Shown here piece after piece: positions 1 to 56,474 of a DNA stretch of 56,474 bases. Origin of the DNA: a virus. Taxonomy: Duplodnaviria; Heunggongvirae; Uroviricota; Caudoviricetes. The first letter of the stretch is position 1, and the number at the start of each line of letters is the position of its first letter. The notes under the pieces are model-generated. The model worked only from the letters and a program-made list of their open reading frames with translations. It searched no databases and was not told where the DNA came from. A program made the position numbers and the translations under genes. The DNA lies in the IMG/VR virus record IMGVR_UViG_2880372215_000005. One strand, 5' to 3'.

Positions 1-11385: not shown

Positions 11386-12026
11386 TTTTCGGAATACCTC
11401 TCCCGTTTACTCAGTTGTTCAGGCAGATGGTGAAGCAGCTCACCGTTGCCGCAGTAAATGGCGGCATGGTTCGGTACCGAAGCACCAAAGCAGCACAGCA
11501 GAATATCGCCAGGCTGTGCGGAAGGCAGGGAAATCCTGTAAAAACCAGTCGCCTCCATATTGTCCAGGTACAGGTTCTGACCGTTGCGCCACCAGTCATC
11601 CTCACGCTCAAAATCCGGCATATCAATTCCCGCCAGATGGTAGGCATCCCGGAACAGCGTGTAACAGTCCGTCACCCCGTGCTCAAAGCGCCGTCCTGTC
11701 AGATGTGGCACACAGCGGAATTTATGAATTTCCCCCCGGCAGACCAGCCACCAGGACAGTGCACTTTTTATCTGCAGCCGCCGGTCGGCCTCGCTCAGCC
11801 AGGGCAGACCACCGGGATGACTGTGGACCAGTGCCACAATCTCCCCCTGCATCTCTGCCCGCAGCCAGTCTTCCGGTGCAATACGAAAATACGCCTCCGG
11901 CTCTGCAGAGATATTCACACAAGGGATATACCGCTCCCCCTCCGGCGTTCTCACCACGAAGCCGCACGACTCCGCTGGCGCACACCGCCGGGCATGCGCC
12001 AGAATCGCTGATTCAGTCTGTGTCAT
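11283..12026 (-). CDS. K: tail assembly protein K (MPN/JAB + NlpC/P60 domains)
   Basis: MTQTESAILAHARRCAPAESCGFVV... with HSHP motif; start chosen at internal ATG 12026 (in frame with ORF 11283..12287); overlaps I as in lambda. Confidence 0.85.
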   Translation of the reverse strand: MTQTESAILAHARRCAPAESCGFVVRTPEGERYIPCVNISAEPEAYFRIAPEDWLRAEMQGEIVALVHSHPGGLPWLSEADRRLQIKSALSWWLVCRGEIHKFRCVPHLTGRRFEHGVTDCYTLFRDAYHLAGIDMPDFEREDDWWRNGQNLYLDNMEATGFYRISLPSAQPGDILLCCFGASVPNHAAIYCGNGELLHHLPEQLSKRERYSEKWQRRTHSAWRHRHWHASAFTGIYNDLAAASACM

Positions 12027-12036
12027 AAAACAGGAT

Positions 12037-12735
12037 TTACTGCGAAAGTTTATTGATGGAAAGGAAACCGCCAAAATTAACCGCCATGCCGCGCATCTCA
12101 CACCCGCGCATGCACTTGCTGCATCTGTCCTTACGGATATCCGTGGTGGGGTTGTCGAACTCATCCGCCACAGCCCCGCCCGTGTAACCACACTCATCAG
12201 AGCGGTAGGTCCACATACAGGTATTCGCCAGCATGATGCGACCGGGAAACAGCGCCCCATCCGTCTCGGTCGGTGTAGCCAGCACAAACGAGGCCGTCAT
12301 GGCTGTCAGCTGCGACATCTGCTCCACCACCCAGCGGTCACTCAGCTCCTGCTCCGGGTCCGCCTCCGGATTGCCCGCAACGAAATTCACCGCATCCAGA
12401 AAACGGGCATACACCCGGCGGCGGACCACCGTGGCCCCCACCAGACTCTGCAGGTCCTCCGCCATCCCGGTGACAAGGCCAAACAGATTGGACACCGTCA
12501 GTGACGGGCGGGCACTGCTGCCCTTCCCGTTCATCTCAAAACCGCTGCCGTCAATCGGGTATGCCTGATATTGCCGCCCCTGCCAGGTGACCGCCTCCCC
12601 TTTTTCATTCAGCTCATTACAGAAAAAATACCGCTCACCACCCTGCACCGTCAGGTCGATTTCCCAGAGTACCACCCGCGGTGACTGCTCTGATTTAACC
12701 GACTCGTTCAGACTTTCTTCATGAATGTCCTGCAT
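12037..12735 (-). CDS. L: minor tail protein L
   Basis: 232 aa lambda gpL-like including Cys cluster near the C-terminus. Confidence 0.9.
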   Translation of the reverse strand: MQDIHEESLNESVKSEQSPRVVLWEIDLTVQGGERYFFCNELNEKGEAVTWQGRQYQAYPIDGSGFEMNGKGSSARPSLTVSNLFGLVTGMAEDLQSLVGATVVRRRVYARFLDAVNFVAGNPEADPEQELSDRWVVEQMSQLTAMTASFVLATPTETDGALFPGRIMLANTCMWTYRSDECGYTGGAVADEFDNPTTDIRKDRCSKCMRGCEMRGMAVNFGGFLSINKLSQ

Positions 12736-13076
12736 CAGTTCACCACCTGCTCAATCGTACAACTGAAATCACTGTACCGGGCGTTATCCGTGACGCTCCA
12801 CTCCCGGCACACCACCCTCACCGTCCGGTTATGTTTCGGCGGTCGCCACAAAAAGGCACGGTAACCACCATGCCACGATAAAAACTCTTCCAGCCAGCGC
12901 CGGGTTGACTCATCCGTCACCCGGAACACCGCCTGAAACGTCTTCAGTTGAGGATTCAGCCCTGTGGGGCGGCGCTGTTCATAACCGTCACCAAACCGCA
13001 CCCTCACCACCGACGGCTTCTCACTCACCTGCATCCCTTCACGCGGGACCAGATGCAGCGTTTTTATCTCAGCCAC
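12735..13076 (-). CDS. M: minor tail protein M
   Basis: 113 aa lambda gpM-like (MAEIKTLHLVPREG...). Confidence 0.85.
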   Translation of the reverse strand: MAEIKTLHLVPREGMQVSEKPSVVRVRFGDGYEQRRPTGLNPQLKTFQAVFRVTDESTRRWLEEFLSWHGGYRAFLWRPPKHNRTVRVVCREWSVTDNARYSDFSCTIEQVVN

Positions 13077-16000
13077 TCAGCATTCCTCCGTCACGTCGCA
13101 TGGACAGCATCACCGCCTGCACCCGCTGGTCAATCAGCTGCACAAGACTGCCTGCCGCCTCCGGCCCTATCTGGCCATTAGTCCCGTCATTCTGAATGGC
13201 GATATGGTAGACCGGGGAATACACCAGACCCGCACTGCCGTTCATACTGCCCACCGCGCGCACACCCAGCGAGCCATCCGCCGCCCGGGTCAGGGGCATA
13301 ATGGCTTCAGGTCCGGCCTCCCCCATCAGCCCGGCCCCTTTTGCAAAGGCAAAGTACGTGGGCGTATCCACAATACTGTTGCTGTACGCACTCAGGTTTG
13401 CCGAGGTATACACGCCGCCTTTTGCATTGGCCACCGCTCCGCCCAGCCAGTCACCAATGCTGCCGAGAAATCCTCCCGCACCGGACATACCGTTTGCCGC
13501 CGTCTTAATTCCGTTGACAATGGCCGCATTCATAAGAACTTTTGATATTTCCTGCAGTACGGATGAGGCCCAGCTGCGCCATTCCACTTTGTTTCCGTTC
13601 AGCATCTCCGTGATGTTATTCACCATCCCTGAGATACCCTCCGTCGCAAGCTGTGCTGCCTGTGAGGCGTAATCGGACGCATTATCCACCCAGTTACTGA
13701 ATCCCTCCTGCAGCCCTTTCTGCCAGTCCGCACGCTGCGCATCCGATTCGGCATAAAAAGTTTCCTGGTCTTTAAGGCGTTCACTCAGATACTGCGCGTT
13801 CTGTGCCAGAGCCTGTCTGTAAAAATCCTCACTGATATCCCCGGTCTGATACTGAGACTGAAGGTCCGCATCCTTCTGGCGGAAGCTGTCGCGGATCTGC
13901 TGCAACTCCCGCATGCGTTCTCTGGCTCGCTCCCCCTGCCCGTACCCCAGCAGTTCAGCATCATTCGACGCACGCGCAGCCGCATTCTCATTCTTCAGTG
14001 TCTCTTCCCGGGATCGCAACTGTTCCCGGATTTTTTGCTGGTCAATCAGGGCCGCATTGCGCAGCAGCTCCTGCTTCTGTATCTCCGTCAGGGTTTTCAG
14101 TTCGCCCTGCGCAGTCTGGTACTTCAGCTTCGCCAGCTCTGTATTCTGACCGGCCAGTGCCAGTTGCGCCTTCTGCTGCTTCAGCAGCCGGGAAAAACTG
14201 TCTTCCGCTTTTTCCGTCTCTGATTTTCCACCCCGGGATTTAGGTTTGTTCGCCTCGTTATTACGCCAGGCTTCCAGAGCATTACTGATATAACGCTGTC
14301 TCGCCTCCTGATACGAATCCCCCACAAAACCAAGGTCATCCGCCGCATACCCCAGCCGGGCACGCTCTTTTTCTTCCCCTTTCAGTCTGGACAGGGCCAG
14401 CTCACGCTCTGTTTTTGTCAGGGCACTCTGCTGTTTATCATCCAGAGTGGCCTGTGGCAGCCGTAACGGCACATTCACCAGTCCCTGCCGCTGCTGAAGC
14501 AGTTCATTACCCAGCCCCAGCAGACGGTTGAATTCCGTATGCTGACCGTTCATAACCAGCATGGACTGGTACACCTTATTCTGCTCTGCCGCCTGCTGAC
14601 GAATTAACGCCACACGACGGTCTTCCAGCCCGGCAAGCACATCCTGAATGGACTGCGCTTTTTCCTGCAGGGATTTCACCCGACTGGCCTGTTCATCAAT
14701 CAGCCGGTTCTGCTCTGTCAGCGCCGCCCGTGTTCGTCCTTCATTATCTGAGGCTTCAGGCAAAGACATTGACGGCGTTTTATGCGCGATTTCATCTATC
14801 GTCAGTGCATACTGGCGCGCAGACTCCCTGGCCTGCTCCTGATTCTGGTACAGCGTGTACCATGCTGCAGCCCCCAGCATCACCAGTCCGGGTACGCCAC
14901 CAACCAGCCCCAGCGCACCGCTCATCAGACGTGAGCCCACCGCCGTTGTACTGTTCAGCGCATTCTGGGCGGCGCTTCTGGCAGCAATATTTCTGTTCAG
15001 GCGTTCCTGTGTGGCCGCCAGACGGGCTTCTGCAGCAATCTGCATCTCCGTCCCGCGGGCTGCCGCCACGGCCTGCTGAGCACGGTACACGGCTGCTCTT
15101 GCCCGCGCCGTGGCAATCTGCGTTCCCCTGAACTGTGCTTCCGCCAGTGCAACTTCATTACGTGCAGCCGTCACAAGTCCTGCCGTGGCAGACATCGCTC
15201 CGGAGGCCATATTGCCAAAGTACCGGGCAACCCCGACGGCAACCAGTGCCCCCACGGCTGTTGCCACATTATCAATCTGTCCGGCAACACCGTTCAGCAC
15301 GCCGGAGAGCGTTTTCGTCACCCCGCTGGCCTCATTCGCACCACCCACCCAGGCCATAAAGGCGTTTTCCACCTTTGTGATCCCGTCAGAGACCGTTTCC
15401 GGCATGGCCGCGTATTCATCACGCAATACCTCCAGCTGGCTGATTAACGCAGGAACGACTTTATCCGCCGTCAGTTGACCATCGTCCGCCATCGCCTTCA
15501 GATCTTTACGGGCCACGCCCATACCCGCAGCCAGTGCACGTACGATCCGGTCACCACTTTCATTGACCGAATTAAATTCCTCACCGCGCAACACACCCTG
15601 TGCCAGCGCCTGGCTGAACTGGGTGATCACCGAACCCGCCTCAGCCGTACTGGCACCGGAGATTTTCAGCCCCGTGGAAATGGCCTCCGTCACCTTCAGC
15701 ACATCATCAGCACTGTAACCATATTCACGCATTGAGGCTGCCGAGCGGGCAAACAGGGCCGCATTATCCGAAAAAGCGGTACCTGTCCGCTGACTGATAT
15801 CCATCAGCACTTTCTGTGATGACGAAAATTCATCAGATGACTGCGACGCCTGTTTCAGACGGGCATTCACGGAACTCCACTCATCAGCCAGTGAAATCAG
15901 GTGTCCGGTGGCAAAGGCACCGGCAAATGCGCCAGCCATTCCGACAGCAGAACCGCGAATTTCCGTCAACTGGCTGTTCAGTTCTGCCAGGGCACGTCGC

Positions 16001-16149
16001 TGATCCCGGGCTGCCGCAGCGGCCTGACGCCCGCCATTCTGCAGGGTCCGGTAATATTCACTGCCCATACGGGACGCCCGCTGGATCTCCGACTGGAATG
16101 ACTGCGAATTTGCCGAAATTTTGATAATCAGTTCACGTAACGTCGCCAT
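13069..16149 (-). CDS. H: tail tape measure protein H
   Basis: 1026 aa, coiled-coil rich, lambda gpH-like N-terminus MATLRELIIKISANSQSFQSEIQRASRMGSEYYR. Confidence 0.9.
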   Translation of the reverse strand: MATLRELIIKISANSQSFQSEIQRASRMGSEYYRTLQNGGRQAAAAARDQRRALAELNSQLTEIRGSAVGMAGAFAGAFATGHLISLADEWSSVNARLKQASQSSDEFSSSQKVLMDISQRTGTAFSDNAALFARSAASMREYGYSADDVLKVTEAISTGLKISGASTAEAGSVITQFSQALAQGVLRGEEFNSVNESGDRIVRALAAGMGVARKDLKAMADDGQLTADKVVPALISQLEVLRDEYAAMPETVSDGITKVENAFMAWVGGANEASGVTKTLSGVLNGVAGQIDNVATAVGALVAVGVARYFGNMASGAMSATAGLVTAARNEVALAEAQFRGTQIATARARAAVYRAQQAVAAARGTEMQIAAEARLAATQERLNRNIAARSAAQNALNSTTAVGSRLMSGALGLVGGVPGLVMLGAAAWYTLYQNQEQARESARQYALTIDEIAHKTPSMSLPEASDNEGRTRAALTEQNRLIDEQASRVKSLQEKAQSIQDVLAGLEDRRVALIRQQAAEQNKVYQSMLVMNGQHTEFNRLLGLGNELLQQRQGLVNVPLRLPQATLDDKQQSALTKTERELALSRLKGEEKERARLGYAADDLGFVGDSYQEARQRYISNALEAWRNNEANKPKSRGGKSETEKAEDSFSRLLKQQKAQLALAGQNTELAKLKYQTAQGELKTLTEIQKQELLRNAALIDQQKIREQLRSREETLKNENAAARASNDAELLGYGQGERARERMRELQQIRDSFRQKDADLQSQYQTGDISEDFYRQALAQNAQYLSERLKDQETFYAESDAQRADWQKGLQEGFSNWVDNASDYASQAAQLATEGISGMVNNITEMLNGNKVEWRSWASSVLQEISKVLMNAAIVNGIKTAANGMSGAGGFLGSIGDWLGGAVANAKGGVYTSANLSAYSNSIVDTPTYFAFAKGAGLMGEAGPEAIMPLTRAADGSLGVRAVGSMNGSAGLVYSPVYHIAIQNDGTNGQIGPEAAGSLVQLIDQRVQAVMLSMRRDGGMLSG

Positions 16150-16200
16150 TCACCTTTCTCCGGGCAAAAAAAACCTGCCACAGCAGGTTTTCATCATTAT

Positions 16201-16880
16201 TTATGACATTGCTGCAAGGCTCAGCGCGTCTTCCAGCGCCGCAAACGGATCCACCTCCGGCTTATCCTCATCCTCGCCCCAGCAGAGCATGGCGTCCTTC
16301 AGTGCAACATTCATCCCCTGTGCCCCGAAAACCGCTTTCACGATCTGTGCATTACGGATATCCCCGCGCTCATCACCCAGCGGGGATACCCTGTCGAACT
16401 CCATCCACATCATCGCCTCGCTCGCACTCAGGCTGTGGCGCAGTTCGGATAAGGTGCGCCCCAGACGGAGCGCAAGTCGCATCAGAAAGCGAATTTCCGG
16501 GCGGGCTACTTTTTTCTGGCCGACTCTGCATCAGCGATCAGTTCCAGTGCCTGACGCAGCAACCGGGCATGTACCGGACCATAGACGGCCAGCACCTGCT
16601 CACGGTCGTCCGGAGCGAACACCCGCTGCAGATCCGTATCACACAGGACATCGCAGAACAGCGTCACATCCGCTTCCAGGTTACGGCGGGTTTTCGCCAC
16701 CACCGACAGGGTATCGTCATCCTCTCCATCACCATTGAGCACTTCCTGCCACAGATACCAGGCCTCTGCCGAAGGCTCCCGCAGCACCACGCTGACATTT
16801 CTCCATTCCGGCACCTTCACCGTTTTATGACGGAACCCCGACAGTCTGGCCAGCGCCAGTGTTTTCAGATCTTTTGCCAT
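16201..16880 (-). CDS. GT: tail assembly chaperone G-T fusion (product of programmed -1 frameshift at the end of G)
   Basis: -1 frame after slippery AAAAAAG (16509..16515) reads ...KKVARPEIRFLMRLALRLGRTLSEL..., i.e. continues into ORF 16201..16482. Confidence 0.6.
16506..16880 (-). CDS. G: tail assembly chaperone G
   Basis: 124 aa MAKDLKTLALARLSGFRHKTVKVPEW...; ends ...ESARKK with stop directly after an A-AAA-AAG slippery run. Confidence 0.8.
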   Translation of the reverse strand: MAKDLKTLALARLSGFRHKTVKVPEWRNVSVVLREPSAEAWYLWQEVLNGDGEDDDTLSVVAKTRRNLEADVTLFCDVLCDTDLQRVFAPDDREQVLAVYGPVHARLLRQALELIADAESARKK

Positions 16881-16885
16881 AAGCC

Positions 16886-17602
16886 TTATCCGCCCGCACC
16901 ATTAACCGTTACCGTACACGCATCAGAGGTAATGCTCTGCGGCTGTTCTGCAGAATCCATTACCATGCAGGTATAAGCCCCCTTATCACCTGACTGCGCA
17001 TTGGCTTTACTGAAAGTGTCAGTAGTCTGTCCCTCGACCGGCTGACCATCCTTCTTCCAGGCGTATTTATAAGGCGGCGTTCCCCCGTTGACACTGACTG
17101 ACATTGTCAGCAGCGCACCGGTATTCACGGTAAGTGTCTTCTCCGGATTTTTCACAAACGCCAGCGGTACCACATAGGACACCGGTTTACCCTTCAGGCG
17201 AAGTGAAAACGTTGCAGCCACCACGCCGTTGGTACCGGATGACCAGGTGTGCTGACGCACTTCCGCCAGGAACTTAAAGCCCTTACCGGACGGAAACTGC
17301 ACCTTAAACGCATACACCGTGTCATTGTCATAGGCATCACGCAGGGCGTTCTGGGCCTGATTCAGATAAAAATTACCCGACATGGAAATCTCGGACGACG
17401 CCCCCAGACCGTTGATGTTCTCCTGCTCTGTGGAGCAGAGCGTGGTCACATCAATATCCTGTTTCTGACCGGCGGTGAACTGGACTTCCTTGATGGTGCA
17501 GTCCAGGCGCAGATATTCCGCCTTATCCATAGTTTCAGCAGTCGCCGGGGCAGATGAAATCATCACCTGCGTCAGCTGTGAGCGTTCATACAAAGCAGAC
17601 AT
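16886..17602 (-). CDS. V: major tail protein V with C-terminal Ig-like (Big_2) domain
   Basis: MSALYERSQLTQVMISSAPATAETMDKAEY... ; start at ATG 17602 preceded by GGAGG; C-terminus ...YTCMVMDSAEQPQSITSDACTVTV is Ig-like. Confidence 0.85.
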   Translation of the reverse strand: MSALYERSQLTQVMISSAPATAETMDKAEYLRLDCTIKEVQFTAGQKQDIDVTTLCSTEQENINGLGASSEISMSGNFYLNQAQNALRDAYDNDTVYAFKVQFPSGKGFKFLAEVRQHTWSSGTNGVVAATFSLRLKGKPVSYVVPLAFVKNPEKTLTVNTGALLTMSVSVNGGTPPYKYAWKKDGQPVEGQTTDTFSKANAQSGDKGAYTCMVMDSAEQPQSITSDACTVTVNGAGG

Positions 17603-17618
17603 TCTGCCTCCTGATAAT

Positions 17619-17640
17619 AAAAAAACCCGCACGCGGCGGG
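17619..17640 (-). terminator. terminator-like hairpin + T-run between the U-like gene and V
   Basis: minus-strand cccgccgcgtgcggg followed by ttttttt, immediately upstream of the V RBS; identical element at about 24905..24927 in duplicate copy B. Confidence 0.5.
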
Positions 17641-17669
17641 GTATGGGTTTTGTAGAAAAAAAGAAAAAG

Positions 17670-18014
17670 TCACACCGTGACCTGAAACTCCAGGGTTGCA
17701 CGGTAACAGCGGTTTTCCGGAATATAGTCCTGCATTTCACTGACGGATCCCGGGGCCAGCAGCATTATGGCTTCACGGGCGTCCTGACGTATCTGACGCG
17801 CCTGCGTCACAGTCCCGGCATAAACGTCTATCTGCACCGACACTGAGGACTCCGCCTGCCCGCCCATCACGTCCGCAGACACCGATGAAATCAGGCTGAA
17901 AACCACCCACGGAAGCGCCACCGACGGCCTGCCATCCAGCAGGGGGACCACATACGGGTACACCTGCCCGCCGGCAAGATGCGCCAGATAAGGATACAAA
18001 TCCGCCTCCGTCAT
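17670..18014 (-). CDS. tail terminator / tail completion protein (functional analog of lambda U)
   Basis: 114-aa ORF in the U position directly upstream of V; identical copy at 24949..25293. Confidence 0.6.
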   Translation of the reverse strand: MTEADLYPYLAHLAGGQVYPYVVPLLDGRPSVALPWVVFSLISSVSADVMGGQAESSVSVQIDVYAGTVTQARQIRQDAREAIMLLAPGSVSEMQDYIPENRCYRATLEFQVTV

Positions 18015-18457
18015 CGTCTCAGTACCTCATCAATGGCCCGGTTCATCCGCGCAATCGCCACCTGAGCTGCCTGTTCACTGCGCACATCAAACGCCGGGCG
18101 CACAAACGGGTGCGGTGGCATATTCACGGTCCCCATTTCCACAAACCGCCAGTAGAAAGCATTGCGCGGGTTATCCGCCTTCATGGTGTTATCGCTGTTA
18201 CCGGTGTCCGGATTAACACCACGGATATGGACACCGGATTCCATCCCGCCATCGCGGGAGCGCCGGGAAAGGACCACCACATTGCGGCGCAGTTTTCCCC
18301 TGCGTACCGGTGCCCGTGACACCACTTCTTCTTTCAGCACATTCGCACCCGCACGGGTTGCCTCACGCAGCACCCGGTTATTTTCCGCACCACTCAGAAG
18401 CTGCAAATCGCGGCTGATGTCCTCCAGCCCCGAAAAATCCAGCAGGGTTTCGATCAT
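18011..18457 (-). CDS. HK97 gp10-family head-tail joining protein
   Basis: 148 aa MIETLLDFSGLEDISRDLQLLSGAENNRVLREATRAGANVLKEEVVSRAPVRRGKLRRNV... gp10-like; identical copy at 25290..25736. Confidence 0.65.
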   Translation of the reverse strand: MIETLLDFSGLEDISRDLQLLSGAENNRVLREATRAGANVLKEEVVSRAPVRRGKLRRNVVVLSRRSRDGGMESGVHIRGVNPDTGNSDNTMKADNPRNAFYWRFVEMGTVNMPPHPFVRPAFDVRSEQAAQVAIARMNRAIDEVLRR

Positions 18458-18803
18458 TTTTCCCCTCCCAGCCGACAGAGAATTTCCAGACGTCCGCCGG
18501 TCGCATCCGGCACGGGCAGCCCGACAACGTTCAGGATCCGGTCACGCCAGGGACCACTCAGCACATGAAGTCGTGACGCTGCCGTGATTTCCCGACCGGA
18601 CTGACCGCGCACCCAGATGCGGATTTCCGCCTGCGCCATTTCCGCACCGGACTGCATCCGCTCCCGGCTGCTCCTGCCCGGATATCCGCATGAATTTTCC
18701 CGCATGACACCCATTCTTCCGTCATTTCTCCGGCAGCGTTACGGGTTAACACCGGGTTCAGAACACTTATCATCTGTGTCAGACGACCTGCAGATATTGC
18801 CAT
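18454..18803 (-). pseudogene. head-tail adaptor (Phage_H_T_join-like), frameshifted copy
   Basis: two overlapping ORFs (18558..18803 and 18454..18714) together cover the intact 116-aa protein seen at 25733..26083; break is a 1-nt difference in a C-run (ccc vs cccc). Confidence 0.6.
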
Positions 18804-18812
18804 TCCCCCTCC

Positions 18813-19136
18813 TCATAACACCGTCGGACAACGCAAATCGTAAATCAGCACGGAACAGAAAACGGCAGCTCCCCCTGAATCAGTCTTCCCGCTCGCAAGA
18901 TCCGGATTCCGGTACAGCATCCCGGTCAGTCGCATGGCAGCCCCCTTCATCCGGGTTAATGCCTCGCCCGGGATCAGTTCACCGTCCTCACGAATCACCT
19001 TATCCCGGCTGCCCTGAATGTAGGCCAGCAGCACGGCGGTAGCCTGACGAACCTTGTCCATCAGCATGTCATCATCCGCGTCATGGTCGACACGCAGATG
19101 TGCCTTGATCTCTTCCAGTGTCAGTAATGCCGTCAT
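18813..19136 (-). CDS. gp6-like head-tail connector protein (copy A; C-terminus differs from copy B by indels)
   Basis: MTALLTLEEIKAHLRVDHDADDDMLMDKVRQATAVLLAYIQG...; same N-terminal 80 aa as 26125..26418. Confidence 0.5.
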   Translation of the reverse strand: MTALLTLEEIKAHLRVDHDADDDMLMDKVRQATAVLLAYIQGSRDKVIREDGELIPGEALTRMKGAAMRLTGMLYRNPDLASGKTDSGGAAVFCSVLIYDLRCPTVL

Positions 19137-19232
19137 TTTCCGCCTCCTGCATCCCGCCACGTTTTGCAGCCAGGGTCCAGCTGATGAATGAGCTTCTCCG
19201 GGTTTATCACGGTCATACTGTTGCAGTGCCAC

Positions 19233-20336
19233 AGCGAGCCCCCCACGTCACCGTATCACCGGGGTGGTAGGTTTCACCGGCTCTGAACACACCGCGGTAG
19301 AGCATCACCGGCAGGGAAAATGTTTTTTCCGTACGCTGGCCACTGCTCTGCCGGACCACCACAGTGAACACCGTCGCCGTCATGCTGACGTCAATATCGC
19401 CACCCCGTCAACCAGGCATTCCCATCCCCGCATCCCGTGCGTTTTTTCATACGCCCGCCAGAGTCCGCCCTGGTGTGTGGCATACGTGCCCCGGGGAAAG
19501 GATTTTTGATCGTCAATGGCGGGGATATTTCCAGTGCCGTGGCATCACGCCCGTCCTGCGGAGCCGGCAGGGCTCTCACCGCATCCAGAACCGCCTTCTG
19601 CAGAACATCCGGATCGTAGTCACGACCATCACGCGGAACAGGAATATGGCTTACCGCCTCTTCACCATCTGTTCAAGCATCGGACGCACATCATCGGGGT
19701 GAACTTTTGCCGTCTGCCGGTACCGGAATATTCGCGACCGCATCATTCACCGCCTGCTTCAGTACTTCCGGATCATAGTCACGACCGTCACGCGGAGCAG
19801 GGATATGGCTTACCGCCTCCTTCACCATCTGTCAAGCATCGGACGCACATCATCGGGGTGATACTTTTGCCGTCCGCCGGTACCGGAATATTTGCGCAAC
19901 CGCATCATTCACCGCCTGCTTCAGTACTTCCGGATCATAATCACGACCATCACGCGGACAGGGATATGGCTTACAGCCTCTTCACCATCTGTTCAAGCAT
20001 CGGACGCACATCATCCGGGGTGATACTTTTACCGTCCGCCGGCCGGAATATTGCAACCGCATCATTCACCGCCTGCTGCAGTACATCCGGATCATAATCA
20101 CGACCATCACGCGGTACCGGAATGGCCCCACAGCGTCATCCACCATCGCCTGCAGAACCGGATGTACCTCATCCACCGTCACATGCTTCTGTAATACCGC
20201 CGACAGGGAAGCAGTTTCTCTTCAAACGCTTGTGCCTGCGAGGCCATCTTCCCCTCAAATGTGCGCTGTAAATCCGCCAGCACGTGGAAAATTCTTCGCC
20301 CAGTGCACGAATAATGGACAGTTCCCGTTCCGTCAT
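19233..20336 (-). pseudogene. tandem-repeat head-region protein, copy A, disrupted by multiple frameshifts and substitutions
   Basis: region is the counterpart of 26363..27583 but the minus strand is broken into short frames; starts MTERELSIIRALGEEFSTVLADLQRTFEG at about 20336. Confidence 0.5.
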
Positions 20337-20572
20337 TTTCTCAGTATCCCCCTGAACATCGCTTTCACCGCATCATGCTCTGTTTCACTGATTGCCTTAT
20401 TACCGTCAGATGCGCCGTCAGGCAGCTGTGATGAAACTGTTTTCCCGGCAGACGCGAACGGATCCTCACGGGCATCACGACGGGACAGCGCCTCCAGACT
20501 GTAGTTCTGCTGCTGAAGATACAGTGCATCACCGCCGGCAGGGGCGGCAGGTTCTCCGTTTACGGGCCTCAT
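20333..20572 (-). CDS. hypothetical small protein between portal and repeat protein (intact only in copy A)
   Basis: 79-aa ORF MRPVNGEPAAPAGGDALYLQQQNYSLEALSRRDAREDPF...; the copy-B counterpart is frameshifted. Confidence 0.3.
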   Translation of the reverse strand: MRPVNGEPAAPAGGDALYLQQQNYSLEALSRRDAREDPFASAGKTVSSQLPDGASDGNKAISETEHDAVKAMFRGILRK

Positions 20573-20637
20573 TGGGCGTGAGAAGCGTATTTTTCACCGA
20601 TCACCCAGCGTTTTCATGCGCCGTTCGCTGTCCATTC

Positions 20638-21693
20638 TCAGCAGCGTGGTGACATCAAATTCGTACTCTCGTTTTCCCCCGTTTCCAGCGCCTCATCCAG
20701 TAACAGTTCAATGGACTCAATCAGCGTCTGCAGACACTGGGAATAATACTGCTGCTCCAGCGCCTCCACGTTGTCACTGGAAGGCGGGTGGCCAACGCCA
20801 ATCTTGTAGGCCGGGACACGGAACACCGAACAGACAATTTCAGCCGTCATTTTCAGTTGTTCCACCGTCTGCGCATCCACCGGTGAAAACGTCGTGGGGC
20901 TGTATTTTGCCCCGTTGCTCAGTATGGCCGTCTTCCCGGCATTTTCGCCCGTATATCCGCTGTCCCAGTTCCCCTTCAGTTTTTTCGCGTTTTCTTCCGT
21001 AATACTGCCGGGGACCTCAATCACGCCTGATGGTCGCCCGCCATTTCTGAAAAAATACGTCGAATTTGCCTGAATATGATGCCCCTGCATGGCGGCCAGT
21101 CCTGCGGCATACACCGGCGGCAGCCCCACAAGCGGATGAAAAAAACAGTTAAAACGGTCGTGGATCACCTCCCGGGCAGGCACCGTCACCGACTCTGTGA
21201 TCCCACAGTTCCGGTCCGGCGTGATGCGGTAGAACACCTCGCCGTCATCCGCCACCAGAGGTTCAACCCGGTTCCAGTCCAGAATACGCAGTTCTTTGAT
21301 CTGCCCCCGGGGGGTGCGGATTTTCAGCACCACCGTATTGCCGTGACGCAATTTGGAATTCAGCCACAGTTCAAAAAACTGGATGCGATTCTGCTGCGCA
21401 TTAGGACGACGACAGAGACGGGCAGTATCTCCCTGCCGCTTTTCCCGGCGTATTCCCTGTACATCAGTCTGCATCAGGCGAAGCCGCATTTTGGCAATAT
21501 CCTGGGATATCAGCGAAATGCATGAAAACACCGCGTGAAAGGACAAAACGGTTTCCGGATCGGCTTTCACCCCCTGCTGCCAGGCACCGGCAAAAGGCTC
21601 AGCCACCGCCTGAAACAGGGACCGCCAGCCCACTTCTCTTACGTCACGTCCTGATTTCTGGTTTTTTCGGGTTCGCCGCAAAAGGTTCCACAT
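20638..21693 (-). CDS. portal protein, HK97 family (copy A, C-terminus shorter than copy B)
   Basis: portal-like blocks ...ILDWNRVEPLVADDGEVFYRI... and ...VEQLKMTAEIVCSVFRVPAYKIGVG...EQQYYSQCLQTLIESIELLLDEAL. Confidence 0.7.
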   Translation of the reverse strand: MWNLLRRTRKNQKSGRDVREVGWRSLFQAVAEPFAGAWQQGVKADPETVLSFHAVFSCISLISQDIAKMRLRLMQTDVQGIRREKRQGDTARLCRRPNAQQNRIQFFELWLNSKLRHGNTVVLKIRTPRGQIKELRILDWNRVEPLVADDGEVFYRITPDRNCGITESVTVPAREVIHDRFNCFFHPLVGLPPVYAAGLAAMQGHHIQANSTYFFRNGGRPSGVIEVPGSITEENAKKLKGNWDSGYTGENAGKTAILSNGAKYSPTTFSPVDAQTVEQLKMTAEIVCSVFRVPAYKIGVGHPPSSDNVEALEQQYYSQCLQTLIESIELLLDEALETGENESTNLMSPRC

Positions 21694-40121: not shown

Positions 40122-41180
40122 TCATCCGTTACGAATGATTAAATCCTGTACTTCCCGCACCGTCTGCTCAAAACGTTCAGTCTCCAGTTCAACGCCAGTT
40201 GCACGACGTCCCAGCGCCATCGCTGCTTTCACTGTCGACCCCGACCCCATGAAGAAATCTGCAACCAGGTCTCCCGGACGACTGCTTGCGCTGATTATCT
40301 GCTGCAACATTTCTGCCGGTTTTTCGCACGGATGTTTCCCTGGATAGTACTGCACCGGTTTATACGTCCACACATCGGTGTACGGCACCTGCACCGTCAC
40401 ACCGAAATACCGCCGCAGATGCTTATATTCACTCTGCAGCTCCGCATACTGTCGGTTCAGAGAGGCATACGTATCCACCAGCTGGTGGTGGGGCTTTTCC
40501 AGTTCACCCCGCTGATGCTTCTCTTCTGCCACCCGGGCAAACAGTGCCTGTAATTTCAGATAATCGCTTTCGTTCGGCAGCTGCCACTGACCGGCACTGA
40601 ACCAGTGCGACACCATGTTTTTCTTTCCTGTGGCATCTGCAATCTGTTTTGCCGTTATCCCCAGGACAGCGCGCGCATCACGAAAGTAAGCAATCAGCGG
40701 GGCCATCACATGCTGTTTCAGTGTCCTACCCTTCGCCTCATACCCGGCATCTTTCGGACGATACGGCCCCTGATAATGCTCTGCGAACAGAATGCGCTCT
40801 GTGGCGGGGAAATACGCCCGCAGGCTTTCCTTGTTGCACCCGTTCCAGCGTCCGGACGGCTTTGCCCAGATGATATGGTTCAGCACGTTAAACCGCTCAC
40901 GCATCATGATTTCGGTGTCAGATGCCAGACGATGGCCACAGAACAGGTAAAGACTTCCGGCAGGTTTCAGCACCCGCCAGAACTGCGCAAGACACTGGTC
41001 CAGCCACTTCAGGTAATCTTCATCACCCGCCCACTGGTTATCCCAGCCCTCGGGTTTCACTTTGAAGTACGGCGGGTCCGTGACTATCAGGTCAACAGAA
41101 TTTTCGGGTAACGACCGCATAAATTCCAGGCAGTCGGCGTTGATTAACTCACAACTGGATATTTTTACAGTATTAAGCAT
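40122..41180 (-). CDS. DNA amino-methyltransferase (N6-adenine or N4-cytosine), orphan
   Basis: 352 aa with DPPY motif near the N-terminus (VTDPPYF) and AdoMet-binding FxGxG near the C-terminus (DFFMGSGST); no adjacent restriction endonuclease. Confidence 0.8.
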   Translation of the reverse strand: MLNTVKISSCELINADCLEFMRSLPENSVDLIVTDPPYFKVKPEGWDNQWAGDEDYLKWLDQCLAQFWRVLKPAGSLYLFCGHRLASDTEIMMRERFNVLNHIIWAKPSGRWNGCNKESLRAYFPATERILFAEHYQGPYRPKDAGYEAKGRTLKQHVMAPLIAYFRDARAVLGITAKQIADATGKKNMVSHWFSAGQWQLPNESDYLKLQALFARVAEEKHQRGELEKPHHQLVDTYASLNRQYAELQSEYKHLRRYFGVTVQVPYTDVWTYKPVQYYPGKHPCEKPAEMLQQIISASSRPGDLVADFFMGSGSTVKAAMALGRRATGVELETERFEQTVREVQDLIIRNG

Positions 41181-41330
41181 GGATCATTAAGCCTGTCTCT
41201 GATAGGCTCATTCTGCTTTTGCGCAAAGCAGTGGGCCTGAGGTTTGCTTGTGAACCCAACGCATGAGCAGATGGCTGGTGGGTGCCCCTTACACCCACCA
41301 GCCGCCCATTTACCACAAATAAAAAAGCCT

Positions 41331-41528
41331 TCAGGACTGAAGGCGTCTGTAACAACCAAACTGATAGTCTGCCAGACCCGCCATAACCAGCTGGGTCAGT
41401 ATTAACTGGCAGCGTTCGCGTGAAAGGTAAGTATTCTGCGCAATCTCCCCGACTGTCGCCGGGTCGGTAACGCTTAATTCATTAAACACCACTCTGGCGG
41501 TTTCTGTCATATCCTGCTGTTTCAGCAT
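41331..41528 (-). CDS. hypothetical small protein downstream of Q
   Basis: 65-aa frame MLKQQDMTETARVVFNELSVTDPATVGEIAQNTYLSRERCQLILTQLVMAGL...; ORF extends to 41651. Confidence 0.3.
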   Translation of the reverse strand: MLKQQDMTETARVVFNELSVTDPATVGEIAQNTYLSRERCQLILTQLVMAGLADYQFGCYRRLQS

Positions 41529-41651
41529 GTCTTTTTCCCTTTTCCGGTTAACGTGACACACCAATAACTCTTGTCGAAAAAGCCAGCAACCTGAAAGAAC
41601 GGTATTAATAACCACCAGCGAATTTATTGCGCTGCTGTATATTACGGACAC

Positions 41652-41676
41652 AAAAAAACCACCTTCCGGTGGCTTC
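41652..41676 (-). terminator. rho-independent terminator immediately downstream of the Q-like gene (tR'-like)
   Basis: minus-strand hairpin ggaagccaccggaaggtgg followed by tttttttg. Confidence 0.6.
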
Positions 41677-41769
41677 CTTGTGCGAAAAAACTTGCATTTC
41701 GCCTCGCGATACAGCTTTGCGAAGCTTACAGGAATTCAAGCTGTTTCTGCGTAAAAAAGCAAGCTTTTT

Positions 41770-42312
41770 TTATCGAAATGAATCGTGCATAGGTACATAA
41801 AGCATGTGTTCAGCCACGGCTAACCAACCTGCAATACGTTTCTCACATGTGCTGAAACACCATTCCGGGTGAGTACGATTTAAACATTCTGCCATTTTTC
41901 TCTTACTCATTCCCCGTCCTTCGTACCTTTGCCGGAGAATATTGATTAGCCCGGGATATTCCCCAAGCACCTCACTGATAACGCGATCAATAATCAACGC
42001 CTCTGTGTCTGTACAATGTGACAACCAGCTCTTCTGCTTCCCTCTGGTCATATCCCGAAAAAATGCCTCAAGTTCCGGTTTTTCCAGCCCGGATTTCTTC
42101 ATGCTGCGTAAAACCTCATTAACTGCTGTTTTCGTCAGCTTTTTCGAAACCAGTAACCGGTTAAACATATTTCCGGATTTACCCCCACCGATATACGACC
42201 ACCGCCCCCACATCCGTAATTTCCCCTGGATCCAGACTGCTTCCAGCGTGTTCAGGCGTAAATGTTCGCCGCTTTTGCCTGTAATTTCCGGATATATCAT
42301 ATTTACGCTCAC
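41770..42312 (-). CDS. putative late-gene antiterminator Q-like protein
   Basis: 180-aa ORF directly after rusA and directly before a strong terminator, i.e. the canonical Q position; family assignment not verified. Confidence 0.35.
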   Translation of the reverse strand: MSVNMIYPEITGKSGEHLRLNTLEAVWIQGKLRMWGRWSYIGGGKSGNMFNRLLVSKKLTKTAVNEVLRSMKKSGLEKPELEAFFRDMTRGKQKSWLSHCTDTEALIIDRVISEVLGEYPGLINILRQRYEGRGMSKRKMAECLNRTHPEWCFSTCEKRIAGWLAVAEHMLYVPMHDSFR

Positions 42313-42668
42313 TCACTCTCAATTTTGTAAATCTTCACACCCAGCCGTCCACCAGATACTGGCTGACCACGTACAATATTGATTTCATCAAACTGCTCAT
42401 CGTCCATTAACACTCCCGCATGCGTCAGCGCATCCAGCGGTGCTTTCAGAATATTGTCCAGGTCACGACGACGCTTATCCGGTGGCTCTGCAATAATTTT
42501 TATTGCCAGCCGTCCGGACAGGCTTAATTTCAGTCGCTGCTGGCGAACAATAAGCACCACTGCCCGGCGATAACGCTCCCCGGCTTTTGATACAAAATAT
42601 GTGCTGCCACGGCGTCGCCAGTAAGTGTTCACCGTCGGCGGGTAAGGTAAAACCAAATCTATGAGCAT
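42309..42668 (-). CDS. rusA: Holliday junction resolvase RusA
   Basis: 119 aa with ..PPDKRRRDLDNILKAPLDALTHAGVLMDDEQ.. RusA signature. Confidence 0.85.
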   Translation of the reverse strand: MLIDLVLPYPPTVNTYWRRRGSTYFVSKAGERYRRAVVLIVRQQRLKLSLSGRLAIKIIAEPPDKRRRDLDNILKAPLDALTHAGVLMDDEQFDEINIVRGQPVSGGRLGVKIYKIESE

Positions 42669-42680
42669 CAGTCACCTCTT

Positions 42681-43727
42681 TTACCCGAGCACGCCAGTCG
42701 CAAAGGCGTGATCAAGAAAACGAAAAATTAAATCAACCTGGGAACCATGCTTTTCTTCGAACGCCAGCGGATCCGCATGAAGCTCGTTGTGATGCTCCCG
42801 ACACAGCGGTAGCGTGAAAATATCGTGGGATTTTGTTCCCATTCCGCCCTGACCATGACCAATCAGATGATGAGGATCGTCCGCTGGCTTACCACAACAC
42901 GCACACGGCTGTGTCTTTACCCAGCGTGTGTATTTCTCATTTACCCAGCGGCGACGTTTAGGTCGTTTCATGAAGGATTCCGGAGACTCCGGATCAACGG
43001 CAATGCTGACCACCGTCTTTTCCTGTGGTGGGTTTTGCTGGTGGGCGTGAGGCAGCGGCGCAAGATTTTTTGTGCGCTGCTTCAGTATGATGGTGGCGGT
43101 CTGCTCTCCCGGTACGATGTCGCTTTCACGGTACATTGAGCGGATTTTTTCCGCACGCAACCCCAGCGAACGACGTAATACCGCTTCCGGTAGCGCGTCC
43201 GCCACCTGATTGCGGACCGCCCACCAGGATAATTCAGCCAGAGATAATTCACGCTCCTGCGTACCGCTTATTGCGTGACCGATGACGTCAATCATCCATG
43301 CTGACAGGTTTTGATGAGCAAGTTGCTCGAGTGATTCGGATGTCTGGTCACGCAGCTGGTTGTCGCAGTGCCAGCACAACACCATTGCGCCGGTACCATA
43401 ACGGTGAATAACGGTTTCACTGTGATGATAGTCACCATGAGGCCACTGGCAGGATTTGACATGACGCAACAGCCAGTCAGACAGTGCACCAGCGCCACCA
43501 ACAGCACGAATCACACGCTCATTGCTGAAAAACGGCAGTAATGATTTATCCTCCGCCAGCGGCTGGCGAACGGCAGGGACGATGCCGGACGGCAGACCGC
43601 GCATGCTTTTCGGCTCCGGCTCCACAAGCACTCGAGGGTTATGGAATACCTGCATGGATTCACGGCCTGGTTTAAGGACCACCACCCCAAGTTCCGGTAC
43701 CGGAACAGGTCGAAGTAATACCCGCAC
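42681..43727 (-). CDS. DUF968-type prophage protein (YdfU-like) with C-terminal Cys/His HNH-like motif
   Basis: 348 aa; C-terminus ..QPCACCGKPADDPHHLIGHGQGGMGTKSHDIFTLPLCREHHNELH.. Confidence 0.55.
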   Translation of the reverse strand: MRVLLRPVPVPELGVVVLKPGRESMQVFHNPRVLVEPEPKSMRGLPSGIVPAVRQPLAEDKSLLPFFSNERVIRAVGGAGALSDWLLRHVKSCQWPHGDYHHSETVIHRYGTGAMVLCWHCDNQLRDQTSESLEQLAHQNLSAWMIDVIGHAISGTQERELSLAELSWWAVRNQVADALPEAVLRRSLGLRAEKIRSMYRESDIVPGEQTATIILKQRTKNLAPLPHAHQQNPPQEKTVVSIAVDPESPESFMKRPKRRRWVNEKYTRWVKTQPCACCGKPADDPHHLIGHGQGGMGTKSHDIFTLPLCREHHNELHADPLAFEEKHGSQVDLIFRFLDHAFATGVLG

Positions 43728-43728
43728 G

Positions 43729-44007
43729 TTACCTCCAGATGCGTTGCTGGAATGTGCGGGACGGACGCGGTGGGCGCTCGGAGTACGGCAGCCTGACGTA
43801 GATTATCCAGTGACGATAATCGAGGCTGAGGGCTTTCCTAAACTCATACCCACGTCTGCGGTAGTTCTGAATCAGCCATTCGGCCTGTTCTTCAGTGCAT
43901 GGGGCGTGCCGGAACCAGTCAGATTTGAATGCATGAGAACGCCGCCCGTGCCTGCTGGCAAAGACGGCTGAATTATCAGAATTGTGTAGTCTGGAATTTT
44001 GCGCCAT
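43729..44007 (-). CDS. hypothetical protein
   Basis: 92-aa ORF abutting the DUF968 gene. Confidence 0.3.
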   Translation of the reverse strand: MAQNSRLHNSDNSAVFASRHGRRSHAFKSDWFRHAPCTEEQAEWLIQNYRRRGYEFRKALSLDYRHWIIYVRLPYSERPPRPSRTFQQRIWR

Positions 44008-44076
44008 CGGCTTTCTCCGGTGGCACAGTGTTACTCAACAGGGGTTCAGCCCTGCGCTGAATTGTAGATGAATTCA

Positions 44077-44337
44077 CTAATCTTCAAAAGCAGAAAAACC
44101 AGCCTTAATCCCAGCTTCTTTCAGAGACGGCAACGATGTGACAAATTCATTTGCACGCAAAATAAAACCATCCGTCACAAGCCCATCCACAAAATGAATT
44201 AACGCAGCTCCACTCTTCCTTTGTTGAGACTGTAAACATTTAATACGGCAGTGGCTGACAATAGCGCCCTTCTCAACGCGCACAGTATAGAGGCCATCTT
44301 CACTAAAAATTTCACGTAATTCTTCGATTCTCATCAA
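44077..44337 (-). CDS. hypothetical protein
   Basis: 86-aa ORF MMRIEELREIFSEDGLYTVRVEKGAIVSHCRIKCLQSQQRKSG... Confidence 0.3.
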   Translation of the reverse strand: MMRIEELREIFSEDGLYTVRVEKGAIVSHCRIKCLQSQQRKSGAALIHFVDGLVTDGFILRANEFVTSLPSLKEAGIKAGFSAFED

Positions 44338-44460
44338 CAGAATCCTTCCAGATAAATAGCACTCCCCTGTTCGGGGTCCATCCCTCTTCTCCCTGCGCGC
44401 TACTTAAGTATTTTTGATTCTATTCCGGCGCCGTCCGGAACTTCAAACGCGTTGAAAATA

Positions 44461-44486
44461 AAAACAAAAACCCGCCGAAGCGGGTT
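44461..44486 (-). terminator. rho-independent terminator 3' of hok
   Basis: minus-strand hairpin cccgcttcggcggg followed by tttttgttttt. Confidence 0.6.
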
Positions 44487-44554
44487 AAGTGCGGGTGCGT
44501 TGAGGATGCCTGACACATCAGAGGTGGCGAGGGATTTCTCCCCCGCCTGGTCTC

Positions 44555-44710
44555 TTACTCCTCAGGTTCGTAAGCTGTGAAGACAGCGACCTCCGTCTGG
44601 CCGGTTCGGATTCGTACCTCGCAGAGGTCTTTCCTCGTTACCAGTGCCGTCACTATGACGATTAAACAGATGACGATCAGGGCGATTAACATCGCCTTTT
44701 GCTGCTTCAT
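44555..44710 (-). CDS. hok: Hok/Gef-family type I toxin
   Basis: MKQQKAMLIALIVICLIVIVTALVTRKDLCEVRIRTGQTEVAVFTAYEPEE (51 aa) nested in a longer mok-like reading frame 44555..44767. Confidence 0.85.
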   Translation of the reverse strand: MKQQKAMLIALIVICLIVIVTALVTRKDLCEVRIRTGQTEVAVFTAYEPEE

Positions 44711-45045
44711 AGCCTGCTTCTCCTTGACCTTTCGGTCCGTAAGAGGCAATCTATATGTGACGAGCATATAGGGGCCTCACTTCGATTTATAGTCGGGTGG
44801 GGCTTTTATCTATCTGCCGTTGGTGTTCATGCCCGAGGCAGATAGCCTCAAGCACCCGCAGCAATCCTACTTAACTCTGCCGTTACAGCAAACCGTTTTC
44901 GCCCGATATGGGAATTCCCATATCGGAATGAATTCAGTTCACCTGGCGAGGCTTAGCGTACAATTTTTTCCGTTTTGTGAGCTGCCCCTACATGCCGCTG
45001 GCGCGGCATCCGGAAAAAGAATCCACGTCCTGAAGGACGAGGATG

Positions 45046-45804
45046 TCAAGTGCCTTTCCTGGTCCAGCCATATTTTTTGAATGCAGGCGCCGCTTCATCG
45101 GTTTGTAGCCATTCTGCAAATCGACGGGTTTCATCATTTGCATCCTGACGTACTGTAATGTTCATATCACGCCATATCACGTAGTCTGGCGCTATTTCCA
45201 CGACATCACCAATTTCTGGATTACTGGCTGCCCAGTCAGCCCAGGTTATCCAGACATCTGCTCCAGGCTGATTCTCAAGAGCCTTACGTGCAGTTCCGCT
45301 ATTGGGCGCATATAAAATAATATTTTTTCGGATTGCGGCGACAGTTTCTATATTCCCTTTACGTCCGGCAATATCTTCCCAGACGCCAGTGCCTGATGTA
45401 TTACTGGTACCACCACCATCATTAACAATTACGCCAATCCCAGGTCTGGTCAGGTCGTCAATACTCCGGATATTTTTAGGATTACCTTTCTTTACCAGTA
45501 AAATACTTTTTCGCAGATAAAGAGGCTGAATATCTTTTTCACTGAAGCTGTCTTTATGGTCCCGAATGATAGCCAGAGCAGATTGTTCTGATGCGCCAAA
45601 CAAGATATCTGCATTTTTTTTGGCATCTTCATTCCATTTGTTCTGTGGGCCGTAATGAACGTTCACTATAATACCTGTTTTTTCGGCATAAAGTTTGGCT
45701 GCATCAAGCAAGGCTGTATGCGGGCCACCAGGACCATACAGATTGATATCAGCATAAGCAGCAGAAGACAGGAATATTAAAAAACCTGCCATTATGTTCC
45801 TCAT
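45046..45804 (-). CDS. secreted periplasmic solute-binding-protein-like protein (ModA/PBP2-like fold suspected), orphan moron
   Basis: 252 aa with signal peptide (MRNIMAGFLIFLSSAAYA); no adjacent permease or ATPase genes. Confidence 0.45.
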   Translation of the reverse strand: MRNIMAGFLIFLSSAAYADINLYGPGGPHTALLDAAKLYAEKTGIIVNVHYGPQNKWNEDAKKNADILFGASEQSALAIIRDHKDSFSEKDIQPLYLRKSILLVKKGNPKNIRSIDDLTRPGIGVIVNDGGGTSNTSGTGVWEDIAGRKGNIETVAAIRKNIILYAPNSGTARKALENQPGADVWITWADWAASNPEIGDVVEIAPDYVIWRDMNITVRQDANDETRRFAEWLQTDEAAPAFKKYGWTRKGT

Positions 45805-46222
45805 AAAAAACTCCTTTTATTGGTTATCATGAAATAAAGTTATAAACACTACAAATAATATATATTACATCCAGATAAACTTATCCGACTTTACCTCGTG
45901 CATAGCTTGTTATTTAAAGTCAACAAAATAAGGAAAATTATACGCATATTGAAGAGTATAAACCTTACATGTTGATTACATTTTTGTAATCAACATCCTG
46001 TTTGGAATAGCCAGCCTTTAATGGATAACTATTTCTGACAATGCAATGAGTATAATCAAGTCCATCTTCCACTGAGAATTAGAGGCGGCATGCTTTTTCC
46101 GGCTCTTGCCGGATATCCGTAATTGTCCATAATCTGCAGATTTATACCTTCTGCATGACCTGTCAGCGAAAATTTGTCCGGTGTTTCTACGGGAATGACA
46201 TCAAAAGTTACACGCACTCGCG

Positions 46223-46748
46223 TTACCGTGTAGACCTACTTTCCTGCACTTGCAAGATCACAGTGGTGTAACCGTAACAGGAATTTATTCTCTGGACCGG
46301 CAGTAAATCCCTGAGTGGCGTGGTTCCCATATCAATTTCCCGCCAGGCAGCCTCCATTGCCAGCGTACAGGCTGGAGCCATGACCTGCCCTTTAAATCTG
46401 GCCCGACCATCCCACCGGACGTGTTCTTCTCCCCTGAACTTAGGTACAGTCATCTCCAGTGGCACAAAAGTGTCAGCGCCATAATTTTTGACCGTTATCG
46501 CGCTACGGATATTTTGTTGACTGGTGAAAATCACCCCGCAGAATCAGGCTTATTCCCTTAACCTGGGCTTTCATCCTGACCGCCGCCTCACTACGACCAA
46601 TCAGACTGCCGATGCATTTTACCTTCATTGTTAGTATCATGATTTCAGGCCTGCACCATCCGCTCATTGCCCGGACTTCCGACAAATCCCGGCAACCATA
46701 TCCCGGTGCTTGTTCAGCTCCCGCAGCGCGGCGCAGACTCGCTCCCAC
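46223..46748 (-). pseudogene. hypothetical gene split across two overlapping frames (possible frameshifted ORF)
   Basis: ORFs 46503..46748 and 46223..46534 overlap by about 30 nt in different frames; no family recognised. Confidence 0.2.
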
Positions 46749-47398
46749 TTCTGGACATGATTCTTCGCCCTACGCAGTTCGCGATTTGCCATATGCAGCG
46801 ATGGCAAAATCAAATCATCTTCTCGCGTTGCAGTAAACGATGGCAGCGACTGCACAATGTCCGCCACAGTTTCTGTTTTAATATCTTCCTGTGTTGCATC
46901 TTTCTGTACCGGTAACGCAACACCGGCTGGCTGAGGAAAGGCTTTACCATCGGTTTCCGCTACCGATTCAACTTTCGGCTCTGCTGGTAAATTATCACCT
47001 GGTATGCAGTAACGAATTTTACCGTTCTGGTTTACGCGAATCAGACGACCTTTGCTGATTGCCATTGCCAGCGTTGAAGCAACTTTGCGGGATGTTGTAC
47101 CGAACAGCGTAGCCAGTTCATCCGCCGTTTGTGGTCCGCGTTGTTCAATCGTCGCGGTTAAATCGCACTCTGAGATTTTCGCTTCTGTTGCCGTGGTGGT
47201 TTCTTCTGGCGCTGGCTGTTCCTGCTGAACGTTGTTATCAGCCACACGCCAGGTGTATACGCTTTTATCAACGAAGCCAGCCTTTTTCAGTTCCCACAGC
47301 TCGTTCAGTACTTCTTCACGACTGATATCAAGTCGCGCAGCCAGCTATACCGACGTGGCTTTTCCCATCGCTTTCAGTGCGTCAAAAACAGTCTCCAT
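46664..47398 (-). pseudogene. winged-helix prophage protein with an in-frame amber codon (gene otherwise intact)
   Basis: reads [63 protein letters not shown]... ; TAG at about 47345..47347 in the same frame as ORF 46664..47245. Confidence 0.5.
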
Positions 47399-47431
47399 AA
47401 ATTTCCTCCCGGTAAAAAATCACTTCTCAAC

Positions 47432-47974
47432 TCAAACAAAACCAGCCGCTTTCCGGCGTTCATATTCCTGTTTCAGCAACTCAATTGGCGTTGGCCCCGA
47501 CGGGCGTTTGGGGGCCGCCAGTTGTCGCCGGACTGGCGGAACGCTCAGGCCGTTACTAACATGCTTTGCCCATTTCGTCAGTTGCCGTTCTGCAAGCCGT
47601 TTTAATTCCCCTTCGGTCATCTGGCGCTCAATCCCCTTTGAACGCATCTCGAGGCAAATGTGATACAGCACAGGCTGAGACCACGGGTACTTATCACTTC
47701 CGTCGTATCGCCAGGACTCATTGCGCCAGCGGCGGTACTCCTCCATCACAGCATCCACCGTCAGACCGAATGGATTGGCTCCGCTTTTCGAAATCAGTGC
47801 CACAAACTCAGCCAGGTCCGGAGGCCATGTTTCACCCGCCCGGCAGCGGTCCATGCACTGGCGGCAGACCTGCCGGATTTGCTGCTCAGTCATCGCGCCA
47901 ATCTGTGCAATCCAGAGCTTCGAAGGTGCGGCCCCGTTCTTCTGGATCCAGCGGTTCGAATAAACCACCCCCAT
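47432..47974 (-). CDS. replication protein P-like (helicase loader)
   Basis: lambda P-like pattern (..AWKLWELMGVVYSNRW..WPPDLAEFVALISK..YPWSQPVLYHICLEMR..); start uncertain, ORF extends to 48097 and overlaps the O-like gene. Confidence 0.55.
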   Translation of the reverse strand: MGVVYSNRWIQKNGAAPSKLWIAQIGAMTEQQIRQVCRQCMDRCRAGETWPPDLAEFVALISKSGANPFGLTVDAVMEEYRRWRNESWRYDGSDKYPWSQPVLYHICLEMRSKGIERQMTEGELKRLAERQLTKWAKHVSNGLSVPPVRRQLAAPKRPSGPTPIELLKQEYERRKAAGFV

Positions 47975-48926
47975 GAGTTCCCACAGCTTCCAGGCCGTTT
48001 CCGTCGCTGATAAATCCGTTTTCACGTTCCCACTGCTCACGTGCTGCCCGAATTTCCTGAACTGCCCGTGATGCGGTGCCACCTGGTGCTGCTGCATGGT
48101 TTACCCCTTTGCTGACTGGTTTAACCTGCGCCCTGACGTGATTTACGTGACGGGCGAATTTCTGCTCCCACTGAATCTGCGTAAACACTTTCCCCTCCGC
48201 TGCCCAGTAGTCCCGGAAGGCGGCAAGTTCAGCAGGTGTAAATTCTGTCTCCGGCAAAGCCATCCCCCACAACGCAGCCCGTCGTCGAAAATCCCGTGAC
48301 GGATACCAGCTATCGCTCATCGGGAATTTTCCGATGGGTTCGCTCAGGCCATACAGGAATACAGGGGGGGCTGCCTGTAACGACAAAACTTCCTGCTCAC
48401 TGGTCGGAGCACTCTCGCGTGCGTTATGTGTGGGGTTTAGATCTTTGGGTTCCTTTGGGTTCCGTGATCCGTTTTTGGGTGTCTTTGATGGAAAATTTGG
48501 GTGTCTTTGGTTATTTTCCATGCAGCTAAGAGTTCTGTTTTTGGGTCTGTTTTGTGCTGAAACATAACCATTTTCGGTACTGTTTTTATTAACAGCACCA
48601 ATTTTACCCACCTTTAAAGACTCCCGTTTTTGGGTGTATTCAGGCTCGGCAACACTTTCTTCTACACCGATAAGTCGGTACACCACAATTTGCTTTGTTC
48701 TGCCTTTTCTCTCACCGGTATCAACAATTAACCCAATCTCCATCAGGTGTCGTAAGCTGTCCTGCACAGTCTTTTTGTTCAGTTCCGTTACTTCTGCCAG
48801 TGCAGATACAGACGGGTATGCACACAAATCGGCACCGCACATATCAGCAAGCCAGGTCAATACTGACTTACTGGATGAACTGCCGGTTTTCACCTTTTTA
48901 GCCCATCGTAGTGCATCGATACTCAT
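47886..48926 (-). CDS. replication initiation protein (wHTH N-terminal domain + DnaT-like C-terminal domain)
   Basis: MSIDALRWAKKVKTGSSSSKSVLTWLADMCGADLCAYPSVSALAEVTELNKKTVQDSLRHLMEIGLIVD... and C-terminal ..FTPAELAAFRDYWAAEGKVFTQIQWEQKFARHVNHVRAQ.. Confidence 0.65.
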   Translation of the reverse strand: MSIDALRWAKKVKTGSSSSKSVLTWLADMCGADLCAYPSVSALAEVTELNKKTVQDSLRHLMEIGLIVDTGERKGRTKQIVVYRLIGVEESVAEPEYTQKRESLKVGKIGAVNKNSTENGYVSAQNRPKNRTLSCMENNQRHPNFPSKTPKNGSRNPKEPKDLNPTHNARESAPTSEQEVLSLQAAPPVFLYGLSEPIGKFPMSDSWYPSRDFRRRAALWGMALPETEFTPAELAAFRDYWAAEGKVFTQIQWEQKFARHVNHVRAQVKPVSKGVNHAAAPGGTASRAVQEIRAAREQWERENGFISDGNGLEAVGTHGGGLFEPLDPEERGRTFEALDCTDWRDD

Positions 48927-49449
48927 ACGCCCCCCTGGCAGACATTTGTTTATCTGCAAAGTAATATTGGTATTGCTGACGATACGCGTGCTTGAAAGCA
49001 ATAGCTTTTTCTATAAGCTCGTCAGTCTCACGTTCCACAACAACTGGATCCGCAAAAAGCAGCCCGGACTCCACCACATCGCCATATTCTTTGTTTAACC
49101 CGGCGATCATGTACGTAATGCTTTTTCCGTCAGTAATTTCACAATACAATCTGAAATCGCTGATCCGGATAGCCTCCATAATTGCCGGAATCAGCGCCGT
49201 GAATTTGTCACGCTTATCTCTGGTGTCGATAGCTTTCCAGCGTTCGAATATCTTCACCCGGTTAACGCCCAGCGCCCGTTGATCAACCTCGCCATCATTA
49301 AACGTGACGCGTTGAACATCGATGTTCGGGCGTTCTTTCAGAGCCCAGAATGCTTCCGTGATTAATATCGTCGCCTGCTCCTGTGTCATTCCTGGTCGGC
49401 ATACCCAGGTATCCAGAGCCTCACAAACCTGTTCAGTGGTGATTTTCAT
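48898..49449 (-). CDS. ydaT: YdaT-like protein (Rac-type immunity region, cII-position gene)
   Basis: 183-aa ORF directly downstream of the Cro-like gene. Confidence 0.4.
   Translation of the reverse strand: MKITTEQVCEALDTWVCRPGMTQEQATILITEAFWALKERPNIDVQRVTFNDGEVDQRALGVNRVKIFERWKAIDTRDKRDKFTALIPAIMEAIRISDFRLYCEITDGKSITYMIAGLNKEYGDVVESGLLFADPVVVERETDELIEKAIAFKHAYRQQYQYYFADKQMSARGAYEYRCTTMG

Positions 49450-56474: not shown

Follow-up and report, generated by a model that had tools for sequence, protein, structure and literature searches.

The window, the whole 56,474-nt stretch of DNA that was analyzed, carries on its minus strand an intact ATG-to-TGA open reading frame of 352 amino acids (positions 40122..41180) that encodes a β-class N6-adenine methyltransferase of the M.EcoGII family. 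The window sequence matches prophage Sp9 of E. coli O157:H7 Sakai with 100% identity; there the gene is ECs_1780 (protein WP_000935548.1), and the methylase DNA is 100% identical in O157:H7 genomes. On the coding strand the methylase follows a Q-like late antiterminator gene, ECs_1778 (41770..42312, minus strand; annotated as 41770..42300), recognized by its DUF1133 and Phage_antitermQ domains and its RefSeq entry, and a small gene, ECs_1779 (41331..41528, minus strand). Downstream are two tRNA genes, also on the minus strand: one with anticodon CAT (40006..40081), which ARAGORN assigns to Met and RefSeq to tRNA-Ile (ileZ3), and one for tRNA-Arg (tct), argO3 (39849..39925; tRNA scan and RefSeq). 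Other neighbors include genes for a RusA resolvase and a DUF968/HNH nin-region protein. An earlier sequence-only reading had placed the methylase between the Q-like gene and the tRNAs, correctly but without naming the strand, and had described it as an orphan lacking a cognate nuclease. The latter description stands as well: the flanking ORFs (winged-helix, Q-like, RusA, DUF968/HNH, and the tRNAs) include no restriction-endonuclease partner, PADLOC matches the methylase to methyltransferase models only and the three tested neighbors to nothing, and the portion of the prophage displayed for a strain 100% identical over 24 kb has no annotated nuclease of a restriction-modification system. The same strain carries portal, J, and L as pseudogenes, and prophage Sp9 looks defective.

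The methylase protein has a single Pfam match, to PF01555 (N6_N4_Mtase), which spans residues 29-340 with 149.1 bits against a curated cut-off of 26.7 (E = 2.4e-43). Residues 35-38 (41067..41078, minus strand) form the DPPY catalytic motif IV, which is invariant across 15 family members. The AdoMet-binding motif I, F-M-G-S-G, lies at residues 310-314 (40239..40253, minus strand), and its F310, G312, and G314 are invariant in the alignment of 15 relatives. Since motif IV is N-terminal to motif I with the recognition domain between them, the order is that of the β-class; the DPPY-before-FxGxG arrangement of the sequence-only reading is thus borne out. The central target-recognition domain is placed at residues ~160-237 (40470..40703, minus strand) by homology to the published M.EcoGII model, a helix-turn-helix four-helix bundle from which these limits are taken (PMC11551740). 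The family is found in about one third of complete E. coli genomes, with up to seven copies in O157:H7 strains, located in different prophages, some of them defective. In a comparison of 44 members, codon positions 1+2 have an identity of 0.82 and position 3 one of 0.46, indicating strong purifying selection.

Two features upstream of the methylase had been overlooked in the earlier reading, the partner gene ECs_1779 and a conserved element with antisense potential. ECs_1779 encodes a 65-aa phrog_331 protein, for which NCBI uses the name "TrmB family transcriptional regulator" and whose AlphaFold2 model (pLDDT 89.7) has an H-H-H-strand-strand topology and retrieves winged-helix domains in Foldseek. 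A 106-aa version of this ORF is ruled out, conservation being limited to the 65-aa form starting MLKQQDMT. The gene is a frequent companion of the methylase rather than an obligatory one: an ECs_1779-type gene is missing from 21 of the 78 assessable genome loci and, in a departure from the window, no homologue was detected in N15, phiKO2, PY54, or VHML. Loci and phages without it mostly retain the 140-nt element described below.

The region from the Q-like gene to the methylase also contains two terminator-like hairpins on the minus strand. The first, CCACCGGAAGGTGG followed by T7 (41652..41672), lies ~100 nt past the Q-like gene and is a candidate tR'; the scan listed this hairpin on the plus strand only, and its minus-strand T-run was read by eye. 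The second, GCCTTCAGTCCTGAAGGC followed by T6 (41318..41344), was found by the terminator scan, overlaps the stop codon of the small ORF, and is retained in relatives through compensatory changes. No sigma-70 late promoter turned up when the interval from the Q-like gene to the methylase was scanned for the consensus, so that Q-dependence rests on gene order. The order in SfV is Q, terminator, small ORF, methylase, terminator, and holin, and that in N15 and phiKO2 is late promoter, terminator, methylase, terminator, and holin. The earlier proposal that the methylase is expressed late, upon induction, is plausible; the gene is counted as the first after the Q-like antiterminator.

From the small ORF to the methylase start codon extends a structured element of 140 nt (41178..41317, minus strand in methylase-sense coordinates), captured by a covariance model designated R1 and recognized from alignment and covariation. 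Its nucleotide identity, 0.79-0.81, compares with 0.44-0.46 at the third codon positions of the methylase and is on a par with the level at the protein-coding positions (0.82 at positions 1+2). Changes on both sides are seen in 31 of 34 base pairs, compensatory cells number 354 (116 +/- 9 in shuffles), and the covariation score is 0.46 (0.06 or less in slid controls), the strongest of these counts coming from an alignment that had been fitted to the model structure. No Rfam family explains the element at gathering and E-value thresholds; a sub-threshold match to P26 (24 bits, plus strand) does not recur in twelve other R1 loci and was rejected, as was a leader peptide, MGGWWV, with tandem Trp codons over hairpin P2, whose frame is not kept in relatives. 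In cmsearch the R1 matches always abut the start codon of the downstream gene. That gene is a methylase in SfV, N15, phiKO2, PY54, and VHML, and in other phages it is a C5-cytosine methylase, Mom, or a ParB_N / TET-associated glycosyltransferase pair, which together with the β-class N6-adenine methylase make up at least four unrelated enzyme types.

Several observations suggest that the strand opposite the methylase is the active one. A cis-antisense sRNA of ~97 nt is predicted at 41215..41311 (plus strand, 3' end presumed), consisting of a 5' hairpin P4', a three-way junction P1'/P3'/P2', and a UUU; a point against this strand is that P1' is followed in the window by a run of just 3 U. The minimum free energy fold of the antisense strand is the covariation structure itself (z -4.9). 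An extended -10-like motif, TGATAGGCT (41200..41208, plus strand), is a putative promoter for this RNA, identified by its conservation, and its upstream zone overlaps the methylase start codon. The core TAnnnT lies 4-7 nt before P4' in all 53 distinct diverse sequences (shuffles: mean 14.4, maximum 23) and is joined to TGn in 33 of them; the consensus promoter scan of the window did not report the TGnTAnnnT motif. An Hfq CRAC peak, EcOnc49, was detected in 3/5 replicates without a northern blot (Tree et al., 2014, Table S2); calibrated on EcOnc03, its place is 41215-41259 of the plus strand. It begins at the predicted +1 and coincides with the 5' half of the predicted RNA. EcOnc49 is the sole experimental trace of the proposed RNA family, and a literature search on EcOnc49 or on antisense control of phage orphan methylases found nothing relevant. 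Together with the small upstream gene, the antisense element probably governs expression of the methylase.

The element might instead act on the methylase-sense strand as a cis 5'-UTR, whether a translational operator, a protein-binding leader, or a riboswitch, with the motif on the opposite strand a coincidence. In keeping with this, every R1 runs up to the downstream start codon, a Shine-Dalgarno sequence cannot be seen and the 3' helix P5 covers its expected place, and the sense strand folds better than shuffles (z -3.5 to -4.2). The nucleotide pairs read on the methylase-sense strand divide by sample: in the enterobacterial subset G.U cells outnumber A.C cells (31 vs. 19), with conserved sense-strand G.U in helices 2 and 5 (26 and 32 cells), whereas in the diverse set A.C predominates (100 vs. 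26 G.U), which favors the antisense strand. A sense-strand role is nevertheless rather unlikely. P5 is poorly retained in diverse sequences (64% paired), and P3 requires a tandem C.A/A.C mismatch on the sense strand where the antisense strand makes an 11-bp helix. The TAnnnT motif keeps its distance throughout the diverse sequences, and an Hfq-bound antisense transcript begins at the predicted site. The downstream enzymes, moreover, use different cofactors (SAM-dependent methylases, Mom, glycosyltransferase), and with such variety behind R1 a cofactor-sensing riboswitch is unlikely. A sense leader and an antisense RNA could also both hold, since the target and the regulator in cis-antisense systems have mirror-image stem-loops.

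A second alternative is that R1 is a generic leader of late operons and that modification genes merely enter a standard slot behind it. Some placements fit this description: in N15 and phiKO2 the element begins directly after the annotated late terminator, one intact copy (58 bits) stands immediately before a LydA-type holin gene, and in lambda (19.2 bits) and HK97 (17.6 bits) there are weak full-length matches right before the holin gene. The lambda and HK97 matches, in phages with no modification gene present, no longer have P1, P4, or the TAnnnT motif, as though under relaxed selection, and 933W, whose slot holds tRNAs and stx, gives no R1 match. Among confirmed elements with readable downstream sequence, a DNA-modification gene follows in 40 of 41, in a sample biased toward intact elements because the retrieval pattern required an intact P1. 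On balance a generic leader is unlikely. From the covariation, the promoter-like motif, and the company R1 keeps, we infer that its antisense RNA may lock toxic DNA-modification genes. The broader proposal, which the evidence leaves a little short of even and which is offered tentatively, is that R1 represents an uncharacterised family of cis-antisense sRNAs serving as a portable lock, distributed from Vibrio to Escherichia phages over at least four enzyme types, with ECs_1779 as an optional releaser late in the cycle.

The enzyme itself can be placed more firmly. M.EcoGI and M.EcoGII of E. coli O104:H4 C227-11 are non-specific β-class adenine methyltransferases that differ from each other at 16 of 349 residues (Murray et al., 2018; PMC5778455). 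Methylation by M.EcoGII is independent of the sequence around the adenine; the enzyme is toxic when expressed and silent in its native strain, and its proposed role is to shield phage DNA from restriction (PMC5778455). The ECs_1780 protein aligns with M.EcoGII from end to end at 325 of 350 residues (~93%), and the only internal gaps stem from two misreadings in the published table; the figure is approximate because the comparison sequence was extracted by machine from a PDF and has evident errors of reading. The two proteins share the order of DPPY and FxGxG, the central domain, and the linker, and both are orphans borne on prophages. The ECs_1780 protein differs by ~25 substitutions, several of them in the central domain, and by a C-terminus 3 residues longer, and its gene has a winged-helix gene and an antisense element upstream that are absent from the accounts in the M.EcoGII papers. 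Phage 1720a-02, named by Murray et al. as carrier of a very similar enzyme (PMC5778455), has 93.6% DNA identity to the present methylase. Homologues from O111 with 92-93% similarity are listed as "nonspecific", and lysogen methylomes show no signal from them. The enzyme of ECs_1780 is therefore already known, one more allele of a characterized family, and it appears, by extension from these homologues, to be an M.EcoGII-type sequence-non-specific N6-adenine methyltransferase.

Very improbable by comparison is a site-specific orphan methyltransferase with a motif of its own, serving epigenetic regulation or a narrow anti-restriction function. Many family members carry the NCBI label "site-specific DNA-methyltransferase", but such names are generic automatic labels, and the divergence from M.EcoGII, central-domain substitutions included, is near that between M.EcoGI and M.EcoGII. 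Within the clade, the relative M.PflMI has been described as site-specific (PMC11551740); yet reconstructed ancestors that are far more divergent are still described as non-site-specific, and the charged linker between domains, which the SUPREM authors associate with non-specific binding (PMC11551740), is retained here, residues 140-260 being gap-free in the M.EcoGII alignment. The 92-93% homologues are listed as non-specific as well. A search of the PDB found no M.EcoGII structure, and the best relatives there are uninformative on specificity, their matches being limited to the conserved ends of the protein.

The properties of M.EcoGII also bear on two further suggestions of the earlier reading. 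Its assumed recognition motif lacks support in view of an enzyme that acts on adenine in any context (PMC5778455), and with such a family the absence of a methylation motif refutes nothing. Epigenetic action in the lysogen is likewise unsupported: M.EcoGI, M.EcoGII, and the 92-93% homologues leave lysogen methylomes unmarked, so that a comparison of lysogen and cured strain is expected to be blank. Protection of progeny DNA from restriction, on the other hand, is the very role proposed for the 93%-identical M.EcoGII (PMC5778455), and the interpretation as a whole is partly supported. Although portal and tail genes are frameshifted in Sp9-type prophages identical to the window and the family is silent in lysogens, a functionless, inert relic in a decaying prophage is hardly credible for an intact ORF that at least 345 complete genomes share with 100% conservation, that has every catalytic motif in place, whose family is under strong purifying selection, and whose upstream control element is likewise conserved.

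These strands combine into a joint explanation that is probably correct: an M.EcoGII-type methylase, silent in the lysogen, expressed late under Q with an antisense RNA contributing to its control, and serving in anti-restriction. The methylase would be the first protein gene of the late operon of the lambdoid prophage Sp9, presumed to be Q-dependent. In the lysogen it would be kept off by the two terminator-like hairpins between the Q-like gene and the methylase, and the conserved cis-antisense sRNA, which would correspond to EcOnc49, may add to the silencing, being complementary to the methylase leader and having a putative promoter that overlaps the methylase translation start. Silence in the lysogen matters because the enzyme family is toxic. 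Upon induction, RNA polymerase modified by Q would pass the terminators, and the methylase produced would modify adenines throughout the replicating phage DNA. Packaged DNA methylated in this way is proposed to resist adenine-sensitive restriction systems of the next host. Protection of the prophage's own progeny may be moot, however, since Sp9 looks defective. The winged-helix protein ECs_1779 may also take part in control of the methylase.

Comparable arrangements are found in other temperate phages. The late-operon methylases of SfV (orf48), phiP27, cdtI, mEp460, N15 (gp52), phiKO2 (gp52), PY54 (gp60), and VHML (ORF17) belong to the same family at 50-86% identity and occupy the same position as ECs_1780, between the late terminator and the lysis genes. 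The com-mom operon of phage Mu likewise comprises a toxic late DNA-modification gene under layered silencing, preceded by a small ORF and by a leader that is structured near the start codon. The ECs_1780 locus resembles it in having a modification gene of a toxic family expressed late, a small ORF upstream, and a structured leader at the start codon, and in other phages a gene of the Mom family is preceded by R1 itself. Com of Mu, however, is a zinc-finger protein that binds the sense mRNA and activates translation, whereas the small protein here is a winged helix and often lacking, and an antisense RNA is what the evidence favors. Control of toxic genes by cis-antisense RNA is familiar from the type I toxin-antitoxin system hok/sok, from sar-ant of P22, and from the antisense RNAs of the EcoRI and Eco29kI restriction-modification systems. 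As in those systems, a harmful gene would have, opposite its leader, a promoter of constitutive appearance that gives rise to a small structured RNA, regulator and target having mirror-image stem-loops. In contrast to the hok/sok type, the predicted R1 RNA leaves the start codon uncovered, the putative promoter overlapping it instead, and R1 is common to unrelated downstream genes. A further parallel is M.EcoPA8orf6770P, an MT-A70 enzyme of an Stx phage that methylates 16S rRNA with a winged-helix partner, PNB-2 (PMC10810198). It too is an O157:H7 prophage methyltransferase with a small winged-helix gene upstream, but it differs from ECs_1780 in its MT-A70 fold, in having DPPW where ECs_1780 has DPPY, in its prophage region, and in its substrate. 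The Stx-phage "rRNA methyltransferase" of Gong et al. was considered as ECs_1780 and ruled out, being an MT-A70/DPPW protein elsewhere in the prophage.

Enzymes of the M.EcoGII type are already sold as reagents for chromatin footprinting, and the regulatory lead provided by R1 is more useful than the enzyme itself. As a putative antisense element that accompanies DNA-modifying genes in many phages, R1 seems to be undescribed. To our knowledge, the silencing of lethal phage DNA-modifying enzymes in lysogens has been accounted for in detail only for mom of Mu; R1 and the matching public Hfq-bound transcript make such silencing testable in a standard E. coli system. R1 is also a sequence signature by which DNA-modification genes can be located in phage genomes. 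Pipelines for motif calling will never assign a motif to ECs_1780, and lysogen methylomes will appear blank despite an intact gene. More speculatively, an induced copy could modify the DNA of a co-induced Stx phage in trans and so widen its host range.

The methylase gene (ECs_1780, annotated "DNA methylase") occupies 40122..41180 on the minus strand, with an ATG start and 352 codons. The sequence-only reading had described this open reading frame, its motif order, the Q-like gene before it and the tRNAs after it, all correctly; its coordinates stand, and the minus strand is to be added. The protein scores 149 bits with PF01555 (N6_N4_Mtase) of Pfam, whose cut-off is 26.7, and its DPPY (residues 35-38) and F-M-G-S-G (residues 310-314) motifs stand in the order of the beta-class amino-methyltransferases. 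The MT-A70 rRNA methylase of Stx phages is a different enzyme, a candidate that was ruled out. End-to-end alignment with the non-specific adenine methyltransferase M.EcoGII gives 325 identical residues of 350 (~93%), a slight underestimate because the comparison sequence, from the machine-read text of Supplementary Table S1 (PMC11551740), contains at least three obvious reading errors. M.EcoGI differs from M.EcoGII at 16 of 349 positions, and phage 1720a-02 has been named as the bearer of a very similar enzyme (Murray et al., PMC5778455); at the DNA level this phage shows 93.6% identity. By every sequence criterion tested the methylase is very probably a member of the M.EcoGII/M.EcoGI family, with non-specific activity predicted from its homologues, and it is an enzyme of a type already known.

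Adenine methylation by M.EcoGII is independent of sequence context and extends to duplex DNA, single-stranded DNA and RNA; expression of the enzyme slows growth, the native lysogen does not express it, and a role in shielding phage DNA against restriction after induction has been proposed (PMC5778455). Homologues of M.EcoGI and M.EcoGII in O111 STEC (92-93% amino-acid similarity) are listed as "nonspecific", and the methylomes of the lysogens are without signal. Methylation motif calling, the test put forward in the sequence-only reading, would be uninformative for a methylase of this type. The family is widespread: 1989 of the 5426 complete E. coli genomes have related DNA, at up to seven sites each, and there are homologues of 63-85% identity throughout the Enterobacterales and of about 50-60% in N15, phiKO2, PY54, and Vibrio and Aeromonas phages. 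Over 44 family members identity drops from 82% at codon positions 1+2 to 46% at position 3, indicating purifying selection. The N15 homologue, gene 52, is apparently annotated about 78 codons too short (locus L164, 2501-2735); homology and the upstream element described below both place its start at locus position 2501, not 2735.

The most conserved stretch of the neighborhood is the spacer between the methylase and the small gene upstream, ECs_1779. Over the 137 nt that lead up to the start codon, mean pairwise nucleotide identity reaches 0.81, equal to that of methylase codon positions 1+2, with position 3 at only 0.46. The conserved element (41178-41317, 140 nt) abuts the methylase start codon and is present as a single copy in the window. 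A covariance model of it, R1, was built on 31 enterobacterial sequences; its matches always end at the start codon, and they were found in 50 of 52 assessable genome loci outside Xenorhabdus and Photorhabdus (including those lacking the small gene), in SfV, Morganella, Serratia, PY54, phiKO2, N15 and Vibrio phage VHML, and in 71 of 100 more distant loci. In the modelled architecture a short G+C-rich helix, P1, closes a three-way junction containing a 12-bp hairpin (P2) and a further hairpin (P3), and hairpin P4 follows; a fifth helix adjoining the start codon is poorly supported. In a diverse alignment of 53 distinct sequences, which was fitted to the R1 model so that the covariation figures are inflated, both partners vary in 31 of the 34 pairs modelled. 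Compensatory cells number 354, where shuffles give 116 +/- 9; the score for covariation reaches 0.46 (0.135 in shuffles, at most 0.06 for slid partners); and pairing holds in 85% of cells, with slid partners at 28-37%. The enterobacterial alignment, which was left unfitted, agrees in direction, weakly because its sequences hardly vary. No Rfam family matches the control region, and no earlier description of the RNA element or of its partner gene was found in the literature searched. The conserved RNA element and the partner gene are well supported and deserve follow-up.

That partner, ECs_1779 (phrog_331; 41528..41331, minus strand), encodes a 65-aa protein and stops some 150 nt short of the methylase start codon. 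Its NCBI name is TrmB-family regulator; an AlphaFold2 model (pLDDT 89.7) shows a winged helix of three helices and two strands, resembling IclR/MarR DNA-binding domains in Foldseek, with E-values all above 0.001. An ORF of this type occurs in 75 of the 76 close viral loci having enough upstream sequence and in 57 of the 78 diverse genome loci; in the latter its identity falls as low as 38%, compared with 63% for the methylase; only the form starting MLKQQDMT is conserved. It was found in 57 phage records, and the methylase start lies some 150-200 nt past it in every record that both searches returned. Most Enterobacterales phages and prophages with an M.EcoGII-type methylase have this gene ahead of it, while the Q allele on one side of the pair and the genes on the other differ. 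The small gene is absent from 21 assessable genome loci and from N15, phiKO2, PY54 and VHML, and is thus not obligatory.

An exact-pattern scan of viral contigs for the P1 motifs retrieved 80 loci, 46 of them confirmed by R1. Among these 46 the element is followed by an M.EcoGII-type methylase in 34, a C5-cytosine methylase (PF00145, E 1.5e-41) in three, a Mom-family protein (PF25680, E 7e-71) in two, a ParB_N protein and then a TET-associated glycosyltransferase (PF20691) in one, a LydA-type holin in one, and a contig end or truncated gene in five. The element is not bound to one enzyme family. Weak, degenerate full-length matches lie just upstream of the holin genes of lambda (19.2 bits; NC_001416 locus L451, 3018-3130, or lambda 45017-45129) and HK97 (17.6 bits; locus L453, 36085-36194); these lack P1, P4 and a TAnnnT motif discussed below, and include a GGCAGGAGGT...ACCTCCTGCC hairpin followed by GTTTTG. 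A search of 933W gave no match to the element. The simplest reading, though from a retrieval pattern that required an intact P1 and so favors intact elements, is that the element is kept intact before a DNA-modification gene and decays where none follows.

Several observations favor the strand opposite the methylase as the one carrying the structured RNA. On the sense strand, A.C cells stand to G.U cells in helices 1-4 as 100 to 26 in the diverse set and as 19 to 31 in the enterobacterial set. Extending P3 on the sense strand requires, in most enterobacterial sequences, a tandem C.A/A.C mismatch, which on the antisense strand is a tandem U.G/G.U. When the antisense strand (41214-41312, +) is folded by itself, the result is exactly the covariation structure (-48.9 kcal/mol, z -4.9, 29% of the ensemble), whereas P3 is missing from the fold of the sense strand (z -3.5, 6% of the ensemble). 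An antisense TAnnnT ending 4-7 nt before P4', the antisense counterpart of P4, occurs in all 53 distinct diverse sequences (shuffles: mean 14.4, maximum 23) and is preceded by TGn in 33 of them. Its invariant letters are hexamer positions 1, 2 and 6, the key positions of the sigma-70 -10 element. In the window the candidate -10 motif is TGATAGGCT (41200-41208, +), a conserved TGnTAnnnT, which predicts an antisense start near 41215; the zone upstream of this predicted promoter overlies the methylase start codon. Independently of this analysis, Tree et al. (2014; PMC4104026, Table S2) list an orphan Hfq-crosslinking (CRAC) peak, "EcOnc49, Sp9", at 1772764-1772808 minus, seen in three of five replicates, flagged with a nearby Rho-independent terminator and without a northern blot. 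With the older coordinates calibrated on EcOnc03 (published sequence at window 39476-39526; offset 134-137), EcOnc49 falls at 41215-41259 (+), beginning at the predicted +1; the predicted antisense RNA spans 41215-41311 (+), and EcOnc49 makes up its 5' half. EcOnc49 is named in the text of no searchable paper.

Gene order is the main evidence for late-gene status of the methylase. The Q-like gene (ECs_1778, DUF1133/Phage_antitermQ; 42312..41770, minus strand) precedes it on the coding strand. The annotated order in SfV is Q, terminator, orf47, orf48 (the methylase), terminator and holin, and in N15 and phiKO2 late promoter, terminator, methylase, terminator and holin. The interval from the Q-like gene to the methylase contains, in the window, two terminator-like hairpins, one read by eye from the sequence (41672-41652, CCACCGGAAGGTGG followed by T7) and one from a hairpin scan (41344-41318). 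A consensus scan of the same interval gave no sigma-70 promoter, and Q dependence is thus something we infer rather than demonstrate. Late expression with an anti-restriction role for the methylase is likely. In the most likely mechanism as a whole, leakage from the late promoter in the lysogen would be halted by the two terminators, and residual transcription would be countered by the antisense promoter and its RNA, by colliding polymerases, by pairing with the leader and subsequent cleavage, or by the two together. Once the prophage is induced, polymerase modified by Q would override this control, and the enzyme would methylate replicating DNA indiscriminately. The P4 palindrome is located at the predicted antisense +1; judging by its position alone, the winged-helix protein, made from the same late transcript just upstream, may shut the antisense promoter. 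The role of the element as an antisense lock is itself tentative, a little short of an even chance. In its logic the control region resembles com-mom of Mu and cis-antisense systems such as hok/sok and the antisense RNAs of some restriction-modification systems.

The methylase lies outside any restriction-modification system. Its neighbors are the winged-helix protein, the Q-like protein, a RusA resolvase and a DUF968/HNH protein of a kind typical of lambdoid nin regions; domain search and PADLOC gave no restriction partner among them, PADLOC matching the methylase to methyltransferase models only and the three neighbors tested to nothing, which bears out the absence of a cognate nuclease proposed earlier. 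Window 38660-42660 is identical to prophage Sp9 of E. coli O157:H7 Sakai (0 mismatches in 4001 bases). A further locus (L003, NZ_CP012802.1) is 100% identical over 24 kb (window 30000-54000) and carries the prophage next to ompW; its portal (L003 9320-11894), J tail-tip (1-2288) and minor tail L (2551-2913) genes are pseudogenes, annotated as frameshifted or partial, so Sp9 is probably unable to form particles alone, and the ompW-integrated prophage is probably defective for particle formation. The nin region of this prophage also holds the type I toxin gene hokD (L003 27457-27612, about window 44556-44711) and the virulence gene paa, for an AcfC-family adhesin (L003 27948-28706, about window 45047-45805).

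The methylase is followed by tRNA(cat) and tRNA-Arg(tct), ileZ3 and argO3 in Sakai. The former (40006-40081, minus) is called "Met (cat)" by ARAGORN and tRNA-Ile (ileZ3) by RefSeq; by analogy with the ileZ genes of Stx phages its CAT anticodon is presumably lysidine-modified. Farther on, 37472-39382 (minus) encodes a 636-aa SASA-family sialate O-acetylesterase-like protein (domains DUF1737, SASA and DUF6645) at the position where Stx phages carry nanS-p, with no stx genes between it and the tRNAs. Downstream of the tRNAs lies a convergent small-RNA pair: 39476-39526 (+) is an exact match to the published anti-sRNA EcOnc03 (Rfam AgvB, 56.6 bits), and 39531-39739 (minus) is an STnc100-family sRNA (175 bits), the arrangement that Tree et al. 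(2014; PMC4104026) report for the "moron" insertion slot past the late promoter PR'.

Follow-up and report, generated by a model that had tools for sequence, protein, structure and literature searches.

Does the open reading frame that lies directly behind rusA in this prophage encode the Q antiterminator of its late genes and, if so, to which branch of the Q proteins does it belong and from what promoter would it act? The window, by which we mean the whole 56,474-nucleotide stretch of the IMG/VR record IMGVR_UViG_2880372215_000005, had received a first-pass annotation that read a GC hairpin downstream of the frame as part of the expected pR'/qut/tR' arrangement and, on that ground, assigned the frame to Q. 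Our protein matches, together with a promoter, pause element and terminator conserved across related loci, support both the arrangement and the assignment: in place of an unrelated function and a gap empty of promoters, we found a Q-like protein and a promoter pattern kept throughout its family. The region very probably serves a lambdoid prophage as its late-gene switch, on the plan of phage 21, and the analyses support the Q of this cassette as a member of the DUF1133 branch of Q21-type antiterminators, with a role in antitermination by homology. At the level of sequence, the homology with Q21, a set of conserved elements (-35, -10, pause hexamer, terminator) and the gene order of a Q cassette (Q gene, promoter, -10-like pause element, terminator, late genes) can all be read from the locus.

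The source prophage is lambda-like and belongs to Escherichia coli O157:H7. When complete E. coli genomes were compared, bases 41500-42400 were 100% identical to several O157:H7 chromosomes; at least 80% of this stretch is present in 778 of 5,426 such genomes, and the locus is conserved at 99% or more in 509 E. coli records. In an identical prophage copy, RefSeq lists paa, hokD, a DUF968 protein, RusA and a "DUF1133 family protein", and then a small hypothetical protein, a DNA methyltransferase, tRNA-Ile, tRNA-Arg, a SASA esterase, holin and lysozyme, a series whose genes all lie on the minus strand in the window. The order in the window is rusA, Q, promoter and terminator, morons, and then lysis and head genes (Table 1).

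Table 1. Features of the Q-like locus and its surroundings, with window coordinates and the basis of each assignment
Feature	Position	Strand	Basis
rusA, Holliday-junction resolvase, directly upstream of the Q-like gene	42309..42668	-	Pfam RusA, 59.9 bits; PHROG 34; RefSeq RusA family protein
Longer ORF form, GTG start, 180 aa	42312..41770	-	ORF list
Q-type late antiterminator gene (by homology), 176 aa, DUF1133 subfamily of the Q21 lineage	41770..42300	-	Pfam, PHROG, hhalign
Predicted -35 hexamer of pR', TTGCTT	41757..41762	-	TTG exactly 17 bp upstream of TTnAAT in 57/57
17-bp promoter spacer, TTTTACGCAGAAACAGC	41740..41756	-	Window sequence
Predicted -10 hexamer, TTGAAT, atypical	41734..41739	-	[T/C]TnAAT in 57/57; position matches phage 21 and HK75
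Predicted sigma-dependent pause element, TAAGCT (-10-like)	41723..41728	-	TAnGCT in 57/57; same hexamer in phage 21 and HK75
Conserved initial transcribed block, TCGCAAAGCTGTATCGCGAGGCG	41700..41722	-	Near-identical in loci with Q genes 58-88% identical to that of the window
Predicted tR' intrinsic terminator, GGAAG-CCACC-GGAA-GGTGG-TTTTTTT	41652..41677	-	Sequence and folding
Small ORF, 65 aa, first gene past tR'	41331..41528	-	PHROG 331 (function unknown); RefSeq CDS
Second terminator-like hairpin, GCCTTCAGTCCTGAAGGC then TTTTTTATTT	41318..41344	-	Terminator scan; -12.6 kcal/mol
Same-strand genes for read-through	31206..41180	-	Pfam, PHROG, tRNAs, RefSeq of identical prophage
DNA methyltransferase	41180..40122	-	Pfam/PHROG
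tRNA-Ile2 and tRNA-Arg, listed between methyltransferase and esterase		-	tRNA search
nanS-p-type esterase	39382..37472	-	Pfam/PHROG
Further downstream: holin, frameshifted endolysin, Ant, Rz, small and large terminase, head genes		-	Pfam/PHROG

The 180-aa frame described earlier is indeed present and occupies the Q position, its GTG start overlapping the rusA stop codon TGA (42311-42309), but its likely start is the ATG at 42300, which gives a product of 176 aa. We take the gene as 42300..41770 because this ATG (MIYP...) is the start in RefSeq and in all homologues and because the Pfam match leaves out the first four residues of the 180-aa form. The first-pass annotation could not place the protein in a known Q family; the HMM search against the Q families that was then proposed puts it in the Q21 lineage. 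DUF1133 (PF06576) matches over its full length, all 176 profile positions (1-176) aligning with residues 5-180 of the longer form (367.3 bits, E 1.1e-110; gathering score 23.1 bits), and PF06530, Phage_antitermQ, matches residues 73-167 above its gathering score of 26 bits (35.1 bits, E 1.4e-8). The latter is the Q21/Q933W family, one of three Q families (10.1101/651190). The PHROG 753 match reads "anti-termination protein Q-like"; no NCBIfam model matched the protein, and lambda Q (PF03589) and phage 82 Q (PF06323) are absent from the Pfam matches at E up to 0.01. RefSeq calls the identical copies "DUF1133 family protein" and gives no regulatory features.

The relationship to Q21 (PDB 6P18, 6P19 and 6JNX; Pfam PF06530) is distant, and a profile search was needed to bring it out, as a single-sequence phmmer search of the PDB ranked Q21 first at an E of only 0.18. 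With a profile of 20 homologues, Q21 was found in the PDB at E 1.6e-4, and hhalign against five Q21-family proteins gave a probability of 97.2% (E 3e-11, 135 columns), aligning DUF1133 residues 14-176 with Q21 residues 5-152 and covering both the N-terminal W..G.L..WG.W motif and the C-terminal helix-turn-helix. Among solved structures, the best match is Q21 and the next best are sigma region 4 and ECF sigma domains; this fold match is limited to the C-terminal half, since two AlphaFold models are poor over residues 1-100 (pLDDT 61 and 55) and a deeper alignment, of 34 sequences down to 40% identity, did no better (pLDDT 55 versus 61). The predicted recognition helix is S150-T-C-E-K-R155. Judged by these alignments, the product of 42300..41770 (176 aa) is homologous to the Q21 antiterminator. 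The family itself is narrow: clustered at 50% identity, it makes up 68 groups among 1.84 billion representatives. PF06576 and PF06530 occur together in all of the best 120 of 794 homologues (E up to 0.001), some sources label members "antiterminator" or "Antitermination protein Q", and the named sources and locus titles are all Enterobacterales, with the exception of one Candidatus Nanosynbacter MAG and one assembly of Vagococcus. A full-text literature search found no paper mentioning DUF1133 or PF06576.

The first-pass annotation had also suggested a promoter search on the minus strand between the gene and the hairpin. A consensus sigma-70 scan of 40500-43500 found no promoter in this gap, as the scan requires A at position 2 of the -10 hexamer and the locus has T there. 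In view of this lack of a consensus match, related loci were compared, and it is only by this comparison that the promoter is seen. Loci from 33 one-genome-per-species contigs and 80 viral contigs yielded 59 distinct downstream sequences. In 57 distinct sequences, from many enterobacterial genera, the DUF1133 gene is accompanied by an invariant layout, anchored on the conserved TAnGCT, of TTGnnn, 17 bp, [T/C]TnAAT, 5 bp and TAnGCT, followed by a terminator. The 97-nt gap of the window holds TTGCTT-17-TTGAAT-5-TAAGCT, with TCCTG separating TTGAAT from TAAGCT, and the transcription start is predicted at about 41727 (range 41727-41729). The suggested search has in this sense succeeded, with a family-conserved promoter whose -10 is atypical.

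The pattern is specific to these genes. Counted on both strands, TTGN3-N17-[TC]TNAAT-N5-TANGCT has 107 matches across the 880 kb of loci that were fetched, every one of them either next to a DUF1133 gene or downstream of one; it matches the window once and has no match in 200 shuffles. The great majority of the matches (103) immediately follow a DUF1133 gene; of the remaining four, two come after copies of the gene that are frameshifted, in Erwinia and Pantoea, and the other two are 579 (L010) and 834 (L007) nt downstream. The promoter keeps its form while its offset from the stop codon varies from -27 to +834 nt, the TTG of the -35 being an in-frame Leu codon in 26 distinct sequences, overlapping the stop in 15 and being non-coding in 13.

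Two candidates were set aside. In L005 and L007, the DUF1133 gene has IsrK (RF01394) and a C4 antisense RNA behind it, for which reason Gifsy-1 AntQ was suspected of being a DUF1133 member; the antQ cloning primer given in the supplement of PMC4825925, however, encodes MNTQYLQ and not MIYP, so that AntQ is another Q allele and offers no direct support. The IsrK, C4 and anrP sequences of the two loci form a P1 immI-like insert, which in L007 sits between Q and its promoter, 834 nt downstream. The displaced L007 promoter was also considered as a source of IsrJ, and no isrJ match was found in L007 3800-4200 at E up to 10.

Downstream of the predicted promoter, the hairpin 5'-CCACC GGAA GGTGG-3' occupies 41672-41659 and is followed by seven Ts at 41658-41652. 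Between the end of the stop codon (41770) and the hairpin lie 97 nt, for which the first-pass annotation had given about 95 bp, and the terminator follows TAAGCT by some 50 nt. It has the canonical form of an intrinsic terminator, as described before; to call it strong was somewhat generous, since the core stem has only 5 bp and a folding energy of -7.6 kcal/mol, which reaches -13.1 kcal/mol with A/G-U pairs into the T-run. A generic scan, weak when taken alone, counts 8 terminator-like sites in 3 kb where shuffles give 3.3 +/- 1.8. The same scan lists the palindromic stem on the plus strand only. Conservation is what marks the putative terminator as more than a chance match: a hairpin with a T-run stands about 60-110 nt past the promoter in all 54 distinct loci with an adjacent promoter that were scanned, with predicted RNAs of 63-112 nt. 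The stems fall into at least six unrelated sequences, for example CCACC/GGTGG, ACCCGC/GCGGGT, GGCCGC/GCGGCC and GGCTGCC/GGCGGCC, and variants of the window type change the loop (GGAA to GTAG or TGAA) or the loop-closing pair (L060) but never the deeper stem. Past tR', the 65-aa ORF shows a weak winged-helix TrmB match (Pfam, sub-threshold, E 0.004), and its stop codon is overlapped by the second hairpin (41344-41327).

The terminated RNA predicted for the window has a length of about 73-76 nt, and some of its predicted folds contain a 5'-proximal hairpin, GCUUCGC...GCGAGGC, from about 41725 to 41700; this appears in the 76-nt fold and in that of L091, not in the 95-nt fold of the window. With two stable hairpins in the predicted RNA, one may ask whether the main output of the module today is a constitutive RNA of about 75 nt that acts as a regulatory sRNA in the manner of StxS. 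Such a role would be compatible with the Q21-type switch, and there is precedent in StxS, which binds Hfq and arises by processing of the terminated pR' transcripts that O157 Stx phages make (PMC7547250). The state of the prophage also fits: its endolysin gene is split by a frameshift, on which basis it looks defective and the switch may no longer matter in the present host, and RefSeq annotation of the identical prophage has IS elements breaking up the replication and lysis regions; in a lysis-defective prophage the Q switch would be vestigial. The conservation of the locus in the 509 records mentioned above points the same way, but among O157 genomes it may be purely clonal, and the predicted pR' RNA has no Rfam family match even at E up to 10, where hits are at chance level. 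On balance, we find an sRNA as the main output unlikely.

The weak point of the promoter reading is the -10 hexamer itself. An A at its second position is nearly essential, and TTnAAT lacks A at -11 throughout the family; a TG at -15/-14, as in an extended -10, is present in 42 of the 57 sequences, whereas the window has AG and therefore T at position 2 with no compensating TG. This leaves room for another register, in which TAAGCT (41728-41723) is the true -10, transcription starts at about 41716, a second -10-like element, TATCGC (41711-41706), is the pause signal, and TTGCTT and TTGAAT belong to the Q-binding region. Taking TAnGCT as the -10 was in fact our initial reading, and it has the appeal that this hexamer holds the key bases T-12, A-11 and T-7 in 57 of 57 sequences and that, in several sequence classes, a further hexamer starting with TA recurs 8-11 nt past it. 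We dropped it on account of the late regions of phage 21 and HK75, which carry TAAGCT at the transcript start and not at -10, and of the fixed TTG-17-TTnAAT spacing, found in every one of the 57 sequences and joined in 42 by the TG just mentioned. No class, moreover, has a TTG-type -35 at 16-18 bp upstream of TAnGCT, and the downstream TA hexamer is variable in both sequence and spacing. We consider this shifted register improbable; the register of Table 1, like the placement of the Q-binding site discussed below, is probable without being secure in its exact position. A 7-bp inverted repeat around the -10 and pause element (ACAGCTT/AAGCTGT), noticed in a predicted fold, is not conserved in L002-L004 and was treated as chance.

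That the protein is instead a sigma-region-4-like DNA-binding activator or repressor without processive antitermination, the hairpin merely ending an early operon, is highly improbable: sigma region 4 and ECF sigma domains do come next after Q21 among the structural matches, the literature search found no paper on DUF1133, and RefSeq keeps the name "DUF1133 family protein", but the Q21 homology is whole-length and includes the W..G.L..WG.W motif, foreign to the sigma-4 fold, and every locus has a promoter and a -10-like element between gene and terminator, which stay upstream of the terminator even at 579-834 nt from the gene, while a terminator at the end of an operon would need no conserved promoter before it.

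Q21 reads DNA with H95, A124, R127 and R128, among others, and its binding element sits in the same promoter spacer (PMC6606751). Across the 57 sequences, the helix residues at the positions of the base-contacting R127/R128 differ between subgroups, and each variant has its own partner in the 5' half of the spacer: EK goes with TTTTACGCA (26 distinct sequences, the window included), RR with AnTGAGC (20), ES, EN or ET with nnTTGCGCG (10) and CS with TTTTGCACA (a single sequence). Because of this co-variation, we predict the Q-binding element of the window in the 5' half of the spacer, at about 41756-41748. The motif of the RR class, TGAGCA, is identical to the Q21 subsite, and in a representative locus of this class (L025) the pause hexamer lies 26 bp downstream of its start, exactly the distance found between Q21 subsite 1 and the pause element in phage 2851. 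Helix and spacer lie within about 100 bp, and their co-variation could partly be co-inheritance as one recombination block; despite this possible effect of linkage, it agrees with the Q21 structures, and L010 fits the pairing although its promoter is 579 nt away from the gene.

No 8-bp direct repeat or second subsite of the Q21 kind is visible in TTTTACGCAGAAACAGC. Together with other traits, this invites the more tentative thought that DUF1133 may form an offshoot of its own within the Q21 lineage, one that loads in a different geometry, its defining traits being one subsite 26 bp from the pause, the lack of a minor-groove loop, a nozzle some 30 residues longer and a -10 without A-11. We regard this as possible, though doubtful. 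If true, a single protomer could load, against the two seen for Q21, and two helix residues (EK, RR, ES or CS) with a 7-bp block could re-programme specificity. The co-variation model makes a direct prediction: changing E153K154 to RR, or TTTTACGCA to AGTGAGCA, alone should cause a loss, and both changes together should rescue it.

On the main reading, the events at the locus would run as follows. By homology with Q21, sigma-70 RNA polymerase would start constitutively at about 41727, and sigma region 2 would re-bind the -10-like TAAGCT, so that the polymerase pauses after about 12-17 nt. Without Q, transcription would terminate at 41652-41658 and an RNA of about 75 nt would be released. After induction, Q would be made from the early rightward transcript, and its helix-turn-helix (helix STCEKR) would bind the spacer sequence TTTTACGCA at 41756-41748; it would dock on the paused polymerase and thread part of itself into the RNA-exit channel. 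As Q narrows this channel, terminator hairpins could no longer form, which is the mechanism described in 10.1101/651190 and PMC6606751. The modified polymerase would ignore tR' as well as the second terminator (41344-41327) and those that come later, and read-through would transcribe the methylase, tRNAs, esterase, and lysis and morphogenesis genes. The start site, the pause and the binding of Q are steps that we infer from the homology with Q21.

The value of these findings lies mainly in annotation, as what RefSeq names "DUF1133 family protein" can be annotated as a Q21-type antiterminator together with its pR', tR' and pause element. Modules of this kind control the expression of non-Stx lambdoid prophages on induction in O157 and related pathogens, and the genes concerned here include a methylase, rare-codon tRNAs, a nanS-p esterase and neighbouring sRNAs. 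The pairing of helix and spacer amounts to a simple and testable specificity code, from which cross-talk between prophages that share a host could be predicted. As an ordinary late-gene switch, the locus leaves the understanding of Q antitermination as such unchanged.

Among known systems, the modules of lambda Q and phage 82 Q follow the same logic of a Q gene, a constitutive pR', a sigma-dependent pause, tR' and late genes (10.1101/651190); they differ in their proteins, the window's product matching neither PF03589 nor PF06323 within the E limit given above, and lambda also needs a -35-like element and NusA refolding (PMC6606751, PMC9388147). The predicted RNA of about 75 nt would be a by-product of the same mechanism that gives StxS and lambda 6S RNA (PMC7547250), with which it shares no similarity in sequence or Rfam family.

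Phage 21 is closer. As defined by Shi et al. (PMC6606751), its late promoter has a -35, a spacer with two TGAGCA subsites for Q, whose C:G pairs fall at -21 and -13, and, early in the transcribed region, a pause sequence that resembles a -10; in order, it reads TTGACA, the two subsites, AACACT, +1 and TAAGCT, and the promoter and 50-nt RNA annotated in the phage 21 record put TAAGCT at +2 to +7. The likenesses are a gene placed just before the late promoter, S-K and T-C motifs conserved at the DNA-contact positions, a -35, a spacer specificity site (putative in the window) and a weak -10, an identical TAAGCT at the transcript start and a short terminated RNA, here predicted. Against these stand an identity of only about 20-25%; about 30 extra DUF1133 residues between the N-terminal WG.W and C.D motifs, in a segment that corresponds to H2/L1/L2 of Q21, the ring in the RNA-exit channel (PMC6606751); and the loss of 12 residues from the long minor-groove loop (R113) of the Q21 helix-turn-helix in the hhalign alignment, a 13-residue gap in the PDB profile alignment. 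The base-contacting pair is E-K in the window and R-R in Q21, the spacer has TTTTACGCA in place of TGAGCA, the -10 stands 5 bp from TAAGCT as against 7 bp, and the predicted terminated RNA has about 75 nt as against 50.

Five further Q21-family regions were compared, those of HK75, phage 2851 (Stx2c), Edwardsiella GF-2, Providencia PSTCR7lys and Klebsiella ST15-VIM1phi2.1. Unlike in DUF1133, the main family of their proteins is PF06530 and the helix-turn-helix loop is long, and their spacers have clear repeats of 8-bp period, for example TGAGCC twice or AATGG(C/A)C twice. In these regions, a -35 at or overlapping the Q stop codon is followed by the spacer repeats, a -10, 4-7 bp, TA[A/C/G]G[C/T]T and a 5' hairpin or terminator. 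GF-2, PSTCR7lys and ST15-VIM1phi2.1 realize this plan with TACGCT, TAAGCT and TAGGTT, respectively, and HK75, with a curated pR' of TTGACA-18-CATAAT, 7 nt, TAAGCT and then tR', has the architecture of the window. It is this plan of the other Q21-family regions that the DUF1133 loci share.

Across several sequence classes and in Q21-family phages, the predicted 5'-terminal hairpin of the RNA begins with GCU, which is transcribed from the last three bases of the pause hexamer, and the prediction is absent from some classes and some folds. In phages 2851 (Q21 allele), HK75 and GF-2, the hairpin predicted at this place is the terminator itself. The two arms of a long-range, imperfect inverted repeat, AAAAAAGCTTGC and GCAAGTTTTTT, flank the entire promoter and pause region; if transcription continues out of the Q gene, the repeat is predicted to fold in the RNA into a stem ending in U6, and the fold containing this stem has a predicted energy of -49.7 kcal/mol (z -5.1).

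Features in the window and in related loci with DUF1133 genes (L numbers)
Feature	Position	Strand	Remarks
Inverted repeat, two arms	41759-41770 + 41685-41695	-	
Predicted 5'-terminal hairpin	41700-41725	-	also in L025, L009, L010, L116-L120
P1 immI-like block	L007 3056-3930; L005 3056-3280		directly 3' of DUF1133 gene
Endolysin gene, two ORFs	36175-36707	-	
AgvB (anti-GcvB sponge sRNA)	39470-39529	+	Rfam 56.6 bits vs gathering score 56
STnc100 (prophage sRNA)	39531-39739	-	Rfam 175 bits
tRNA-Arg(TCT)	39849-39925	-	downstream of methylase
CAT-anticodon tRNA	40006-40081	-	tRNA-Ile per RefSeq; downstream of methylase
Adhesin gene paa (AcfC family)	45046-45804	-	name from RefSeq annotation of identical copy
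hokD toxin gene	44555-44767	-	name from RefSeq annotation of identical copy
Tandem duplication copies	17656-24473 and 24935-31782		period ~7.3 kb

Two of the related loci, L007 and L005, one from Salmonella and one from E. coli/Shigella, both carry a P1 immI-like block with IsrK (RF01394), the a1/b1 targets and the C4 antisense RNA; a 187-aa antirepressor ORF is seen in the block of L007. IsrK has a promoter of its own, TTGACT-18-TATATT, which is probably not the target of the adjoining DUF1133-type Q, because the block in L007 lies between the DUF1133 gene and a promoter of the conserved DUF1133 type, found 834 nt downstream.

Elsewhere in the window, the endolysin gene is split into an ORF of 66 aa (36707..36507), whose N-terminus is a signal-anchor, and one of 111 aa (36510..36175); the split indicates a frameshift and hence a prophage that is probably lysis-defective. 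The two tandem copies, 97-100% identical, span the terminase, portal and head genes, and the duplication may be either genuine or an artefact of assembly. The early-right region, upstream of DUF968/rusA/Q, holds paa and hokD.

The Rfam matches to the prophage sRNAs AgvB and STnc100 have the two tRNA genes on one side and the nanS-p esterase gene on the other. The late region can be compared with those of Stx phages, which typically contain the same pair of rare-codon tRNAs and have stx at the position occupied here by the two sRNAs.

What the first reader, a model, noticed from the sequence alone, without database searches (positions are those of the whole stretch)
45046..45804. Orphan secreted solute-binding-protein-like moron
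A 252-aa protein with a signal peptide and a periplasmic binding-protein-like fold is encoded alone, without permease or ATPase genes, among early genes. Possible roles are nutrient scavenging, signalling or receptor masking. Family assignment is from residue pattern only.
Basis: inference. Interest (0 to 1): 0.5.

Follow-up and report, generated by a model that had tools for sequence, protein, structure and literature searches.

The report
Known prophage colonisation gene paa/adfO

Summary
The ORF is real: minus strand, 45046-45804, 252 aa, with a strong ribosome-binding site and a canonical Sec signal peptide (predicted cleavage AYA|D).

It is 100% identical in DNA to the gene RefSeq annotates as "paa: AcfC family adhesin Paa" in E. 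coli O157:H7. This is adfO/Z2053 of prophage CP-933O (O-island 57).

The protein matches the crystal structures of C. jejuni PEB3 and V. cholerae AcfC (E about 1e-81). An AlphaFold model (pLDDT 91) superposes on them at TM 0.95-0.96. ModA and sulfate-binding proteins come next.

Two results go beyond annotation:
- In 80 species carrying a homologue, none has an ABC ATPase gene within 2.3 kb.
- The PEB3 ligand-binding Thr-Ser is kept in 73 and 76 of 76 homologues, including those from free-living bacteria.

I therefore favour a periplasmic small-anion receptor that affects adherence indirectly, rather than a true surface adhesin.

Novelty: already known. Interest: low.

The parts
45046..45804 (-). 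paa / adfO coding sequence (252 aa, stop codon included); AcfC/PEB3-family solute-binding protein
   Evidence: ORF. 100% nucleotide identity to RefSeq 'paa: AcfC family adhesin Paa' WP_001449026.1. Pfam SBP_bac_11 E=5.5e-34. PDB hits PEB3/AcfC E about 1e-81. AF2 model and Foldseek.
45751..45804 (-). Codons 1-18: predicted Sec (SPase I) signal peptide MRNIMAGFLIFLSSAAYA, cleavage before D19
   Evidence: Hydropathy and the -3/-1 Ala rule computed. There is no Cys, so it is not a lipoprotein. Mature PEB3 crystal chains 2hxw/3fj7 start at the residue aligned to query residue 19. Model pLDDT is below 65 over residues 1-20, as expected for a signal peptide. Cleavage itself is inferred, not shown.
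45811..45817 (-). Shine-Dalgarno sequence AAAGGAG, 6 nt before the ATG
   Evidence: Read directly from the sequence. It is conserved in the ETEC plasmid allele and the GGAG core is kept in E. albertii. It supports Met1 as the start, rather than the Met5 used in some phage records.
45026..45039 (-). Terminator-like hairpin CGTCCTTCAGGACG followed by a T-rich tail, 7 nt after the stop codon
   Evidence: Consensus scan. It is conserved in the plasmid allele. Function is not shown.
45805..46055 (-). AT-rich (about 30% GC) upstream region with promoter-like elements, including a perfect TATAAT at 45942..45937 that is conserved in the plasmid allele
   Evidence: Composition; alignment. The formal sigma-70 scan found only a weak site at 46078-46049. 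No transcription start is known from these data.
45969..45996 (.). Perfect 12-bp inverted repeat ATGTTGATTACA-N4-TGTAATCAACAT at the upstream edge of the mobile paa block; candidate operator
   Evidence: unique in the window, 0 expected by chance. It is partly conserved in the plasmid allele. Function unknown.
44978..45995 (-). About 1 kb 'paa block' shared at 87-89% nucleotide identity with stand-alone alleles on IncF plasmids of pig ETEC and other E. coli
   Evidence: The plasmid hits cover query 479-1499 of window:44500-46600. In plasmid NZ_CP122714.1 the gene lies alone between repA and IS1/IS3 elements.

Best explanation
Identity (near certain). This is paa/adfO (Z2053 in EDL933), a lysogenic-conversion cargo gene. 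It lies on the lambdoid prophage integrated next to ompW in E. coli O157:H7 and related STEC/EPEC (the CP-933O / OI-57 / 'PPompW' type).

Mechanism (inferred).
1. The 252-aa precursor is exported by Sec, and signal peptidase I cuts it after Ala18.
2. The mature 234-residue protein is a two-lobe class II periplasmic binding protein of the AcfC/PEB3 family.
3. It closes around a small anionic ligand, a phosphorylated or sulfated metabolite or oxyanion. Binding uses the invariant SNTSGTG loop (T136/S137) and the NSG loop (S169/G170).
4. It has no transporter of its own. I propose it works as a periplasmic receptor that passes ligand or signal to a host-encoded membrane partner.
5. The partner is more likely a sensor or chemoreceptor, less likely a distant transporter.
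6. This changes envelope and secretome physiology, and so raises adherence and gut colonisation indirectly.

Basis of each step. Shown here: gene identity, fold, export signal, orphan status, pocket conservation and cargo character. Shown by others: the adherence and secretome defect of adfO mutants, and the ligand and chemotaxis data for PEB3 and AcfC. Inferred: the ligand class for Paa, its periplasmic site of action and the indirect route.
For: Identity:
- 100% identity over 2.1 kb and 3.2 kb to O157:H7 chromosomes annotated paa.
- Phage records annotate it 'Paa/adherence factor AdfO'.
- OI-57/CP-933O carries adfO (Z2053) next to ckf and three nleG genes (PMC8565820; PMC9729726). That matches the hokD ORF at 44555-44767 and the three NleG ORFs in the window.

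Fold and pocket:
- establish the fold.
- PEB3 T138/S139 align to Paa T136/S137 (alignment; I recall those two as PEB3's ligand residues from Min et al. 2009).
- T136 is kept in 73/76 and S137 in 76/76 species-level homologues. G138, T139, W142, E143, D144, R148, S169, G170, W185, T187, W188, D190, W191 and R212 are kept in 76/76.

Orphan status is a family trait:
- 0 of 80 loci from 80 species have an ABC ATPase ORF within 2.3 kb. The positive control was detected.
- Neighbours of the gut-clade genes are unrelated housekeeping genes. The exception is V. cholerae, where a dCache-HAMP-MCP chemoreceptor ends 48 bp upstream.
- Homologues at 40-49% identity sit in ECF sigma/anti-sigma operons. They lie with SLAC1/TehA channels, LysR regulators and sulfite-oxidase-type Mo enzymes.

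Literature:
- AcfC is periplasmic, binds sulfated glycans and mucin in ELISA, affects chemotaxis to mucin and does not mediate adhesion (PMC5976639).
- PEB3 is described as a transport protein for 3-phosphoglycerate.
- An adfO mutant loses HeLa adherence and also loses several secreted proteins (PMC8565820). That points to an indirect effect.
Against: - No ligand, localisation or partner has been measured for Paa itself, here or in any paper I could read.
- The original Paa work (Batisson 2003, not held in the library) reported that anti-Paa antibodies reduce attaching-effacing lesions (from memory). That is easier to explain if some Paa is surface-exposed.
- AcfC binding to heparin, chondroitin sulfate and mucin fits a direct adhesin equally well.
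- The ABC screen uses a motif regex on crude ORF calls. It cannot see partners encoded elsewhere in the genome.
- In Enterobacter bugandensis a complete ABC system ends 690 bp upstream of the homologue, although that system has its own SBP.
- The environmental-clade contexts are from proteins only 40-49% identical and may not transfer to Paa.
Confidence: 0.55

Rival explanations
1. Paa is a true adhesin. After export it reaches the cell surface or the medium and binds sulfated host glycans (heparan sulfate, mucin) directly, tethering the bacterium during the first steps of attachment.
For: - This is the name and annotation used throughout the field.
- AcfC binds heparin, chondroitin sulfate and mucin in ELISA (PMC5976639).
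- The adfO mutant adheres poorly to HeLa cells.
- Anti-Paa antibodies reduce A/E lesions (Batisson 2003, from memory; paper not held).
Against: - The protein has only a Sec signal peptide: no lipobox, no beta-barrel, autotransporter or fimbrial features.
- AcfC fractionates to the periplasm, and deleting it does not change adhesion.
- PEB3 is described as periplasmic and as a transport protein.
- The binding cleft is almost invariant from gut pathogens to Roseobacter, Paracoccus, Thiobacillus and Synechocystis. A host-glycan adhesin would not be expected to show this.
- The adfO mutant also loses unrelated secreted proteins.
Confidence: 0.25
2. Paa is a conventional substrate-binding protein that delivers a phosphorylated or sulfated nutrient to an ABC (or other) importer encoded elsewhere on the E. 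coli chromosome. Its benefit is nutritional.
For: - PEB3 is reported to support use of 3-phosphoglycerate in C. jejuni (Min 2009, as cited).
- The nearest non-family structures are ModA and sulfate-binding ABC receptors.
- Sharing one permease between two SBPs is established for the E. coli sulfate/thiosulfate system (general knowledge).
Against: - 0 of 80 homologue loci have an ABC ATPase within 2.3 kb.
- No importer partner is known for any family member in the papers read.
- NCBIfam sulfate, thiosulfate and molybdate SBP models score far below their cut-offs: 22.6 bits against 288, and 18.3 against 62.5.
Confidence: 0.15
3. The gene serves the phage rather than the host, for example by masking a receptor or excluding superinfecting phages. 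Alternatively it is a neutral passenger.
For: - It sits in the delayed-early region, on the early-gene strand.
- Its PHROG family (phrog_11834) has no assigned function.
Against: - There is no PADLOC match.
- In 2.9 million viral contigs the family is essentially confined to one E. coli prophage lineage: 43 of 45 loci are at least 98% identical. By contrast it is chromosomal in many bacterial phyla.
- The same block also rides on plasmids without phage genes.
- Mutant phenotypes concern host-cell adherence.
Confidence: 0.04

Closest known systems
[quoted passage not shown]
   Same: It is the same gene. DNA is 100% identical over the gene and its flanks to RefSeq-annotated paa (WP_001449026.1). 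The neighbours are the same: hokD/ckf, three nleG genes, and integration next to ompW.
   Different: Nothing differs at the sequence level. The cluster representative P0001 differs by one residue (A141 for V141).
PEB3 of Campylobacter jejuni (PDB 2hxw, 3fir, 3fj7, 3fjg)
   Same: About 52% identity over the whole mature protein, E about 1e-81. Same fold, TM 0.94-0.95. Same signal-peptide boundary. Same Thr-Ser ligand loop and NSG loop. Also an orphan gene with no adjacent transporter.
   Different: PEB3 K135 is T133 in Paa. PEB3 is a chromosomal core gene, not phage cargo. Ligands are known for PEB3 (3-PG, PEP, phosphate, citrate) but not for Paa.
AcfC of Vibrio cholerae (PDB 4jb7)
   Same: The best structural match: TM 0.96, rmsd 1.3 A, 51% identity. 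It lies on a mobile virulence island, is periplasmic and acts as a colonisation factor.
   Different: acfC lies 48 bp downstream of a chemoreceptor gene (acfB-type dCache-HAMP-MCP). paa has no such neighbour. The AcfC mutant shows a chemotaxis phenotype rather than an adhesion phenotype.
ModA (molybdate) and Sbp/CysP/SubI (sulfate/thiosulfate) ABC-transporter binding proteins
   Same: Same class II oxyanion-binding-protein architecture. They are the next-best structural neighbours, TM 0.7-0.79, and give weak local HMM matches around the SNTSG loop.
   Different: Only 11-19% identity. NCBIfam scores lie far below the family cut-offs. Those proteins are encoded in operons with a permease and an ATPase, and Paa-family genes are not.

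Membership tests
AcfC/PEB3/Paa family (subgroup of Pfam SBP_bac_11) | Full-length sequence homology to PEB3 and AcfC | tested here: met
   phmmer against PDB: PEB3 E=1.2e-81 (query 11-248), AcfC E=3.5e-81. Pfam SBP_bac_11 scores 118 bits against a cut-off of 25.
AcfC/PEB3/Paa family (subgroup of Pfam SBP_bac_11) | Two-lobe class II periplasmic binding-protein fold superposable on PEB3/AcfC | tested here: met
   AF2 model pLDDT 91.1, pTM 0.84. Foldseek: 4jb7 TM 0.96 at 1.3 A; 3fj7 and 2hxw TM 0.95.
AcfC/PEB3/Paa family (subgroup of Pfam SBP_bac_11) | Conserved ligand loops: GPGGPH, SNTSGTG-WED (PEB3 T138/S139) and NSG | tested here: met
   All are present in the window protein at 24-29, 134-144 and 168-170. 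They are invariant in 30 relatives. T136 is kept in 73/76 and S137 in 76/76 across 76 species. The role of T138/S139 in PEB3 is recalled from Min et al. 2009, not re-derived here.
AcfC/PEB3/Paa family (subgroup of Pfam SBP_bac_11) | N-terminal Sec signal peptide and periplasmic export | tested here: met
   Sequence features, and the boundary matches mature PEB3 chains. Actual export and cleavage cannot be tested with these tools.
Paa/AdfO (the named E. coli gene) | Sequence identity to the reference gene, in its prophage context | tested here: met
   100% nucleotide identity, annotated paa. 11 phage records at 99.6-100% protein identity are annotated Paa/AdfO.
Paa/AdfO (the named E. coli gene) | Contribution to adherence and colonisation | not testable with these tools
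   Known only from the literature as summarised in PMC8565820. The primary papers are not held.
Canonical ABC-importer substrate-binding protein | Encoded with a cognate permease and ATPase | tested here: not met
   None lies in the early region of this prophage. 0 of 80 homologue loci have an ABC ATPase ORF within 2.3 kb; the regex positive control worked.
ModA / sulfate-thiosulfate SBP equivalogs (NCBIfam) | Score above the curated cut-off | tested here: not met
   Best scores are 22.6 bits against a cut-off of 288 (sulfate SBP) and 18.3 against 62.5 (modA).
Phage moron (lysogenic-conversion cargo gene) | Composition unlike the flanking phage genes, and presence/absence polymorphism among related prophages | tested here: met
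   GC is 30-42% over 45300-46200 against 50-56% in the flanks. Related prophages carry DUF977 plus QueH in the same DUF1627-hokD slot. The same block is on plasmids. Only about one phage lineage in IMG/VR carries it.
Phage moron (lysogenic-conversion cargo gene) | Own promoter and terminator, with expression from the repressed prophage | tested here: inconclusive
   A terminator-like hairpin lies 7 nt after the stop codon. A conserved TATAAT and an inverted repeat lie upstream. No convincing -35/-10 pair was found in the scan, and there are no transcript data.
Surface adhesins (lipoprotein, autotransporter, fimbrial) | Lipobox Cys, beta-barrel or usher-dependent features that place the protein on the surface | tested here: not met
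   There is no Cys after the signal peptide. Pfam finds only an SBP domain; the 'pAdhesive_6' hit at E=0.13 is noise.

The most novel reading that the evidence does not exclude
The whole AcfC/PEB3/Paa family may be an ABC-independent class of periplasmic oxyanion receptors rather than adhesins or transporter components. The proposed wiring is:
- to ECF sigma/anti-sigma pairs and sulfite-handling genes in free-living bacteria;
- to a chemoreceptor in Vibrio;
- to a still unknown host partner in E. coli.

On this reading 'adhesin Paa' is a misnomer for a phage-delivered sensor of a gut-derived phospho- or sulfo-anion.
Probability: 0.3. Interest if true: 0.5.

Novelty: already known. Interest (0 to 1): 0.15.

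Why it matters
As a finding in this window it matters little. paa/adfO is a routine virulence marker in STEC, EPEC and pig ETEC typing, and it is present in 610 of 5426 complete E. coli genomes.

The residual value is mechanistic. How Paa promotes adherence has not been explained in the papers I could read. The family-wide results here argue that the 'adhesin' label should be tested against a periplasmic-receptor model. Those results are:
- no ABC partner near the gene in 80 species;
- a near-invariant small-ligand pocket shared with free-living bacteria;
- ECF sigma/anti-sigma linkage in distant members.

This would affect how paa is read in risk scoring, and how it is judged as a vaccine antigen.

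Tried and rejected
- Primary papers. I tried to read Batisson 2003 (PMC166039), Rangarajan 2007 (PMC2206636), Ho 2008 (PMC2346697) and Imamovic 2010 (PMC2976316). None is held, so their content is cited only through reviews or marked as memory.
- NCBIfam. There is no family-specific HMM. Only sub-threshold sulfate and molybdate SBP hits appeared, so membership in those equivalogs is rejected.
- Promoter scan. The only formal sigma-70 match upstream (46078-46049) lies outside the block conserved with plasmid alleles. The scan total (5 found against 4.0 expected) is not above chance. The promoter is left unresolved.
- Anti-phage defence. PADLOC gave nothing.
- PHROGs. The protein has its own family with no assigned function, which is uninformative.
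- Conserved partner gene in the gut clade. None was found. Neighbours were DnaA, thymidine kinase, PFOR, omptin, integrase, amidohydrolase and SurE.
- Fimbrial pseudogene as a clue to origin. Its intact homologue lies in a chaperone-usher operon next to pgtABC in strain A7. No paa-like gene is there, so I treat the phosphoglycerate link as coincidence.
- Limits of the ABC screen. It uses a Walker A + LSGGQ + Walker B regex on longest-Met ORFs. 28 of the 80 loci have less than 3 kb on one side. Permeases were not screened directly.

Full report
**1. The observation**

The window has an ATG-initiated ORF of 252 codons at exactly 45046-45804, on the minus strand. An AAAGGAG Shine-Dalgarno sequence lies six bases before the ATG. 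This favours Met1 as the start over the Met5 used in some phage records.

The N-terminus is MRNIMAGFLIFLSSAAYA|DINLYGPGG. It has one positive charge and a 12-residue hydrophobic core with a mean Kyte-Doolittle value up to 2.8. Ala sits at -3 and -1, and there is no cysteine. This is a standard Sec/signal-peptidase-I signal and not a lipoprotein signal. The mature crystal chains of PEB3 begin at the residue aligned to position 19.

The fold claim also holds:
- Pfam SBP_bac_11 matches end to end (E=5.5e-34).
- The protein matches the sequences of solved PEB3 and AcfC structures at E about 1e-81.
- An AlphaFold model built on 30 relatives has mean pLDDT 91.1.
- That model superposes on AcfC 4jb7 (TM 0.96, 1.3 A) and PEB3 (TM 0.95). 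ModA and sulfate-binding proteins follow at TM 0.7-0.79 and 11-19% identity.

No permease or ABC ATPase gene is nearby. On the gene's own strand, the upstream neighbours are a frameshifted fimbrial pseudogene, a small ORF, a DUF1627 gene and the replication genes. The downstream neighbours are the hokD/sok type I toxin-antitoxin locus, then DUF968, RusA and a Q-like antiterminator.

**2. What it is**

The 2.1 kb around the ORF is 100% identical to many E. coli O157:H7 chromosomes. There the gene is annotated 'paa: AcfC family adhesin Paa' (WP_001449026.1). [quoted passage not shown] These are 'PPompW' prophages and tandem Stx2a phage records.

The window ends exactly at the integrase gene that abuts ompW in strain 124. 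At its other end the window carries three NleG effector ORFs, Lom and a porin fragment. This matches published descriptions of O-island 57 / prophage CP-933O:
- adfO is Z2053.
- The adjacent 'ckf' killer gene is Z2054, here the Hok/Gef ORF at 44555-44767.
- NleG2-3, NleG6-2 and NleG5-2 are also on the island (PMC8565820; PMC9729726).

paa alone is found in 610 of 5426 complete E. coli genomes. 581 places are chromosomal and 36 are on plasmids.

**3. Cargo (moron) character**

- Composition: GC falls to 30-42% across 45300-46200, against 50-56% on both sides.
- Terminator: a terminator-like hairpin lies 7 nt after the stop codon, and it is conserved in plasmid alleles.
- Upstream region: the AT-rich 250 nt contains a perfect TATAAT (45942..45937) shared with the plasmid allele. 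It also holds a perfect 12-bp inverted repeat at 45969-45996.
- Promoter: the formal promoter scan is not above chance. An independent promoter is therefore plausible but not shown.
- Mobility: a block of about 1 kb (window 44978-45995) recurs at 87-89% identity as a stand-alone gene on IncF plasmids of pig ETEC. There it lies between repA and IS elements.
- Slot variation: related lambdoid prophages fill the same DUF1627-hokD slot with DUF977 plus QueH instead.
- Phage distribution: among 2.9 million viral contigs the family occurs in essentially one lineage. 43 of 45 loci are at least 98% identical.
- Bacterial distribution: in bacterial genomes the family is chromosomal across Enterobacterales, Aeromonas, Vibrio, Francisella, Campylobacter, Helicobacter, Desulfovibrio, spirochaetes, Roseobacter, Paracoccus, Thiobacillus, Burkholderia and Synechocystis.

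The phage has therefore picked up a bacterial gene.

**4. How it probably works**

*Literature on the family.*
- AcfC is periplasmic and binds heparin, chondroitin sulfate and mucin in ELISA. It affects chemotaxis towards mucin and gut distribution, and does not mediate adhesion (PMC5976639).
- PEB3 was first called an adhesin. It is now described as a transport protein for 3-phosphoglycerate and other phosphates.
- An O157 adfO mutant adheres poorly to HeLa cells. It also loses several secreted proteins.

*Result 1: the ligand cleft is conserved.* PEB3 Thr138/Ser139 align to Paa Thr136/Ser137. I recall these two as the ligand-site residues mutated by Min et al. 2009. Across 76 species-level homologues, T136 is kept in 73 and S137 in all 76. 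G138, T139, W142, E143, D144, R148, S169, G170, W185, T187, W188, D190, W191 and R212 are kept in all 76. That degree of conservation, shared with free-living marine and soil bacteria, fits a small-molecule pocket better than a host-specific adhesive surface.

*Result 2: orphan status is a family trait.* In 80 loci from 80 species, no ORF with ABC ATPase motifs lies within 2.3 kb of the homologue. The nearest is a 950-aa ORF at 2311 bp. The regex did detect the known ATPase in the control loci. The one ambiguous case is Enterobacter bugandensis. There a complete ABC system with its own SBP ends 690 bp upstream.

*Gene neighbourhoods.*
- In the gut clade the neighbours are unrelated housekeeping genes.
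- V. cholerae is the exception: a dCache-HAMP-MCP chemoreceptor gene ends 48 bp upstream.
- Homologues at 40-49% identity sit repeatedly in ECF sigma/anti-sigma operons. They sometimes lie with a Lipoprotein_15 protein, and near SLAC1/TehA-type anion channels, LysR regulators and sulfite-oxidase-type molybdoenzymes.

*My best model.* Paa is a Sec-exported periplasmic receptor for a small phospho- or sulfo-anion. It acts through a host-encoded membrane partner and changes adherence indirectly. I give this about 0.55. Within it, I rate signalling somewhat above transport.

*Rivals.*
- A true surface adhesin for sulfated glycans: 0.25.
- A conventional SBP feeding a distant importer: 0.15.
- A phage-centred or neutral role: 0.04.

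PADLOC gives no defence match.

**5. Comparison with known families**

The gene is Paa/AdfO itself. It is a full member of the AcfC/PEB3 family by sequence, fold, signal peptide and ligand loops.

It is not a member of the ModA or sulfate/thiosulfate SBP equivalogs. NCBIfam scores are 22.6 bits against a cut-off of 288, and 18.3 against 62.5. It also fails the operon criterion of canonical ABC-importer SBPs. It has none of the features that place known adhesin classes on the surface.

**6. Verdict**

The object is an already named, widely typed virulence-associated gene.

Novelty: already known. Interest: low (0.15).

The only part worth carrying forward is the family-level hint that these 'adhesins' are ABC-independent periplasmic anion receptors.

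Noticed in passing
window 45969-45996: A perfect 12-bp inverted repeat, ATGTTGATTACA-N4-TGTAATCAACAT, lies about 165-190 nt upstream of the paa start. It sits at the edge of the block shared with plasmid alleles. It is unique in the window, with none expected by chance. It may be a regulator-binding site.
   Followed up: partly
window 44555-44857 (- strand): A hok/sok type I toxin-antitoxin locus lies immediately downstream of paa. The Hok/Gef ORF is at 44555-44767 (Pfam HOK_GEF). The Rfam sok antitoxin RNA is at 44708-44857 (103.9 bits). This is the 'ckf' gene that the literature says always accompanies adfO.
   Followed up: partly
window 46056-46534 (- strand); L091 6963-7550: A fimbrial-subunit pseudogene (frameshifted, with an internal stop in RefSeq) lies just upstream of paa. 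An intact 85%-identical copy lies in a chaperone-usher operon of E. coli A7. That operon happens to sit next to the phosphoglycerate-sensing genes pgtABC. I judge this to be coincidence.
   Followed up: partly
window 44768-46663; L092 2595-5039: The slot between the DUF1627 gene and hokD is a variable cargo site. Other lambdoid prophages carry DUF977 plus epoxyqueuosine reductase QueH there, or DUF977 plus DUF551, instead of the fimbrial remnant plus paa.
   Followed up: partly
window 1-6285 and 55344-56474: The window is a whole lambdoid prophage. The integrase (55344-56474) abuts ompW in a matching genome. The far end carries three NleG type III effector ORFs (1924-2565, 2647-3276, 3349-3975, all on the - strand), Lom (5686-6285) and a truncated porin ORF (1-768).
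   Followed up: partly
L050-L053, L059, L067, L071, L072, L074, L075, L077, L078, L088 (around the match at about 8001): Homologues at 40-49% identity from Endozoicomonas, Citrobacter, Serratia, Thiobacillus, Rhodanobacter, Aureimonas and others lie in or next to ECF sigma/anti-sigma gene pairs, often on the same strand. Some also lie with a Lipoprotein_15 (PF03640) protein. Roseobacter, Paracoccus and Burkholderia copies lie near SLAC1/TehA channels, LysR regulators and sulfite-oxidase-type Mo enzymes. This suggests a sulfur-oxyanion sensing or handling module that, as far as I know, has not been described.
   Followed up: partly
PMC8281228 (literature): One comparative-genomics paper calls paa 'an LEE-encoded adhesin'. 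In this window, and in the matching complete genomes whose annotation I read, it lies on the ompW prophage and not in the LEE.
   Followed up: no
window 39849-40081 (- strand): Two prophage-borne tRNA genes (tRNA-Arg tct, and a CAT-anticodon tRNA) lie downstream of the Q-like gene. ARAGORN calls the second one Met and RefSeq calls it Ile.
   Followed up: no
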